DNA from: Acidimicrobiales bacterium
Lineage (GTDB): Bacteria; Actinomycetota; Acidimicrobiia; Acidimicrobiales; Aldehydirespiratoraceae
DNA length: 64,000 nucleotides
NCBI GenBank assembly: GCA_965116665.1
Contig: OZ220709.1
Span: 3,051,486 to 3,115,485, forward strand
Reading direction: 5' to 3'
In this document: one piece after another, positions 1-64,000 of the stretch
Layout: every line of letters starts with the position of its first letter
How positions within the stretch are numbered: the stretch's first letter is position 1
Made by a program: the position numbers and the translations under genes
The notes under the pieces: model-generated
What the model was told of the DNA's origin: nothing
Seen by the model: the letters and a program-made list of their open reading frames with translations, nothing else
Database searches by the model: none

Positions 1-52
1 CATGCACCGGCCCAACCCCGGCAGGATCGCCCGCGCCGGACTCGACGTTCAT
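1..52 (-). CDS. Probable second ABC permease (LivM-like), first 17 codons only, runs off the window
   Basis: ATG at 52 shares a TGATG junction with the stop of the upstream permease and the frame is open to position 1. Too short for homology, so the call rests on operon context only. Confidence 0.3.
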   Translation of the reverse strand, partial: MNVESGAGDPAGVGPVH

Positions 53-942
53 CACACCCGCTCCGCGGATCTCACATGCACCAGCCCCTGGGGCCGGAAG
101 ATGAAGAACAGCGCGATCAGCGCGAACACCACGCCATCGGTGATCCCGACCAGGTCCTCGGGAAGCCACGACCGCAGCAGCACTTCCGACACTCCGAGCA
201 GGAGTCCGCCGTAGACGGCTCCCTGCATGTTGCCGAGGCCGCCGATTATGGCCGCCAGGATGCCCTTGAGCAGCGGGCTCAAGCCGGTGGTCGGGCGGGC
301 CTGGCCGGTGCGCATCAAGAAGAAGATCGCGGCGATCCCGGCCAGGGCGCCGGCCAGGATGAAGGCTTGGCGGATCACCTTGTTGCTTCGCACACCCATC
401 AGCCGGGCCGCGTCGAAGTCCTCGGCCGCGGCCCGCAGCGATATCCCGAACATGGTGCGCTGCAGCAGGTAGAGGGTCGCCGCCAAGGTGGCTGCGGTGG
501 CTCCGATCACGGCGACGTCGATGACCTGGATGTTGAGGTCGCCGACCGACCAGACGCGGTCGGCCCAATCCGGGCGGGGGAAACTGCGCACGCTGGCGCC
601 CATGGTCATGACGAAGATGGCCTGCACCAGGAAGTGCACCGCGAACGAGGTCAGCAGCATGGTGAAGTCCGAGGATCCCCGGACCCACCGGAACGCGACG
701 AACTCGATGGCGATCGACGTTCCGACCGCTCCCAGGAAGATCAGCGGGGCTGCCGCCCACCACCCCCACCCGGCGGTGACGACCACCCCGAACGCGACAT
801 AGGCCGTGACGGTGATGAGTTCGCCATGGGCGAAGTTGACCATATGCATCACGCCGAAGATCACCGCGATCCCCAGCGCCAGCAGGGCGTAGATCGAGCC
901 CCGTCCCAGCCCGTCGATCAGGCTCTGCAGAAGGTCGATCAT
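52..942 (-). CDS. livH: Branched-chain amino acid ABC transporter permease (LivH family)
   Basis: 296 aa starting MIDLLQSLIDGLGRGSIYALLALG, polytopic and hydrophobic. The internal ATG at 942 was chosen because it overlaps the livF stop (ATGA) and the upstream 117 codons of the 413-aa ORF are R/G/P-rich junk. Confidence 0.85.
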   Translation of the reverse strand: MIDLLQSLIDGLGRGSIYALLALGIAVIFGVMHMVNFAHGELITVTAYVAFGVVVTAGWGWWAAAPLIFLGAVGTSIAIEFVAFRWVRGSSDFTMLLTSFAVHFLVQAIFVMTMGASVRSFPRPDWADRVWSVGDLNIQVIDVAVIGATAATLAATLYLLQRTMFGISLRAAAEDFDAARLMGVRSNKVIRQAFILAGALAGIAAIFFLMRTGQARPTTGLSPLLKGILAAIIGGLGNMQGAVYGGLLLGVSEVLLRSWLPEDLVGITDGVVFALIALFFIFRPQGLVHVRSAERV

Positions 943-1670
943 GCCCGCTCGGACGGATCCGGGTTTCCGGCGACCCCCACGAACGTGTCGAAGAGATCCT
1001 CGCGGGCAAGCAGGTCCGGCGCCGGGCCGTCGGCTGCGATCTCTCCCGTGCGCAGCACGTAGGCCCGGTCGGCCACCTCCAGCAGGCGGGTGGCGTTCTG
1101 CTCGACGACCAGCATGGTGCGCCCCTCGGTCCGCAGCCGGCCGATGAGGTCGAACACGAAGTCGACCAGCACCGGGGCCAGGCCCAGCGACGGCTCGTCC
1201 ATCAGCACGATGCGGGGGCTGCTCATCAACGCCCGGGCGATGGCGAGCTGCTGGGCCTCCCCGCCGGACAGGTACCCGGCCGCGGTCGACCACTTGTCCT
1301 TCAGCACCGGGAACAACTCCACCATCTCGTCGAGGCGCTCCGACCGCTCGTCGCCGCCGACAGTCACCCCGCCGATGCGCAGGTTCTCGACCACGGTCAT
1401 CTGGGCGAACAGGCGGCGGTGCTCCGGTACCAGGGCCAGACCTGCTCGGAGCATCCGGTCGGGGCTGGAGCCGGTGACCGGCTCACCGTCGAGCATCACC
1501 TGGCCCTCGGAGGGGCGCAGCAGCCCGGCAACGGTGTTGAGCAGCGTGGTCTTGCCCGCGCCGTTGGGGCCGATGAGGCCGACCACCTCATTGGCCCCGA
1601 CGGAGAGGCTCACCCGGCGCAGCGCCGAGATGGCCCCGTAGCGGGTCGTGAGACCGGATACGTCGAGCAT
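939..1670 (-). CDS. livF: Branched-chain amino acid ABC transporter ATP-binding protein (LivF type)
   Basis: 243 aa with Walker A GPNGAGKT, signature LSGGE and Walker B LVLMDEPS. The LivF-like stretch ALVPEHRRLFAQMTVVENL is present. Confidence 0.9.
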   Translation of the reverse strand: MLDVSGLTTRYGAISALRRVSLSVGANEVVGLIGPNGAGKTTLLNTVAGLLRPSEGQVMLDGEPVTGSSPDRMLRAGLALVPEHRRLFAQMTVVENLRIGGVTVGGDERSERLDEMVELFPVLKDKWSTAAGYLSGGEAQQLAIARALMSSPRIVLMDEPSLGLAPVLVDFVFDLIGRLRTEGRTMLVVEQNATRLLEVADRAYVLRTGEIAADGPAPDLLAREDLFDTFVGVAGNPDPSERA

Positions 1671-1722
1671 CGCGGCACCCTACCCGAGGGCTGTATCCCG
1701 CCCCGATACGCGGGAGCGGTGG

Positions 1723-3069
1723 CTACATCCTTGCGGCGAGGGCGGTCTCCCCGTTGACGATCTGCAGGATGTACACCGGCGTGTCGGGCGTGCCGTCGGT
1801 TCCCGCGTAGCCGATCGTGTCGGTGACCGCCTCGACGCCGGTGAGCTGTGAGATCGCTTCGGCGATGGCCAGCGGATCGGTCGAGCCCGCGTCGATGAAG
1901 CCCTGGATGGCCATGGTGATGGCATCGCCGGCGAGCGCCGCGAAGCCCGGCGCCTCGCTGGGCATGCCCTTGGCCGCCAGTCCGTCGTTGAGGCGCTCGT
2001 AGCGGTTGCCGCCGGTGCCGAAGCCGTGGTCGGTCCAGTACACGCCCTCGTTGTTGTCGATGACGGTGATGCCGCTCACCCCGAACGCGTCGGCCCCGAA
2101 GTAGGTGATGGAGTCGACGCCTCGCTCCTCGATGGCGCCCCGCAACGCATCGAGCTGGGGGGCGATCATGGCGGTGTAGAGGATCTCGGTGCCGTCGGCC
2201 ACGCCGACCACCTCGTTGGCGTGGGAGGCGAAGTCGAAGTCCTCGAAGGGCACGTAGCTCACATCGAGCACCAGCTCGCCGCCGAGCTCGGTGAACTTGG
2301 CCGCGAAGGTCTCGGGGTTGTACCCGAAGTACGGGCCCTCCGACGAGAACGTGATGGCCCGGGTGATGCCGGAATCGATGGCGAACTGGGCCGCGGCCTC
2401 GGCCTGCTGGGTGTCGCTGAACGTCGTCATGAACGAGTAGATCGACGGATCCGGCAGCACTGGCTCGGTCGACGCCACGAAGATCACCGCCCGGCTGGCG
2501 TTGACGGTCTGCAGCACCGCGTCGCCGGTGTCGGCGAACGGCGGGCCCAGGATCACATGGGCGCCGGCATCGAGCAGGTCCGCGGTGGCCCGCTGGGACA
2601 CCTCAGGATCGCCCTGGACGTCCTCGATGACGAACTCCACGGGATGCCCGCCGACGCCGCCGGCGCAGTTGATCAGGTCCACGTAGTACTGCCCGGCCTC
2701 CGAGATGGGGATGTCGGCGAAGCCGCCGACCTCGGACAGGTCGGCCGCGAAGCCGATGATGAACGGATCCCCGCTGGGCGCCGGTCCGCAGTTGTCGAGG
2801 TCGGCATCGAGGGCCGCGTCGACGTCGAAGCTCATCATCATGGGCTCTTCGGCGGCCATGGGCTCCTCTTCGGCCATCGGCTCCTCTTCGGCCATCGGCT
2901 CCTCTTCGGCCATGGGTTCCTCTTCGGCCATCGGCTCCTCTTCGGCCATCGGCGCGGCCGTGGTGCTGGCGGCAGGCGCGTCAGCGGTATCGTCCTCGTC
3001 GTCGCCGCAGGCGGCAGCCACCAGGGCCAGCACGGTGAGCGAAACGACGAGCAGCTTGTTCAGTCTCAT
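1723..3069 (-). CDS. ABC substrate-binding lipoprotein (Leu/Ile/Val-binding, type 1 periplasmic-binding fold) with repetitive acidic linker
   Basis: ATG at 3069 is preceded by GGAGGT. Signal peptide plus lipobox MRLNKLLVVSLTVLALVAAAC-GDD, followed by (PMAEEE)x6 and then the binding domain. Confidence 0.85.
   Translation of the reverse strand: MRLNKLLVVSLTVLALVAAACGDDEDDTADAPAASTTAAPMAEEEPMAEEEPMAEEEPMAEEEPMAEEEPMAAEEPMMMSFDVDAALDADLDNCGPAPSGDPFIIGFAADLSEVGGFADIPISEAGQYYVDLINCAGGVGGHPVEFVIEDVQGDPEVSQRATADLLDAGAHVILGPPFADTGDAVLQTVNASRAVIFVASTEPVLPDPSIYSFMTTFSDTQQAEAAAQFAIDSGITRAITFSSEGPYFGYNPETFAAKFTELGGELVLDVSYVPFEDFDFASHANEVVGVADGTEILYTAMIAPQLDALRGAIEERGVDSITYFGADAFGVSGITVIDNNEGVYWTDHGFGTGGNRYERLNDGLAAKGMPSEAPGFAALAGDAITMAIQGFIDAGSTDPLAIAEAISQLTGVEAVTDTIGYAGTDGTPDTPVYILQIVNGETALAARM
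2839..2949. repeat. 18-bp tandem repeat, six units plus a partial unit, in frame
   Basis: Plus-strand unit is cat[c/g]gg[c/t]tcctcttcggc. On the minus strand it encodes AEEEPM/PMAEEE, immediately after the lipobox of the binding protein. Confidence 0.95.
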
Positions 3070-3134
3070 GGGGACCTCCAAAGATCTTGTGGACCATTCC
3101 GACATGTTGTCGGATGAAGGCTTAGCATAATATC

Positions 3135-3150
3135 CGTTTGGTAGCAAACG
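3135..3150. promoter_or_regulatory. Inverted repeat CGTTTG-GTAG-CAAACG, candidate MarR operator
   Basis: Perfect 6-4-6 inverted repeat in the 96-bp divergent region between the binding-protein gene (start 3069) and marR (GTG 3166). Confidence 0.3.
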
Positions 3151-3165
3151 AAATCGGGATCCGTA

Positions 3166-3669
3166 GTGCAGAATCGAGCCGACCCCCGCCTTCTCGACGC
3201 CGAGCGCCTCATCCAGGAGCGCCTCGGCGACCGGCGCCTGGACTTCGACTCGATGCTGGCCGTGTCGAACATCTACCGGGCCGCGACCGCGGTGCGCCGC
3301 CGGGCCGAGAAGGGTGTCCTGTCGGAGTTCGGTCTCTCCTGGGGAGGGTTCACGACGCTGTGGGTCCTGTGGGTCTGGGGCGAGATGCGGTCCGCCGACC
3401 TCGCCGACGAGTGCGACCTCTCGAAGGGGACGCTGACGGGCGTGGTGAAGACGCTGGAGAAGCGGGGCTTCGTCCAACGCAAGCAGGTCGAGGAGGACCG
3501 CCGGAAGGTCACCGTCTCGCTCACCGACGCCGGGCTGGAGGCCATCGAGCAGCTCTTCCCGCTCTTCAACGTTCTTGAGGGCGAGATGGTGGGCGACCTC
3601 TCGACGAGCGAGAAACAGGAGATGGCCGAGCTCCTCCGCCGGGTGATCGTCGCAGCCGGCTCGCCCTGA
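3166..3669 (+). CDS. MarR family transcriptional regulator
   Basis: 167 aa with a winged-HTH core: SWGGFTTLWVLWVWGEMRSADLADECDLSKGTLTGVVKTLEKRGFVQRKQVEEDRRKVTVSLTDAG. Confidence 0.85.
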   Translation: MQNRADPRLLDAERLIQERLGDRRLDFDSMLAVSNIYRAATAVRRRAEKGVLSEFGLSWGGFTTLWVLWVWGEMRSADLADECDLSKGTLTGVVKTLEKRGFVQRKQVEEDRRKVTVSLTDAGLEAIEQLFPLFNVLEGEMVGDLSTSEKQEMAELLRRVIVAAGSP

Positions 3670-3687
3670 GCGGGTCGGGCGAGCCGG

Positions 3688-5088
3688 TCAGGCGCTGGAG
3701 TCGATCAGATCCCAGAGCGCCTCGACATGGGCCCGGCCCGTCCATGTGGAACCCACCGAGATGCGGGCGTAGCGCACTCCGTCGACCTTCGAGGCGGTTA
3801 TGTAGAACCTCCCGTCGTCGTTGATGCGATCGACCAGCTCGTCGGTCGCATCGTTGCCGTCGACATGGACGAATGAAACCAACGCGAACGGCGTGGGAGC
3901 GATGGTTGCGAGCTTGGGGTGGGCGTCGATGCGGCCGGCCAGCTCACGGGCCCAGCCGACGTGGGCGCGGATCATCCGGCGCAGGCCCGCCGCGCCGAAG
4001 CAGCGCAGCACGAACCACAGCTTCAGCGCCCGGAACGGCCGGCCGAGGGGGCCGTGCCAGTCCCGGTAGTCGATCACCTGCCCGGACTCGGAATCCTCGT
4101 CGCGCAAGTAGGGCGGCAGGACGCTCAGAGCTTCGATGAGCGGCCGGCGATCGGCCACCCACATCACCGAGCAGTCGATGTTGGTGGCCAGCCACTTGTG
4201 GGGGTTGAACGTGTAGCTGTCCACCAGCTCCAGACCGTCCTGATGGTGGCGGAACTCCTCGCAGATCATGGCCGAGCCCGCATAGGCCGCGTCGACGTGG
4301 TGCCACATCTGCTCGGCCCGGGCGATCTCGCCGAAGCGCCGCACCGGATCGACGCCGGTGGTGCCGGTGGTGCCTACCGCCGAGCACACGAAGGCCGGTG
4401 CGAGACCGGCCTGGCGGTCCTCGGCAACGCTCGCGGCGAGCGCGTCGGGTCGGGCCGCGAACTCGCGGTCGGTCGCCAGCAGCCTGATGTGCCCGTAGCC
4501 GGCCATCCGGGCCCCCTTCTCGATCGAGGAGTGGGCGTGACTCGACGTGTAGGCGACCAGGTCCTTCGGGCCGGCTCCGCTCCGCAGCAGGCACCGCTCT
4601 CGGGCTACGACCAGCGCGGTGTGGGTTGACGCTGACGCGCCCGACTGCAGCACCCCGCCGCCTGCACCCGTTGTCTTCCATTGCTGGGGCACGCCGAGAA
4701 GGTCGACGAGCCAGTCGAGCACATGGGACTCGATCTCGGTCGCTGCCGGCGAGGTGGACCACAGCATCCCCTGCACGCCGATGCCGGCTGCGGCCAGCTC
4801 GCCCAGGATCGCGGGTGGCGACGACTGGGCCGGGAAGTACGCGAACCACCCCGGATGCTGCCAATGGGTCAGCCCCGGGGCAACCACCCGGTCGAGGTCG
4901 GCCAGGACCGAATCGAAAGCCTCTGGGGCCTCCGGGGCGCGCTCTGGCAGCTTGGCCCGCACGTCGCCCGGCTGCACGGGCTCACGCACGGGTCGGTCCT
5001 CCAGTCCGCCGAGGTAGTCGACGACCCAGTCGACGAGGGCGTAGGCGTTGCGCCGGAACGCCTCGAGGTCGAGCGCGTCTGGTTCCAA
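3688..5088 (-). CDS. Group II PLP-dependent decarboxylase (aromatic-L-amino-acid/tyrosine decarboxylase-like)
   Basis: 466 aa with the NPHKW PLP-lysine motif (SYTFNPHKWL), HWQHPGWFAYFP and SGASASTHTALV. TTG start at 5088 lies 7 nt after GGAGG. The 707-aa ORF extension overlaps the next gene. Confidence 0.85.
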   Translation of the reverse strand: MEPDALDLEAFRRNAYALVDWVVDYLGGLEDRPVREPVQPGDVRAKLPERAPEAPEAFDSVLADLDRVVAPGLTHWQHPGWFAYFPAQSSPPAILGELAAAGIGVQGMLWSTSPAATEIESHVLDWLVDLLGVPQQWKTTGAGGGVLQSGASASTHTALVVARERCLLRSGAGPKDLVAYTSSHAHSSIEKGARMAGYGHIRLLATDREFAARPDALAASVAEDRQAGLAPAFVCSAVGTTGTTGVDPVRRFGEIARAEQMWHHVDAAYAGSAMICEEFRHHQDGLELVDSYTFNPHKWLATNIDCSVMWVADRRPLIEALSVLPPYLRDEDSESGQVIDYRDWHGPLGRPFRALKLWFVLRCFGAAGLRRMIRAHVGWARELAGRIDAHPKLATIAPTPFALVSFVHVDGNDATDELVDRINDDGRFYITASKVDGVRYARISVGSTWTGRAHVEALWDLIDSSA

Positions 5089-5099
5089 GGCGCTACCTC

Positions 5100-6035
5100 C
5101 TAGGCGCCGAGACGAGTGCAGTAGTCGACCATGCGCCGGCAGATGGAGGGCACCTCGCTGATGGCGTCGGTGTACTGCGACGGTTTCATGCAGAACAGCG
5201 TGTAGCCGGCCCCGACCTGACCATCGATCGCTGCCATGGCCTCGTCGACGTCGGCCACCGCGTCGGGCGAGGCGAATGTGGCCCGGGTGCCGCCCACTAG
5301 TTCGATCTCGGAGATGTCCCGCCCGACCGCGGCCAACCCTGCGGCCAGCTGGGCCAGATCCTCGGCCGTGGGGGCCCCGAAGGGGTGGAACCCGCTGCCG
5401 AAGCGGGCCATGCGGCGGATCAGAGCCGGGTGCATCCACTCGCCGCCGAACCACATGCGAGGACCCTCCGACCGCCAGGCCTTCGGCTCGCAGTACACGT
5501 CGGTGAAGCTGAAGTACCGGCCCTGGTAGCTGGCGGGCGAGCCCGCCCAGAGCCGCGACATGGCCTCCAGGTGCTCGTCGAGGATGCGGCCCCGCTCCGA
5601 GAAGGGCACACCGTGAGCCTCGTACTCGGCCCGCTGCCACGACACGGTGGGCTGCACCACCAGCCGGCCCTCGCACAGCAGGTCGATGGTGGCCAGGTCC
5701 TTGGCCAGCAGGATCGGATGCCGCAACGGCGCGATGATGGCGCCGGCCACCACCCGGACCCGGCTGGTGGCGGCGGCCACCGCGGCCAGGGTGGCGACCG
5801 AACTGGGCCACGGCGTCGTCGGATCCTGGTTCCCGATGGCCGCGTACATCCGGGGATTGCTCATCAGCCCACCGGTGGCGGCATCGGGGCCGAGCATCGT
5901 CTGTTCGCTGACCATCACTGCGTCGAAGCCGCTGTCCTCGGCGATCCGGGCCAGGTCGATCAGTCCCCGCATGTCGCGGGGGTCGAGCATGGTGTGGTTC
6001 TCGGTGAGGATCATCAACATTTGTGGCGGCGCCAT
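5100..6035 (-). CDS. Luciferase-like (LLM class) oxidoreductase, probably F420-dependent
   Basis: 311 aa with ILTENHTML, RVRVVAGAIIAPLRHPILLAKDLATIDLL and GRLVVQPTVSW. Close paralogue of the gene at 13589-14596. Confidence 0.8.
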   Translation of the reverse strand: MAPPQMLMILTENHTMLDPRDMRGLIDLARIAEDSGFDAVMVSEQTMLGPDAATGGLMSNPRMYAAIGNQDPTTPWPSSVATLAAVAAATSRVRVVAGAIIAPLRHPILLAKDLATIDLLCEGRLVVQPTVSWQRAEYEAHGVPFSERGRILDEHLEAMSRLWAGSPASYQGRYFSFTDVYCEPKAWRSEGPRMWFGGEWMHPALIRRMARFGSGFHPFGAPTAEDLAQLAAGLAAVGRDISEIELVGGTRATFASPDAVADVDEAMAAIDGQVGAGYTLFCMKPSQYTDAISEVPSICRRMVDYCTRLGA

Positions 6036-6073
6036 GTCAACGCGCCTTGCAGTGCCGGGTCGGGTCGTTCACG

Positions 6074-6832
6074 TCAAGGCTCCAGCAGATCGAATGGACC
6101 GAGGGCGACCGCGCCGCCGTCGAGGCGGAAGGACACGCCGGTGGCGAACCGGCCCGCCGGTGCCACCAGGTAATGCACCAGGGCTGCGATCTCGTCGGGC
6201 TCGCCGGCTCGCCCCGCGATGTTCACCGACACACCCGCCTCAGAGAGTTCGCGGATCACACCGCTGGCCATCGGCGTGTCCACGATTCCCGGATCGACCT
6301 GCGCGACCCTGATGCCGTCGGCCCGCCACTCCTTGGCCAGCGCCACCGTGACCGCGGCCAGCCCGGCCTTGGTCGCCCCGTAGACGGCACCGCCCGCGGA
6401 GGGCCTCACCGCGTCCACCGAGCCGATCATCACCACCGCGGCGTCGCCGGCCGCAGCCAGATGCGGATGGGCCAGCTGGCATAGCCGCAGGGGAGTCCAG
6501 AGGTTGAGTCCGACCAGCCCGTCGAAGTACTCCCGGTCAAGCTCGCCGAGAGGCAGCCAGTCGCCCCGGCCCGCGTTGTTCACCAGGATGTCGAGCCCGC
6601 CGAGCGCGCCGACGGCCTCGTCGATCACCCGATCGACAGCCTCGGCATCGGCCAGATCGGCCACGAGCGCACGCACCGAGCCCTGCGCCTGCGGCACTCG
6701 CCCCGACCGCGACACCGCCACCACGTCGGCGCCCGCACCGGCCAGCCTGGCTGCGACGGCGCCCCCGATCCCGGCCGACGCACCGGTGACCACGGCGCGC
6801 CTGCCGGTCAGATCGAAAGCCGCGTCGGGCAC
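6074..6832 (-). CDS. Short-chain dehydrogenase/reductase (SDR)
   Basis: 252 aa with the TGASAGIG cofactor motif, NNAG and YGATKAG (YxxxK). GTG start. Confidence 0.85.
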   Translation of the reverse strand: MPDAAFDLTGRRAVVTGASAGIGGAVAARLAGAGADVVAVSRSGRVPQAQGSVRALVADLADAEAVDRVIDEAVGALGGLDILVNNAGRGDWLPLGELDREYFDGLVGLNLWTPLRLCQLAHPHLAAAGDAAVVMIGSVDAVRPSAGGAVYGATKAGLAAVTVALAKEWRADGIRVAQVDPGIVDTPMASGVIRELSEAGVSVNIAGRAGEPDEIAALVHYLVAPAGRFATGVSFRLDGGAVALGPFDLLEP

Positions 6833-6917
6833 GGAGCCACCCTAGCTACGTGATGTCCATGCTCAGATGCCGGAGGGAGTCTCGGTTCTCACGTTCGTCA
6901 AACGTTGGCTTGTCACA

Positions 6918-6947
6918 CTCGAATACAAACATATGTTCGTATTCGAG
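6918..6947. promoter_or_regulatory. 30-bp near-perfect palindrome upstream of the methylase (candidate operator)
   Basis: ctcgaatacaaacatatgttcgtattcgag: 14 of 15 symmetric pairs match. It ends 27 nt before the methylase ATG, in a locally AT-richer leader. Confidence 0.5.
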
Positions 6948-6973
6948 GTATCCCCCACACGGAGGGCGACGCG

Positions 6974-8638
6974 ATGCCAAACTGCAACCAAATGACGCTG
7001 ATCGACTGCGAGACAGGTTCACCGGCCGCCGTCATGGACGGGCTGTGCGACGAGCAGGACCTCGCGAGTATTGCTTGGTCGATCATCCGTGACGGCCAGC
7101 TTGCCGAGCTTTCAGAACCCGAGTGCGAACTCGTACAGGCCCTAGAGGTTCCCGGCCACGCTGCTCACGACAGCGGACTGATCGACCTGATCCGCTCGGG
7201 TCAGGACCCTCTGGGCGACGCTCTCATGCACTTGCGCCCACCCGACCAGCGCAGGCCGCTCGGCGCGACCTACACACCTTCCGAGATCGTTTCCTCGATC
7301 GTTACCTGGGTAGCGGCACGGTCAAGGCCAGCCCGCGTTATCGATCCTGGAACAGGCTCGGCCCGGTTCCTGCTGGAAGCTGGTCATGTGCTGCCGGAAG
7401 CCCTGCTGGTCGGGGTGGAGATCGACCCACTCGCCGCACTACTGGCCCGGGCCAACCTCACGGCGGCGGGTCTTGACCATCGGGCGCAGATCCTGGTGCG
7501 AGATTATCGCGACGCTGACTTTGGCGAGTTCAAGAGCACCACCGCCTACATCGGGAATCCGCCCTACGTCCGCCACCACCAGATCGAGCCGGAATGGAAG
7601 GAATGGTTGGCTGCAAGCTCGGCCTCCCTCGGGCTGAAGGCCAGCGGCCTCGCCGGGATGCACGTCCACTTCATGTTGGCCACGGCCCTGCATTCCCGGC
7701 CTGGCGACCTCGGCGCGTTCGTGACCTCGTCAGAGTGGCTCGACGTCAATTACGGCCACCTCCCGAGGATGCTGTTCGCGACCCGGCTAGGCGGAGTCTC
7801 GATCCACCTAGTTGATCCGCATGCCACACCCTTCGCCGACGCAGCAACCACTGCGGCCGTCACCTGCTTTGAGGTAGGCGAGCCTGGTGCGTCGATTCGC
7901 ATGGAGCGGGTCCCGAGCACGTCCGACCTGGGCGTGCTGGACGGCGGGCGGGCTTTCAGCCGACGACAGTTGCGCGCCGCGCCGAGATGGTCAGCGCTGC
8001 TCAACGGCTCCAAGAAGCCACCCGAAGGTTACGTAGAGCTGGGCGAGATCTGTCGTGTGCATCGTGGTGCAGTGACCGGCGCAAACTCCATATGGATCAC
8101 CGACGCTGACGACCCGGCCCTGCCACCGGATGTACTCCTTCCGTCGATCACTCGGGCAGCCGAACTCTTCAACGCTTCGGACGGTGTTCTGTCAAGCACA
8201 CATGGTCTACGGGCCGTGATCGCCCTACCAGCCGACCTCGAAATGTTCGACGAAGCTGACCGACTCCTCATCGACAGGTTCCTTCGGTCTGCCGAGCGAC
8301 GCGGGGTCCGCTCCGGCTACATCGCTCGCAATCGCAACCCCTGGTGGGCTGTGGGCCTTCGGACGCCTGCTCCCATCCTCGCGACCTACATGGCAAGGCG
8401 TCCGCCGGCGTTCGTCCGCAATCTCTCGACGGCCCGCAATGTGAACGTCGTTCACGGCATCTATCCACGCGAGGCCATGTCCGCTACTTCCCTCAATGCA
8501 CTGGCGGCAGCGCTGCGCGCCGCAGCCCCATCTGCGGTTGGACGAACCTACGCCGGCGGCCTCGTCAAGTTCGAGCCGTCCGAAATGGGCCGAATCCCTG
8601 TGCCAGAGCCCGCAGTGCTGGGAGAGATGGCGGCGTGA
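6974..8638 (+). CDS. Type II N6-adenine DNA methyltransferase (gamma class, Eco57I/TaqI-like architecture)
   Basis: 554 aa. Motif X GATYTPSEIV, motif I VIDPGTGSARFLLEA, motif IV GNPPYV, and a C-terminal specificity-type domain. ATG at 6974 is preceded by GGAGGG at 7-nt spacing. Confidence 0.85.
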   Translation: MPNCNQMTLIDCETGSPAAVMDGLCDEQDLASIAWSIIRDGQLAELSEPECELVQALEVPGHAAHDSGLIDLIRSGQDPLGDALMHLRPPDQRRPLGATYTPSEIVSSIVTWVAARSRPARVIDPGTGSARFLLEAGHVLPEALLVGVEIDPLAALLARANLTAAGLDHRAQILVRDYRDADFGEFKSTTAYIGNPPYVRHHQIEPEWKEWLAASSASLGLKASGLAGMHVHFMLATALHSRPGDLGAFVTSSEWLDVNYGHLPRMLFATRLGGVSIHLVDPHATPFADAATTAAVTCFEVGEPGASIRMERVPSTSDLGVLDGGRAFSRRQLRAAPRWSALLNGSKKPPEGYVELGEICRVHRGAVTGANSIWITDADDPALPPDVLLPSITRAAELFNASDGVLSSTHGLRAVIALPADLEMFDEADRLLIDRFLRSAERRGVRSGYIARNRNPWWAVGLRTPAPILATYMARRPPAFVRNLSTARNVNVVHGIYPREAMSATSLNALAAALRAAAPSAVGRTYAGGLVKFEPSEMGRIPVPEPAVLGEMAA

Positions 8639-9549
8639 TCCTGATCGATCCGCCTCGCTGGAACGAAGGCGAACTCGACGAACAGATCGCCCGAGCACTC
8701 AAGGCGTTCCGCGAAGAGCGGGTCACCGAGCCCGTCGAGCAGTACCGACACGTCTTCGACGAGTTCGCGGCCCGTGTCAGGATGCTGCTTGCGGTGACGG
8801 ACAATTTGTCGACGCTGCAGGACGCCTCACCGGACCTGCTAGCCGATGAGGACACCTTGGACGCGTTGCGCTACTTGGCAGGGCCTCCGATCTCAGCCGA
8901 CGACCTCAAGACGCTGTCGGGCGCTTCGCTCGCGCCGAGTCGTTTGCGAGATGATCCCGTGGCAGCCAAGCGAATACTCGACACCGTCTTGGCGAGCCTT
9001 GACACCAAGCGGTTCCCGTGGATTGAGGATCATCGCCACCCGGACAGCGCGGAACTGCGCGCTGCGGCCATCGCCTCTGCGAGCCTCATGGCCACCCAGC
9101 GAGTGCAGACGGACCGACGGAATTCAGCGAAGAGCGACCAAGAAGACCGGGTGGCGGAGTACCTGTCGGGGATCGGCCTGAAGTCCGTCAAGTCGCGCCA
9201 GATCAGCACTCACAGCGATGCTCCTGCACGGGGATCATTCTGTGGAGAGTCACCGTTCGGTGGTCGGAAGGCCGACCTTGTCGTTCATCTTCATGACGGG
9301 CGCCTCATGCCCATCGAATGCAAGGTTTCCAATTCCGCCACCAACTCCGTGAAGCGCCTCAACAACGACGCTGCGGCCAAAGCAACCGCGTGGATCGACT
9401 ACTTCGGCCGCGGCCAGACCGTTCCCTGCGCCGTCCTGTCGGGCGTCTTCAAGAGACACAACGTGGTGCAGGCGCAGGAGGCCGGGCTGACGATCTTCTG
9501 GGCGCACGACCTGCAGCCGCTGGGCGATTTCATACTCTCGGCCAGATAG
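8635..9549 (+). CDS. Type II restriction endonuclease, PD-(D/E)xK (recalled as XamI-like family)
   Basis: 304 aa. GTG at 8635 overlaps the methylase stop (GTGA). Catalytic-looking stretch is KADLVVHLHDGRLMPIECKVS. The family assignment is from memory and not searched. Confidence 0.65.
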   Translation: MILIDPPRWNEGELDEQIARALKAFREERVTEPVEQYRHVFDEFAARVRMLLAVTDNLSTLQDASPDLLADEDTLDALRYLAGPPISADDLKTLSGASLAPSRLRDDPVAAKRILDTVLASLDTKRFPWIEDHRHPDSAELRAAAIASASLMATQRVQTDRRNSAKSDQEDRVAEYLSGIGLKSVKSRQISTHSDAPARGSFCGESPFGGRKADLVVHLHDGRLMPIECKVSNSATNSVKRLNNDAAAKATAWIDYFGRGQTVPCAVLSGVFKRHNVVQAQEAGLTIFWAHDLQPLGDFILSAR

Positions 9550-9808
9550 ACGGCTGTTGAGGGGAAGGCTCAGATGAAGGAAGAGGACGACTCGCCGTCA
9601 GAACGGAGTCGGCCGCGTCCTCCGCTTCTGCCCGAGGAGGTGGACACCGCCTGGGCAGTCCTCTTGAGCAATCCGCCAGTCGTGTGGCGCTATGACCGTT
9701 ACGATCCCGCCTGGAAGCTGCCTCGACCTGCCGCACGGCCATCCCGGCGCTGAACTGCTCCATACCCGCGAGGCTCGCGGCGGACTGACTCGCCGGAGTG
9801 CGGAGCCC

Positions 9809-9837
9809 TTGATCGTTCGGTGCCAAACGATTAGACT
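9809..9837 (+). promoter_or_regulatory. Candidate sigma-A promoter TTGATC-17 nt-TAGACT driving a leaderless transcript
   Basis: The -10 hexamer ends 6 nt before the A of ATG 9844 and no Shine-Dalgarno sequence lies between them. Confidence 0.4.
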
Positions 9838-9843
9838 CGTGGG

Positions 9844-10662
9844 ATGGCCGAGCTTCAGGGGTTCATGTTTCCGCGGACGCCGTCCGGGGTCGCAGGGATC
9901 GTGCCGGCTCCCCCCTGGCACTACTCGGGTGACATGCTCACCGTCGAGTACCGAACAGATCCGGACCGGGTGGCCGCCCTCCTTCCCGATCCCCTGGAGC
10001 CGGCCCCGGATGATCCGGGCGCGGTGGCCGTGATCTGGGCCGAGTGGCAGAGCTGCGGTGACACTTTCGAGGAGTTGCTCGACCCGGTGCGGGCCCAGTA
10101 CCGGGAGGTGTTCGCGGTGGTGCGGTGCCAGTTCCGCGGCGAGACGTACAGCCGGGCGGCCTACATATGGGTCGACAAGGACTTCGCCCTGGCCCGGGGA
10201 CACTTCCAGGGCTATCCCAAGAAGATGAGCGAGATAGCCATAACCCGGCCGGTGACGGTGGGTCGGGCCGGACCCCGGTTGCGGCCGGGCGGCCGGTTCG
10301 GGGCCACCCTGAGCACCTGGGGACGGCGCATCGCCGAGGCCCGACTCACCATAACCGGCACCGCCGAGACGCCGGGCTTCGTGAACGGCCATCCGATGCT
10401 GCACAGCCGCCAGATGCCCGCCATGGAGGCCGACGGCACCGACTCGCTCGACGAGCTGGTCACCATGCGGGGCTACGACGCCGACCTCGGCCCGGTGTAC
10501 TCGGGCGATGCCGAGCTGGTGCTGCCCACCGGTCCCACCGAGGAATTGCATCACCTGCAGCCGATCGAGATGATCGGCGGCTTCTACCGCCAGGTCGGCA
10601 TGTCCATGGCGGCCGGCACCACCCTGTGGGCCGCCCCCAACCCCAAGGCCGGAGGCGACTAG
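9844..10662 (+). CDS. Acetoacetate decarboxylase family protein
   Basis: 272 aa with an ADC-family N-terminal pattern (PAPPWHYSGDMLTVEYRTDPDRVAALLP) and beta-cone length. Confidence 0.75.
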   Translation: MAELQGFMFPRTPSGVAGIVPAPPWHYSGDMLTVEYRTDPDRVAALLPDPLEPAPDDPGAVAVIWAEWQSCGDTFEELLDPVRAQYREVFAVVRCQFRGETYSRAAYIWVDKDFALARGHFQGYPKKMSEIAITRPVTVGRAGPRLRPGGRFGATLSTWGRRIAEARLTITGTAETPGFVNGHPMLHSRQMPAMEADGTDSLDELVTMRGYDADLGPVYSGDAELVLPTGPTEELHHLQPIEMIGGFYRQVGMSMAAGTTLWAAPNPKAGGD

Positions 10663-10748
10663 CCCATGGACTGGCTGCCACGAGCCTCCGGTCGCGCTTT
10701 CCTGCGATACGCGCGGGAAAGCGCGACCAGAGCGATGCAGGGTCCGCG

Positions 10749-12029
10749 ATGAGCTCGGCCACGACCACGTTCGTGGACGACTATCTCGACGACCACGGCG
10801 ACGACGACGCCGACCTGTCGTCGCACGATTCGTTCACCTCCGGCGTGCCCCACGCCACCTTCAGGAGGCTGCGCCGCGAGGACCCGGTGCACTGGACCCC
10901 CGAGTCCACCGGATCCGGCTTCTGGTCGATCACCCGCTACCGCGACGCCCTGGCCGTCAGCCGCGACGTGGAGACCTTCACCTCCTCCCGGGGCATCCGC
11001 CTCGAGGAGATGGACGACGACGAGCTCGAGGCCCGCCGCACCATGATGGAACTGGACCCGCCCGCGCACACCCGGCTGCGCCGGCTCGTCAACCGGGGCT
11101 TCACCCGCCGCACCGTCGAGTCCTACGAGGACAGCATCCGGGCGCTGGCCGCGGAGGTGCTCGACGAGGCCCTTGCCGCCGACGGGTTCGACTTCGTCAC
11201 CGAGGTCGCCGCGAGGCTCCCGATGCGCATGCTGGGCCGGCTGTTGGGCACCAGCGACGAGGACGGTCATCAACTGGTGGAATGGGGCGACGCCTTCCTG
11301 GGCAACAGCGACCCGGAGTTCACCACCCACGTCGTGGACACCACCGACACCGAGGAGTTCCGGCTGATGCCGTTCCGCAGCCCGGCCGCGGCCGAGGTCT
11401 TCGAATACGCCGAGCAGCAGGCGACCGAGCGCCGGGCCTGCCCCCGCGACGACGTGATCACCCAGCTGCTGGCCCCCACCCGCGACGGCGAGCCGCTGAG
11501 CGACTTGGAGTTCAAGAACTTCCTCCTGCTGCTCATCGCGGCCGGCAACGACACCACCCGCTACACCATGACCCACGGGCTGCGCACCATGATGCAGCAT
11601 CCCGAGCTGTGGCGGGCCTGGCGGGCCGACCCGTCACTGACGGAGACCGCGGTGGAGGAGATCCTGCGCACCAGCGCGGTGACCATGCACTTCCGCCGCA
11701 CCGCAACCCGGGCCGTCACCGTCGGCGGGAAGGACATCGCCGCGGGAGACAAGGTCGTGATGTGGTTCTGCTCGGCCAACCACGACGATGACGGCTTCCC
11801 CCGTCCATGGCGCTTCGACCTGGCCCGCGACCCCAACGACCACATGGCCTTCGGGCGCAACGGCCCCCACCTGTGCCTGGGCGCCTGGCTGGCCCGCATG
11901 GAGGCCCGGCTCGTGTACGAGGAACTAATGAAGCGAGTCGATCGTCTCGAGCCCGACGGCGAGCCCGAGTACCTGCGCTCCAACTTCATCGCGGGCATCA
12001 AGCATCTGCCGGTGCGCGTGGTTGCCTGA
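10749..12029 (+). CDS. Cytochrome P450 (paralogue 1)
   Basis: 426 aa with I-helix AAGNDTT, ExxR EEILR and heme loop FGRNGPHLCLG. ATG at 10749; the upstream part of the 634-aa ORF overlaps the ADC gene. Confidence 0.9.
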   Translation: MSSATTTFVDDYLDDHGDDDADLSSHDSFTSGVPHATFRRLRREDPVHWTPESTGSGFWSITRYRDALAVSRDVETFTSSRGIRLEEMDDDELEARRTMMELDPPAHTRLRRLVNRGFTRRTVESYEDSIRALAAEVLDEALAADGFDFVTEVAARLPMRMLGRLLGTSDEDGHQLVEWGDAFLGNSDPEFTTHVVDTTDTEEFRLMPFRSPAAAEVFEYAEQQATERRACPRDDVITQLLAPTRDGEPLSDLEFKNFLLLLIAAGNDTTRYTMTHGLRTMMQHPELWRAWRADPSLTETAVEEILRTSAVTMHFRRTATRAVTVGGKDIAAGDKVVMWFCSANHDDDGFPRPWRFDLARDPNDHMAFGRNGPHLCLGAWLARMEARLVYEELMKRVDRLEPDGEPEYLRSNFIAGIKHLPVRVVA

Positions 12030-12060
12030 TAGCGTCATCGAGTCGAGGGGAGGCTTGGCC

Positions 12061-12921
12061 TTGGGGTCGATAGTGGGCGCCGCGGTGGTGTCGCACGTCC
12101 CGCCGCTGGTGATGCCCGAGCAGGAGCGCAGGGCCCTCAACGGGGGGGAGGACACCTCGCTGTTCGCGGGCCTGCACGCGCTGCGAGCCGAGCGGCTCGC
12201 CCCTGCCGCGGCCGACACCGTGGTGGTGGTCGACACCCACTGGTTCACCACCATCGAGCACATCGTCGCGGCCCACGAGCGCCGTACCGGCCTCTTCACC
12301 TCCGACGAGCTGCCCCGGGGCATGACCGCCATGCCCTACGACATGCCCGGCGACCCTGAACTGGCCCGCGCCTTCGCGGCCGCGGCCGCGGGGCGGGACG
12401 ACACCTGGGTGACCGCAATCGACGACCCCCACCTGCCGGTGCACTACCCCACCATCAACCTGCTCGGCTTCCTGCAGGGCGACGAGCGCTGGATCTCGAT
12501 GGGCGTGTGCCAGACGGCCGAGCCCGACGACTTCCTGCTGGCGGGCGAACTGCTGGCCGAGGCGGTGGCCGGGCTGGACCGCCGGGTCGTGATCCTGGCC
12601 AGCGGCGGGCTGAGCCACCGGTTCTGGCCACTGCGGCAGTTCCGCGACCACGAGGGCGCCGACCCCGCCCTCCATATCCGCACCCCCGAGGCGGCTGCGG
12701 CCGACCGCAAAGTCCTGGGATGGATGGCGGCCGGCAACCATGCCGCCATCATCGACTTCCTGCCCGAATACACCCGCCACGCTCCCGAGGGCTACTTCGG
12801 CCACTACCTGATCATGGTGGGCGCGCTGGGGGGAGCGGCCTGCACCGCTAGGGGCACCCAGTTCGGCCAGTACGAGTCGGTGTCGGGCACCGGCCAGGCC
12901 CACGTATGGTTCGACGTGTGA
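12061..12921 (+). CDS. Class III extradiol ring-cleavage dioxygenase (LigB family)
   Basis: N-terminus IVGAAVVSHVPPL, DTHWF and LASGGLSH. TTG 12061 is favoured (GGAGG about 8 nt upstream); the alternative is TTG 12022. Confidence 0.75.
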   Translation: MGSIVGAAVVSHVPPLVMPEQERRALNGGEDTSLFAGLHALRAERLAPAAADTVVVVDTHWFTTIEHIVAAHERRTGLFTSDELPRGMTAMPYDMPGDPELARAFAAAAAGRDDTWVTAIDDPHLPVHYPTINLLGFLQGDERWISMGVCQTAEPDDFLLAGELLAEAVAGLDRRVVILASGGLSHRFWPLRQFRDHEGADPALHIRTPEAAAADRKVLGWMAAGNHAAIIDFLPEYTRHAPEGYFGHYLIMVGALGGAACTARGTQFGQYESVSGTGQAHVWFDV

Positions 12922-13634
12922 CACGACCGAAGCGGGCCCTGGTGCTCGCCCACGAACCGCAGGGCACCAGTGCCCTGGTGGGTGAACGCCTGCAGCAACG
13001 CGGCTATGACGTGCACGACCACGTCATCACTGCCGACCTGGACCGCCCCAACGACGCCGCGCCGTTCCCCGACGCGGCTGACTACGACATGCTTGTCCCT
13101 ATGGGCTCGATCCGCTCGCTCACCAAGACCGGTGAGATCGACAGCTGGATCTTCACCGAGATCGCAATGGTGCAAGCCGCCCACGCGCGGGGCACGCCGG
13201 TGCTCGGAGTGTGCTTCGGAGGGCAGCTGCTGGCGGCGGCCCTCGGCGGTGAGGTCGAGAATTCGCCGGTGTCTGAGATCGGCTGGCGCGATCTGTTCGC
13301 GGCGGACGGCGCTGCCAATCCGGCTGGACCGGGGCCGTGGTTCCAGTGGCACTACGACCGTTTCACTCCTCCGCCCGAGGCGGAAGTGCTGGCCGTGAAC
13401 GACACCTCGGTGCAACTCTTCCGGTTGGGCCGCTGCTTGGGCACGCAGTTCCATCCCGAGGTGACCTACGCCCACTTGGTGGGCTTCCTCACCGGGTGCG
13501 ACGAGGAGCACCTGAACGAGCACGGCACGAGCAAGGCGGAACTGCGCGAGAGCGTGCGCCGCCACGAGGAGCGCAACACTCGCCAGTGCTACGCCCTGGT
13601 GGACTGGTTCCTGGACGAGGTGGCCCCCTCGTAG
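12906..13634 (+). CDS. Class I glutamine amidotransferase-like protein
   Basis: 242 aa with nucleophile elbow GVCFGGQ and GTQFHPE. The start overlaps the LigB stop; GTG 12918 is an alternative start. Confidence 0.8.
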   Translation: MVRRVTRPKRALVLAHEPQGTSALVGERLQQRGYDVHDHVITADLDRPNDAAPFPDAADYDMLVPMGSIRSLTKTGEIDSWIFTEIAMVQAAHARGTPVLGVCFGGQLLAAALGGEVENSPVSEIGWRDLFAADGAANPAGPGPWFQWHYDRFTPPPEAEVLAVNDTSVQLFRLGRCLGTQFHPEVTYAHLVGFLTGCDEEHLNEHGTSKAELRESVRRHEERNTRQCYALVDWFLDEVAPS

Positions 13635-14596
13635 GCTCGCCGCGGTGCGCCGGCGTCGAAGCTCGACATCCGGGACACGATGTGCTCGCACAGGGCCCGG
13701 ACCTCGGCCGGGTCGTCGGTGTGCTGGGACGGCTTGACGCAGAACGTGGTGAAGCCAGCCTCGATCTGGTCGCCGAAGTCGGCCATGGCCTCGTCGATGT
13801 CGGCGGTGTCGTCAGCGCCGGAGAACACCGCCCGGGTGCCGCCCACCATCTCGATTCTGTCCGGGTCGCGGCCCGCGGCGGCCAGCCCGGCCCGCAGCGC
13901 GTCCAGGTCCTCGGCGCTGGCCGGGCCGAACGGATGGAAGCCGTCCCCGTAGCGGACTAGTCGTCGCAGCAGGGCCGGGTGCATCGACTGGCCGCCGAAC
14001 CACATCCTGGGCCGGGCCGGTTCGGCCCGCCAGGGCTTGGGGACGCAGTACACGTCCTCGAACGCGAAGCGGGGTCCGGGATGCGACGCGGGCGTGTGCT
14101 TCCACAGCGCCGACATGGCTTCCAGCTGCTCGTCGAGGATGGCGCCCCGCTCTGCGAAGGGCACGCCGAGGGCGTCGTACTCCTCGCGGTGCCACGACAC
14201 GGTGGGCTGCACCACCAGCCGGCCCTCGCTGAGCCGGTCCAGGGTGGCCAGCTCCTTGGCCAGCAGCACCGGATGGCGCAGCGGGGCGATCACCGCGCCC
14301 ATCACCAGCCGCACCCGCCGGGTGGCCCCGGCCACCGCGGCCAGCAGCACATTGGAGCTGGGCCAGCGCGTGGCCGGATCCTGATTGCCGGGGGCCGCGT
14401 AGGCCCTGGGGTTGTCGGGCCGGCCGAGCGCGCCCGCGGACGGGCCGAGGACGATGTGCTCGCTGGCCATCACCGCGTCGAACCCGGCCGCCTCGGCGTC
14501 GGTGGCCAGGCGGACCAGCCCGACCAGGTCGTCGGGATCGACCAGCGTGTGGTTCTCGGTGAGGATCAGCAGCAGCCGGGGCCGCACCTCGATCAT
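13589..14596 (-). CDS. Luciferase-like (LLM class) oxidoreductase, paralogue of 5100-6035
   Basis: 335 aa, colinear with the other copy (ILTENHTLV, RVRLVMGAVIAPLRHPVLLAKELATLDRL, GRLVVQPTVSW). Confidence 0.8.
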   Translation of the reverse strand: MIEVRPRLLLILTENHTLVDPDDLVGLVRLATDAEAAGFDAVMASEHIVLGPSAGALGRPDNPRAYAAPGNQDPATRWPSSNVLLAAVAGATRRVRLVMGAVIAPLRHPVLLAKELATLDRLSEGRLVVQPTVSWHREEYDALGVPFAERGAILDEQLEAMSALWKHTPASHPGPRFAFEDVYCVPKPWRAEPARPRMWFGGQSMHPALLRRLVRYGDGFHPFGPASAEDLDALRAGLAAAGRDPDRIEMVGGTRAVFSGADDTADIDEAMADFGDQIEAGFTTFCVKPSQHTDDPAEVRALCEHIVSRMSSFDAGAPRRAYEGATSSRNQSTRA

Positions 14597-14683
14597 GGCC
14601 GCCTCTCTGGTCGTAGCGGAACGAAGCGCCTTCGACTCTAGGAATTACCGCGAGCAGGGGCTCCAGCGGCGGCTCAGGAGCCG

Positions 14684-16654
14684 CTAGGCCGGATGGCTGG
14701 CGCGCCAGCCGCGAGCGGCAACGATCACCCCACCGATGACTGTGAGGAAGGCGCTGGCGCCGGGTGAGAGCGCCGGGGTCGCCAACCGGACGAAGGTGGC
14801 GACCCAGGCAACCCCGATCGCCGCAATGGCGCACCCCAGCCCGAACAGCACAACCGCGAGATAGCGCTGTGCACCGTGGCTGCGCACCAGTCGTCCGAGC
14901 GTCGCCGCCAGGGACGCCACCGTGAGGGCCAGGACCATGTAGCCGATCCTCGGACCCTCAGAGTCCAGGCCGCGCACCACCACGCGGCGGGTCTCGGCCA
15001 GGGCCTCGGCCAGCACCTCGGCGGCCAAGCCGCCCTGGTCGGCGCCCTCTGCCTCGGCCGCCAGCTCAGCGGCGATCTGAGCGGCGTCGCTGCGCTGGTC
15101 CAGGATCCAGGATCCCGACGCGCCGGCCAGTGCGAGGAACAGGGCCAGCACGACCATTCCCGCCAACTCCCGCGGCCCCGCCCGCGACGGCTCGTCGCCC
15201 CATCTCATTCGCCAGACCGCACCGGCGCCTCCACCAAGGACGATCAGCGCGCCGAGCAGAGCCAGCCACACCCCTGTGCCGTGGCTGTAGTCCCCGCCCC
15301 GGGGGGACACGGTCAGGTAGGCCGCCGCGAGCGACACCAGCACCAGCCCGGCCGCAAGGAAGGCGCCTCCGCCCGCGTAGAACCTGTCCCGGCTGCGCGG
15401 TCGCCACAGGGCCGAGGCGCCGCCGAACGCCACCGCCAGAGCGACGAGGCCGGCCACGATCCCGAACCATGAGCCGCCGGTTGCGTCCAGCCCGCTGTGG
15501 GCACCAGGAAGGTCGATGTCGTCGAATCGGGCGTAGGCCGACAACAGCCCGGCGTCGTTCCCCCAGGTCAGCAGCACCGAGAAGGCGGTGATCAGGCCGC
15601 CGACGAGCGCCGCCGCGGCCCCGATGCGGTGCGGGGCGGCCAGCTCGGGCGGCGCCGGCGCGGCCGGCACGACGGGAGTCTCCGGGTCGGCCTGCATGCC
15701 GGGCACGGCAGGCACCACAGGGTCGGACCGAGTGGTCCAGGCGCTGCGGATCCGCGCCGGCAGGCTGCGCCGGTCGTCGCTGTCCGCCGGCTGCGAGATC
15801 CGGTCGAGGAGCACCCCGACGAAGTAGAGGCCCGCGCCGGCCGAGGCGCCGATGGGGATGTCAGCTGTGTTCAGCGCGGTCAGGATCGGCTTGCCGAGTC
15901 CGCCGCCGGCGATGATCGCCACGATTCCCACCATCGACAGCGACAGCAGCAGGGTCTGGTTGAGTCCAGCCATGATCGCGGGCCGGGCCAGCGGCATCTG
16001 CACCTCGCGCAGGATCCGGGTCTCGGTCGCCCCGAAGGCCCGGGCCGCCTCGACGACATCGGCGGGGACCTGGCGGATCCCCAGGTTGGTCAGTCGCACG
16101 ATGGGAGGGAGCGCGAAGACCAGCGTGGCCAGCACGCCGGGGGTTCGGCGCACGCCGAACAGGAAGATGATGGGAAGCAGGTAGACGAAGGGGTGGATCA
16201 CCTGCATCCCGTCGAGGACGGGACGCAGCCGGCTCCAGAACGTGTCGACCCGAGCCGCCAGGATCCCGAGCGGGATGCCGATCACCGTGCAGACCAGCAC
16301 GGCAACGATGATCATCCCGAGCGTCTCCATGGTCAGGTCCCAGTACTCGTTCCCGAGCAGCCCGCAGATCAGGAGGCCGGCCGCGCTGCCCAGCCCCACC
16401 AGGAAATTCCTGGTCGCCAACCCGAGCAGGAAGAACAGCAGCAGCACGACCGGCCACGGCAGCCAGTCCTGAAGGAGGTTGTCGATGATGAGCTCCAACA
16501 GTTTGTCGACGGGCCACTTGACCGCGTCCAGGAATCCCTTGATGTGGGTGGTCAGCCAGAAGACGATCTCCTCTGTCCACAGACCGAGGGGGATCTCCCA
16601 CGCGTCGAGGTTGGAGTTGTCCCAGAACTCGGCGGCGAGCACGCTGGATCTCAC
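14684..16654 (-). CDS. proW: Glycine betaine/proline-type ABC permease (ProW/OpuAB) fused to a ~360-aa C-terminal polytopic domain of unknown function
   Basis: 655 aa. The first ~290 aa are ProW-like (GIPLGILAARVDTFWSRLRPVLDGMQVIHPFVYLLP, FGATETRILREVQMPLARPAIMAGLNQ). GTG at 16654 overlaps the proV stop (GTGA). Confidence 0.85.
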   Translation of the reverse strand: MRSSVLAAEFWDNSNLDAWEIPLGLWTEEIVFWLTTHIKGFLDAVKWPVDKLLELIIDNLLQDWLPWPVVLLLFFLLGLATRNFLVGLGSAAGLLICGLLGNEYWDLTMETLGMIIVAVLVCTVIGIPLGILAARVDTFWSRLRPVLDGMQVIHPFVYLLPIIFLFGVRRTPGVLATLVFALPPIVRLTNLGIRQVPADVVEAARAFGATETRILREVQMPLARPAIMAGLNQTLLLSLSMVGIVAIIAGGGLGKPILTALNTADIPIGASAGAGLYFVGVLLDRISQPADSDDRRSLPARIRSAWTTRSDPVVPAVPGMQADPETPVVPAAPAPPELAAPHRIGAAAALVGGLITAFSVLLTWGNDAGLLSAYARFDDIDLPGAHSGLDATGGSWFGIVAGLVALAVAFGGASALWRPRSRDRFYAGGGAFLAAGLVLVSLAAAYLTVSPRGGDYSHGTGVWLALLGALIVLGGGAGAVWRMRWGDEPSRAGPRELAGMVVLALFLALAGASGSWILDQRSDAAQIAAELAAEAEGADQGGLAAEVLAEALAETRRVVVRGLDSEGPRIGYMVLALTVASLAATLGRLVRSHGAQRYLAVVLFGLGCAIAAIGVAWVATFVRLATPALSPGASAFLTVIGGVIVAARGWRASHPA

Positions 16655-17886
16655 TGCCGAGCGTCCTCGGCCTTGGCCAGCTTGAGCTGCTCGGAGACGG
16701 CCTCGACGCGGCCCAGCTCGGCCAGGACCTCGAGGGGGCGTACCGATCCGATGAGCCTGCCCTCGGTGTCGACCACGGCGACCGGCAGGCCCGACCCGAA
16801 GAGCTGGTAGACCTTGGCCAGGATGGTGTCGTCGGTGACGACCGGCACCGCTTCGACGAGGGGTCCCAACTGCTGGTCGCCGCGCGCCCGGGCCCGCTCG
16901 GCGGACTCGCGGGTGACCACCCCGAGGGGTCGCCCACCGGAGTCCACCACATGGGCCGCCTCCGACCCGCGGCTGCCGATGGCGTCGAGGACGTCAGTGA
17001 CGGTCGCGCCGGCCGAGACCGTCGCAGCCTCGTCCCGCACCGTCTCGACGGCCAGCACCCGGCCCTGATCGACATCCTGGACGAACTCGGCCACATACTC
17101 GGTCTCCGGGCGCATGAGGATGTCTTCGGGCGTGCCGATCTGATGGATGGCGCCGTCCTTCATGATGCACACCCGGCTCCCGACCCGGAGCGCCTCGTTG
17201 AGATCGTGGGTGATGAAGAGGATCGTCTTGTGGAGCTTGTCCTGGATCTCCATCAGCTCGTCCTGCATCTGGCGCCGGATGAGAGGATCGAGGGCGCTGA
17301 AGGCCTCGTCCATGAGCAGGATGGCGGGATCGGTGGCGAGGGCGCGGGCCAGACCCACCCTCTGCTGCATGCCTCCGCTGAGCTGCCGCGGGTAGCTGTT
17401 CTCGTAGCCACTGAGTCCAACGAGCGCCAGCGCCCTCTCCGCGGCCTCGTCACGGGCCTCGGGGTCAACGCCCTTCACCCTCAGTCCGAAAGAGACGTTC
17501 GAGCGTATGTCCTGGTGGGGGAACAGCGCGAAGTGCTGGAACACCATGCCGGTGCTGTCACGGCGAAAGGCCTGGAGCTCCTTGGGATCGAGGGCGGTCA
17601 CGTCGGTTCCGTCGACGACGATCCTGCCCGCGGTGGGCTCGTAGAGCCGGTTCACGCAGCGGATGAGCGTGGACTTGCCCGAGCCGGACAGGCCCATCAC
17701 CACAAAGATCTCGCCCTCGGCCACGTCGATGTTGGCGTCGTTCACGCCGACGACATGACCGGTGCGCTCCTTGATCTCATCCTTCGAGCAGCCGGCCCGC
17801 AACAACGCTAGAGCCTCGCCGTCGGGCTCGTCGCCGAAGATCTTCACGACGTCTGCAATCTTGACCTTGGTCGGCATGAGCCCCAT
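16651..17886 (-). CDS. proV: Glycine betaine/proline-type ABC ATP-binding protein with C-terminal CBS pair (ProV/OpuAA)
   Basis: 411 aa with Walker A GLSGSGKST, LSGGMQQR and LLMDEAFSALD, plus a C-terminal CBS-like region. ATG 17877 (MPTKVKIADVVKIFG) is an alternative start. Confidence 0.9.
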   Translation of the reverse strand: MGLMPTKVKIADVVKIFGDEPDGEALALLRAGCSKDEIKERTGHVVGVNDANIDVAEGEIFVVMGLSGSGKSTLIRCVNRLYEPTAGRIVVDGTDVTALDPKELQAFRRDSTGMVFQHFALFPHQDIRSNVSFGLRVKGVDPEARDEAAERALALVGLSGYENSYPRQLSGGMQQRVGLARALATDPAILLMDEAFSALDPLIRRQMQDELMEIQDKLHKTILFITHDLNEALRVGSRVCIMKDGAIHQIGTPEDILMRPETEYVAEFVQDVDQGRVLAVETVRDEAATVSAGATVTDVLDAIGSRGSEAAHVVDSGGRPLGVVTRESAERARARGDQQLGPLVEAVPVVTDDTILAKVYQLFGSGLPVAVVDTEGRLIGSVRPLEVLAELGRVEAVSEQLKLAKAEDARQ

Positions 17887-17929
17887 TCCTAGGCCTGGGC
17901 CAGCCCCCGCGACTCTAGGGCAGGATGTT

Positions 17930-18346
17930 AGAGGCCGAGCGAATAGGCGAGCCTACTCGGCCCATACGGCGCGGGGCCGTGGCCCGAGCGGCCCGTGAGC
18001 GCAGCGAACAAGAGCGGGAATGACCACGCCGCGGCGCGAGGGGCTGGCACCCATTCACGGACGCTCTTAGAGGCCCCGCGGGTAGGCGAGCGAACCCGTT
18101 TCATACGGGGCGGGGCCGTGGCCCGAGCGGCCCGTGAGCGCAGCGAACAAGAGCGGGAATGACCACGCCGCGGCGCGAGGGGCTGGCACCCATTCACGGA
18201 CGCTCTTAGAGGCCCCGCGGGTAGGCGAGCGAACCCGTTTCATACGGGGCGGGGCCGTGGCCCGAGCGGCCCGTGAGCGCAGCGAACAAGAGCGGGAATG
18301 ACCACGCCGCGGCGCGAGGGGCTGGCACCCATTCACGGACGCTCTT
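17930..18346. repeat. 139-bp tandem repeat, three head-to-tail copies
   Basis: Copies at 17930-18068, 18069-18207 and 18208-18346. Copies 2 and 3 read identical. Copy 1 shares the 3' ~94 nt and diverges in its 5' 45 nt. Confidence 0.95.
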
Positions 18347-18447
18347 AGTCGGCCGAGAATGGCAGAGGCGAAATCGCTATTGCATCCCTGACCCGGCTGG
18401 GCTAGGAAGAACTGCGTGCACGCTCGACCAGGTAAGGAGACCACCGA

Positions 18448-19848
18448 ATGAGAACCGGCAGAGGGAGGGCGCTGGCCGCCGTCCTATTGACGTTCGCATT
18501 GCTGGCAGCCGCATGCGGCGACGACAGCGAACCAGCGACGACGGCACAGCCCGACGACGGCGCCGCCGCCGCCGCCCAAGCCGAGGCTGACGCCGCGCGG
18601 GCCGCCGCGGAGGAGGCGCAGGCCGCCGCGGCCGAAGCCGAGGCACAGCTGGCCGCAGCCGAAGCGGCCGCGGCCGAGGCCAGCGCAGAACAGCAGGCCG
18701 AGGCGCAGGCGGCGCTGGAGGCCGCCCAGGCAGAAGCCGCAGCCGCCCAGGCAGAGGCCGAGGCGGCGGAAGCCCAAGCGGCGTTGGCAGAAGCCGAAGC
18801 CGCCCAGGCAGAGGCCGAGGCGGCGGAAGCCCAAGCGGCGTTGGCAGAAGCCGAAGCGGAGGCCCAAGCGGCACCCGAACCTGAGATGGCGCTGCCCGGC
18901 GAGGGGGTGACCGTCACCATGGCGCGGGGCAACTGGAAGGAGACCAACTTCCAGAACTACGTCGTGCAGCTGCTCCTCGAGGAGCTCGGCTACGACGTCA
19001 CCGACCCCGAGGAGATCGCGCCGGCGACGTTCTACCCGGCCTTGGCCCAGGGCGACTACGACCTGTGGGCGTCGTCGTGGCCGCTCAACCACACTCCCCT
19101 GCTCGATGGCGAGAGCCCCGACGGCGGCACCTTCGGCGACAGGGTCCAGTACATCGGCACGATGATGGCGTCGGGTGCCCTGCAAGGCCTCCTAGTGGAC
19201 ATTCCCAGCGTGGAGCGGTTCGGCTTCACCACTCTCGGGGAGCTGCTCGACAACCCCGACGCGGTCGCCCACTTCGACACCGACGGCGACGGCAAGGCCG
19301 ACCTCAACGGCTGCGACGACGGCTGGGGCTGCCAGAAGGTGATGAACGACACGATCGCCCAGAACGGCTGGGACGATCGCATCGCGCAGGTGTCGGCCAC
19401 CCACTCGGCGCTGTTCGCCGAATCGCAGGCGAGCTTCGAGACGGGCGGCCCCGTCCTTCAGTACGTGTGGACGCCCACCGCCTTCGTGGGCAAGCTCGTG
19501 CCGGGACGAGACGTGCTGTGGCTCGCCATCGAGCCGGACCAGGCCATCGAGGGGCAGGCCGGCGTCTCGGCGGTGGGTGACGCCTGCACCAACGACCCGT
19601 GCACGACCATGTTCACCCCCTCGGACATAGTGGTGACCGCCAACAACGAGTTCCTGGCGGCCAACCCGGCGGCTGCGTCCCTGCTGGCCGACTTCGAGAT
19701 CGACCCGCTAGCGGTCGCCGTGCAGGCAGTGGCCATCGACGCGGGCGCCAACCCCAACGATGACATGGCCGCCGCGGCCGCCGAATGGATCGCGGCCAAC
19801 CGCGACCTGATCGACCCGTGGATCGAGGCTGCGCTCGCCGCTGGCTGA
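18448..19848 (+). CDS. proX: Glycine betaine-type ABC substrate-binding lipoprotein (ProX/OpuAC) with ~110-aa Ala/Glu/Gln linker
   Basis: AAGGAGA RBS. Lipobox LLAAAC-GDD, then an A/E/Q low-complexity stretch, then the binding domain (GVTVTMARGNWKETNFQNYVVQLLLEELGYDV). Confidence 0.85.
   Translation: MRTGRGRALAAVLLTFALLAAACGDDSEPATTAQPDDGAAAAAQAEADAARAAAEEAQAAAAEAEAQLAAAEAAAAEASAEQQAEAQAALEAAQAEAAAAQAEAEAAEAQAALAEAEAAQAEAEAAEAQAALAEAEAEAQAAPEPEMALPGEGVTVTMARGNWKETNFQNYVVQLLLEELGYDVTDPEEIAPATFYPALAQGDYDLWASSWPLNHTPLLDGESPDGGTFGDRVQYIGTMMASGALQGLLVDIPSVERFGFTTLGELLDNPDAVAHFDTDGDGKADLNGCDDGWGCQKVMNDTIAQNGWDDRIAQVSATHSALFAESQASFETGGPVLQYVWTPTAFVGKLVPGRDVLWLAIEPDQAIEGQAGVSAVGDACTNDPCTTMFTPSDIVVTANNEFLAANPAAASLLADFEIDPLAVAVQAVAIDAGANPNDDMAAAAAEWIAANRDLIDPWIEAALAAG
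18741..18854 (+). repeat. 57-bp in-frame tandem duplication inside the proX linker
   Basis: gccgcccaggcagaggccgaggcggcggaagcccaagcggcgttggcagaagccgaa occurs twice back to back and encodes AAQAEAEAAEAQAALAEAE twice. Confidence 0.9.
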
Positions 19849-19884
19849 ATCATCGGCTGATCGGCCGAGGACAAAGACATCTGA

Positions 19885-19920
19885 GATCGTAGGGCGGGGC
19901 ACCAGCCCGGTCCTACGATC
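19885..19920 (+). terminator. Stem-loop downstream of proX (possible terminator or attenuator)
   Basis: GATCGTAGG ... CCTACGATC forms a 9-bp stem 37 nt after the proX stop. There is no T-tract, which is common in high-GC actinobacteria. Confidence 0.35.
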
Positions 19921-19940
19921 ATCGGAGGAGGCGCGCGTCG

Positions 19941-21659
19941 GTGGCCAAGGCGGCGGTTGCCCCATCCCAGGATCGACTGCAGGCCGAGCTTGACCGGCGG
20001 CGGCCTCGCCTGCGTCCCCCGGCGGTGGTGATGCAGCCGGCGATGATGGGCGCGGCCCGCTTGACCCGCTACAGCTTCAGCCGCACGATGCTGCGCCGGG
20101 CGGCCCGAGGCCGGTGGCTCGCCCGGCGAACCCGTTTCGACATCGACAGCCGGGGTCACGGCGAGGCGGTGTACGAGATCGATGCCGGCGGCCACAAGCT
20201 CAGCTTCATCGCCTTCACAACAACCATCGACGAGTCCGAGCACACCGACCGCGTCATAGCCGAACGGTGGGAGGTCGCCGCGGCGCTCGTCGAGGGCGAG
20301 CCCAGCGGCGAGTTCCTCGACGAACTGCGGCGGGAGGTGCCGCTGCAGGAGGCGGGGCGGTTCGATCCCCGAGTCCTGGTGCTCACGCGGGGCAATCGCA
20401 GCGTGCGGTTCTTCGACTACCTCACCGACGTCCTCGCCGCAGGCGCACAGCCCGACCCTCATCTGGTGGCCGACGCCGGCTACATCCTGCGAAGCACGGC
20501 GTTCTACGCCAACGGCAAGTACGGGATGCGGTCCTTCGAGGGATACGGCGACAGCCATCCCCTCCGGGTCCCCTACCGGGCCCAGTTCGTGTGCGCGTGG
20601 CTGTTCCGGGAACTCGGCTACGACCTGGTGGAGCACTGCGCCCGCGCCAGGGGCGGAGACGCTGCGGCTCCCTTCGACGAGCGCTGGCGCCGGTACTTCG
20701 GACTGGGCAACGCCACCGGGCTGGGACTCGTGCCCTTCGCGTTCAAGCACCCGAGGGTGATCCACGCGTGGGTCTCAATCCGGGAGATGGCGCTGGCGGA
20801 CGTGCGGGCGCTGCCGGGCAGCCGCGACCGGATCGCACAACTCGACGCGTGGATCCAGCGGGCTCACGCACATTTCGTCCACGGAACAGACGACGACTGC
20901 CGGCCCTTCCTCAACTCCGTCGACGTGGCCGCGGTGGTTCTGCGAATCCGGGACGCGTTCGAACGCTGCCGCCGTGACCCGCTTCCGTTCGATGCCCTGT
21001 ACCGCTGGTCGGAGAGTCACAGCCCCGAGACCGCCGAACTGGTCGTGTCGCTGCTGCTGGAGCTGCACGACGGCGACGATGAGCTGATAGACGACCTGCT
21101 CACCGTCGACGAGCACAACCCGCTCGATCCCGCGGTGACCGTGGGGGACATGCGGACCATCCTGGCGTCGAGGTTCGAGTGGCTCGGCCACCTCGACCTC
21201 GACAACGAGGGGGCAGACGCATGGTGGTGGGTCATCAGCGACAACACCGAGGAGCCGCGCCGCGCCCTGCGGGACCGGCTCGAACCAGCCTGCCGCGATG
21301 TCGCCATCGACGTGGCGCTCCGCCTGTGGAGGCTGCGTGGCGCGATCGACGGCTACGACGACGCCACGCCGATCCATCGCGTCCTCAGCGAGCATCCCCA
21401 ACACCGCCTGGCGGCCGAGCGCCTAAGTGTCAGCGACTGTGCCTACGCCGAACCGCGCGACAATGCCTGCTCTGCGCACTACTTGCCGCTGCTGCTGCAA
21501 CGGTTCCAGCTAGCCATGTACGGCATGGACAACTTCAAGCCCAAGTCCACCGACTGGCTGAGGGTCACCCTGTTCCAGGGCGCGCCCCGCCTGGGAGACC
21601 TCGGGGTCGACACAGGCGATGACTGGGTGCTGCCAGCCCGCCCCGGGAGTTCCCAATGA
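19941..21659 (+). CDS. Conserved-looking hypothetical protein, 572 aa, no family recognised
   Basis: GTG at 19941 lies 9 nt after GGAGGAGG. The composition is a normal globular one, not the R/G/P-rich pattern of the spurious ORFs. The stop overlaps the next gene's ATG (ATGA at 21656-21659). Confidence 0.7.
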   Translation: MAKAAVAPSQDRLQAELDRRRPRLRPPAVVMQPAMMGAARLTRYSFSRTMLRRAARGRWLARRTRFDIDSRGHGEAVYEIDAGGHKLSFIAFTTTIDESEHTDRVIAERWEVAAALVEGEPSGEFLDELRREVPLQEAGRFDPRVLVLTRGNRSVRFFDYLTDVLAAGAQPDPHLVADAGYILRSTAFYANGKYGMRSFEGYGDSHPLRVPYRAQFVCAWLFRELGYDLVEHCARARGGDAAAPFDERWRRYFGLGNATGLGLVPFAFKHPRVIHAWVSIREMALADVRALPGSRDRIAQLDAWIQRAHAHFVHGTDDDCRPFLNSVDVAAVVLRIRDAFERCRRDPLPFDALYRWSESHSPETAELVVSLLLELHDGDDELIDDLLTVDEHNPLDPAVTVGDMRTILASRFEWLGHLDLDNEGADAWWWVISDNTEEPRRALRDRLEPACRDVAIDVALRLWRLRGAIDGYDDATPIHRVLSEHPQHRLAAERLSVSDCAYAEPRDNACSAHYLPLLLQRFQLAMYGMDNFKPKSTDWLRVTLFQGAPRLGDLGVDTGDDWVLPARPGSSQ

Positions 21660-22606
21660 TCATCGACGGTCTCCAGATCAACAGCTGGTCCCGCGCCGTC
21701 ATCGACGAGGTCAGATCGGGCGGGGTGGACATCGTCCACGCCACCGTGGGCGCGTGGGAGGACCTCGCCGGCGCCATGACCCGCATCGGTGCGTTCCGCC
21801 ATCTGTGCCGGCACAACGCTGATGCGATCCGGGTGGTCACCAACGTTGAGGAGATGCATCGTGCCGTCGCCGACAACGTTCTGGGCGCAGTGCTCGGTTT
21901 CCAGAACAGCACGATGCTCGGCGACGACCCCGAGATGGCCCAGATCTTCGCCGACGTGGGCGTGCGGGTAGTGCAGCTCACCTACAACATCGCCAACCAC
22001 ATGGGAGCCAGCTGCTGGGAGCCCAACGACGGCGGGCTCACCCGCGCCGGGCACAGAATGGTGGCCGCCCTGAACGATGCGGGAGTACTGATCGATCTCT
22101 CCCATGTCGGCAACTCCACGAGCCTCGATGCGGTGCACGCATCGTCAAAGCCCACGGCGATAACCCACGGCAACCCCCTGTGGTTCTGCGACTCGCCCCG
22201 CAACAAGCCCGACGAGGTGCTCAAGGCGGTCGCGAGCCGCGGCGGGGTGATCGGCTGCACCCTCTACCCGCTGTTCATGGGTGGCGCTGAAGTGAGCCGG
22301 AAGGACTACTGCACCATGATCGCCCGGCTCGCTGACCAGGTCGGCGTCGAGCATGTGGCCGTCGGCACCGACGCGGTGCTCGGGTGGGAGCCGGGTGCAC
22401 TGAGCTGGATGCGCGGCGGCCGCTGGGATCGCCCCGGGGAGTCCGGCAAGGAGCCGGTCTTCCCGGCGTGGCCCCCGTGGTTCCGCGGACCCAGGGACTT
22501 CGGCTCGCTCACCGAAGGCCTCGACGGCGCCGGGTTCTCACCCTCCGAGCGCGACTCCATCCTCGGCGGCAACTGGCTGCGCCTCTTCGGAATGGTGTTT
22601 GGGTGA
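21656..22606 (+). CDS. Membrane (renal) dipeptidase family protein, peptidase M19 / amidohydrolase fold
   Basis: 316 aa with IIDGLQIN, VVQLTYNIANHMG, VLIDLSHVGNST, GGVIGCTLYP and HVAVGTDAV. Confidence 0.85.
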   Translation: MIIDGLQINSWSRAVIDEVRSGGVDIVHATVGAWEDLAGAMTRIGAFRHLCRHNADAIRVVTNVEEMHRAVADNVLGAVLGFQNSTMLGDDPEMAQIFADVGVRVVQLTYNIANHMGASCWEPNDGGLTRAGHRMVAALNDAGVLIDLSHVGNSTSLDAVHASSKPTAITHGNPLWFCDSPRNKPDEVLKAVASRGGVIGCTLYPLFMGGAEVSRKDYCTMIARLADQVGVEHVAVGTDAVLGWEPGALSWMRGGRWDRPGESGKEPVFPAWPPWFRGPRDFGSLTEGLDGAGFSPSERDSILGGNWLRLFGMVFG

Positions 22607-22716
22607 CGGATCGCGGAGCCTGCGGCTGACATGGGCGCGACACGCTGGCCTCCGGCAACGAGCCCCTTCTCGGACTCGAGACGGATCGCGGAGCCCGCGG
22701 CTGACATGGGCGCGAC
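22605..22716 (+). repeat. Duplicated 37-bp translation-initiation segment, 75-bp period
   Basis: gacggatcgcggagcc[t/c]gcggctgacATGggcgcgac occurs at 22605-22641 and 22680-22716. The two ATGs (22631 and 22706) are in frame. Confidence 0.9.
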
Positions 22717-23266
22717 CCTCAGGGTGGCGCCGAGGGAGATCCACGATCTCGTCTACCGGGCCAGCCGCGTTGCCGGATGCGATCCGGGCACCGCCGAACG
22801 GATCGCCGAGAACGTCACGTTCGCGGAGATCCATCACGGTGACGCAGTGCGCGCCTTCTGCAAGGCCATCGGGGCGCTCGATCTCCCCGCGTCGGCGTGG
22901 GTTGCCGCGCCCGACGCGCTGCTGGAAGCCGAGATCGCGGCGCGCGCCGGCGGAAGCACGTCAGCCGCCTTCGGCACCGGCGTGCCCCTGGCGGCGATCG
23001 CGGCCACCCTTCGACAATCCCTCGAACGCGGCGTGGCCTTCGAGTTGGGGATCGACGGCCGGGCCCGAGGCGACACGACGGTCCGGGCCGTCGAAGTGCG
23101 CGCGGCCAGCTGCGAGGCTGAAACCGCGAGCCGGACGCGGACCGCCGGTGCCCGCAGCGACGCCCACAGGATCGGCTTGGAAGTCGATCAGCTCTGGTTC
23201 AGCAGGCTTGAAGCGGCCGCCGCCGGGTTCCTGGTTGCGGAGCCCACGCTCGACGAGATCGCCTAG
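22706..23266 (+). CDS. Hypothetical protein, 186 aa (211 aa if ATG 22631 is used)
   Basis: Protein-like composition (MGATLRVAPREIHDLVYRASRVAGCDPGTAERIAENVTFAEIHHG...). No family recognised. Confidence 0.6.
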   Translation: MGATLRVAPREIHDLVYRASRVAGCDPGTAERIAENVTFAEIHHGDAVRAFCKAIGALDLPASAWVAAPDALLEAEIAARAGGSTSAAFGTGVPLAAIAATLRQSLERGVAFELGIDGRARGDTTVRAVEVRAASCEAETASRTRTAGARSDAHRIGLEVDQLWFSRLEAAAAGFLVAEPTLDEIA

Positions 23267-23318
23267 CGCTCGCCGCGCCCTGACCACCGGCCCGGACGCC
23301 CCGGCGGGTCGTCCGGCC

Positions 23319-24677
23319 TCAGTGGTAGGGCAGGTACTCCTTAAGCTCCCATTCCGTGAGGGGCTCTGTGCCGGTGATGGCGTCCCAGTCGGCGACGGCG
23401 TCGTCGCCGGCCCCCTCCGTGTAGCGGTCCCACTCGGCCCGCTTGTTGAACACGAAGTTGGCGCACAACTCGGCACCGACGGCTTCGCACAGGGTCTCGT
23501 CGGCTTCCATGTCGTCGAGGGCGGCGCTGAGGCTGTGGGCGCAGTGGATGTCGGTATTGACCTCGTCGAAGCCATCGCTGGTCATGGGTTCGGGACACTC
23601 CAGCCCACCGACGACCCCGAGACGGGCCGCCTGCAGCACGGTCGCCACCAGGGTGTGGATGTTGGCGGCACCGTCGCCGATGCGGCTCTCGATGCGCATG
23701 TGCGAGCCCGCGCCCCGGGGCACCCGGTTGCCGGCGCAGCGGTGCTCGACACCCCAGTTGGCCCAGTACCCGTTGAGGTCGCCGTGGCGCAGGCGCCGGT
23801 AGGCGTTCACGGTGGGCGCGGCCAGCGCGGTCATGCCCAGGTGGTGATGGATGAGGCCCGCCATGCAACCCCGGGCCAGAGCCGACATGCCGTGGACGCC
23901 CTCGGAATCCGACATGGCGTTGTTGCCCTCGGCATCAGCCAGCGAGAAGTTCACGTGGATACCGGTGCCTGAGACGCCCGGGAACGGCTTGCCCAGGAAG
24001 GTCAGGTCGAGGCCCAGGGGCCGGCCCGAGGCATCGGTGGCGGTCAACACCGTCTCGCGAGCGAGCAGCCGGAACAGGAAGGCGTTGTCGGCGGCCCACA
24101 TGGCGTCGCCGTACTCGAGGGTGAGCTCGAACTGGCCCTCGTCGTACTCGGCGTTGACCGATTCCATGGCGATCCCGCAGGCCTCCGCCCGGCGCACCAG
24201 CTCGGTGATCACGCCGGTGGGATCGGATCCGACCCCGGTCCCGTAGACCATGGAGCGAGGCGTCTCGTAGGGCCGGGGGCTCTCCAGGCCGCCGCTGAAC
24301 ACGTACGCCTCGAACTCGATGCCGACCTTGGGTGTGTAGCCGAGGGCCTCCCAGTCGGCTACAGCCCGGCGCAGCGCGTCGCGGGGCGACACCGGCAAGG
24401 TCTCGCCGTGCATTGACAGGTCACCGATCACCACGCCGGTGGCGTCGTCGTCCCAGCCCTGGCGGAAGTCGGCGGTGTCGAAGGTGATCTGGGTGTCGGG
24501 CAGGCCCTCGAGCAGGTAGGCGCCCGGCGCGGGCACCATGCTGCGGTCATAGCCCAGCGCGAACACGCACACGCAGTGGCTGGTGCCCCTGTGGGCCAGC
24601 CGGTACGGCAGGTATTTGCCCCGGGCCAGCCCGAGGTGGTCGGGCCAGAGCACCCGGATGCGGTCCCAGTCGGTCAT
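23319..24677 (-). CDS. Glutamine synthetase family protein (PuuA-like gamma-glutamyl-amine ligase)
   Basis: 452 aa with the GS catalytic domain pattern (VNAEYDEGQFELT, GTGIHVNFS, NAYRRL, NRVPRGAGSHMRIESR). Confidence 0.85.
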   Translation of the reverse strand: MTDWDRIRVLWPDHLGLARGKYLPYRLAHRGTSHCVCVFALGYDRSMVPAPGAYLLEGLPDTQITFDTADFRQGWDDDATGVVIGDLSMHGETLPVSPRDALRRAVADWEALGYTPKVGIEFEAYVFSGGLESPRPYETPRSMVYGTGVGSDPTGVITELVRRAEACGIAMESVNAEYDEGQFELTLEYGDAMWAADNAFLFRLLARETVLTATDASGRPLGLDLTFLGKPFPGVSGTGIHVNFSLADAEGNNAMSDSEGVHGMSALARGCMAGLIHHHLGMTALAAPTVNAYRRLRHGDLNGYWANWGVEHRCAGNRVPRGAGSHMRIESRIGDGAANIHTLVATVLQAARLGVVGGLECPEPMTSDGFDEVNTDIHCAHSLSAALDDMEADETLCEAVGAELCANFVFNKRAEWDRYTEGAGDDAVADWDAITGTEPLTEWELKEYLPYH

Positions 24678-24740
24678 GGAAGCTCCCCTGTTCGCCGTTC
24701 AGAGAACGTTCGGCCCCAAACAATAGTCCACGTCTCGCTG

Positions 24741-24850
24741 GCGGTCACCTGTTCCCGCTCTTGTTCGCTGCGCTCACGGGCCGCTCGGGCCACGGCCTCG
24801 CTCGGTGCCTCACGAGTTATCCGCACGTCACGGCTATCCGCTCGGCCTCA
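24741..24850. repeat. Solo inverted copy of the 139-bp repeat family
   Basis: Positions 24752-24797 are the exact reverse complement of the 46-nt core ggccgtggcccgagcggcccgtgagcgcagcgaacaagagcgggaa. The terminal ctatccgctcggcctca matches the copy-1 end and overlaps the stop codon of the acyl-CoA dehydrogenase gene. Confidence 0.85.
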
Positions 24851-26068
24851 GGCCGGCGCTTCGTCGTGTTCGGGGTAGAGACCGGTGCGGCCCAGCCGGT
24901 CCAGGCAGACTTCCACGCTCCAGGGCAGCATGGCGGCCCCGCAGCGGGCGTCGCGGTAGGCCTGCTCCAGGTAGGAGGGCCGCAGCATGCTGCGGCCCCC
25001 GCACACCTGCAGCGCCACCGACGCCATCGCCGGGGCGCCCTCCATGACGGTGACCACCGAGGACCAGGCCCGCCGCACCTGCTCGCTGCCGGGATCGATC
25101 CCGCATTCGGCCAGCACCCGGTAGGTGAGCGACTGGGCCCGGTCGTAGGCCAGGTTCATCTGGGCCCAGCCCTGCTGCTTGATGGGGTGGTCCCGCCGGG
25201 CCGGGGCCCCGCCGCCGTCGCCCCGCAGGTAGGCGCCGGTGGCGTCCAGGATCCCCCGCATGAGCCCCAGGTAGGCGAACGACAGCGTCATGTAGAAGTA
25301 GGGCCATCGAGTTGCGGCCTGGTCGAACGCTCCGGGCGGGAGCCACTCGTTGTGGGCGGGCACCTCCGCTTCGTCAAGCACGAGGGTGCGGGAGTCCGTG
25401 CCCCGCATCCCGAGGGGGTCCCAGTCTCCTTCGATGGTCGCCCCGTCGGCCTCGGCGGGAACGCCCATGAAGCGGATCCGGTCGTCGCCGGGCACCAGGC
25501 AGACCACGTTGTGGATGTGGGCTGCGCCCGAAAGGGAGGCGAAGATCTTGCGCCCCGTCACCCGGTAGCCGCCGCCCCCGTCGACGGGCACCGCCCGGGT
25601 GGAGTAGCCCGCGGTGGCGCCCGCGGCCGCGCCCTCCGAGAAGGGCTGGCTGTGGATCGTGCCGTCCTCGGTGATGCCGCGCCGCAGCTCGGCCCGTCGC
25701 TCGACCAGCAGCGACCGCTCAGCGGCCGTCAGGTCCAGATCGTCGCCGATCTGGCCCACCAGGATGGTGGTGGCGGTGTGCATGTTGAACGTGAGCGCGG
25801 TGGTGGCGCAGTGGCGGCCCAGCTCCTCAGCCACCAGCGCATACCCCACGAAGTCCCCGCCGAGCCCGCCGTCGGCCACCGGGATGCACAGGCCGAGAAG
25901 CCCGGTGTCTCGCAGGTCGGCCCAGTTCTGGGTGGGGAACGTGGCGTCGCGGTCGTGGGCCTGCGACCGCTCGGCGAAGCGCGGCCCCAGGGCCGCCATC
26001 CGCTCCACGAGCTCGGCCCGCTCCGGCGTGAGGATGTCTGTCGCTACTCCCACGAGCGGACCATTCAA
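24848..26068 (-). CDS. Acyl-CoA dehydrogenase family protein
   Basis: 406 aa with ACAD three-domain organisation (GYRVTGRKIFASLSG, DPLGMRGTDSRTLVLD). TTG start is uncertain; GTG 26053 is an alternative. Confidence 0.8.
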   Translation of the reverse strand: MNGPLVGVATDILTPERAELVERMAALGPRFAERSQAHDRDATFPTQNWADLRDTGLLGLCIPVADGGLGGDFVGYALVAEELGRHCATTALTFNMHTATTILVGQIGDDLDLTAAERSLLVERRAELRRGITEDGTIHSQPFSEGAAAGATAGYSTRAVPVDGGGGYRVTGRKIFASLSGAAHIHNVVCLVPGDDRIRFMGVPAEADGATIEGDWDPLGMRGTDSRTLVLDEAEVPAHNEWLPPGAFDQAATRWPYFYMTLSFAYLGLMRGILDATGAYLRGDGGGAPARRDHPIKQQGWAQMNLAYDRAQSLTYRVLAECGIDPGSEQVRRAWSSVVTVMEGAPAMASVALQVCGGRSMLRPSYLEQAYRDARCGAAMLPWSVEVCLDRLGRTGLYPEHDEAPA

Positions 26069-26112
26069 GTCGCTACACGTGTCGATTGCGCCATGATGCG
26101 GCCCGAATCAGC

Positions 26113-27000
26113 CTATATCGCCCACCTGGGGCCGGAAGGTCCCAGCCCACGACCACGGCTGAGGAAGTCTCGCACCAGGCGGTTGAAGGTCTTCGGAACC
26201 TCCGAGACGGCCAGATGTCCTACACCGTCCAGCACGATCAGCTCGGCGTTCTGAAGCCCGTCGGCGAGGATGCCGGAGTAGGCGACCGGCGTCTCGGTGT
26301 CGAGCCCTCCCGCCACCACAAGCGCGGGCGAGGCGATCGCGCCCAGCCGCTCGCGGACATCGTGGGCGGGCAGGCACTCGACAGCCGCTCGCAGCCCGGC
26401 GGCCTGAATGCGCGCAAAGCCCGCCACCCGCATGGCGAGGGCATCGTCGCTGAGAGTGGGGCCCGCAATAGAGGTCAGGACATCTTCCGCGATTTCGGCG
26501 GGAGTGAGCCCCGCGTCGAGCGGGGCGAGTCGGGCGGCGCGCCAAGCGGCGGGGTCGGTGCCGTCGAGTCCGAAAGCCGGGCTGGTGTTGGCCAGCACGA
26601 GACGGCCGACTCGTTCGGGGTGATGCAGCGCGGTATGCAGGGCATGCATCCCGCCGAAGGACTCGCCCACGAGATGGGCACGGCCGACCCCGGCGTCATC
26701 GAGCAGCCGGGCCACCGAGTCGGCGATGGCAGTGAAGGTCAGGGGCACGAGCGGGACCGAAACGCCGTAGCCCGGCATGTCCCATGCAATGCAGCGGAAC
26801 GCATCGCTTAGCCGGGCCAGCTGAGGCTCCCATGATGTGCGGGAGCCTCCCAGCCCGTGCAGGAACACCACCGGCTCCCCATCGCCCGTCTCGCGCCAGG
26901 CCAGCGGCCCATCCACTTCGACGGCACCTGCGGTTGTTGCGGGGACCGGCGGCGCAGGCACGGCCGGAACATACACTCTTGGCCGTGGCGAGAGCACCAT
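26113..27000 (-). CDS. Alpha/beta hydrolase
   Basis: HGLGGS oxyanion motif, GESFGG nucleophile elbow and a C-terminal GVGHLA histidine region. The start is uncertain because it abuts the divergent gene. Confidence 0.8.
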   Translation of the reverse strand: MVLSPRPRVYVPAVPAPPVPATTAGAVEVDGPLAWRETGDGEPVVFLHGLGGSRTSWEPQLARLSDAFRCIAWDMPGYGVSVPLVPLTFTAIADSVARLLDDAGVGRAHLVGESFGGMHALHTALHHPERVGRLVLANTSPAFGLDGTDPAAWRAARLAPLDAGLTPAEIAEDVLTSIAGPTLSDDALAMRVAGFARIQAAGLRAAVECLPAHDVRERLGAIASPALVVAGGLDTETPVAYSGILADGLQNAELIVLDGVGHLAVSEVPKTFNRLVRDFLSRGRGLGPSGPRWAI

Positions 27001-27692
27001 TGATCGGCATCACGGGTCGGACCAAGACCGCGGGCGAACTCAACATGAAGCCAGAGTCGTTTCGCGACTTGCACCTGGACGTGTACTACTGCGACTACGC
27101 CCGAGCGGTGATCGCCGCGGGTGGCCTGCCGGTCTTCCTCCCCGTCAACGCCGATCCCACCGGCTACGCCGACCGCCTCGACGGGCTGCTGCTTAGCGGC
27201 GGAACCGACATCGAGCCGGAGCGCTACGGCCAACCGGCCTCCCCTGAGCTCTACACTCGCGAACCGGATCGCGACGCCTTCGAGATGGCCCTGCTAGACG
27301 GTGCCGCCGACGCGGGGAAGCCAGTACTCGGCATCTGCCGGGGGATCCAGGTGCTGAACGTGCACGGCGGGGGCACGCTCCACCAGCACGTCGCCCCCCA
27401 CGCCTGTCACGACCGGCCCCCCAACCTGATCGTCCACCGGGTCGATCTGGCCGCGGGCTCGCTGGCTGCGTCGCTGTACGGGCCTTCGGTGGAGGTCAAC
27501 TCGCTGCACCACCAGACCATCGACGAACTCGCAGACGGATACGTGACGACGGGCCGCAGCGACGACGGCGCCATCGAGGTGATCGAATCCCGCCGCCGGC
27601 CATGGATCGGCGTGCAGTGGCACCCCGAGTTGATGGACTCCCGCGACCGCGACCCCGTCTTCGACTGGCTGGTAGAGGTGGCCTCGGGCTGA
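27000..27692 (+). CDS. Gamma-glutamyl-gamma-aminobutyrate hydrolase family (PuuD-like, peptidase C26)
   Basis: LIGITG N-terminus, GICRGIQ nucleophile, SLHHQ and GVQWHPE. The start is TTG 27000 or GTG 26985. Confidence 0.8.
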   Translation: MIGITGRTKTAGELNMKPESFRDLHLDVYYCDYARAVIAAGGLPVFLPVNADPTGYADRLDGLLLSGGTDIEPERYGQPASPELYTREPDRDAFEMALLDGAADAGKPVLGICRGIQVLNVHGGGTLHQHVAPHACHDRPPNLIVHRVDLAAGSLAASLYGPSVEVNSLHHQTIDELADGYVTTGRSDDGAIEVIESRRRPWIGVQWHPELMDSRDRDPVFDWLVEVASG

Positions 27693-27712
27693 CCGGACCC
27701 TCGGCGCCTCCG

Positions 27713-29092
27713 TCAGGAGGCGGCGCGCTCCACATGGCCGCCGAACCCGACGGTGCCCGAGACGCCCGCCGCGGAGCCGAGACGCTGCAGCGGCACGGTG
27801 TCGTACGACGGTGACGGGGTGTAGGCCACCGGCAGGCGCTTGACGCCGCCGATGAAGTTTGAGCGCAGGTAGTCGGGCTCGCCGTCGAGGCGGATGTCGG
27901 GCATGCGCCGGGCGATCTCGCGGAACATCAGGCGGATCTCCATGCGGGCCAGGCTGGCGCCCAGGCAGTAGTGGGGACCGCCCCCGCCGAAGCCGACATG
28001 GTCGTTGGGGATGCGCTCGATGTCGAAACGCCACGGGTCCTCGAAGGCCCTCGGGTCGCGGTTGGCGGCCACGTGCCACATGAGCACCTTGTCGCCCGCG
28101 GCGATCCTCACCCCGCCGAGCTCGTAGTCGGACAGGGCCTGGCGGCGGAAGTACATGACCGGGGTGGCCCAGCGCACGATCTCCTCCACCGCGGTCTCCA
28201 TGTAGCGGTCGGGGTCGGAGGTGAACTTCTCCCACTGGTCACCGAACTCGAAGAAGGCCATCATCCCGCGGGTTATCGAGTTGCGGGTGGTCTCGTTGCC
28301 GGCCACGCAAAGGATCAGGAAGAACATGTCGAACTCGACCTCGGAAAGGGCCTCGCCGTCGATGTCGGCCGACAGCAACGTGGTGACGATGTCGTCCGAG
28401 GGCGTGCCGCGACGTTCCATCTGGAGCTGGTGGGAGTAGCCGAAGAGCTCGGCCGCGTTCTGGAGGATGTCGTCGCGGCTCTTGACAAATTCGGGGTCCT
28501 CGCCTCCGACCATGGCGTTGCTCCAGTCGAACACCTTGGCGCGGTCCTCGACGGGAATGCCCATCATCTCGGCGATGGCCTGCAGGGGCAGCTCGGCCGA
28601 GATATCCCGCACGAAGTCGCAGCGGCCTGCCTCCACCACCCGGTCGAGGATGATGTCGGTGCGGTTCTGGAGGTAGTCCTCGAGCAGGTTGATCATGCGG
28701 GGCGTGAAGCCCCGGTTGACGAGCTTGCGGTAGCGGGTGTGGCGGGGCGCGTCCATGTCGATCAGCGTCAGGTCGTTCATGATGCCCGACGCCCACTCCC
28801 GCTGATCGGGATCGCGCATCTGGGTGCCGCTGTGGCTGGACGAGAACACATCGGCGCGGCGGTTCACCTCCTTGAGGTGAGCCTGACGGGTGATAGCCCA
28901 GTAACCCGAGCCCCTGTCTCCCTCGTCAACCCAATGAATGCCCGGGTCGGTCTCCCGCAGCCGCTCCAGAACCGCGTGGTGGTCCTGGCGCTGGAACATG
29001 TCGAAGTCCCAGAGGTCAGCGTCCGCTGCCGGGCAGGACCGGTCGCCGTGGTCCACGGGGCAGGCAGTCGATTCTTCGTCGACGATCGTCAT
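27713..29092 (-). CDS. Cytochrome P450 (paralogue 2)
   Basis: 459 aa with AGNETT, EEIVRW and FGGGGPHYCLG. ATG at 29092 is preceded by GAGGTG. Confidence 0.9.
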   Translation of the reverse strand: MTIVDEESTACPVDHGDRSCPAADADLWDFDMFQRQDHHAVLERLRETDPGIHWVDEGDRGSGYWAITRQAHLKEVNRRADVFSSSHSGTQMRDPDQREWASGIMNDLTLIDMDAPRHTRYRKLVNRGFTPRMINLLEDYLQNRTDIILDRVVEAGRCDFVRDISAELPLQAIAEMMGIPVEDRAKVFDWSNAMVGGEDPEFVKSRDDILQNAAELFGYSHQLQMERRGTPSDDIVTTLLSADIDGEALSEVEFDMFFLILCVAGNETTRNSITRGMMAFFEFGDQWEKFTSDPDRYMETAVEEIVRWATPVMYFRRQALSDYELGGVRIAAGDKVLMWHVAANRDPRAFEDPWRFDIERIPNDHVGFGGGGPHYCLGASLARMEIRLMFREIARRMPDIRLDGEPDYLRSNFIGGVKRLPVAYTPSPSYDTVPLQRLGSAAGVSGTVGFGGHVERAAS

Positions 29093-29132
29093 GGGTACAC
29101 CTCGCGTCTGCGGCGGCTAGCCGCGCGTTTAC

Positions 29133-29160
29133 CTTCCTAGGAAGATTACTTCCTAGGAAG
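29133..29160. promoter_or_regulatory. Two perfect 12-bp palindromes CTTCCTAGGAAG, 16 bp centre to centre (candidate operator pair)
   Basis: At 29133-29144 and 29149-29160, which is 41-68 nt upstream of the P450 start codon on the minus strand. Confidence 0.45.
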
Positions 29161-29294
29161 ATACCTCGGCAGGAGGTCCCCTTGCAAATGTTCAGGTTCG
29201 AGCCGGCTCCGGGCCGATTTAGCGCCGGAACACCGCGCCACCGCAAGACCGGCTGTTCTTGTGCCGCTGCGAAAGAGTGCGACCGGTTTGCAGG

Positions 29295-30542
29295 TCAGCT
29301 GATGGGGCTGGAGGGGACGGCTGCGTGCACCACGGAGGCCTCCACCACCGGCACCTCGTCACGCTCGAGCGGGCCCATCCACTCCTTGCGGGCCAGGGCC
29401 TTCTCGATGTAGGGAGCCAGTTCGGTGGCCTTGGCCGCGTCGCGCTCGGCGCGGCCCGGCGTGAACTCGCCCAGCACGTCCGATCCGAATAGGCGCAGGC
29501 TGTCGCAGATGTCGACGTGGCGGTTCTTGCCGCCCTGCTGGAGGAAGATGACGTGGTCTATGCCGGACCCCTCGGCCTCCTTGAGCCAGCGGACCGCGTC
29601 GGCGGGCGTGCCTATGGTGTCTGCGTAGTCGTCGCCGGCGTCGAGGGCGGCGGCCACCGCATCGTCCAGGGCCGAGCCCCGTTGGGCCTCGTAACGGTCC
29701 CAGATGTCGGAGTGGCCCGGGATGGTGTGGTGCACCACCAGTTGCCGCAGCGCGTAGGCGAAGAAATGGAACCCGTCGAAGCCACGACGGATGGCTTCAG
29801 CCCGATCCTCGTGCAGCGAGAAGCCGGTGACCACCGCGATGTTGGCGTTGACGCTGTGACCCAGGGGCACGCACTCGTCGCTGCGGATGATGTCGTAGTA
29901 GACGTCGGCCCAGTGCCGGGCCTCGGCCGGGTCCACGAACGCGAACGCCAGCGCGCCCAGGCCCCGGCGAGCGGCCAGCTCGATGGTGGTGCGGTTGGTG
30001 CAGGCGATCCACATGGGCGGGTGGGGCTTCTGCACCGGCTTGGGGATCACGTCGCGGCACGGCATCGAGAAGTACTCGCCCTCGAAGCCGGGGTAGGGCG
30101 ACATGGCCATCATGTTGGCGATCTGCTCGCCCGCCTCGAGGCTCATGGCCCGCTTCTGCTTGGCCGGGATGCCGAACCCGCCGAGCTCCAGGCGGGTGGC
30201 GCCCTCGCCAATGCCGAACTCCACCCGTCCGCCCGAGATCAGGTCCAGGGTGGCGACGCACTCGGCGGTGCGGGCCGGATGGTTGTAGGCCGGCGGCGCC
30301 TGGCGGATGCCGTGGCCGAGCCGGATGCGCTGGGTGCGGGCCGCGCAGGCCGACAGGAACACCTCGGGCGCGGAGCAGTGCGAGTACTCCTCCAGGAAGT
30401 GATGCTCCACCGCCCAGGCCACGTCGATGCCGACCTCGTCGGCCACTTCAACCTGCTCGATCGCCTCGGCCAGCAGCCGCTCCTCGGAGTCAGGGGCCCA
30501 GGGGCGGGGCATCTGAAGCTCGTAGAAGACGCCGAACCGCAC
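29295..30542 (-). CDS. LLM class flavin-dependent oxidoreductase/monooxygenase
   Basis: 415 aa with MRFGVFYELQMPRPW, WAVEHHFLEEYS and RVEFGIGEG, which are typical of the luciferase-like family. Confidence 0.85.
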   Translation of the reverse strand: MRFGVFYELQMPRPWAPDSEERLLAEAIEQVEVADEVGIDVAWAVEHHFLEEYSHCSAPEVFLSACAARTQRIRLGHGIRQAPPAYNHPARTAECVATLDLISGGRVEFGIGEGATRLELGGFGIPAKQKRAMSLEAGEQIANMMAMSPYPGFEGEYFSMPCRDVIPKPVQKPHPPMWIACTNRTTIELAARRGLGALAFAFVDPAEARHWADVYYDIIRSDECVPLGHSVNANIAVVTGFSLHEDRAEAIRRGFDGFHFFAYALRQLVVHHTIPGHSDIWDRYEAQRGSALDDAVAAALDAGDDYADTIGTPADAVRWLKEAEGSGIDHVIFLQQGGKNRHVDICDSLRLFGSDVLGEFTPGRAERDAAKATELAPYIEKALARKEWMGPLERDEVPVVEASVVHAAVPSSPIS

Positions 30543-30589
30543 CGCGAATCAACCTATCGGCGGTCCATGGAGTGACTGAAGTCCGCGGC

Positions 30590-31489
30590 TTAGAACTCGA
30601 AGCCGGCCATGCCGAAGTAGCCGCTGGCCGCGGTCTTGTCGCTGCGGTGGCGGTCCCAGGACGGCGCGCCGCCGGGCGGCTGGGGGTCGTCGCCCAGCAC
30701 CGTCACCCGGTGCAGGATCCGGGTGTCGTCGTCTTCGCCGATGTCGTCGACGATCGAGTGCAGCGTCACCCGCTCGTCCCAGAGAGCCACATCGCCGGGC
30801 GACCAGCGCCAGCGGCAGCTGAACTTGACCTGCTCCTGCCAGCGGTACAGGAAGCCCAGCAGGGCCTGGCTCTCGGGCCGGGACAGCTGCGGGATGCGCC
30901 GACCGTGCTGCTTGTTGACGTACAGGCTGCGCCGGCCGGTTCCGGGGTGGATGCGGACCACCGGGTGCTCGGCCCGCAGCGAGCCCTGCTTGCCGTCGTC
31001 GTGGATGCAGGTCAGCCCGGCCAGGAAGGCCTGCAGGGGCGCCGACAGCGAGTCGTACACCTCGTAGCAGTTGATCCACATGGTGTCGCCACCGGCGGGC
31101 GGGCACTGCACCATATGCAGCAGCGCGGCGATGGGCGGATGCTCGCTGTAGGTGACGTCGGTGTGCCAGATGTCGGCCTTCGGAGTGGCCGAGGTGTCGA
31201 GCACGCACACCTCGGGGGTGTCTTCGTCGACCTTCTCGATGTAGGGATGCACCTCCAGCTCACCGAAGGCGGCGCCGATGTCGCGCAGCTGCGGCATGGT
31301 GGGGCTCAGGTCCGGCAGGAACAGCACGAGGTGCGTGTCGAGGGCGTCTCGCAACGCGGCGGCGGCCTGCTCGTCAAGGCTGCCGGGATCGAGTCCCCGG
31401 ACCTCGGCGCCCAGCGCCCCCGCGATGGGTTTGACGTCGAGTTCCACCGCTGGATTGAGGCCGGCTGAGCGGGCTGGAGCAAGGGTCAC
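30590..31489 (-). CDS. TauD/TfdA family Fe(II)/2-oxoglutarate dioxygenase
   Basis: About 299 aa with the HTD facial-triad motif (IWHTDVTY) and LHR near the C-terminus. GTG 31489 was chosen; the longer ORF N-terminus is R-rich junk. Confidence 0.8.
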   Translation of the reverse strand: MTLAPARSAGLNPAVELDVKPIAGALGAEVRGLDPGSLDEQAAAALRDALDTHLVLFLPDLSPTMPQLRDIGAAFGELEVHPYIEKVDEDTPEVCVLDTSATPKADIWHTDVTYSEHPPIAALLHMVQCPPAGGDTMWINCYEVYDSLSAPLQAFLAGLTCIHDDGKQGSLRAEHPVVRIHPGTGRRSLYVNKQHGRRIPQLSRPESQALLGFLYRWQEQVKFSCRWRWSPGDVALWDERVTLHSIVDDIGEDDDTRILHRVTVLGDDPQPPGGAPSWDRHRSDKTAASGYFGMAGFEF

Positions 31490-31599
31490 AGCGGCCAGGC
31501 TACCGCCGGTGCGGCAGCCGAGCCGGCGGCGGGCAGCGCTACGGTGGCGGGTGGCCGCCGTCACGACGAGGGGGCTTGCAACATGTCGGACCGGAGCCC

Positions 31600-32589
31600 A
31601 TGACCGCGTCGATCAGCGATCTGCTGGAGACGACCGGCTACGCGGTGGCCGACGGGGCCATGGGCACCCAGCTCTTCGCGGTCGGCCTCAGTGCCGGCGA
31701 TCCTCCCGAGGCCTGGAACCTTCATCACGCCGAGGAGGTGCGGGCCATCCACCGGGCCTACCTGCGGGCCGGCGCCGACCTGGTGATCACCAACAGCTTC
31801 GGCGGGACGAGCTTCCGCCTGGCCCTGCACGGCTTCCAGGACAGGGTGGTGGAGTTGAACAAAGCCGCTGCCCGCAACGCCCGCATCGAGGCCGACACCG
31901 AGACCGGACGGACGGGTCGCACAGTGCTGGTGGCCGGATCGATGGGGCCGACCGGTGAGTTGCTCGAGCCGATGGGCAACATGTCGGCGGCCGCGTGCGA
32001 GGCGGCGTTCGCGGAGCAGGCCGGAGGCCTGGCTTCGGGCGGCGCGGATGTGCTGTGGATCGAGACCATGAGCGACCTCGACGAGGTGGAGGCCGCGGTG
32101 AGGGGAGCCCGCTCGGCGTGCGACCTGCCGGTGGCCGCGACCATGAGCTTCGACACGGCCGGGCGCACCATGATGGGCGTGACGGGCACAGAACTGGCCG
32201 AACGGTTGGGAGGGCTGGGCCTGGCGGCCATGGGAGCCAACTGCGGCAACAACATCGCCGACACCGAGGCCGCGGTCACTGCAATCGCAACGGCGTCAGC
32301 GGGCACGCCGGTGATCTCCAAACCCAACGCGGGCGTGCCGGTGTGGAGCGGCGAGAACCTCGTCTACGACGGCACCCCCGAGGTGCTGGCCGCCCACGCC
32401 CACCGGGCCCGGGCCGCGGGGGTCACCGTCATCGGCAGCTGCTGCGGCAGCACCCCGGCCCACACCGCCAAGATCGCCGCGGTGCTGCGGGGCGACGAGC
32501 CCCCGCCCGACATCGAGTCCGCGCCCCCAGCCAGGCCGACAACCGAGGACCGTCTGGCCCGCCGCCGAACCCGCCGCCGAGCCAGGTAG
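31600..32589 (+). CDS. Homocysteine S-methyltransferase family protein (BHMT/MmuM-like)
   Basis: [15 protein letters not shown] and [10 protein letters not shown] (zinc cysteines). ATG 31600 is favoured over TTG 31576. Confidence 0.8.
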
Positions 32590-32604
32590 GGAGAGAGTGG
32601 TCCG

Positions 32605-34140
32605 TCAGTGGCGGAACTGGCGTTCTCCGGTTAGGAGCATGGCGATGTTGCGCTGGTCGGCCGCGGCGATCACTGCGGCGTCGTTGACTGAGCCGCCGGG
32701 CTGCACGACCACCGCGGCACCGGCGTCGGCCGCGGCGTGGACGCCGTCACCGAACGGGTAGAAGCCGTCGCTGGCGCAGGCGCCGCCCTCGGCCCGGCCC
32801 GCGGCCTTGGCCGCGGCCAGCTGGCCGGCCTCCACCCGGTTCTGCTGGCCGGCGCCGATGCCCCAGGCGGTCCGGTCGCGGGCCAGCACCACCGCGTTGG
32901 AGCTGGTGTGGGCGCATACCCGCCAAGCGAAGACCGCGTCGGCCATCTCCGTCTCGGTGGGCTTCCGGGCCGTGACCACCTGCCAGCCGGCGGGCTCGGC
33001 CTCGAGTCGGCGGGGCGTCTGAACGAGGAAGTCCTCACCGGAGCCGAGGCTGCGCACCTCCCACGCAGGCTTGCTGGCCGCGTCAGCGGGCGCCTCCATC
33101 AGCCGGGTGTTGGCTCGGCGAGCCGCCAAGCGCTCGATCACGCCGTCGGCGTAGCCGGGAGCGATCACCACGTCGGCCTGGGCCGCGGCGACCATGGCGT
33201 CGGCGGTGGCCTGATCGATCACCGCATTGACAGCCACCACACCGCCGAAGGCGCTGCGGGTGTCGCAGTCGAAGGCCCGCGAGTAGGCGGTGGCCAGATC
33301 GCCGGCGACCGCTGCTCCGCACGGGTTGGCGTGCTTGACGATCACTGCGGCCGGCCCGTCGCCCAGGTTGTGGGCCAGCCGCCAGGCCGCCTCGGCGTCC
33401 ATCAGGTTGAGGTAGCTCAAGGCCGGGCCGCCGTGCTGCGCCACGCCGTCGAAGAAGCCGGAGGTTCCGCGTGCCCGGTAGCGGGCGCCCTGCTGGTGGG
33501 GGTTCTCGCCGTAGCGCAGCACCCCGGCCCGCTCAAGGTCCAGCCGCAGGGTGGCCGGAAGGCCCGGCCTGTCCGAGTCCCTCTCGGCGTCGAGCCAATC
33601 GACGATGGCTGCGTCGTGAGCCGCGGTATGGGCGAAGGCCCTTCGAGCCAGGCGCCCTCGGGTGACCGCGGACAGTCCGGTGTCCGAACGGAGTTCGGCC
33701 AGGACCGGCTCGTAGTCGGCCGGGTCGACCACCACACCGACGTGGGCGTGGTTCTTGGCCGCGGCCCGCACCATCGTCGGGCCGCCGATGTCGATCGTCT
33801 CGATGCCCGGCGATTCCTCGAACGGGTAGAGGTTCACCACCACCAGGTCGATCGGGTCGATGCCCTGAGCCTCCAGGTCGGCCCGGTGGGAGGGGTCGTC
33901 GCGGTCGGCCAGGATCCCGCCGTGGATGCGGGGATGCAGGGTCACCACCCGGTGCCCCAGCATGGTCGGTGAACCGGTGTAGTCGGCGGTGTCGGTGACG
34001 GGGAGACCCGCGGCCTCGATCACCCGGGCCGTGCCCCCGCTGGCGATCAGCTCCCATCCCAACTCGACCAGCCCCGCGGCCAGATCGACCACGCCCGCCT
34101 TGTCGTAGACGGAGATCAGCGCCCGCGGCGATGTGTCCAT
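32605..34140 (-). CDS. purH: Bifunctional AICAR transformylase / IMP cyclohydrolase
   Basis: 511 aa with [27 protein letters not shown] and VVVNLYPF, ending in the characteristic RQFRH. Confidence 0.95.
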
Positions 34141-34152
34141 CTCGGCCAGTGT

Positions 34153-35033
<881 letters not shown>

Positions 35034-35037
<4 letters not shown>

Positions 35038-36215
35038 GGCTGTTCCGGTCCCGGCTCGGCTCCGGCTCCGGCTCCGGCTCCGGCCAGCTCGACTGCCCGG
35101 CGGGCGGCGTCGAGCATGGTGGGCTCCATCATCAGGGCGTCGCCCAGGTGGGGCTCCAGCAGCTCCCTGCCCTCGGCTGCGTTGGTGCCGTCGAGGCGGA
35201 TCACGATGGGCGAGTCGATGTCCACCCGCCCGGTCGCCTCGATGATGCCGTTGGCGATCTCCTCTCCCCGGGTGATGCCGCCGAAGATGTTGATCAGTAT
35301 CGACCGCACCGCACCGTCGTTGTTGATCACCTCCAGCGCATTCGACATGACCTCCGCGTTGGCACCGCCGCCGATGTCGAGGAAGTTGGCCGGCCGGCCC
35401 CCCACCTGATTGACCACATCCACCGTGCTCATGGCCAGACCGGCGCCGTTGGCGATGACCCCCACCGAGCCCTCCAGACCCACATACTGCAACCCCTTGG
35501 CGTGGGCGGCCTGCTCCCGCTCGTCGCGGGTCTGGGTGGCGTCGTAGGCGGCGTAGTCGTCGTGGCGGAAGGTGCTGTTGCCGTCCAGGGTCACCTTGGA
35601 GTCGAGCAGGACGACCTCCCCGGCGGAGGTGACGATCAGCGGGTTGACCTCCACCAGGTCGGCGTCGGCGTCCACGTAGGCCCGGTACAGCGTCTCGAGT
35701 ACACCGGCCACCGCGCCCGCGGCGGCTTCGGGGATGCGGGCGGCCTGAACCCACCGGCGGCACGCCTGCTGCGACAACCCGTCCACCGGATCGATGTGGA
35801 TGCGGGCGATGGCCCCTGGATCTCGGGCAGCCACCGTCTCGATCTCCACGCCTCCCTCGGCCGACAGCATCCCCAGGTGCTTGCGAGCGGAGCGGTCCAG
35901 CGTGAAGCTGGCGTAGTACTCGTCGGCTATGTCCGACGCCTCCTCGATCCAGAGGCGCCGAACGATGTGGCCCGAGATGTCGAGGCCCAGGATGTCGGAG
36001 GCATGGCCGCGTACCGCGTCGAGGTCGGCGGCCAGCTTCACGCCGCCGGCCTTGCCCCGCCCGCCCGTGTGGACCTGGGCCTTCACCACGACCGGCAGGC
36101 CGAGCCTGGAGGCCGCGGCCGCGGCCTCGTCGGGCGACAACGCCACCTCGCCCGAGGGCACGGGGAGCCCGTAGCGGGCAAACAACTCCTTGCCCTGGTG
36201 TTCGAACAAATCCAC
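35034..36215 (-). CDS. sucC: Succinyl-CoA ligase subunit beta
   Basis: 393 aa from GTG 36215 (VDLFEHQGKELFARYGLPVP, VVKAQVHTGGRGKAGGVK). The 926-aa ORF extension overlaps two plus-strand genes. Confidence 0.95.
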
Positions 36216-36236
36216 GGGAGGCGATACTAGGCCGCG

Positions 36237-36704
36237 ATGCCTGTTTCCAGCGGACCCCGGCCGAGTTTGCGGACCGCCCTCGTGGTCGGCCTGGCCGGCG
36301 TGGTGGTGGCGCTGGGCCTGGTGGGGGCCGTGCTGCTGCTGACCCGCACCGGGACCGACGTGGAGATCCGCCTCGGCGACCGCGATTTCCGGGACATGGA
36401 GATCGGACGGATCAGCACCGAGATAGACGACCGGGGGCCGATCCTGTTCGGAGACGTCGCCGACGGCAGCCGCGACATCATCCTGCAGCACCTCGGCGAC
36501 GACCCCGAGACCGGTTGGCTCGCGTTCGAGGCCCGCCGGCCGGGCCAGAGCCGCGACTGCTTCTTCCGGTGGCGGACCACCGAGGCCGACTTCGTCAACA
36601 CCTGCGACCCCGACGACATCGTCGACGCGGCCGGGACCGGCCTGCGCCACTACGAGGTGGCCGTCGTCGACGGCGACGTGCGGGTAGACATCAACCCGTC
36701 CTGA
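36237..36704 (+). CDS. Hypothetical membrane-anchored protein
   Basis: 155 aa with a single N-terminal TM helix (LVVGLAGVVVALGLVGAVLLL) and then a soluble acidic domain. No family recognised. Confidence 0.6.
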   Translation: MPVSSGPRPSLRTALVVGLAGVVVALGLVGAVLLLTRTGTDVEIRLGDRDFRDMEIGRISTEIDDRGPILFGDVADGSRDIILQHLGDDPETGWLAFEARRPGQSRDCFFRWRTTEADFVNTCDPDDIVDAAGTGLRHYEVAVVDGDVRVDINPS

Positions 36705-36725
36705 CGAGCCGCACGGGAGGCCCCC

Positions 36726-37454
36726 ATGGCTGACGCGAACCCCACCGACCGGATATTCCTGCGAGATGCCCAGTGCCGATCCTTCGAGGCCACCGCGGTC
36801 GCGGTCGACGACGCCGGGAGGGTGGCCCTGGACGCCACCGCCTTCTACGCCACCAGCGGGGGCCAGCCCCACGACACCGGAACGTTGAGCTGGGACGGAG
36901 GCTCGGCCGCGGTGACCGACGTGCGGGGCCACGACGTGGTATGGCACACCCTCGACGGCAGCGCCCCGGCGGTGGGCGCGGCGGTGCACGGCGAGCTCGA
37001 CTGGGAGCGCCGCCACGCCCTGATGCGCACCCACACCGCGCTCCACATCCTGTGCGGAGTGATCTACAACACCTGGGGGGTCTCGGTCACCGGCGGCAAC
37101 ATGGCTCCGCTCTCGGCCCGCATGGACTTCGAGTTCGACCCTCTGCCCGAAGGGTTCGCGGCTCAGGTCACCGAACTGGTCAACGCCGAGATCGCCGCCG
37201 ACCGCCGGATCGACATCTCGTTCCTGCCCCGGGTCGAGGCCCTGGCCGACGACGACCTGATCCGCACCAAGGTCAACCTGATCCCGGAGTCGGTGCAGGA
37301 GATCCGGGTGGTCGACATCGTCGGGCTCGACAAGCAGGCCGACGGGGGCACCCACCTTCCCTCCACCGGCGGGGTGGGCCGCTTCGAGGTGGTCAAGACC
37401 GAATCGAAGGGCAAGGCCAACAAGCGCCTCCGCATAGCAGTCCACGACACCTAG
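36726..37454 (+). CDS. alaX: Alanyl-tRNA editing protein (AlaX-M type)
   Basis: 242 aa with HTALHIL and DGGTH zinc/editing motifs. GGGAGG RBS. Confidence 0.8.
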   Translation: MADANPTDRIFLRDAQCRSFEATAVAVDDAGRVALDATAFYATSGGQPHDTGTLSWDGGSAAVTDVRGHDVVWHTLDGSAPAVGAAVHGELDWERRHALMRTHTALHILCGVIYNTWGVSVTGGNMAPLSARMDFEFDPLPEGFAAQVTELVNAEIAADRRIDISFLPRVEALADDDLIRTKVNLIPESVQEIRVVDIVGLDKQADGGTHLPSTGGVGRFEVVKTESKGKANKRLRIAVHDT

Positions 37455-37541
37455 CCCCGCGAGCGCGGCCGCTCGACCCAGATGTTGGCCCGCCGAGCGC
37501 TCCTCGGAGCTCGATTCAGGGCGCAGGTATAGTAGGAGTGA

Positions 37542-38840
37542 ATGGTAAGTGCCGATGCCAACCGGGTGCTCACTGAGTCCGGCCCCGGGACGCCCGGGGG
37601 CCACATCCTGCGCCAGTACTGGCAACCGGCGGCGCTGACCGAGGAGCTGGCAGACGATCGTCCGCTCGTGCCGGTGACGTTGATGAACGAGAAGCTGGTG
37701 CTGTTCACCGACGAGTTGGGCCGGCTCGGGCTTCTCGGTCGCCGCTGCCCGCACCGAGGCGTCGACCTGAGCTTCGGGCGGCTGGAGGACGGGGGTCTGC
37801 GCTGCCCATTCCATGGCTGGCTGCTCGACGTCGACGGGGCCTGTCTCGAGACGCCGACCGAGCCGGAGACCAGCCGGTTACGCGAGCGGATCCGCCATCG
37901 CAGCTACCCGGTGCAGGAGCGGAACGGCATCGTGTGGGCGTATCTCGGCGGAGGAGAGCCGCCACCCCTGCCCGGATTCGATTGCCTCATCGCACCCCAG
38001 ACGCATGTGTTCACGTTCAAGGGCTTGTGGGACGCCAATTGGGTGCAAGCGCAAGAGGTGGGCGTCGATCCTTCCCATGCCGGTTTCCTCCATCGGTTCC
38101 TGGACGACGACTCCGAGCAGTACGGACGGCAGTTCCGCGGCCTGGTCGCCGACACCGGGGTGACCGTCGCCAAGTTGATGCGCGAGGCCTCGCACCCCAC
38201 CATCGTGGCCGAACCGACCTCGTTCGGTTTTCGGATGCGGACGACACGCGACTTCCGGGGCGAGTTCACCCACGTCCGGATCTCGTACTGCATCTTTCCC
38301 AATGCCATCACGATCCCCATGAGCCGGGAGATGAGCATCACCCAGTGGCACGTCCCGATCGATGATCAAAGCAGTTACTGGTACTCGATGTTCGTCAGCT
38401 TCGATGAGCCGGTCGATGCCGACCTGATGAGAGAGCAGCGGATAACGGCGGTGACGCTGCCCGAGTACCGGCCGATCCACGGGCGGTTCGACCAGTGGGG
38501 GTATGACCCCGAGGAGCAGCGGACGCAGACCTTCACCGGGATGGGCAGCGACATCAACGTCCACGACCAGTGGGCAGTGGAATCGCAGGGATCGATCTAC
38601 GATCGGGCCGAGGAGCACCTCGGGCCGACCGACGTCGGCGTCCGCACCCACCGACGCTGGTTTCTGACCACCGCTGCCGATCCATCGCCGTCCAACCTGC
38701 TGGGGCGCGACAACCCCGTGTCCGGTCCTGGCGCGATCGACGCGGTCACCACCGGCCAGGACTTCGATGCAGCATGGAAGGACCGTGACACCGCCCGGCG
38801 CGCCGCGTCGGCCTGGGCCCCGCCCCTGGCCTACGACTGA
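37542..38840 (+). CDS. Rieske [2Fe-2S] non-heme-iron oxygenase, alpha subunit (phthalate/KshA/GbcA-like class)
   Basis: 432 aa with the Rieske motif CPHRGVDLSFGRLEDGGLRCPFHGW and a DPSHAGFLH iron site. AGGAG RBS. Confidence 0.85.
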   Translation: MVSADANRVLTESGPGTPGGHILRQYWQPAALTEELADDRPLVPVTLMNEKLVLFTDELGRLGLLGRRCPHRGVDLSFGRLEDGGLRCPFHGWLLDVDGACLETPTEPETSRLRERIRHRSYPVQERNGIVWAYLGGGEPPPLPGFDCLIAPQTHVFTFKGLWDANWVQAQEVGVDPSHAGFLHRFLDDDSEQYGRQFRGLVADTGVTVAKLMREASHPTIVAEPTSFGFRMRTTRDFRGEFTHVRISYCIFPNAITIPMSREMSITQWHVPIDDQSSYWYSMFVSFDEPVDADLMREQRITAVTLPEYRPIHGRFDQWGYDPEEQRTQTFTGMGSDINVHDQWAVESQGSIYDRAEEHLGPTDVGVRTHRRWFLTTAADPSPSNLLGRDNPVSGPGAIDAVTTGQDFDAAWKDRDTARRAASAWAPPLAYD

Positions 38841-38865
38841 CCGCGAGCGACCTCGCGGACCGGGA

Positions 38866-40125
38866 CTAGAAGACCTTCACCGGCAGGGTCTTGACGCCGA
38901 GGATCAGGTTGGACCGGAGCCGGGCGATATCGCCGGCCAACTTGAAGTGGTCGACCCGGTCGAGGAGTTCCTCGAAGACGAGGCGGACCTCCATCCGGGC
39001 CAACCAGGCGCCGAGGCAGAAATGGGGGCCGTTGCGGCCGAACGCCATGTGGTCGTTGAAGGATCGGGCGAGGTCGAAGCGGAACGGCCGCTCGAACGCC
39101 TCCTCGTCGTGGTTGGCCGAGATGAACCAGATTATGACCTTGTCACCGGCCTTGATTCTGCGGCCCCCGAGGGTGGTGTCGACGGTGGCGGTGCGGCGCA
39201 TGTGACCGGTGGCCGTGGTCGTCCGCAGTATCTCCTCGACCGCGGTCTCGGTCAGGGACCGGTCGTCCTGCCAGGCCTTCCACAACGACGGGTGCTCGAT
39301 GAGCGTCAGCATCGCCGACGTCATCGTGTAGCGGGTGGTGTCGTTCCCGGCAATTATCAGCAGCGTGAAGAAGTTCTTGAACTCCAGGTCGGTCAGCGGA
39401 TCGCCGTCGGTGGTGGGGGCCAGCAGTTGGGCGATGACGTCGTCGCGGTCCTCCCGGCGTCGCAGCTCGGCCTCGACCTCGGCGTACTCGAACAGCTCGA
39501 GCGCGGCCGGGCTGCGGAACGGGAGCAGCCGGAATGCCTCGGTGTCGGTGAAGCCCACCGGATGATCGGTGAAGTCCGGGTCGGTATTGGAGAGCAGGGC
39601 GTCACCGAGCTCGACCAGGCGTCGCCCGTCGTCGCGGATCCCGAGCAGTTGGCCCAGCATCCGCATCGGCAGTTCCTTGGCAATGTCGGTGACGAAGTCG
39701 AACTCGTCGCGTTCGAGCGCCTCCTCGATCACGTCCACGGCCAGTTTCCGGATCGGCTCCTCGAACCCCTCGACCGTGCGTCGGGTGAATCCCCGACTGA
39801 GCAGCCGCCGGAGCCGGGTGTGCTCCGGCGGATCCGTCTCGATCATCGAGCGCCGAACTGCAAGCTCGTCCGGGGCCAGCTGGTCCATGCTGATGCCTTG
39901 GGCCGAGCTGAACCGCTCGACGTCCCGGCTGACGTTGAGCGCATCGTGGTAGCGGGTCACCGACCAGAACCCTGCGCCGTCCTTCTGGTCGCACCATGCG
40001 ACCGGGTCCTCGGCTCGCATTCGCTGGAACGTGGCGTGGGGAACGACTGTGGTGAAGGAGTCGTGGTCGCTCAGGTTTGCGTCGGCCGCGCCCAGGTCGG
40101 ATAGGTACGGTTCGACCCAGGTCAT
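38866..40125 (-). CDS. Cytochrome P450 (paralogue 3, close to paralogue 1)
   Basis: 419 aa from ATG 40125 with IAGNDTT, EEILR and FGRNGPHFCLG. Colinear with the P450 at 10749-12029. Confidence 0.9.
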   Translation of the reverse strand: MTWVEPYLSDLGAADANLSDHDSFTTVVPHATFQRMRAEDPVAWCDQKDGAGFWSVTRYHDALNVSRDVERFSSAQGISMDQLAPDELAVRRSMIETDPPEHTRLRRLLSRGFTRRTVEGFEEPIRKLAVDVIEEALERDEFDFVTDIAKELPMRMLGQLLGIRDDGRRLVELGDALLSNTDPDFTDHPVGFTDTEAFRLLPFRSPAALELFEYAEVEAELRRREDRDDVIAQLLAPTTDGDPLTDLEFKNFFTLLIIAGNDTTRYTMTSAMLTLIEHPSLWKAWQDDRSLTETAVEEILRTTTATGHMRRTATVDTTLGGRRIKAGDKVIIWFISANHDEEAFERPFRFDLARSFNDHMAFGRNGPHFCLGAWLARMEVRLVFEELLDRVDHFKLAGDIARLRSNLILGVKTLPVKVF

Positions 40126-40231
40126 GAGCGGAGCGTAGACCGGGACAATTATTCGAACAAATGGACCCGTGTGGCCCGATGACCTACGGTGACTCAAGTT
40201 GACCGCTCTATCGAGAACAGGATATATCAAC

Positions 40232-41710
40232 ATGGGTGGGAATATCATAGACGATCATGGCTTGTGGTCCGACGATCAGAGAGCCCAGGCGGCCGCGATC
40301 CGATCGCAGATCGAGGCCGACGGGTTGGAGGCGGTCCGGGTGTCGTGGCCCGATCAGCACGGGCTCCTGAGAGGCAAGTCGCTGTCGATCCCCGCCTTCG
40401 AGGCGGCGTTGCGGGGCGGCAGCGAGATCTCGATGGCCCCGTTCTCGCTCGACCCGGCCAACTCGATCGTGTTCAACCCTTTCATGGCCGGAGGCGGCTT
40501 CGGGGTCGACGAGCTGAGCGGGGTTCCCAACGTCACGATGGTGCCCGACCCGTCCACATTCCGGGTCCTGCCCTGGGCCCCGGGGACGGGCTGGATCCTG
40601 GCCGACCTCCACTACCGGGATGGTCGACCGTTCCCCCTGTCGCCAAGGGGGATCCTGAAGGCGTCTCTCGGGCGGCTGGCCGAGCGAGGCTACGGGTACG
40701 TGGCCGGTCTCGAGGTGGAGTGGTATCTCACCAGGATCGTCGACCCGTCTCTCGATCCGGCGGGGCTCGGCGCTCCGGGCATGCCGCCCAACCCGCCGGA
40801 GGTGATGCCGGTGGCCACCGGCTACTCCTACCTGCTCGAGAACCACCTCGACGAGGTGGACCACGTGCTCTCGGTGCTTCGCAGCCACCTGCTCTCGGTC
40901 GGGCTCCCGCTGCGAACGCTCGAGGACGAGTGGGCGCCAAGCCAGATCGAGACGACTTTCGACGTCCTTCGAGGACTGGAACCGGCGGATGCCATGGTGC
41001 TCTTCCGGACAGCGACCAAGCAGATCTGTCGCCGGATGGGCCACCTCGCCTCCTTCATGTGCAAGCCAGCCATCCCCAGCTTCTACCCATCCGGCTGGCA
41101 TCTCCACCAGTCGCTGACGAGTCTCGACACCGGAGAGAACGTCTTCGTCCCCAGCGGTGATGCGCCGCTGTCCGACGTGGGTCGCCACTATGTTGCCGGG
41201 ATCCTGGCCCACGGGTCGGCGGCGTCGAGCTTCACGACGCCGACGGTCAACGGCTACCGGCGCAACCGGCCGTACTCCCTCGCCCCGGACCGGGCAGCGT
41301 GGGCGTTCGACAACCGGGCGGCGATGGTGCGCGTCATCTCCAGCCCCGGGGACCCGGCGAGCCACATCGAGAACCGGGTCGGCGAGCCGGCCGCCAACCC
41401 CTACCTGTACATGGCCAGCCAGATCGAAGCCGGCCTGGCCGGGATCGAGCAGGAACTCGACCCCGGGCCGATGGAGATCGAGCCCTACGCCGCCCAGGTC
41501 GAGCAGCTCCCCACCAACCTGGGCGCTGCCCTGGACGCCCTCGAGAACGACGGCGTCTACCGCTCGGCGTTCGGCGACCAGTTCCTTGACTACTGGCTCA
41601 CGCTCAAGCGCTTCGAGTTCAACCGCTTCGTCGAGGCCAGCGGCGCCGATGCCGTCGACTCCGACGACGTGACCGACTGGGAGCACCGCGAGTACTTCGC
41701 CCTGATGTAA
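40232..41710 (+). CDS. Glutamine synthetase family protein (second GS-like ligase)
   Basis: 492 aa from ATG 40232 (alternative TTG 40199) with VSWPDQHGLLRGKS, EDEWAPSQIETTF, NGYRR and NRAAMVRV...HIENR. Confidence 0.8.
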   Translation: MGGNIIDDHGLWSDDQRAQAAAIRSQIEADGLEAVRVSWPDQHGLLRGKSLSIPAFEAALRGGSEISMAPFSLDPANSIVFNPFMAGGGFGVDELSGVPNVTMVPDPSTFRVLPWAPGTGWILADLHYRDGRPFPLSPRGILKASLGRLAERGYGYVAGLEVEWYLTRIVDPSLDPAGLGAPGMPPNPPEVMPVATGYSYLLENHLDEVDHVLSVLRSHLLSVGLPLRTLEDEWAPSQIETTFDVLRGLEPADAMVLFRTATKQICRRMGHLASFMCKPAIPSFYPSGWHLHQSLTSLDTGENVFVPSGDAPLSDVGRHYVAGILAHGSAASSFTTPTVNGYRRNRPYSLAPDRAAWAFDNRAAMVRVISSPGDPASHIENRVGEPAANPYLYMASQIEAGLAGIEQELDPGPMEIEPYAAQVEQLPTNLGAALDALENDGVYRSAFGDQFLDYWLTLKRFEFNRFVEASGADAVDSDDVTDWEHREYFALM

Positions 41711-41772
41711 GACGGCGGGCGATGTAGTCTGATGGCTAGCGCCAGGAGGGGACCGGCGAGAGGATCAATCCT

Positions 41773-44172
41773 GTGACCACGGTTGCACTGGACAGCAAGA
41801 AACCCACAACCAGCAAGCGATATACAACCGGTAGCGAAGATGAGGTCAAGTCCGTCATCTGCGCGAGCTGCGACGGTTTCTGTCCCGTCTCGGTCAAGGT
41901 CAGGGACGACCGCGTGGTCAAGGTCACCTCACGCGACACGCCGATCCTGGAGGGCGTGCTGTGCATGAAGGGGGCGTATGCACCGAAGTCGTTCGCCCAC
42001 CCGGACCGGCTCATGCGGCCCCTCAAGCGGGTCGGTGAGCGGGGCGGGGGCCAGTGGCAGGAGGTCAGCTGGGACGACGCCCTCGACGACATCGCCGCCC
42101 GCTTGACGGCCGTGGTCGAGCGCTACGGGCCAGAGGCGTTCGCCATGGCCACCTCCGACGCCAACATCGGGCTCGACAACGGGTTGAGCCGGCGGTTCAT
42201 GAACCACCTCGGCTCCCCCAACTGGATCGGCGGTGTCGCCTACTGCATGGGCAACACCGCAGCCGTCAATCGGCTGGTGTACGGCTGGTACCCCCGCAGC
42301 GACCTGGCGCACACAGACTGTATCGTGCTGATGGGCCACGACCCCCGCCGACACAGCTGGACGTTGGAGCACAAGATGATCCGGATGGCCCAGGCGCGGG
42401 GGGCGAAGCTCATCGTCATCGACCCCAGGCGCAGCGGCAACGCCGATCTGGCTGACCTGTGGCTCCCCGTCCGTGCGGGCACCGACACCGCGCTCCTCTT
42501 CGGCTGGCTCAACGTGATCATCGAGGAGGGTCTCTACGACGCCGACTTCGTCCGTGACTGGACCGTCGGCTTCGACCAGTTCGCCGAGAGGATCCGCCAG
42601 TTCCCGGTCTCGCGGGTGGCCGATATCACCGGCCTCGCCCCCGAACTCATCGTCGAGTCTGCTCGCATGTACGCCACCAGCAAGAGCGCCTGCTTCCCGT
42701 GGACGCCGATCACCGACCAGCTGATCAACAGCACCTCGGCCATCCGGCTCCAGTGCTCCCTGCGGGCAATCACCGGCAACCTCGACGCCAAGGGAGGCGA
42801 AGTCTTCGCCGGCTTCAACCCGGCGGTCAGGTCCGACACCGAGATCGAGATGCACGACATGCTCCCGCAGGAGCAGAAGGACAAGCAGCTCGGCGCCCAG
42901 GATCACCCCGCATTCACCTACCGGGCCCAGATGGCTCTGAACGAGCCGACCCTGCGGGTGTGGGGCCACAAGTGGGCGAACCTGGTGAGCGGGTGCTACA
43001 TGGCCAACCCGATGGCAGTGTTCAAGGCCATGGCCGAGGGTGATCCCTACCCCGTGAAGGCGTTCTTCGCGCTGGCCAACAACACCTTGATGTCGTTCGC
43101 CAACACCAAGCGGATCTACGACGGACTCATGGCCCAGGACCTCCTCGTGGCGTACGAGCACGCCATGACTCCCACCGCGCAGATTTCCGACTACGTGCTC
43201 CCGGGAGACTCCTGGCTCGAGCGGCCCGGCTTGCTGGCCGGCATCAGCGAGCAGGCGATGGAACCCCCCGGCGAGTGCAAGAGCGTCGTCTACTTCTGGC
43301 ACGGGTTGGCCCAGCGCATGGGCATGGGTGAGGTGTTCCCGTGGCAGACGGGCGAGGAGTTCCTCGACTATCGAGTCGAGCCGAGCGGTCAGGCCTTTGC
43401 CGACATCGTGGCGGCAGGACGCTTTCCGAGCCCCGACCCCGAGCCGGCACCAGCAAGCACAGAGCGCAAGTACCTGACGACGGGCTTCGCCACCCCGTCG
43501 GGCAAGGTCGAGCTGTACTCGTCCATCTTGGAGGATCTCGGTTTCGATCCGCTTCCCTACTACCGGGAGTCGCCACCGTCCACCGACGAGTACCCGATGC
43601 AGATGTTCATCGGGCTTCCCGACGACGAGTACTACCGCACCGGTCAGCGTCACGTCCCGGAGTTCCGCAAGCGGGCCAAGGACCCGACGCTCTACCTGTC
43701 GGCCGCCGACGCCACTTCGCTCGGTGTCGACGAGGGGGACTGGGCCCGGGTTACGACCTCGATCGGGACCATGGTCGGCCGGGTGTTCATCCGCTCGACC
43801 ATGCCTGACGGCCTCGTCCGGGTCCCCCACGGCTGGTGGAAGCCGGAGTCACGCCGGGGACTGGAGAACATGTCGGGCATGTGGGACTTCTCCGACGCCC
43901 AGCTCACATCGGACGATGACCCCGACTTCATCGACTGGGAGCAGGGCATCCCCCAGTTCAAGGGCGTTCCCTGCAGGATCGACGGGTTGGCCGACGACGA
44001 GGTGGTCCGGCTGGAAGCTGAGTACGGACCGACCGAGCACCTGCCCAAGGGCCCGGAGGGGACCAAGACGCGACCGGTCAAGCTTCCCGAGTTCCTCGAC
44101 GAGCACGAGATGTCCTTCGACGTGGAGTTCGAGGCCGTGGAGCTGTCCATATACGGCCGCATCACTCTCTAG
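41773..44172 (+). CDS. Molybdopterin (Mo-bisPGD) oxidoreductase, DMSO reductase/formate dehydrogenase superfamily
   Basis: 799 aa with an N-terminal 4Fe-4S motif (CASCDGFCPV...LCMKG), then molybdopterin and C-terminal beta-barrel domains. No Tat signal is visible. Confidence 0.85.
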   Translation: MTTVALDSKKPTTSKRYTTGSEDEVKSVICASCDGFCPVSVKVRDDRVVKVTSRDTPILEGVLCMKGAYAPKSFAHPDRLMRPLKRVGERGGGQWQEVSWDDALDDIAARLTAVVERYGPEAFAMATSDANIGLDNGLSRRFMNHLGSPNWIGGVAYCMGNTAAVNRLVYGWYPRSDLAHTDCIVLMGHDPRRHSWTLEHKMIRMAQARGAKLIVIDPRRSGNADLADLWLPVRAGTDTALLFGWLNVIIEEGLYDADFVRDWTVGFDQFAERIRQFPVSRVADITGLAPELIVESARMYATSKSACFPWTPITDQLINSTSAIRLQCSLRAITGNLDAKGGEVFAGFNPAVRSDTEIEMHDMLPQEQKDKQLGAQDHPAFTYRAQMALNEPTLRVWGHKWANLVSGCYMANPMAVFKAMAEGDPYPVKAFFALANNTLMSFANTKRIYDGLMAQDLLVAYEHAMTPTAQISDYVLPGDSWLERPGLLAGISEQAMEPPGECKSVVYFWHGLAQRMGMGEVFPWQTGEEFLDYRVEPSGQAFADIVAAGRFPSPDPEPAPASTERKYLTTGFATPSGKVELYSSILEDLGFDPLPYYRESPPSTDEYPMQMFIGLPDDEYYRTGQRHVPEFRKRAKDPTLYLSAADATSLGVDEGDWARVTTSIGTMVGRVFIRSTMPDGLVRVPHGWWKPESRRGLENMSGMWDFSDAQLTSDDDPDFIDWEQGIPQFKGVPCRIDGLADDEVVRLEAEYGPTEHLPKGPEGTKTRPVKLPEFLDEHEMSFDVEFEAVELSIYGRITL

Positions 44173-44229
44173 GGCCCCGTCAGCCGTCTGCGGCCACACC
44201 AACCCCGGCTCCCGCTCCCTAGACAACCC

Positions 44230-44625
44230 ATGCCTCACATCATCATCGAATACTCGGCCAATCTGGCCGACCTCATCGACACCGACGAGCTGGTGAGCAC
44301 GGTGCACGCCGCCGCCCTCGACGACGGGCTCCCCGCCCTGGCCGGGTTGCGCACCCGGGCCGCGCCCCGCGACCACTACCGGATCGCCGACGGCGACCCC
44401 TCCTACGGGTTCGTGTCCCTGACAGCCCGCATCGGACCCGGCCGGGAACCGGAGGCAGTCCAGCGTTTCCTGAGGAGGCTCATCGATACCGTCGACGAGG
44501 TTCTGGCCCCGATCCAGCCCGACCATCCGGTCGCGATCAGCGCCGAGGTCCAGTTGATCGACCCGGCGTTGCGCATCAACCGCAACCACGTCCGTACCCA
44601 TCTCGCCCGGTCCGGCGGCCAATAG
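44230..44625 (+). CDS. 5-carboxymethyl-2-hydroxymuconate isomerase (tautomerase superfamily)
   Basis: 131 aa with the MPHIIIEYSANL N-terminus (catalytic Pro1 after Met removal). Confidence 0.8.
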   Translation: MPHIIIEYSANLADLIDTDELVSTVHAAALDDGLPALAGLRTRAAPRDHYRIADGDPSYGFVSLTARIGPGREPEAVQRFLRRLIDTVDEVLAPIQPDHPVAISAEVQLIDPALRINRNHVRTHLARSGGQ

Positions 44626-44652
44626 CCTCCCGAGCCTCCCGACGGCGCGGGT

Positions 44653-46875
44653 TCAGATCTTCTCCAGCGGGGCCCACGACAGCAGCAGGCGCTTCTCGCC
44701 GACACTGCCGAAGCGCACCGACGCCTCGGCTTCGTCCCCGGCACCGGCGATGTCGATGATCACGCCCTCCCCCCACTGGGAATGGCGGACATCGTCGCCC
44801 ACCCTGAGGCCGAGACGGTCGGCGCCCGAGGGCGACGGCCTCGCCCGCCGGCCCGCCTCCAGGGCCCGGTCCACGATCTCGTCACGGTTGGCCGAGGCCC
44901 GGTCGAGGCTGCGCTCGCGCCGGCTACGGCTGTAGTAACGGCCGCGCACCACCCGGGAGCCGTCCACCGTCTGCACCAGTTCGTCGGGGATCTCCTTGAG
45001 GAAGCGGCTGGGCGGGTTGTACTGGCGACTGCCGTACAGCAGCCGGCTCCAGGCATGGGTAACGGTCAGCCGCCGCATGGCTCGCGTGATCCCGACGTAG
45101 GCAAGGCGGCGCTCCTCCTCCAGCTCGTGGGGCTCGGTCAGGGCCCGGATGTGGGGGAATACGCCGTCCTCCATGCCGATCATGTACACGTCGGGGTACT
45201 CGAGGCCCTTAGCCGAGTGCAGCGTCATGAGCGTGACCGCGGACTCGTCGGAGCCTGCGTCGGAGAGGTCGTCGGTGTCGGCCACCAGCGCTACCGCCTC
45301 GAGGAAGTCGTCGAGGGTGTCGTGCTCGCCGGCCACGCCCACCAGCTCGGCCAGGTTCTCGAGACGGCCGTCGGCCTCGACGGACTTCTCCGAGCGCAGC
45401 TCGTCGAGGTAACCGGAGCGCTCCAGCAGCTCCTGAAGCACGGCCGCCGGGGATGCCTGCAGGGAGGCGACGTCATCGATCAACGCGCAGAACTGGCCGA
45501 CGCCCGCCGCGGCTCGTCCGGTGACGCCGGCTTCGGCGCAGTGGCGGAGGGCGTCGTAGAAGGTGAGACCCTGCTCGGCGGCATGGGCATCGATCTTGGC
45601 CACCGAGGTGGCGCCCACGCCCCGCTTGGGAACCCCCATGGCCCGCTTCACGCTCACCTCGTCGCCCGGGTTGGTCACCGCCTTGAGGTAGGCCAGGGCG
45701 TCGCGCACCTCCCGGCGGTCATAGAAGCGGGTGCCACCTACCAGCCGGTAGGGCACCTCAGCCTTGATCAGCTGCTCCTCCACCGCTCTCGACTGGGCGT
45801 TGGTGCGGTAGAAGACGGCCATCTCCTCGAAGCGCATCTGCTCCTCGGCACCGCGTCTGACGATCTCACTGACCACGTAGCGGGCCTCGTCGGCCTCGTC
45901 GTCGGCGTGGTAGCGCACGATGGAGGGTCCCGACCCCTGGTCGGTCCAGAGGTCCTTGGGCTTGCGGCCGGCGTTGTTGACGATCACCGAGTTGGCCGCG
46001 TCGAGAATGTTCTGGGTGCTGCGGTAGTTCCGCTCCAGGACCACTATTCGCACGTCGTCGAAGGCCCGCTCGAACTCCAGGATGTTGCGGATGTCGGCGC
46101 CACGGAAGGCATAGATCGACTGATCGGCGTCGCCCACCGCGGTCACCTGGCGGCTCTCGGCGCCCAGGCTGATCACCAGTTCGTTCTGCACCGGATTGGT
46201 GTCCTGGTACTCGTCCACCAGCACATGGGCGAAGCGCTGGCGCCAGCGCTCGAGCACCTCCGGGCAGTTCCGGAACAGCTCGACGGTGCGCAGCAGCAGG
46301 TCGTCGAAGTCCATGGCCGCGGCCGCGGCCAGCCGGCGCTGGTAGTGGCCGAATACCTCGGCTATGCGGCGTTCGTAGATGTTGGAGGCCCGCTCGGCGT
46401 ACTCGGCCGCACCGATGTTGTCGTTCTTGGCCGCGGAGATCGTGGCGTGGATCGACCGGGGCGGGAAGCGCTTGTGGTCAAGGTTGAGGTCGCGCAGCAC
46501 ATAGCCGCACAGGCGTACCGCGTCGCCCTGGTCGTAGATGGTGAACCGGCTCGGGTAGTCGATGTAGGCCGCGTCGCGGCGCAGGATGCGCACGCAGGCG
46601 GCGTGGAACGTCGACACCCACATGCTCTCGGCCACGGGACCGACCAGGTTGCCGACCCGGTGCCGCATCTCGCCCGCGGCCTTGTTTGTGAAGGTGATGG
46701 CCAGGATCTCGAACGGCGACAGGCCGTGGTGATCGATCAGGTGCGCGATGCGGTGGGTGAGCACCCTGGTCTTGCCCGACCCCGCCCCGGCCACCACCAG
46801 CAGCGGCCCGCCGGTGTGGGTGACCGCCTCGAGCTGGGCCGTGTTGAGGTCCTCCAGAATCGCCGATTCCGCCAT
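44653..46875 (-). CDS. pcrA: ATP-dependent DNA helicase PcrA/UvrD
   Basis: 740 aa with AGAGSGKT, ITFTNKAA, VDEYQDTN and TLHSAKGLEY. Confidence 0.95.
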   Translation of the reverse strand: MAESAILEDLNTAQLEAVTHTGGPLLVVAGAGSGKTRVLTHRIAHLIDHHGLSPFEILAITFTNKAAGEMRHRVGNLVGPVAESMWVSTFHAACVRILRRDAAYIDYPSRFTIYDQGDAVRLCGYVLRDLNLDHKRFPPRSIHATISAAKNDNIGAAEYAERASNIYERRIAEVFGHYQRRLAAAAAMDFDDLLLRTVELFRNCPEVLERWRQRFAHVLVDEYQDTNPVQNELVISLGAESRQVTAVGDADQSIYAFRGADIRNILEFERAFDDVRIVVLERNYRSTQNILDAANSVIVNNAGRKPKDLWTDQGSGPSIVRYHADDEADEARYVVSEIVRRGAEEQMRFEEMAVFYRTNAQSRAVEEQLIKAEVPYRLVGGTRFYDRREVRDALAYLKAVTNPGDEVSVKRAMGVPKRGVGATSVAKIDAHAAEQGLTFYDALRHCAEAGVTGRAAAGVGQFCALIDDVASLQASPAAVLQELLERSGYLDELRSEKSVEADGRLENLAELVGVAGEHDTLDDFLEAVALVADTDDLSDAGSDESAVTLMTLHSAKGLEYPDVYMIGMEDGVFPHIRALTEPHELEEERRLAYVGITRAMRRLTVTHAWSRLLYGSRQYNPPSRFLKEIPDELVQTVDGSRVVRGRYYSRSRRERSLDRASANRDEIVDRALEAGRRARPSPSGADRLGLRVGDDVRHSQWGEGVIIDIAGAGDEAEASVRFGSVGEKRLLLSWAPLEKI

Positions 46876-46934
46876 CGCGGCTCACCCTACTGCCGCCCGC
46901 TGCCGCCCCTCACCGACGGGGTGGTCGTCAGCTG

Positions 46935-48083
46935 CTAGGCGGGTTCGGGGTCGTCCGAGAGCACGTCCAGGAACGGTGAGTACCGGTAGACGCGGTCGCG
47001 CCTGCGGCCGGTTATCTCCTCGACGATTCCCTCGGAAGCCAGCGCGTCGAGCAGGCGGCCGACGGTCACTGGCGTCGAGCCGAGGGCGGTCGAGGCGTAC
47101 TTGATGGTAACGATGGGCTGCACGGCCAGCAGGTCGAGCAGCGGCCATGCGTACTTGCCGAGCTTCTGATCGGTCGCGATCTGTCGATGCTCGTCGGTAA
47201 GTGCCAACAGCTCGGCCGCCGCCCGCACTGCGTCGTCAGCAGTGGCGGCCACGCCGGTTAGGAAGAACTTGAGCCAGCCCTCCCAGTCACCCTGGACCCT
47301 GATGGCGTTGAGCCGGTCGTAGTACTCGCTGCGGTTCTGTTTGAGGAACACGCTCAGGTACAGCAACGGCCGGACCAGCACCCGCCGCTGGACCAGCAGC
47401 AGCGTGATAAGGAGGCGCCCGACACGGCCGTTGCCGTCGAGGAACGGGTGGATCGTCTCGAACTGGGCATGGGCCAGCCCTGCGAGCACCAGCGGAGGCG
47501 TGTCGCTGTCGTTGAGGAAGAGTTCGAAGTCGCGGATCGCTCCGCCGAGGTCGTCGGGCGACGGTGGGACGAACGCCGCGGTCGCCAACGTGCAGCCTGC
47601 CGGACCGATCCAGTTCTGGGTTCTGCGAAACTCGCCGGGGCTGCGCTCCTGGCCCCGCACGCCCGTCATCAGCTCGCTGTGCAGCCGGCGGATCAAGCGG
47701 CCCGACAAGGGCAGTTCGTCCAGCAGGCTCAGGCCCACCCGCATGGCCCGCACGTAGTTCACGGTTTCGGCGATGTCGTCGGGCGGAGCGGCCACCCGGG
47801 CCTCCACCTCGTGGGCCAGCATGTCGTCGAGGCTCGACTGGGTGCCCTCGATCTGGGAGCTGAGCACCGCCTCGCGCCGAACGTAGGACGCCACAAACAG
47901 GTCGGGGTTCGGGAGGCTGCTCGCCATCCCGTCCAGGCGGCCCAGCGCCACCGTGGCGTCCGACAACAGCCCGACCAGGCCAGTATCCCACCGCAGCGGC
48001 GGGTCGGGCGGAAGCGGCTTGGGCACGAACGCCTCGTAACCGCTGAGCTGCGGACGGAAGCGCCCGGCGCGGGTGGATTGCAT
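46935..48083 (-). CDS. fic: Fic family protein (Fic_N + Fido + C-terminal winged HTH), class II with cis inhibitory helix
   Basis: 382 aa from ATG 48083. Active-site motif HPFLDGNGRVGR, inhibitory motif SSQIEG (S-x-x-x-E-G), and a C-terminal wHTH. Confidence 0.9.
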   Translation of the reverse strand: MQSTRAGRFRPQLSGYEAFVPKPLPPDPPLRWDTGLVGLLSDATVALGRLDGMASSLPNPDLFVASYVRREAVLSSQIEGTQSSLDDMLAHEVEARVAAPPDDIAETVNYVRAMRVGLSLLDELPLSGRLIRRLHSELMTGVRGQERSPGEFRRTQNWIGPAGCTLATAAFVPPSPDDLGGAIRDFELFLNDSDTPPLVLAGLAHAQFETIHPFLDGNGRVGRLLITLLLVQRRVLVRPLLYLSVFLKQNRSEYYDRLNAIRVQGDWEGWLKFFLTGVAATADDAVRAAAELLALTDEHRQIATDQKLGKYAWPLLDLLAVQPIVTIKYASTALGSTPVTVGRLLDALASEGIVEEITGRRRDRVYRYSPFLDVLSDDPEPA

Positions 48084-48115
48084 CGGTCCTTCCTTCTCCT
48101 TGCCGCTGAATAACC

Positions 48116-48299
48116 GGCCGCTATTCGAGCCCACTAAAATAGCGAAGCCCGATTCAGCAAGTTATTTTAACAAATGCAAGATTGATAAAACAACGTCGCT
48201 GAAACGGGGCCGCTATTCGAGCCCACTAAAATAGCGAAGCCCGATTCAGCAAGTTATTTCAACAATGGCAGATTGCTGAAATAATATCGCTGAAACGAG
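48116..48299. repeat. 92-bp AT-rich tandem repeat, two copies
   Basis: Units begin at 48116 and 48208 (ggccgctattcgagcccactaaaatagcgaagcccgattcagcaagttattt...). The first 51 nt of each unit read identical and the rest is diverged. Positions 48161-48200 count 12/40 G+C. Confidence 0.9.
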
Positions 48300-48325
48300 C
48301 AGCCGGGGGGAGCGCTGCGACAACC

Positions 48326-49738
48326 GTGCCCGGTAGCCTGCCGGGCGTGGAGGTCGCCGACTCCGTCCTCGACCTCATAGGGAACACGCCGCTGGTGCGG
48401 ATGCGGCGGGCGGTTCCCGAGGCCGGCTGTGAGCTGGTGGCCAAACTGGAGATGCTCAACCCGGGCGGCAGCGTCAAGGACCGCATCGCCATGACGATGA
48501 TCGACGCCGCCGAGCGCGACGGGCTGCTCGGTCCGGGCGGGACGATCATCGAGCCCACCTCGGGCAACACCGGTGTCGGCCTCGCCATGGTGGCCGCCCA
48601 GCGGGGCTACCGGTGCATCTTCGTGATGACCGACAAGGTGAGCACCGAGAAGGTGCGGCTGCTACGGGCCTACGGCGCCGAGGTGGTGGTGTGCCCGGTG
48701 GCGGTCGCCCCCGACGACCCCGACTCCTACTACTCCACTGCCGAGCGGCTCATGCGTTCCACGCCGGGCGCCTACCAGCCCAACCAGTACTTCAACCAGG
48801 CCAACCCGCTGGCCCACGAGCAGACCACCGGACCCGAGCTGTGGCGCCAGACCGGCGGGCGCATCACCCACTTCGTGGCCGGTGCGGGCACCGGCGGGAC
48901 CCTCAGCGGCGTGGGCCGGTACCTCAAAGGACAGAACCCCGCGGTGCAGGTGATCGCGGCCGACCCCGAGGGCTCGGTGTTCAGCGGCGGCTCGGGACGC
49001 CCCTACCTGGTGGAGGGCATCGGCGAGGACTTCTGGCCCGAGACCTACTACCCGGAGCTGGTGGACAGGGTCATAGCGGTGTCCGACCAGGCGTCCTTCG
49101 ACATGGCCCGGCTGGTCTCGCACCGCGAGGGCCTCCTGATCGGCGGCTCGGGCGGAACCGCGGTGTGCGCGGCCGCGGAGGTGGCTTCGGACTGCGGCCC
49201 TGATGCGGTGGTCGTGGTGCTGCTGCCCGACTCCGGGCGCGGCTACCTCTCCAAGGTGTTCGACGATGACTGGATGGCGACGCACGGGTTCCTGATCGGT
49301 GAGCATCCGTGCGTCAAGGACGTGCTCGACGCCAAGGAGGACGCCCTGCCGCCGCTGGTGTACGTCAACCCCACCGACCCGGTGAGCCTGGCCGTGACCC
49401 GCATGCGGGACAACGGGCTGAGCCAGCTGCCGGTGGCCAAGGGCGAGATGCCGCTGGCCGCGGCCGAGGTGATGGGCGCGGTGCACGAGCTGCAGCTCAT
49501 GGCCCTGGCCTTCGACGGTGACCTGCTGGGCCAGCCGGTGGAGAACGTGATGAGCAGACCGCTGGAGCAGATCGGGATCGGCGAGTCGGTGGCGCTGGCG
49601 GTGACCAGGCTGGAGCGGTCGCCGGCTCTGCTCGTGCTGGACGGGGGCAGGCCTCGGGCGGTGGTCTCCAGCACCGATGTGCTCAGCTACCTGTCGTCCA
49701 ACGCCGACGGCGGGCTCTCGCAGGGACAGCTGCTGTGA
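48326..49738 (+). CDS. cbs: Cystathionine beta-synthase (PLP fold type II + tandem CBS domains)
   Basis: 470 aa with NPGGSVKDR (PLP lysine), SGNTG and GTGGT, and a C-terminal CBS pair. Confidence 0.9.
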   Translation: MPGSLPGVEVADSVLDLIGNTPLVRMRRAVPEAGCELVAKLEMLNPGGSVKDRIAMTMIDAAERDGLLGPGGTIIEPTSGNTGVGLAMVAAQRGYRCIFVMTDKVSTEKVRLLRAYGAEVVVCPVAVAPDDPDSYYSTAERLMRSTPGAYQPNQYFNQANPLAHEQTTGPELWRQTGGRITHFVAGAGTGGTLSGVGRYLKGQNPAVQVIAADPEGSVFSGGSGRPYLVEGIGEDFWPETYYPELVDRVIAVSDQASFDMARLVSHREGLLIGGSGGTAVCAAAEVASDCGPDAVVVVLLPDSGRGYLSKVFDDDWMATHGFLIGEHPCVKDVLDAKEDALPPLVYVNPTDPVSLAVTRMRDNGLSQLPVAKGEMPLAAAEVMGAVHELQLMALAFDGDLLGQPVENVMSRPLEQIGIGESVALAVTRLERSPALLVLDGGRPRAVVSSTDVLSYLSSNADGGLSQGQLL

Positions 49739-50877
49739 GCAAGAGCACCTGGGGATTCGAGACCCGGGCCATCCATGCCGGCCAGGAACCCGACGAGGCC
49801 ACCGGAGCGATCACCGTTCCCATCCATCTGGCCACCACCTTCGTGCAGCCGGCGCCGGGACAGCACCGGGGCTACGAGTACTCGCGCACGTCGAACCCGA
49901 CCCGGGCCGCGCTGGAGTGCAGCGTGGCCGGGCTCGAAGGCGCCGCCCACGGGTTCGCGTTCGCCAGCGGCATGGCCGCCGAGAACGCCCTGGTGGGCCT
50001 GCTGCGCCCCGGCGACCACGTCGTGCTCGGCGACGACGCCTACGGCGGGACCTTCCGGCTGATCGCCCGCGTCTACGGCGAGCGGGGGATCGAGTGGTCG
50101 GCGGTGGACCTGACCGACGCAGGCGCCCTGGCCGCCGCCCTGCGCCCCGAGACCCGCCAGGTGTGGATGGAGACCCCCACCAACCCCATGCTGACCGTGG
50201 TCGACATCGCGGCCACAGCCGGCGCGGCCCACTCGGTCGGGGCCCGCCTGGTGGTGGACAACACCTTCGCCACCCCGTACCTGCAGAACCCGCTGGGCTT
50301 GGGCGCCGACGTCGCGGTCCACTCCTCCACCAAGTACCTGGGCGGGCACTCCGACGTGGTGGGCGGCTTCATCGCGGTCGACGACGACGGGCTGGCCGAG
50401 CAGCTGGCCTTCGTGCAGAACGCGGCCGGAGCGGTTCCCAGCCCGTTCGACTGCTACCTGCTGCTGCGGGGCATCAAGACGCTGGGTGTGCGGATGGACC
50501 GCCACTGCGACAACGCGGCGGAGGTCGCCGCCTACCTCGACGACCACCCCGCGGTGGACCGGGTGCTGTACCCGGGGCTGGCTGACCATCCGGGCCATCG
50601 GATCGCGACCCGCCAGATGAGCGGGTTCGGCGGGATGGTGTCGTGCGTGCTGGCCGGCGGGGAGGCGGCCGCGGTGGCCGCGGTCAGCTCGACCCGGGTG
50701 TTCCAGCTGGCCGAGTCGCTGGGAGCGGTGGAATCGCTGATCGAGCAGCCCTCCACCATGACCCACCTCTCGGTGGCCGACTCGCCCCTGGCCGTCGACC
50801 CCGGGCTGATCCGCCTGTCGGTGGGCATCGAGTCCATCGACGACCTGCTCGCCGACCTCGACCAGGCCCTGCGCTAG
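49735..50877 (+). CDS. metB: Cystathionine gamma-synthase/gamma-lyase family PLP enzyme
   Basis: 380 aa with YSRTSNPT and STKYLGGHSDVVGG (PLP lysine). GTG overlaps the cbs stop (GTGA). Confidence 0.9.
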   Translation: MSKSTWGFETRAIHAGQEPDEATGAITVPIHLATTFVQPAPGQHRGYEYSRTSNPTRAALECSVAGLEGAAHGFAFASGMAAENALVGLLRPGDHVVLGDDAYGGTFRLIARVYGERGIEWSAVDLTDAGALAAALRPETRQVWMETPTNPMLTVVDIAATAGAAHSVGARLVVDNTFATPYLQNPLGLGADVAVHSSTKYLGGHSDVVGGFIAVDDDGLAEQLAFVQNAAGAVPSPFDCYLLLRGIKTLGVRMDRHCDNAAEVAAYLDDHPAVDRVLYPGLADHPGHRIATRQMSGFGGMVSCVLAGGEAAAVAAVSSTRVFQLAESLGAVESLIEQPSTMTHLSVADSPLAVDPGLIRLSVGIESIDDLLADLDQALR

Positions 50878-50902
50878 AACTCCCGGCCAGGCCCGGCCCG
50901 GA

Positions 50903-52492
50903 TCACTCCCACTCGATGGTGGCCGGGGGTTTGGAGGTGATGTCGTAGGCCACCCGGTTCACGCCACCGACCTCGGCGATCACCCGGCTGCTCATGGCCT
51001 CGAGCACCTCGTGGGGCAGCCGGGCCCAGTCGGCGGTCATGGCGTCGGAGCTGGTGACGGCCCGGATCACGACCGGGCGCCCGTAGGTGCGCTCGTCGCC
51101 CATCACCCCGACGGTGCGGATGTCGGGCAGCACCGCGAACGACTGCCAGATCTCGCGCTCCAGGCCGGCCTTGCGCAGTTCGTCGCGGACGATGGCGTCG
51201 GCCTGGCGGAGGGTGGCGGCCGCGGCGGGGGTCACCTCGCCGATGATGCGCACGGCCAGGCCGGGGCCGGGGAAGGGCTGGCGGTGCACGATCTCGTCGG
51301 GAAGGCCCAGCTCGGCGCCCACCGCCCGCACCTCGTCCTTGAACAGCGACCGCAGCGGCTCGACCAGCTCGAAGTCGAGGTCCTCGGGCAGCCCGCCCAC
51401 GTTGTGGTGGCTCTTGATGGTGGACGAGTGGGTGGTGGCGCCCGACTCGATCACATCGGGATAGAGGGTCCCCTGCACCAGGAAGCCGGCGTCGGGAGCA
51501 TGGCGGCGGGCCCGCTCGAAGGCTCGGATGAACTGCTCGCCCACCACCTTGCGCTTGGCCTCGGGCTCGGTGACGCCCTCCAACGCGGCGAAGAACTCGG
51601 CCGCCGCGTCGAGGCGCACCAGATCCACCCCGAAGTGGCGGCCGAACGTCTCCTCCACCTGGTCGGCCTCGCCCTCGCGCAGCAGGCCGGTGTCGACCAG
51701 CACGCACGTCAGCCGGTCGCCGATGGCCCGGTGCACCAGGGCTGCGGCCACCGCCGAGTCCACACCCCCCGACAGCCCGCAGATGGCGCGGCCCTCGCCG
51801 ACCTGGTCGCGGACTGAGGCCACCGAGGCGTCGATGATCGAGTGCATGGACCAGCTCGGGCCGGCGTCACACGCTTGGCGCAGGAAGCGCTCGATCACCT
51901 GCAGTCCGTGGGGCGTGTGCTGCACCTCGGGATGGAACTGCACGCCGTAGAGGCCGCGGCCGGGGTCCTCGAACGCGGCCACCGGCGATGCCGCGGTGGA
52001 CGCGGTGACGGTCGCACCCGGCGGCGGGTCGACGATGGCGTCGAAGTGGCTCATCCACACCGGCTGCGACGCCGGCAGACCCGACAGCAGCGTCCCGGCG
52101 TCGTCGTGGGCCACAGTCATCTCGGCCCGGCCGTACTCGCCCCGCTCGTTGGGGCCGACCGAGCCGCCGAGCTGCTCGGCGATGAGCTGCGCGCCGTAGC
52201 AGATGCCCAGGATCGGCACCCCCAGCCCGTAGATCCCGGCGTCGAGGCTGGGCGCGCCCGCCACGTGCACCGAGGCCGGGCCCCCGCTGAGGATCACGCC
52301 GGCCGGCCGGCGGTCGGCGATCTCGGCCGCGGTGATCGTCGACGGCACGATCTCGCTGTACACCTGGCACTCTCGCACCCGCCGGGCGATCAACTGCGCG
52401 TACTGGGCACCGAAGTCGACCACCAGCACGGTGTCGAACCCGCCGCCCGGGCCCGCCGGGGCCCGGTCCACTATCGCGGCCGCGCCGGCCAC
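50903..52492 (-). CDS. guaA: GMP synthase (glutamine-hydrolysing)
   Basis: 529 aa with the GATase domain (GICYGAQ), the PP-loop SGGVDS and the C-terminal PPATIEWE. Confidence 0.95.
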
Positions 52493-52574
52493 AACCGGGC
52501 GGCACGCCTTCTGTGTGCAGAAACCCGGTTTATCGCCGGGAAACCGCGCCCAGAACGGTGACGGCGCCGGTGGG

Positions 52575-53684
52575 TCACGGCGAGACGATGGCTACCGCGG
52601 CCCGCTGGAAGTCCTTCACGTCGGTGTAGCCGCACTTGGCCAGCGACGTGCGCAGCCCGCCCATCATGTTGGTGGTTCCCTCCGGATCGAGGGCCGGGCC
52701 GTGGAGGATCTCCGCCAGCGTGCCGTGCGGCTCGACACCGGTGATCCGGCCCCTCGGCAGCGTGGGGTGGCCGGCCGACAGGTCCCAGTGCCGCCCCGGG
52801 CAGGGCGAGTCCGATGCCAGCGCCAGCGGCAGGCCCAGCATGACGGCGTCGGCGCCGCACACGATGGCCTTGGCGATGTCTCCCGCATTGCGCATGGTCC
52901 CGTCAGTGATCACATGGCAGTACACGCCGGTCTCGTCGAGGTGGCGCATACGGGCGGCGCGGGCATCCGCGATGGCGGTGGCCTGAGGTGCGTCCAGTCC
53001 CAGCACATGGCGACTGGTGCCGACATGGCCCGAGCCGGCCCCCACGAGCACGCCGGCCGCGCCGGTGCGCATCAGGTGCAGGGCAGCCTGGTAGCTCACG
53101 CAGCCACCGACGATCACCGGGGTGTGCATGCGGCGGATGAACGTCTTGAGGTTGAGGGGATCGGCAACCGAGGACACGTGCTCGGCCGACACGATCGTGC
53201 CCGAGATGACCAGCAGATCGATCTCGGCACCGATGGCGTGAGGGGCCAGCTCCACCGCCCGCTGGGGCCGTACCCGGCCCGCGGTGCGGACCCCCGTCTC
53301 GGCTATCTCTGCGATGCGAGCGGCCACCAACTCGGGCTGGATCGGGCGGGAGTAGAGCTCGCGCAGGCGGCCGGCTGCGGCCTCCAGCGGCAGGTCGCCC
53401 AGCTCGGCCAGCTCCGAGGCGGGGTCCTCGCAGCGGGTCCACACACCCTCGAGGTCGAGAACCCCGACCCCTCCGAGCTGGCCCATCTGCACCGCGGTGG
53501 CCGGGCTGGTGACGCTGTCGGCGAAGGCCGCCAGCACGGGGATGTCGAAGCGGTAGGCGTCGATCTGCCAGGAGATGTCCACGTCGGAGGGATCCCGGGT
53601 GCGCCGGCTGGGGATGATGGCGATCTCATCGAGCCGGTAGGCGCGGCGACCTGACTTGCCCAGCCCGATCTCGATCTCAGCCAC
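52575..53684 (-). CDS. guaB3: GuaB3 family IMP dehydrogenase-related protein
   Basis: 369 aa with the [32 protein letters not shown]-terminus typical of GuaB3. No CBS insert. Confidence 0.85.
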
Positions 53685-53756
53685 GGCGGTGTTTCCGGTC
53701 CCCGACGCCAGGCACCGAACGAGCCTAGCCCGCGCCGGCTGTAGCGGTCGCGACAG

Positions 53757-54407
53757 TCAGCAGGCCGCGCCGGCTGTAGCGGTCGCGACAGTCAGCAGCC
53801 GGCGTAGCACGCCTGCGGTCGCCCCCCACACGGTGTCCCCCGGCAGTTCAAAGAACGTCATGGTGCGCTCGCCGCCGAATGCCTCGCCCAACGACCAGAC
53901 CTCCTCGCGCCAGGCCTCGGGGTCCGTCAGCTCGGACAGCGCGACGTGCAGCACCCGCTCGACCTCGGCCGGGTCGGGGACCAGCTCCGGGCGCCCCTCG
54001 ACGGTGGCCACGAACGGGCACACCAGCGAGCGGGATCCCACCGTGACGAAGCGGTCCAACCGCCCGACCTTCCGCACCGCGCCCGGGTCCAGCCCGATCT
54101 CCTCGGACGCCTCCCGAACCGCGGTGGCCCACAGATCGGCGTCGCCCGGCTCCCGCCTGCCACCGGGGAACGAGACCTCGCCGGCGTGGTGGCGCAGGTG
54201 CCAGGCCCGCCGGGTGAGAACCACCCACGGCTCGCCGCCGTGCTCATAGAGCAGCACCAGCACCCCCGACGGCGCCGATTCCGGCACCGCCGAGGCGGGA
54301 GACGGAAGGAGCGTGGAGGGAGCGGCCGAGACCGCCTGGACCACCCGTTCCAGGCTGGGTCGGCGACGATGCTCGGGAAGCTCTGCCCACGGAGCCGCTC
54401 CACCCAT
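53757..54407 (-). CDS. NUDIX hydrolase (CoA pyrophosphatase-like)
   Basis: Nudix box GGRREPGDADLWATAVREASEEIGL. ATG 54407 was chosen; the upstream part of the 287-aa ORF is G/R/P junk overlapping a better small ORF in another frame. Confidence 0.75.
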   Translation of the reverse strand: MGGAAPWAELPEHRRRPSLERVVQAVSAAPSTLLPSPASAVPESAPSGVLVLLYEHGGEPWVVLTRRAWHLRHHAGEVSFPGGRREPGDADLWATAVREASEEIGLDPGAVRKVGRLDRFVTVGSRSLVCPFVATVEGRPELVPDPAEVERVLHVALSELTDPEAWREEVWSLGEAFGGERTMTFFELPGDTVWGATAGVLRRLLTVATATAGAAC

Positions 54408-54502
54408 CCAGGCCTGCTGCGGGCGGGGGATGTGCTGGGAACCGCCCCTGCCGCCAGGAGCCGGTGGCGGCTCGAACACCACCGCCGGGGTTGCCGGCTC
54501 GG

Positions 54503-54670
54503 TCAGGACCCGTCCTCGCCGCCGCCCGCGGCCGCCGCCAAGTCCTGGAGAAGGTCCCGAAGGCCGCCGGTCTTGAGATCGCTCATCACCCGGCCCGGCG
54601 GGGTCTCGCCCCGCTCCCACTCCTCCCAGTGGTCCAGCAGCTTGCGCGGGTCCGGCGCCGGGCGATCCAT
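54503..54670 (-). CDS. Candidate small protein, 55 aa (below the ORF-track cutoff)
   Basis: MDRPAPDPRKLLDHWEEWERGETPPGRVMSDLKTGGLRDLLQDLAAAAGGGEDGS. By hand count, 51 of 55 codons end in G/C. Weak RBS. Confidence 0.4.
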   Translation of the reverse strand: MDRPAPDPRKLLDHWEEWERGETPPGRVMSDLKTGGLRDLLQDLAAAAGGGEDGS

Positions 54671-54793
54671 CCTGGTGAGGCTACCGGCGCCATTCCGGGT
54701 CCAGAGTTTGCAGCGGTGTCACCAGCCAGGCCGGCGGGGGGCCTCGGGGCAATGGCGGCGCTTGAGCCGGCCGGGACGCCGCCCGGGCGCGGA

Positions 54794-54820
54794 GGAGCCC
54801 GAGCTCATCGCTCGGGCTCC
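54794..54820 (-). terminator. Stem-loop after groEL
   Basis: GGAGCCCGAGC-5 nt-GCTCGGGCTCC forms an 11-bp perfect stem 26 nt downstream of the groEL stop. Confidence 0.45.
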
Positions 54821-54845
54821 TTGGGGGGTTCGCGGGGGCGAACGG

Positions 54846-56858
<2,013 letters not shown>

Positions 56859-56876
56859 TCAGCCACGACACGGGAA

Positions 56877-56903
56877 TTGGCACTCTCCCGTGACGAGTGC
56901 CAA
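56877..56903. promoter_or_regulatory. CIRCE operator (HrcA binding site)
   Basis: TTGGCACTC-N9-GAGTGCCAA is a perfect inverted repeat, 86-112 nt upstream of the groES ATG. Confidence 0.85.
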
Positions 56904-56973
56904 CGATACGGCCCGTCCGGGGGTGCCACAACGCGCGGACTGGGCCTTCTATGTGCGAGCGCAGGCAGGGATC

Positions 56974-57158
56974 AGCCCTCCGGCAGGCTCAGGGACGGAT
57001 CGGCGCGTCTAGCCCTCCGGCAGGCTCAGGGACGGATCGGCGCGTCTAGCCCTCCGGCAGGCTCAGGGACGGATCGGCGCGTCTAGCTCTCCGGCAGGCT
57101 CAGGGACGGATCGGCGCGTCTAGCTCTCCGGCAGGCTCAGGGACGGATCGGCGCCCAC
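56974..57158. repeat. 37-bp tandem repeat, four full copies plus the copy that forms the tsaD 3' end
   Basis: Unit is agc[c/t]ctccggcaggctcagggacggatcggcgcgtct, with copies starting at 56974, 57011, 57048, 57085 and 57122. Each copy carries the tsaD C-terminal codons and the TAG stop. Confidence 0.95.
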
Positions 57159-58154
57159 CGTGAGCGGCGAGGGCCCGTCAGCCTGCAGGCGCCACCAGGC
57201 CGCGGCGGCCACCATGGCCGCGTTGTCGGTGCACATGGCCCGGCTCGGCAGGTAGGCAGCCAGGCCGTCGGCCGTGCAGGCGTCGAGCGTCATCTCCCGC
57301 AGACGGCTGTTGGCGGCCACACCGCCGGCCAGGCACAGACCCACCGCTCCGTGCTCGGCGGCAGCCCTGCGGGCCTTGGCCAGCAGCACATCGGCCACCG
57401 CCTCCTGGAACGACGCGGCCACGTCGGCGGCAGGCGCATCCGGCCGGCGCCGCAGGTAGTTGATGACCGCGGTCTTGAGTCCGCTGAAGGAGAAGTTCCA
57501 ACCGTCGTGCAGCATCGCCCGGGGGAAGGCGACCGCCTCCCGGTCGCCCTGCCCGCTCAGCCGGTCGATGACAGGGCCGCCCGGGTATCCGAGGCCCATG
57601 TAGCGGGCCACCTTGTCGAAGGCCTCCCCAGCGGCGTCGTCGACGGTGGCGCCCAGGATCCGGTAGCGCAGCCGCTCCTCCATCAGCACGAGCATGGTGT
57701 GACCCCCCGAGACCAGCACCACCACCACGGGCAGCTCCAGGCTCGGCTCATCCAGGAAGGCCGCGTGGAGGTGGGCCTCAAGGTGGTTGACGGCCACGAA
57801 CGGCACGTCCCACACCAGCGCCAACGCCTTGGCCGCCGACAAGCCGACCAGCAGCGCGCCCACCAGGCCCGGCCCGGCGGTCGCCCCCACTGCGGCGATG
57901 TCGGAGTCGTCGACCGCGGACTCCACCAGCGCCTGCGACACCACCGGGACCATGCGCTCGACGTGGGCCCGGCCGGCGACCTCAGGAACGACCCCGCCGT
58001 AGCGGGCGTGCAGATCGATCTGGCTGGACACCACCGACGACAGCACCTGCCTGCCGCCGGCGACCACCGCCGCAGCGGTCTCGTCGCAGGAGGTCTCGAT
58101 GCCCAGGATCGGCTCGCCGGGGGCCTCTCTCGGCGTTTCGTGCGTTCCGGGCAT
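57120..58154 (-). CDS. tsaD: tRNA N6-adenosine threonylcarbamoyltransferase
   Basis: 344 aa with ILGIETSCDETAAAVV, GGVVPEVAGRAH and VSGGHT. Confidence 0.95.
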   Translation of the reverse strand: MPGTHETPREAPGEPILGIETSCDETAAAVVAGGRQVLSSVVSSQIDLHARYGGVVPEVAGRAHVERMVPVVSQALVESAVDDSDIAAVGATAGPGLVGALLVGLSAAKALALVWDVPFVAVNHLEAHLHAAFLDEPSLELPVVVVLVSGGHTMLVLMEERLRYRILGATVDDAAGEAFDKVARYMGLGYPGGPVIDRLSGQGDREAVAFPRAMLHDGWNFSFSGLKTAVINYLRRRPDAPAADVAASFQEAVADVLLAKARRAAAEHGAVGLCLAGGVAANSRLREMTLDACTADGLAAYLPSRAMCTDNAAMVAAAAWWRLQADGPSPLTVGADPSLSLPES

Positions 58155-58163
58155 CGGCGCCGC

Positions 58164-58865
58164 CTACCCGCTCTGCCTCTGGGGCTGCGCATCGGGGCGC
58201 CGCAGATACAGGGGTTGGATCTCATCGGGCCGCACGAACTCCTCGCGCAGCGCGAGGGCGTGGGCCAGCAGCACCAGCGACTCGGCCGAGGGATGGGCGA
58301 AGCCGGGATCAGCCAGTTCCACGCCACGCAGACCCTCGAACAGCGAGGAGTAGCGCTCCGCGCCGTCACCCGCCACGAGCGTGTCGTCGGCGCTGGCCAG
58401 AATCTCTGACACGACATGGCCAGGGGGACCGACCTCGGGCCCGTTGAGGCGCTGCACCCCACCGGGAAGGCACCCGTAGCGAGCATGGAACACCTCGCCG
58501 CGGCGAGCGTCGATCATCACTGCGAGGGTGCGGCCGGTGTGGCGCAGGGGGTAGGCGACCAGATCGAGGCTGCTGACCGCGACCATGGGCACCCGCAGGG
58601 CGTGCGCCATAGTTATGGCGGTGGTCACGCCCACCCTCAGACCGGTATAGAGCCCCGGACCCATGTCCACCGCGACCGCTCCCAAGTCCTGCAGATCGAC
58701 ACCTGCGTGGGTGCAAGCGGCCTGGATCTGGGGGGCGAGCAACTCGGCGTGACGGCGCTCGCGGGTGGTCTGAACCGATGCCCGCACACCCTCGTGGCCT
58801 CCTATGGCGCAGCCCACGCGGCCGGTGGCCGTCTCGATGCCGAGAATCAGCACGGCACGGCCCAA
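58164..58865 (-). CDS. tsaB: tRNA threonylcarbamoyladenosine biosynthesis protein TsaB
   Basis: ILGIETAT and DMGPGLYTGLRVG. The start is TTG 58865 or GTG 58853. Confidence 0.85.
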   Translation of the reverse strand: MGRAVLILGIETATGRVGCAIGGHEGVRASVQTTRERRHAELLAPQIQAACTHAGVDLQDLGAVAVDMGPGLYTGLRVGVTTAITMAHALRVPMVAVSSLDLVAYPLRHTGRTLAVMIDARRGEVFHARYGCLPGGVQRLNGPEVGPPGHVVSEILASADDTLVAGDGAERYSSLFEGLRGVELADPGFAHPSAESLVLLAHALALREEFVRPDEIQPLYLRRPDAQPQRQSG

Positions 58866-59344
58866 CGCACGAGCGCGGCCCTCAACCGGTCGGCACGCCG
58901 GTTCCAGGCCTCGCCCTGTCCCCGCATCTCGAAGCTCCGGTCGTCATCGCCCTCACCGAAGCGGATGATCACCGACAGGTGCTCGGACGGCAGCGCCGAC
59001 GCGATGGTGTCGCCCCACTCCACCAGGGTCACACCGTCGTCGAGCAGTTCGGGCAGGGCCAGGTCGCTCGCCTCCTCGGGGCAGTCGAAGCGGTACACGT
59101 CGAGGTGGTTGACCACCAGACGTCCCCCGTAGCGGTTGGCCAGGGTGAACGTGGGGCTGGTGACGGGGGCGGTCACACCAAGCGAGGCTGCGAACCCCTG
59201 CACGAAGGCGGTCTTGCCCGCGCCCAGGTCGCCGACCAGCACGACGACATCGCCGGCGTCGACCAGCGTGGCGACCGCACCGCCCAGCGCCCGCGTCTCG
59301 TCGACGCCGGCGGTTCTACACGCGAGCACCCACACCTCGCGCAA
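58847..59344 (-). CDS. tsaE: tRNA threonylcarbamoyladenosine biosynthesis ATPase TsaE
   Basis: 165 aa with GDLGAGKTAFVQG, SPTFTL, HLDVYR and VEWG. Confidence 0.85.
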   Translation of the reverse strand: MREVWVLACRTAGVDETRALGGAVATLVDAGDVVVLVGDLGAGKTAFVQGFAASLGVTAPVTSPTFTLANRYGGRLVVNHLDVYRFDCPEEASDLALPELLDDGVTLVEWGDTIASALPSEHLSVIIRFGEGDDDRSFEMRGQGEAWNRRADRLRAALVRWAVPC

Positions 59345-59365
59345 GTCTGTCCGGAGGCGCCGATC

Positions 59366-60262
59366 TCACCCTTCGAGCGTACCGACGGCACCGCGAACCG
59401 CCTTGGCCGCTGCGGCCACCGCCAGCAGTCGCACGTCGTCGGTGTCGGCCCCCACGTCGCCGGTGGCCGCAGCCACAACCGCGTCGCCGTCGCTGCGGGT
59501 GTGGGCCGGCACCAGTTCGCGGGCCAGGCCGTCGTGGCCTCCCTGGGCCACCCAGAAGCAGTCGGTCTTGGACAGCGCGGCGTTTGTGACGACCACGCAC
59601 AGCGTCGTGCTGGTGAACGGGCTGGACCGGGACTTCCAGTGCTGGAACGACCCGTCGGCCACCTGCTCGAACGTCTGGTGAGCTGCCGGCGGCGGGCTGC
59701 CGGCCGCGTTGAGCGCCACGATCGCGCTGACCGCCAGCTCGTCCCGGCGCACGGTGGCGATGCCCAGACCCCCGGGCTCGGCGTTCCCGGCACCGAGCCA
59801 TTTGGACACCGTGGCGCCCGCGCCGGCGCCCACCGGTCCGGTGTCCACCGAAGTCGACCGGTTGGTGGCCGCGTGACGGCCGGCGGCGGCATCGGGGCGC
59901 ACCGACGGATCCCCGACGCCGAGGTCATAGAGGGCCATGGCCACCACGATCGGCACCGGCCCGTGGGCCGTCTCGAACCCGCGGCCCTCGGCCTCCAGGA
60001 CGTCCATCACCCCGTCCGCGGCAGCCAGGCCGAAGGCGGACCCCCCGGCAAGAACGACGGCGTCTACGCACTCGACCAACCGCTCGGGTGCGAGCAGGGC
60101 GAAGTCGCGGGTCGCCGGCGCGCCGCCGCGCACCTCCCCGGAGGCGACGGTGGCAGGGGGAAGCACGATCACGGTGCAGCCCGTGCGTGCGACCGGATCG
60201 GTCCAGTGGCCGACCTCGACACCAGGAATCTGCAGTTCAACCGGCACGAGCGACTCGGACAT
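59366..60262 (-). CDS. P1 (S58, DmpA/L-aminopeptidase) family peptidase
   Basis: 298 aa from ATG 60262, which shares 1 nt with the alr stop. Contains GVEVGHWTD, RTGCTVI, LAGGSAFGL and TTLCVVVTNA. Confidence 0.8.
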   Translation of the reverse strand: MSESLVPVELQIPGVEVGHWTDPVARTGCTVIVLPPATVASGEVRGGAPATRDFALLAPERLVECVDAVVLAGGSAFGLAAADGVMDVLEAEGRGFETAHGPVPIVVAMALYDLGVGDPSVRPDAAAGRHAATNRSTSVDTGPVGAGAGATVSKWLGAGNAEPGGLGIATVRRDELAVSAIVALNAAGSPPPAAHQTFEQVADGSFQHWKSRSSPFTSTTLCVVVTNAALSKTDCFWVAQGGHDGLARELVPAHTRSDGDAVVAAATGDVGADTDDVRLLAVAAAAKAVRGAVGTLEG

Positions 60263-61407
60263 CAGGCGAGCACCCGGGGGACCCTCGCCGAGACGGATGT
60301 CATGACCGCGTAGGCGATGGTGCCGAGGCGCTGAGCCACCTCGGTCGCGGTGATCTCCTCGGCGCCCTGCCGGCCGATCACCACAACCTCGTCGCCTACC
60401 GTCGTCTCGTCGGCGATGGCCGGGCCGAGAGCGACCATGAGTTGGTCCATCGTCACTACCCCCACGATCGGGCACCGCCGGCCCCGCACGAGCACTTCCA
60501 CCCCTGCAGGGCCGCTGTCGCGCCGGACGCCGTCGGCGTAGCCGATGGCGACGGTGGCCACCCGGGTGGGTCGGTCGGCCCACCAGTGTCGGCCATACGA
60601 CACACTCTCGCCGGGAGCCACCGTGCGCACTGAGGTGACCCGCGATACGAGCTCCATCGCGGGCTCGAGGGGCACTGTGCCGTCGAGCTCCGGCGACGGC
60701 GGGACGCCGTAGACCGCGATCCCGGCCCGGACCAGATCGCGGCGGGCTTCGGGATGGGCCAGCAGCCCCGCCGAGTTGGCGGCGTGGACGACACCCGTGG
60801 ACACCCCCAGGCCGCGCAGGGCGGTCAGGGCCTGGTCGAACCGTCGCAGCTGCTCGGCCGTGAAGGGATCGTCGGGAGCGTCTGCCACGGCCAAGTGGGT
60901 CCACACGCCCTCGACGTGCAGCCCGGGTCCGGCCTCCTCTAGAGCTTCGACGACGGCCTCCAACTCCTCGGGCAACGCGCCCATGCGGTGCATGCCGGTG
61001 TCCACCTTGAGGTGGACGGCCCGCTCGGCTCCGCCGGCTGATGCCAGCGCACGGACGCCGGCCGCCGACGCCACCGTGAGCCGGACCCGCTCCGGACATT
61101 GCGTGGCGGCCTCGGCTGCAAGCTGGGGAGCGACCTCCGACAGCATGAGCACAGGCGCATCGCGGCCCGCTTCGATGGCGACATCAGCTACTTCCAGGGC
61201 TTCGGGAACCGTGGCCACCGCCAGCCAGGACGCTCCGCCCGCCAACGCGGCCCGGGCCGAGACGGCCGCGCCGTGGCCGTAGCCGTCGGCCTTCACCACG
61301 GCGCACAGGGCCGCTGCTCCGGCTCGCTCGGTCAAGCACTTGACGTTGGCCTCGATGGCGGCCGGACGCACGCGCGCCTCCGTCGGCGACAGCCCGGCCG
61401 AGCTCAC
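60262..61407 (-). CDS. alr: Alanine racemase
   Basis: 381 aa from GTG 61407 (GTGA overlap with the nnr stop). Contains VVKADGYGHG (PLP lysine) and the C-terminal YAVMTSVSARVPR. Confidence 0.9.
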   Translation of the reverse strand: MSSAGLSPTEARVRPAAIEANVKCLTERAGAAALCAVVKADGYGHGAAVSARAALAGGASWLAVATVPEALEVADVAIEAGRDAPVLMLSEVAPQLAAEAATQCPERVRLTVASAAGVRALASAGGAERAVHLKVDTGMHRMGALPEELEAVVEALEEAGPGLHVEGVWTHLAVADAPDDPFTAEQLRRFDQALTALRGLGVSTGVVHAANSAGLLAHPEARRDLVRAGIAVYGVPPSPELDGTVPLEPAMELVSRVTSVRTVAPGESVSYGRHWWADRPTRVATVAIGYADGVRRDSGPAGVEVLVRGRRCPIVGVVTMDQLMVALGPAIADETTVGDEVVVIGRQGAEEITATEVAQRLGTIAYAVMTSVSARVPRVLA

Positions 61408-62759
61408 GGCGTGACGGTCCTCAGGGCGTCGAGGAGGTCGCTGGCCAGCAGGCGGGCAGCTTCCCCGGCCGCCGCGGCTGCAGCCCTCCCGTGGAGGTGC
61501 GCGGCCTCGGCCACGCGGTGGAGCAGGCGCTGCGGGCCGAAGGCGGCCAGGCGGCCGGCAATGATGCCGGTGAGGACATCGCCGGTGCCGGCCGAGGCCA
61601 GCCGGGAGTCCCCGCTGGACACGATCCTGGCCCGCCCGTGCGGGTCGGCGACCACAGTGGGGCCGCCCTTGAGCAGCACGACGGCGCGGGTTAGGGCCGC
61701 GGCGGCTCTGGCAGCCGCGATGCGGTCCGGCCCCGGCCTGCTGCCCGTCACCGCCTCCAACTCGGCGTCGTGCGGGGTGAGCACGACGGGAACTGAGCGG
61801 CTCAGGCGCTGGTCCATGGCCGCCGCCACCGCGGGGTCGTGCAGCAGGCGCAGCCCGTCGGCATCGATCACCGTGGGCAGGTCGAGCGCCAAAGCGTCGG
61901 CGAGACGCTTCGCGGCCTGCTCGCCGGTGCCCAGGCCCGGCCCGGCCGCACACACCGCGAAGCGGTCCGCATCCACCGCCAGGGGTGGCTCGGATCGCAC
62001 CGCTTCAATGAATGAGACCATGCCCGGCTCGGCGGAAGTGCTGAGGTGGATCATGCGGGCCCCGCTGCGCACCGCGGCCTCGCACGCCAGCGCGGCGGCA
62101 CCACCCATTCCCGGCGAGCCGGCCACCACCAGAGCGGCGGCGTGCCACTTGTGGGTGGCGCCGGTGCCCGCAGGCAGCGGCTCGATGTCGGCGCCGGTCA
62201 TCAGCGCGCAGTCGTCGAGGTCGTCGGCGCTGAGCGAGAGGCCTATGTCGGAGATGTCCGTCTCGCCGCAGACGGCCGGGCCCTCGCCGAACAACAGACC
62301 GGGCTTGAGCGCCGCGAAGGTGACCGTGCGCCGTGCCGGCCACACCGGACCGCCCAGAGACTGGCCGGTCAGGCCGTCGAGGCCGCTGGGAATGTCGACG
62401 GCCAGCACCGCAGCGTCGGGCCAGCCCCTCTGAGGCGGGGTGTAGGGCCTCGACAGGCCGGTGCCGAAGGCCGCATCGATGTAGAGGTCCGCAGCCGGCA
62501 GCGTCTCGGGAGCATCGGTGGCGGAGTACACCCGGACCCTTGCCCCCCGCCGCCGCAGCCGGCGAGCGGCCGCCCTCCCGTCGGCACCGTTGTTGCCGGG
62601 ACCGGCCAGCGCTACGACGCGCCGGCCCAGCCGCCCGCCCATCACCTCGGCCGCGGCCCGAGCCACGGCTGCCCCGGCCCGCTCGACCAGCACGTCGACG
62701 GGTTCGGGAGCGGCTGCGTCGATCTCGGCCATCCGCGCCGGCGTGACGACTGGGATCAT
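61404..62759 (-). CDS. nnr: Bifunctional NAD(P)H-hydrate epimerase/dehydratase
   Basis: 451 aa with an N-terminal YjeF_N domain (GPGNNGADG) and a C-terminal kinase-like dehydratase (GAGTGDVLTG-like ASAGTGDVLTG). Confidence 0.9.
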   Translation of the reverse strand: MIPVVTPARMAEIDAAAPEPVDVLVERAGAAVARAAAEVMGGRLGRRVVALAGPGNNGADGRAAARRLRRRGARVRVYSATDAPETLPAADLYIDAAFGTGLSRPYTPPQRGWPDAAVLAVDIPSGLDGLTGQSLGGPVWPARRTVTFAALKPGLLFGEGPAVCGETDISDIGLSLSADDLDDCALMTGADIEPLPAGTGATHKWHAAALVVAGSPGMGGAAALACEAAVRSGARMIHLSTSAEPGMVSFIEAVRSEPPLAVDADRFAVCAAGPGLGTGEQAAKRLADALALDLPTVIDADGLRLLHDPAVAAAMDQRLSRSVPVVLTPHDAELEAVTGSRPGPDRIAAARAAAALTRAVVLLKGGPTVVADPHGRARIVSSGDSRLASAGTGDVLTGIIAGRLAAFGPQRLLHRVAEAAHLHGRAAAAAAGEAARLLASDLLDALRTVTP

Positions 62760-63163
62760 CGGGCCAGGGCGACGACGGTTGCGGAGGCGAGGTGGTCGGT
62801 GTGGGAGAGGGAGACGAGCCAGCGACTCACGCCGTGCTGGGCCGCTCTCGAGCGGGCCGAGCCGTGGAGCACGATCTCGGGACGGCCGTCGCCGTCGCGG
62901 ACCACCTCGATCTCGGCCATCCGCATACCGCCCAACCCGTAGCCGAGCGCCTTGAGAGCAGCCTCCTTGGCCGCGAACCGCGCGGCCAGTCGAGCGGCGG
63001 GGTCGACCGCTCTCTGCGCATAGGTCCGCTCGTTCGCGGTGAAGAGTCGCTCGGCCACCGATGGCCGCCGCCGCAGCACCGTGCGGAAGCGGTCGACATC
63101 GACCAGGTCGGTGCCGATCCCGACAACCCCGGAATTGGCGAGGTCGCTGGCCCCGTCGGTCAC
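62756..63163 (-). CDS. acpS: Holo-[acyl-carrier-protein] synthase
   Basis: 135 aa with GIGTDLVDVDRF, RFAAKEAALKALG and SLSHTDHLA. Confidence 0.9.
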   Translation of the reverse strand: MTDGASDLANSGVVGIGTDLVDVDRFRTVLRRRPSVAERLFTANERTYAQRAVDPAARLAARFAAKEAALKALGYGLGGMRMAEIEVVRDGDGRPEIVLHGSARSRAAQHGVSRWLVSLSHTDHLASATVVALAR

Positions 63164-63211
63164 CCCCGCAACGATACCTAGGTGCCCAGACCCAGCGAAC
63201 TCGGCGGGGAG

Positions 63212-64000
63212 TCAGGAGCGCCAGCGGTCGGCCAGCTCCCCGATGGGCGAGGTGAGCAGGTCGACCGGAGCGATCTCAGCCAGGCGTTCCTCATCGAAGT
63301 CGGGCTCGGTCTCGGTGACCGCGTCGCGCAGCTCCGAGTAGCGGTTGCGGTACCCCTGGAGCACGCCCCGGGCCGCAGCCACCGGCAGCGACGCCGCGAA
63401 GCGGACGTGCAGCAGGGTGATTCCGACTGTGGAGCCTGCGGCGACCTCGGGAACGAACACGACCGTCCGGCCGTCGTGGCGACCCCGTGCGGCCAGCACC
63501 CGGCCCTCCACCGCCACCCGGTGCTTGCTGCCGGTCAGGGCCGGCGAGGCCGCGGTGCGCGAGACGATGCTCGACGCGACGCCTCCCTGGTCCACCACCG
63601 CGATGGTGTCCAACCCATCGAGGCGGTAGCGGGTGTGGCCCAGCACCTCGACCACCGCTCCGCTCAGATCGGCCAGAGCCCGGATGGTCGAGTAGGAGAG
63701 CCGGTCCCGGGGGGCTCCCGCGGCCAGCACAGCCTGGATGAGGGGTGCCTCCAGCAGGGTCTGGTCCGAGCGCGAGATCCCCACCGTGACGGTCTTGGCC
63801 TGGTGCCGGATGGCATCGATCGGGCGGGTCAGTTCGTCGATCCCGACGCTGAGCGCCCCGGCCAGGTCGTCGACGACGGCCTCGGGGGTGCCGACCCGGC
63901 CCAACTCGAGTTCGTAGCTGTCGAGCGGCACGAGACCCGACCCGTAACGCATCAGCGTCGTTATGCGCACCGCGGTGGACGCCTCCATGTGGCCGTCGTA
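63212..64000 (-). CDS. Hypothetical protein, C-terminal part only (frame open to the window edge)
   Basis: The reading frame continues past the listed ATG 63988 to position 64000. Protein-like composition. It sits where glmS-related genes lie in actinobacterial synteny but lacks the GlmS C-terminus, so no family call is made. Confidence 0.5.
   Translation of the reverse strand, partial: YDGHMEASTAVRITTLMRYGSGLVPLDSYELELGRVGTPEAVVDDLAGALSVGIDELTRPIDAIRHQAKTVTVGISRSDQTLLEAPLIQAVLAAGAPRDRLSYSTIRALADLSGAVVEVLGHTRYRLDGLDTIAVVDQGGVASSIVSRTAASPALTGSKHRVAVEGRVLAARGRHDGRTVVFVPEVAAGSTVGITLLHVRFAASLPVAAARGVLQGYRNRYSELRDAVTETEPDFDEERLAEIAPVDLLTSPIGELADRWRS

Follow-up and report, generated by a model that had tools for sequence, protein, structure and literature searches.

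A probable MITE family with IS5-type ends forms a head-to-tail array in the control region of an osmoprotectant importer of Acidimicrobiales

Introduction

The intergenic region that separates the two divergently oriented parts of an osmoprotectant ABC importer in an Acidimicrobiales bacterium (assembly GCA_965116665.1, contig OZ220709.1, positions 3,051,486 to 3,115,485; this whole stretch of 64,000 nucleotides is referred to below as the window) is filled for the most part by three consecutive copies of a GC-rich unit with nested inverted repeats, and it has to be asked whether such an array is a regulatory device of the importer or a mobile sequence that settled in its control region. A preliminary description, made from the letters of the sequence, left several readings side by side, namely a tandem cis-regulatory RNA or DNA element, a REP/MITE-like insertion, and a copy-number-variable modulator of expression. 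The general biology of MITEs, including their effects on promoters and the insertion of copies into one another, has been reviewed (PMC10969869), and a 3-bp TWA/TNA duplication at a C|TNA|G target has been described for the IS5-related PHIS superfamily (PMC4482050). Here the array is considered together with its locus, its dispersed relatives, the orthologous intergenic regions devoid of it and an insertion sequence with the same ends. On this evidence, the repeated unit is very probably a 136-bp non-autonomous MITE carrying the ends of a 977-bp IS5-family IS, which would be mobilised in trans at C|TNA|G targets and would have built up the array at the control region of the ProV and binding-protein genes.

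Results

Organization of the array and its locus

Tandem Repeats Finder places the array at window positions 17928-18348, with a period of 139, 3.0 copies, 96% matches and 0 indels, and direct comparison of the units agrees both with the three head-to-tail units initially proposed and with the statement that units 2 and 3 are the same base for base (0 differences). Unit 1 was said to share with them the last ~94 nt; the identical 3' part in fact extends over 96 nt, all 11 positions at which unit 1 differs from units 2/3 being confined to the first 43 nt. The array takes 417-421 of the 561 nt of the proV-proX gap, as estimated before, and lies 41 nt away from the start of the gene for the ProV/OpuAA-type ATPase, whose homologs carry the name glycine betaine/L-proline ABC transporter ATP-binding protein. 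Each unit can be divided into a 136-bp element (GAGGCC…GCTC) and a 3-bp TTA, the natural phase being slightly displaced from that adopted in the preliminary description, and its G+C content is 72% relative to 70% for the window. The inverted repeats listed earlier are likewise present, GGCCCCGC/GCGGGGCC and the palindrome CGCCGCGG(CG) being returned by a repeat finder, and CCCGT-TTCAT-ACGGG and GGCCG-TGGCCCGAG-CGGCC being readable directly in the sequence. The open reading frames called within the array were rightly suspected to be artefacts, as they have no counterpart at orthologous loci, where the whole array is absent. The number of three copies is that of the one assembly spanning the array, the other contig of the same strain ending within it, and the right-junction sequence of the array found no match in the metagenome scan. 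The locus comprises the following features:

14684-16654: permease ahead of the ATPase ORF
16651..17886, minus strand: ProV/OpuAA-type ABC ATPase with CBS domains (Pfam ABC_tran 9.8e-34, CBS)
17928..17930, plus strand: left target-site duplicate of 3 bp, TTA, which reads TAA on the proV-sense strand, supported by the empty site in L091
17931..18066, plus strand: MITE copy 1 of 136 bp, its 5' arm being of the common 'GAGGCCGAGCG' type (nhmmer E=6e-40)
18067..18069, plus strand: TTA spacer common to copies 1 and 2 (sequence, boundary table)
18070..18205, plus strand: MITE copy 2 of 136 bp, its 5' arm being of the 'GAGGCCCCGCGG' type
18110..18165, plus strand: internal module of copy 2, composed of GGCCGTGGCCCGAGCGGCCCG, the hairpin TGAGC-GCA-GCGAA (13 nt) and CAAGAGCGGGAA; copies 1/3 have it at -139/+139
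18206..18208, plus strand: TTA spacer common to copies 2 and 3 (sequence, boundary table)
18209..18344, plus strand: MITE copy 3, same as copy 2 (0 differences)
18345..18347, plus strand: right copy of the target-site duplication, TTA (boundary table and empty site)
18370..18418, plus strand: control block conserved in relatives, putative promoter/operator (alignment of orthologous intergenic regions)
18448..19848, plus strand: OpuAC-type substrate-binding protein, divergent from proV (Pfam OpuAC 7.7e-32)
24702..24849 (approximate), minus strand: fourth, variant copy, with matching 5' two-thirds and a diverged 3' part
17928-18197 and 18067-18444, both minus strand: artefact ORFs in the array

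The 5' arm of copy 1 and that of copy 2 belong to two sub-families, each known from other loci, the type of copy 2 being also present in L043, L048, L073, L075 and L076. The fourth copy was detected by nhmmer at 24851-24746 on the minus strand (E=2e-17, model positions 7-99); it adjoins a TGA stop codon, and has TGA on both sides if the element is taken to start at GGCCGAG.

Dispersed copies and common ends of the family

Further copies of the unit, for which the preliminary description proposed a search, turned out to be abundant. In the genome collection a 51-nt core is matched exactly by 89 stretches, every one from an Acidimicrobiia MAG (with labels such as Candidatus Aldehydirespirator, 'Acidimicrobiaceae bacterium SB06xx', 'Acidimicrobiia bacterium jk18xA/p16x…' and similar) and nearly always with a single copy; one MAG accounts for at least 27 of these stretches, and a chromosome of 3.37 Mb for 15. 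The profile built from full-length copies recovers 143 copies in these loci and the window (nhmmer), and over 100 copies adjoin unrelated genes. Copies typically occur singly and measure 133-137 bp (the whole range is 133-151 bp); they start with GAGGCCGAGCG[A/G]ATAGG and end with …CCTAT[C/T][C/T]GCGCNC[G/C]CTC; the small size and the tandem period of 139, not a multiple of 3, accord with the lack of coding capacity expected from a MITE. Terminal inverted repeats are imperfect and extend over ~20 bp: the 21 terminal positions are paired at 72.6% among 79 distinct copies, as against 34-44% if one arm is slid by 1-3 columns. Derivatives of 29-57 nt arising by internal deletion retain both ends and the target-site duplication.

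The metagenome scan with the 5' end TAGAGGCCGAGCGRATAGG yielded at least 120 loci, in which several different interiors share this end. They comprise the family of the window, a 'type B' of ~140 bp whose interior is unrelated, and two further forms, 'type C' and an L143-like one; within the family of the window the core is nearly invariant in this sample, although the core did not enter the selection. Dispersal thus extends to 89 exact-core loci and 143 profile matches and is combined with presence/absence polymorphism, the element being absent in five related lineages at the locus of the window. The literature on Poriferisodalis, on MITEs in Acidimicrobiia and on Aldehydirespirator does not describe this element.

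Target-site duplication and the empty orthologous site

Identical 3-nt flanks were found at 29 of 91 non-redundant full copies, with 9.0 expected (permutation p<=5e-5), while 4- or 5-nt direct repeats and reverse-complement flanks were each seen at 0 of the 91. The trinucleotides at perfect flanks are TTA, TAA, CTA, TCA, TGA and TAG; position -1 is C in 20/29 and position +1 is G in 22/29, which gives C|TNA|G as the target consensus. The duplication is accordingly of fixed length, 3 bp, and is kept in perfect form by only about a third of copies.

The same length follows from the comparison with relatives. The nearest one with data, GCA_022819505.1 (L091/L092), has a ProV 96% identical to that of the window and the same divergent gene pair separated by a 265-nt intergenic region, and its empty site, …GCCGAC-TAG-CATCCTGCC…, corresponds on the same strand to …GCCGAC-TAA-[element-TAA]x3-CATCCTGCC… in the window, the flank right of the insertion beginning with CATCC in both. 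Four more lineages (L093-L102, L103, L104-106 and L107/108; ProV 85-91% identical) have no element in the same intergenic region, and removal of the array together with one TAA from the window gives a gapless alignment with the empty-site relatives at the insertion point. Since the native site has C after the left TAA and the window has the G of the element, the duplication comprises 3 bp and not 5. The family is therefore mobile, and its arrival at this locus has left a recognizable footprint.

The C|TNA|G target frequently coincides with stop codons. In ~30% of copies a neighbouring gene has its stop codon within the duplicated TNA or right at the junction, as is consistent with TNA targeting together with the selective loss of harmful insertions.

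An IS5-family insertion sequence with the same termini

An autonomous IS with the termini of the element came to light only via the metagenome scan with the element 5' end. It is 977 bp long and was found in L129, L231 (1452-2428) and L233 (577-1553), that is, in other Acidimicrobiales and metagenomes and outside this window. Its ends read GAGGCCG[A/C]GCGGATAGG, and its flanks among the three loci are TTA/TTA, TAA/TAA or TTA/TAA. The copy of L129 has 21-bp terminal repeats with one differing position and a single 294-aa ORF; those of L231 and L233 are exactly 977 bp, end with GAGGCCGCGCGGATAGG… / …CCTATCCGC[T/G]C[G/A]GGCTC and are bordered by perfect duplications in the C|TWA|G context (TTA/TTA in L231, TAA/TAA in L233). 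The ORF is assigned to NCBIfam NF033580 'IS5 family transposase' with 154.4 bits at a cut-off of 110 and matches Pfam DDE_Tnp_1 (3.3e-14) and DUF4096 (1.5e-11), and its numerous homologs, 64-96% identical, are in every named case designated 'IS5 family transposase [Acidimicrobiales bacterium]'. The partner is thus an IS with an IS5-family DDE transposase.

The likeness between the IS and the MITE consensus is limited to the termini (18/19 and 16/17 nt), with no match in the IS interior. Both have in common the terminal 17-19 nt, the TTA/TAA duplication and the C|TNA|G context, whereas the element is 136 bp long, has no transposase gene and has an unrelated interior. In the window, the 5' 19 nt of copy 1 are identical to the right end of the IS at 18/19 positions, and the 3' ends of the copies are degenerate, with 11/17 positions identical to the IS end; judged by these ends, the window copies may have lost their mobility. 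In the first 0.9 Mb of loci no autonomous IS emerged, either from paired element ends spaced by 400-3500 bp or from GAG…CTC inverted repeats of any kind accompanied by matching duplications, and jackhmmer with the E. coli IS5 InsH over the same 0.9 Mb was negative. By tblastn the IS transposase is absent from the window and from the 0.67 Mb of sponge-MAG loci sampled, being present only in the loci fetched for it.

A conserved module inside the element

The internal module, made up of two GGCC-rich blocks and a GNA-triloop hairpin and also written as GAGGCCGTGGCCCGAGCGGCCCG-hairpin-CAAGAGCGGGAA, is at least 90% conserved even among copies whose selection did not involve it, in contrast to the variable arms. 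An interior better conserved than the arms is unusual for a MITE. The module is unrelated to the IS interior, its first half looks like the IS end interrupted by 7 extra nt, and it recurs in sub-families with different filler. Its hairpin was found in the following forms:

TGAGC-GCA-GCGAA: 122
TGAGC-GAA-GCGAA: 5
TCGCC-GCA-GGCGA: 3
TCGCC-GAA-GGCGA: 1
CTCGCC-GAA-GGCGAG: 3

The GNA triloop is constant and the stem swaps tandem G.A pairs for Watson-Crick pairs between sub-families, this covariation being observed in 13 variant sequences. The soil 'type B' elements share the ends of the family and have no module, hence the module is dispensable for mobility.

Growth of the array

Adjacent copies occur in 10 of the 91 loci with matches, so that most loci are single-copy and the family does not behave as a minisatellite or VNTR of the MIRU-like kind. 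All junctions between neighbours (11/11) are head-to-tail, most of them with a single 3-bp spacer, and the three copies of the window make up the largest array among the sampled loci. Adjacent partners are usually of different sub-types or mosaics, as in L029 (135 + 146 bp) and L081 (136 + 150 bp), and the two neighbours in L002 agree throughout their 5' halves but have diverged in their 3' halves; pairs of this composition suggest that the copies inserted separately and later underwent partial gene conversion, and speak against simple duplication. An inserted copy regenerates the half-sites …CTC-TNA-G and C-TNA-GAG…, by virtue of which the flanking TNA becomes a good target again. Strict head-to-tail pairs are not predicted by random insertion at a palindromic target. 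Our best guess is that selection against long near-perfect palindromes explains the missing inverted neighbours. IR-targeting of the IS30 type was also considered as a source of head-to-tail pairs and set aside, the partner transposase being of the IS5 family.

For the array of the window, the comparison of the units suggests as the simplest history two insertions, a conversion of the 3' part and one recent unequal crossover. Most likely, a transposase supplied in trans would make cuts staggered by 3 nt at C|TNA|G and leave a duplicated TNA on each side. The first element would have inserted at TAA (TAG in the nearest relative), and the regenerated TTA beside it would then have received a second copy, whose 5' arm is of another type. 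The identity of copies 1 and 2 over the 3' 96 nt suggests that gene conversion later evened out their 3' parts, and a very recent unequal recombination between two units would have produced the identical third copy.

Position of the array in the proV/proX control region

The conserved control block to the right of the array consists in the window of the near-palindrome GCGAAATCGC (GCGATATCGC in relatives) followed by TTGCAT-17 nt-TAGGAA (TAAGAA in relatives); the corresponding block of the relatives contains GCAATAGCGAT[A/T]TC, including the palindrome GCGATATCGC, and on the proX strand TTGCAT-17-TAAGAA. This proX promoter-like motif (18390-18418) is intact and located 43 nt right of the array. 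On the side of proV, a TAGNGT hexamer ~38 nt upstream of the gene is partly conserved in relatives, and the insertion point lies 10 nt upstream of its version in the window, TAGAGT (17912-17917), which implies that the array occupies the would-be -35/spacer region. The hexamer may represent the proV -10 element. Most likely, the putative core promoter of proV and the conserved block upstream now lie apart by ~417 bp of GC-rich DNA. A simple sigma-70 consensus scan of 17800-18500 for promoters and terminators returned no sites, a result that says little for actinobacterial DNA of 70% GC. As far as the compared genomes go, the insertion is present in one lineage only, where it splits the shared control region of the importer and may affect expression.

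Alternative readings

A dedicated structured cis-regulatory RNA of the proV/proX transporter, either a tandem riboswitch or a leader, is suggested by the position between the two transporter genes, by the GC-rich unit with nested inverted repeats and by the tandem order, in which the array resembles tandem riboswitches and structured leaders upstream of transporter genes. It differs from them in that five related lineages (L091, L093, L103, L104/105 and L107) have no element in the same control region, so that orthologous conservation upstream of the regulated gene is missing, and in that the copies are dispersed beside unrelated genes and in varied intergenic contexts (convergent 22, tandem 23 and divergent 14, by rough gene calls), in both orientations, with 27 adjoining gene 3' ends co-oriented with the element and 32 opposite. 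No Rfam family or riboswitch covariance model overlaps any copy (window, array, consensus-type copy and 17 loci), either at gathering score or at E<=10. Single-unit folds of the two strands are no better than those of shuffled sequences (z = -0.12 and -0.95), the RNAalifold covariation term of -0.22 is a weak signal with only invariant local pairs, and our own four-helix model reveals complementarity with little covariation and no G.U/A.C strand asymmetry. Changes on both sides of the terminal helix are concentrated at one pair (columns 13/133), and the mismatches of the terminal stem, 148 A.C against 111 G.T, mean that the wobble signature of a transcribed strand is lacking. The regulatory RNA put forward in the preliminary description therefore does not stand: a clear match to the terminal sequence of an IS or MITE, named there as its refutation, has been found, and we consider this reading highly improbable. 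Hairpin-forming, GC-rich, intergenic and multi-copy sequences that are often placed beside gene 3' ends would equally suit a palindromic element of the REP/REPIN type spread by a RAYT (Y1 tyrosine) transposase. Sequences of the REP/REPIN class make no target duplication and depend on the Y1 (RAYT) transposase, whereas our copies have 3-bp duplications, exposed directly by the empty site, and termini matching an IS with a DDE transposase, and the probability of this origin is close to nil. The 'REP/MITE-like insertion' of the preliminary description is thereby narrowed to a MITE, borne out by dispersed copies, terminal inverted repeats, 3-bp duplications, the empty orthologous site and the matching IS5-family IS.

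Two further readings concern the number of copies and the meaning of their interior. The count of three could be due to misassembly or to a trivial duplication at this locus, with one or two copies present in reality; the identity of units 2 and 3, the break of the second same-strain contig within the array and the fact that no bigger array was sampled speak for it, but the 11 differences between copies 1 and 2 make at least two copies real, head-to-tail pairs exist at nine other loci and the source contig is apparently a multi-megabase long-read assembly, which renders this explanation improbable. Somewhat less improbable, though still doubtful, is a co-opted MITE, in which the ~55-nt module would be a functional cargo (a structured ssDNA/RNA motif or small structured RNA, a host-factor site or a second transposase-binding site) spread through Acidimicrobiia on an IS5-type MITE chassis, with orientation-specific self-targeting building head-to-tail arrays that change nearby expression and with the three-copy array tuning the osmoprotectant importer. 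Conservation of the module against variable arms, its origin outside the IS, its return in sub-families with other filler, the exchange of tandem G.A for Watson-Crick pairs under a kept GNA loop and the location of the array within the spacer of the putative proV promoter all agree with this, as does one orthologous insertion that is 98.5-100% identical between genomes with flanks 77-97% identical. Against it stand the presence of copies in every intergenic context with no orientation bias to neighbour genes, the soil 'type B' elements that have the same ends and no module, and the scan of 17800-18500 that found no promoter or terminator motif; the orthologous-copy comparison for purifying selection, moreover, covers three sets only and is suggestive, being at most barely significant.

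Discussion

With these alternatives weighed, the non-autonomous MITE remains the reading that we adopt, and it places the element among several known systems. Like the prokaryotic MITEs Correia/NEMIS of Neisseria, RUP of pneumococcus, MITEAba12 and BrickBuilt, it is small, non-coding, mostly intergenic and multi-copy, is bounded by terminal inverted repeats and a target-site duplication, and is able to insert beside or into other copies and into promoter regions (PMC10969869); it differs from them in its sequence and host clade, in the 3-bp TNA duplication, in the conserved module and in the strict head-to-tail pairs. With the Tourist-type MITEs and PIF/Harbinger/Nuwa elements of the eukaryotic PHIS group it shares the 3-bp TWA/TNA duplication, the C|TNA|G context and an IS5-related DDE clade (PMC4482050), whereas the host is bacterial, the partner IS has no Myb-like second ORF and the sequences are unrelated. 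To REP, BIME and REPIN the likeness consists in GC-rich palindromic intergenic repeats frequent at gene 3' ends. The unit thus belongs to a MITE family that had not been described before but is of a well-known kind; it is ordinary selfish DNA and no dedicated regulatory RNA.

The practical consequence for annotation is that the ORFs called in the array are false and that assemblies break at such repeats, as happened to one contig of the same strain. For genome evolution, the data add an abundant MITE family and its IS5-family partner to the repertoire of uncultured Acidimicrobiia, including sponge-associated MAGs. The insertion in one lineage provides a natural test of the effect that a MITE array may have on transporter expression. 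The current understanding of MITEs is left unchanged by these findings, and the conserved hairpin module is the only feature that possibly goes beyond the ordinary.

Element Termini and a Second MITE Family

The terminal sequence GGCCGAGCGGATAGGCG, common to the 136-bp MITE lying between proV and the binding-protein gene and to the 977-bp IS5-family insertion sequence (IS) of Acidimicrobiales, resembles, for example at window 17931-17950, the D-arm region of class II tRNAs (…GGCCGAGCGGU..AAGGCG…). Since neither Rfam nor the tRNA model gave a match for these termini, the likeness is probably coincidental. Several tRNA genes with immediately adjoining MITE copies are found in L012, the locus from a sponge-associated Acidimicrobiia MAG, which also harbors an Rfam PYLIS_3 match (52.5 bits, L012 6923-7022) within an mttB-like gene.

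IS5-type ends identical in kind to those of the window MITE delimit a second MITE family of about 140 bp, referred to as type B, the interior of which (…GGGCACCGAACAGTACGGGATTTGCAGCG…CAGCTCGGCCTCC…) is unrelated to that of the window element. Among the matches listed, type B copies occur in six metagenome loci detected by the scan with the MITE 5′ end (L112, L114, L116, L120, L126, and L131) and in many further metagenome loci, the family being abundant in other metagenomes as far as these matches extend; L131 carries a pair of copies arranged head-to-tail.

Other Repeats in the Window

Further short repeats are present in the window:
22605-22723, direct repeat, two copies of 44 nt with a spacing of 75 nt
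48116-48270, two copies of a 63-nt repeat (GGCCGCTATTCGAGCCCACTAAAATAGCGAAGCCCGATTCAGCAAGTTATTT…) located 92 nt apart
53730-53798, direct repeat, two copies of 35 nt, 100% identity
56974-57154, tandem repeat of a 37-nt unit AGCCCTCCGGCAGGCTCAGGGACGGATCGGCGCGTCT, 4.9 copies, 99% identity

The 37-nt tandem repeat is distinct from the MITE and bears no relation to it. The 63-nt pair resides in a segment rich in AT against the 70% GC genome background and is flanked by two apparent divergent gene starts; it may represent a duplicated operator or promoter region.

Gene Content and the Binding-Protein Gene

Two luciferase-like monooxygenase genes (window 5229-6033 versus 13778-14588, 8.55 kb apart), judging by their DNA identity of 73-82%, are paralogs. 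The following features were compared with the MITE-free ProV/OpuAC loci of relatives:
18600-18860, within the binding-protein gene (18448-19848, plus strand), 2.3 copies of a 57-nt unit, 98% identical, encoding the OpuAC linker
19941-22606, three genes: a 572-aa ORF lacking a Pfam match, a gene for an M19 dipeptidase, and an ORF of 186 aa

The three genes, extending from the binding-protein gene to the Gln-synt_C gene, are additional relative to L091 and L093, where these two genes directly adjoin each other. The N-terminal linker of the OpuAC protein is repetitive and Ala/Glu/Gln-rich, and the protein comprises 466 aa in the window, 463-464 aa in L104 and L107, and 375-387 aa in L091, L093, and L103. 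The latter three loci possess about 110 nt of additional leader from a promoter-like motif to the binding-protein start. Because this segment is missing in the window (cf. 18419-18447), L104, and L107, it may constitute a lineage-specific 5′ leader element.

Follow-up and report, generated by a model that had tools for sequence, protein, structure and literature searches.

Between the divergent genes fic and cbs of this Acidimicrobiales genome lies an intergenic region of 242 bp, 184 bp of which are taken up by an AT-rich tandem repeat, and the question that the locus raises is what this repeat does there. We analysed it within the whole stretch of 64 kb in which it lies (hereafter, the window) and compared it with the DNA around fic genes of close and distant relatives. 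The reading that we favour, at a probability of about 0.8, is that the 92-bp repeat would act as a duplicated operator array for the autoregulation of Fic. It is the best-supported one on several grounds taken from sequence and structure prediction: the anatomy of the repeat, a conserved box and layout upstream of fic, the linkage between box and fic, the winged helix-turn-helix (wHTH) fold of the protein and the precedent set by CccR and SoFic.

Repeat finding within the window returned two head-to-tail units of 92 nt at 48116-48207 and 48208-48299. Copies starting at 48116 and 48208 bear out what an earlier, sequence-only reading of this DNA had described. That reading had also stated that the first 51 nt of the units are identical and the rest is diverged; the divergence stands (the remainder is ~76% identical and contains a 1-nt indel), and the length of the identity has to be corrected to 52 nt. 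Unit A (48116-48207) is proximal and unit B (48208-48299) distal to fic, the latter adjoining cbs; both were delimited by sequence, repeat search and alignment, are oriented on the minus strand, and consist of one module made of a long and a short dyad. Tandem Repeats Finder did not list the 92-bp array, probably on account of the indel and a copy number of only two. The G+C content of the region from 48100 to 48300 is 0.42-0.46 (44% overall) compared with ~0.70 in the flanks, and a direct count over 48161-48200 gave the same 12 of 40 G+C as had been noted before. Other islands of reduced G+C (0.47-0.51) were seen in the window at 3041-3180, 6841-7000, 40141-40280, and 41761-41860, none of them with a paired Fic half-site.

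The units are built from an 8-bp half-site, TTRTTYYA, which occurs four times per unit in alternating orientation. A long dyad (8+16+8), a linker of 19 bp, a short dyad (8+6+8), and again 19 bp add up to the 92 bp of a module, which explains the repeat period; the spacer is 15-16 bp in the long dyads and 6 bp in the short ones. From the cbs side to the fic side, the half-site centres lie at 48280.5, 48257.5, 48230.5, 48216.5, 48189.5, 48165.5, 48138.5, and 48124.5, and a ninth one, read directly, at 48109.5. Long dyad B (48254-48284) reads TTATTTCA-N15-TGAAATAA in the fic sense, and in this genome its palindrome runs through the spacer. Long dyad A (48162-48193) reads TTGTTTTA-N16-TAAAATAA in the same sense and can also be written TTATTTTA-N16-TAAAACAA. 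The two short dyads, B at 48213-48234 and A at 48121-48142, both read CTATTTTA-GTGGGC-TCGAATAG. The centres of long dyads A and B are 94 and 185 nt upstream of the fic ATG, respectively, and, measured from the centre of long dyad A, the half-sites of short dyad A lie 39 and 53 nt further downstream, offsets that are kept at other loci. The ninth, unpaired half-site (TTATTCAG in the fic sense; 48106-48113, minus strand) lies just upstream of the fic ribosome-binding site and, judging from its letters, is the start of a truncated third unit.

This anatomy accounts for the inverted repeats reported earlier. GCTATT-12 nt-AATAGC is indeed present in both units (48120-48143 and 48212-48235) and contains the short dyad, that is, a short-spacer dyad made of the same TTRTTYYA half-site as the long one. 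TCAGCAA-20 nt-TTGCTGA was likewise found in unit B, where it overlaps the long dyad, the true half-sites being different. What the sequence-only reading had overlooked were the long dyads themselves (TTATTTCA-N15-TGAAATAA and TTATTTTA-N16-TAAAACAA), the half-site that the short dyads share with them, and the ninth half-site. The elements are confined to this place: the window contains four perfect half-sites, all inside the 92-bp repeat; no second copy of the 92-bp unit or of the half-site pairs was found elsewhere in the 64 kb; and a search for the GCTATT..AATAGC 24-mer tolerating up to 3 mismatches returned no further copy in the window and none in shuffled sequences.

The gene next to unit A, fic (46935-48083, minus strand, ATG at 48083), encodes a class II Fic protein of 382 aa with Fic_N, Fic, and C-terminal wHTH domains, as assigned from Pfam (Fic_N, 1e-27; Fic, 3e-19), homology, and a structural model. 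A ribosome-binding site, GGAGAAGGAAGG (48088-48099, minus strand), precedes the ATG by 4 nt, and the translation contains the class II inhibitory motif SSQIEG and the catalytic motif HPFLDGNGRVGR. Homology searches gave full-length matches to SoFic, to the FIC protein of Mycobacterium marinum, and to 7cb8. The AlphaFold2 model (mean pLDDT 79) shows a canonical wHTH (H-b-H-H-wing) at residues 312-367, with residues 338-350 as the predicted recognition helix, and its best Foldseek matches were SoFic (TM 0.78-0.81) and 7cb8, followed by the FIC-domain protein 7xux, which we tentatively take to be CccR, and CbFic2. Downstream of fic, after 59 nt and on the same strand, lies the helicase gene pcrA/uvrD (44653-46875, minus strand). 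Given this short gap, the shared strand, and the pairing of the two genes in relatives, fic and pcrA may be co-transcribed as one autoregulated unit. In the opposite direction, cbs (48326-49738, plus strand; PALP and CBS domains) is divergent from fic, and metB, a gene for a Cys/Met PLP enzyme, is oriented as cbs. A G+C-rich inverted repeat (window 48317-48357; arms of 20 nt, 75% complementary and 1 nt apart) spans the annotated GTG start of cbs at 48326, and the true start is uncertain because a second in-frame GTG occurs at 48347.

A strict sigma-70 promoter scan of the repeat region returned no promoter, and a terminator scan gave a single chance-level match, inside the fic start. Candidate promoters with weak consensus matches only can nevertheless be drawn within the dyads. 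A putative fic promoter would lie inside long dyad A (48164-48193, minus strand), with TTGTTT at 48193-48188, 18 nt ending in TGT, and TAAAAT at 48169-48164. The promoter of cbs must lie in or beside unit B, and a candidate that overlaps long dyad B was found at 48259-48287 on the plus strand (TCAACA at 48259-48264, 17 nt, TAATAT at 48282-48287).

This genome belongs to a lineage of Acidimicrobiia near Candidatus Aldehydirespirator. The order fic-pcrA is kept in six related loci, in which PcrA is ~91% and Fic only 79-95% identical. In comparisons with L002, L003, L006, and L007, Fic was only 79-84% identical, as against ~91% for PcrA and 89-93% for CBS, so that Fic evolves noticeably faster than its syntenic neighbours. 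The divergent gene opposite fic is cbs in the window, L001, and L006, and a luciferase-like gene in L002-L004; in L007 it is probably also a luciferase-like gene, judging from near-identical upstream sequence. Whichever the divergent neighbour, the AT-rich array stays beside fic in all close relatives. Maps of the half-sites showed long-27-short modules with a period of 92-98 bp upstream of fic, with one copy in L005, L009, and L012, two in the window, L001, L002, L003, and L007, and three in L006.

When the two units of the window were aligned with the two of L001, position-specific variants common to both genomes emerged, indicating that the duplication is older than the split between these lineages; the 52 identical nt of the window could then reflect either conservation or later homogenisation. 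The age of the duplication and the fic-pcrA synteny together imply that fic is no recent insertion and that the repeat is not its scar. Length changes of other kinds were also seen in relatives. In L005 (2170-2510), the fic regulatory module and approximately the first 40 nt of the coding sequence (ATGACAAGCGAACGAGCC...) occur a second time, ~200 bp ahead of the real start; here the same hotspot has undergone a larger tandem duplication. L003 and L004, which are near-identical and come from one sample, differ in a (CT)n tract in the linker between modules (L004:3905-3925 versus L003:3905-3915) that is expanded in L004, a microsatellite-type length variation inside the operator region.

For more distant homologues, a scan of genomes, one for each species, yielded 80 loci with SoFic-like fic genes, spread over many phyla. 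The nearest relative among them has a Fic only 83% identical, and hence the source species is absent from the returned loci. Long dyad A matches a box, TTATTTTA-N16-TAAAATAA, that precedes fic by 62-99 nt, in intact form, in a deltaproteobacterium and in Bacteroidota, Desulfobacteraceae, Obscuribacterales, Gaiellaceae, and Acidobacteriota. Identity among the Fic proteins of these loci is only 59-74%, and the spacer and flanks of the box are unconserved. The layout recurs in other fic clades with half-sites of a different sequence, for instance TGAATATG..CCATATTCA and TTGACAAG..TTTGTCAA, and with GTTAACATGG..CCATGTTAAC at the fic locus of an archaeal MAG.

We counted dyads with 9-nt arms, at most one mismatch, and a spacer of 14-18 at positions -170 to -21, and found one at 43 of 82 fic loci, compared with 7.25 for dinucleotide-shuffled sequences and 8 for coding controls; perfect dyads numbered 16 against 0.4 expected. 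At the 29 loci with a clean long dyad, additional half-sites are concentrated at -52, -38, +38, and +52 relative to its centre, in the orientations expected for flanking short dyads. Long dyad A of the window has the same flanking offsets, plus one more long dyad upstream. A large branch of the Fic family appears to have kept this long/short dyad layout. Across the 80 genome loci, fic is the only gene in common, and no second conserved neighbour that could encode an alternative binder was detected besides alternative frames of fic itself.

Some of these loci showed further features. An HsdM-like ORF, by the look of its N-terminus a type I restriction-modification methylase, lies beside fic in 7 of the 80 loci (for example L041:1-2350), which hints that some SoFic-like genes may sit in defence islands. 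Arrays of short and long dyads with the same box were also seen downstream of fic or before another gene (L087:8660-8760, L163:8040-8260, and L129:4530-4580); in L163, a long-short-long-long array precedes fic and a long-short-long array precedes the next ORF (MTKSSTLTDLIGYHE...). These arrays at second genes possibly represent a small Fic regulon or copied operator cassettes.

The linkage between box and fic was also apparent when the search was run in reverse. A metagenome scan for exact CTTATTTTA-N16-TAAAATAAG returned at least 124 matches in at least 120 stretches. Among the matches listed, 40 of 124 preceded the start of a SoFic-like fic gene by no more than 260 nt, mostly by 50-90 nt, and 16 more were at contig ends. 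Among the ORFs starting beside these listed boxes, Fic was the sole recurrent family, with 40 members, the next cluster having 3 and the singletons numbering 70. The movement of the box together with fic from host to host suggests that fic itself encodes the binder. About two thirds of the exact matches listed do not adjoin fic; these may be chance occurrences in AT-rich DNA, sites of a regulon, or sites of another factor. We also looked at the predicted recognition helix. Across the 80 genome loci, a helix motif, [YF]VTA, was associated with the TTATTTTA box (Fisher, 2e-10); in an independent check, only 4 of 33 fic genes chosen by the box carried the motif. This indicates that the covariation between helix and box is confounded by phylogeny and cannot identify the binder, and we dropped it as evidence for Fic binding.

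From these observations we infer Fic binding and repression, together with the promoter positions and any effect on cbs, in the following form. The proposed binder of the array is the Fic product of the adjacent gene, dimers of which would occupy the dyads. Since the centres of the half-sites are 24 bp apart in the long and 14 bp apart in the short dyads, the difference of 10 bp would place them on the same face of the helix. Long dyad A would double as the weak -35/-10 pair for fic, and its occupancy by Fic would exclude RNA polymerase and result in negative autoregulation; the co-oriented pcrA would probably be repressed together with fic. Long dyad B would overlap the only plausible promoter of the divergent cbs-metB genes, and through this overlap, with its weak hexamers, the second module may extend control to cbs-metB.

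The reading as an operator array, which the sequence-only reading had put first, possibly for the Fic wHTH, is supported by the conserved dyads upstream of fic, the recovery of fic in the reverse search, and the SoFic-like wHTH, and it has to be weighed against other functions of the same DNA. The repeat might encode a structured RNA, either a tandem cis-leader of fic with hairpins in its 5' UTR or a pair of small RNAs, the latter having also been suggested before. Two hairpins are indeed predicted per unit, one short and one long (z-scores, -4.6 to -5.7), G-U pairs make the fold of the fic-sense strand the more stable one (-35 to -37 kcal/mol), the changes between the window and L001 preserve the pairing of the long hairpin, and a fic promoter in long dyad A would leave short dyad A transcribed and able to form a 5'-UTR hairpin. 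However, palindromic operators in general fold well in silico, and the half-site sequence itself is conserved across phyla, whereas covariation is what one would expect of an RNA stem. The 16-nt spacer of other lineages lacks self-complementarity (0.35 of positions versus a chance level of 0.25), so that an 8-bp A/U stem closing a loop of 16 nt would be all that remains, and G.T versus A.C mismatches occur without clear strand bias (28:16 and 28:22). No Rfam family was matched in a permissive search of 47800-48600, which gave only sub-threshold chance matches to microRNAs and snoRNAs (best, 20.9 bits versus a gathering threshold of 90), and a strict scan found no promoter/terminator pair bracketing a small transcript. 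On the grounds of non-complementary spacers, the lack of a clear strand bias, and conserved half-sites we rejected an RNA hairpin as the primary function, and we give an RNA of either kind only a slim chance; as a secondary effect, short dyad A might still act as a 5'-UTR hairpin.

An AT-rich island could, on the other hand, be bound by a host factor other than Fic, such as an Lsr2-type nucleoid protein or an unlinked regulator of cbs-metB or fic. A tract of 44% G+C in a genome of 70% G+C would suit AT-binding nucleoid proteins, the helix-box covariation that had pointed to Fic failed its independent test, and many of the metagenome matches listed lie away from fic. Against such a factor, the same box travels with fic across unrelated phyla, different fic clades have different boxes in the same layout, as fits a binder encoded at a locus where fic is the only shared gene, and the array remains with fic when the divergent neighbour switches from cbs to the luciferase-like gene; moreover, self-binding has been published for CccR and SoFic. 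Its chance seems to us slimmer still. Least probable of all is that the repeat has no function, being a product of slippage or unequal crossing-over, or that it was left behind, as a scar or terminal repeat, by a mobile element that brought fic in. The 52 identical nt shared by the copies, and the rearrangements of this region in L005 and L004, would be in keeping with such an origin. But the variants shared with L001 put the duplication before the split of the lineages, relatives repeatedly show arrays of one to three modules whose half-sites are intact, fic and pcrA have stayed syntenic (PcrA, 91% identical), and no other unit or half-site pair occurs in the 64 kb. No transposase or integrase was found among the ORFs listed for 45500-51000, and signs of a MITE, REP, or insertion-type element are missing too, with no dispersed copies in the window and the array at the same place in all close relatives. 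The insertion scar and the small RNA gene pair, both raised by the sequence-only reading, are thus not borne out.

A wider reading goes beyond autoregulation at this locus. SoFic-like class II Fic genes across bacteria, and in at least one archaeal MAG, might share a so far undescribed cis-regulatory architecture, in which half-sites alternate and short (N~6) and long (N~16) dyads recur at +/-12, +/-38, and +/-52 bp. The array would expand by modules of ~92 bp and could be copied before other genes, and it might nucleate a higher-order assembly of Fic on DNA, serve as an allosteric platform, and couple Fic to cbs-metB. We regard this as a tentative proposal, and a rather unlikely one when taken in full. 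For the enzyme, the suggestion that the array may also set its activity comes from CbFic2, in which DNA binding drives dimerisation and AMPylation, and from SoFic, whose AMPylation needs the dimer; for this genome, the occupancy of Fic could be coupled to the cbs-metB transsulfuration genes.

In a full-text literature search we found no published description of a conserved operator layout in the wHTH Fic family. Our comparison supplies a concrete and testable box for a large branch of this family, made of long and short dyads of TTRTTYYA half-sites with fixed offsets, that moves with the gene between phyla in modules numbering from one to three or more. In this genome it predicts autoregulation of fic-pcrA and possibly co-regulation of cysteine/methionine transsulfuration genes. 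For annotation, an AT-rich tandem repeat of this type would be an ordinary regulatory element and not the scar of a mobile element or an RNA gene. Defined probes are at hand for assays of binding, stoichiometry, and DNA-dependent AMPylation.

Winged-helix Fic AMP-transferases are widespread and, to our knowledge, CccR is the only one of them with a mapped operator. This protein (YPK_0951) of Yersinia pseudotuberculosis represses, as a dimer, its own promoter at inverted repeats 26 bp apart near the -35/-10 region, as established by footprinting, EMSA, ITC, and reporters (PMC9755527). Like the window Fic, it is a class II enzyme with an N-terminal inhibitory helix and a C-terminal HTH, and has inverted repeats with a long spacer in its own promoter. 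The layouts differ, however: CccR has one palindrome with 10-bp arms and a 26-bp spacer, whereas the window has nine 8-bp half-sites in N15-16 and N6 dyads and a duplicated 92-bp module. In structure, 7xux is more distant from the window Fic than SoFic (TM ~0.55), and CccR is a T6SS effector, while nothing of that kind was seen beside the window fic.

SoFic of Shewanella oneidensis (SO_4266, mloA; PDB 3EQX, 3ZCN) is the closest solved fold, with a TM of 0.78-0.81 over the full length including the wHTH, and a protein identity of only ~25%. Binding to the 100 bp directly upstream of the SoFic gene was seen with the dimer and not with a monomeric mutant, and the operator was left undefined by the authors (bioRxiv 10.64898/2026.07.09.737422). 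What SoFic has in common with the proposed system is specific binding to an AT-rich region upstream of its own gene. In our own reading of the published probe, there are several 8-bp ATGTCGAT half-sites in both orientations, arranged as divergent N21-22 pairs and an N3 palindrome; with a different half-site and different spacings, the probe carries neither the TTRTTYYA box nor the spacings of the window, and we rejected it as a carrier of the box. CbFic2 of Coxiella burnetii has the same DUF4172/Fic_N, Fic, and wHTH architecture as the window Fic and is a weaker fold match (8cil, TM ~0.57). In this protein, DNA binding induces dimerisation and switches on AMPylation, and only non-specific DNA binding has been reported, with no operator known (PMC10628234). 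By analogy with this DNA-switched AMPylation, the operator array possibly controls the activity of the window enzyme as well as its expression.

Plasmid iterons and the operators of type II toxin-antitoxin systems resemble the array in having repeated short sites in AT-rich DNA beside the gene of the binder, here a proposed one, and they too give autoregulation. Iterons, however, are direct repeats beside a rep gene and an origin, whereas the window has inverted dyads of alternating half-sites, and their neighbours fic, pcrA, cbs, and metB stand in conserved chromosomal synteny. The word iteron, used in the sequence-only reading, is therefore the wrong one, because the dyads are inverted and lie beside no replication gene. 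Type II toxin-antitoxin systems have a separate antitoxin gene, and the window has none because the inhibitory helix belongs to Fic itself. On the reading that we favour, the feature would belong with the self-operators known for winged-helix Fic enzymes, and its layout differs from that of the one mapped example.
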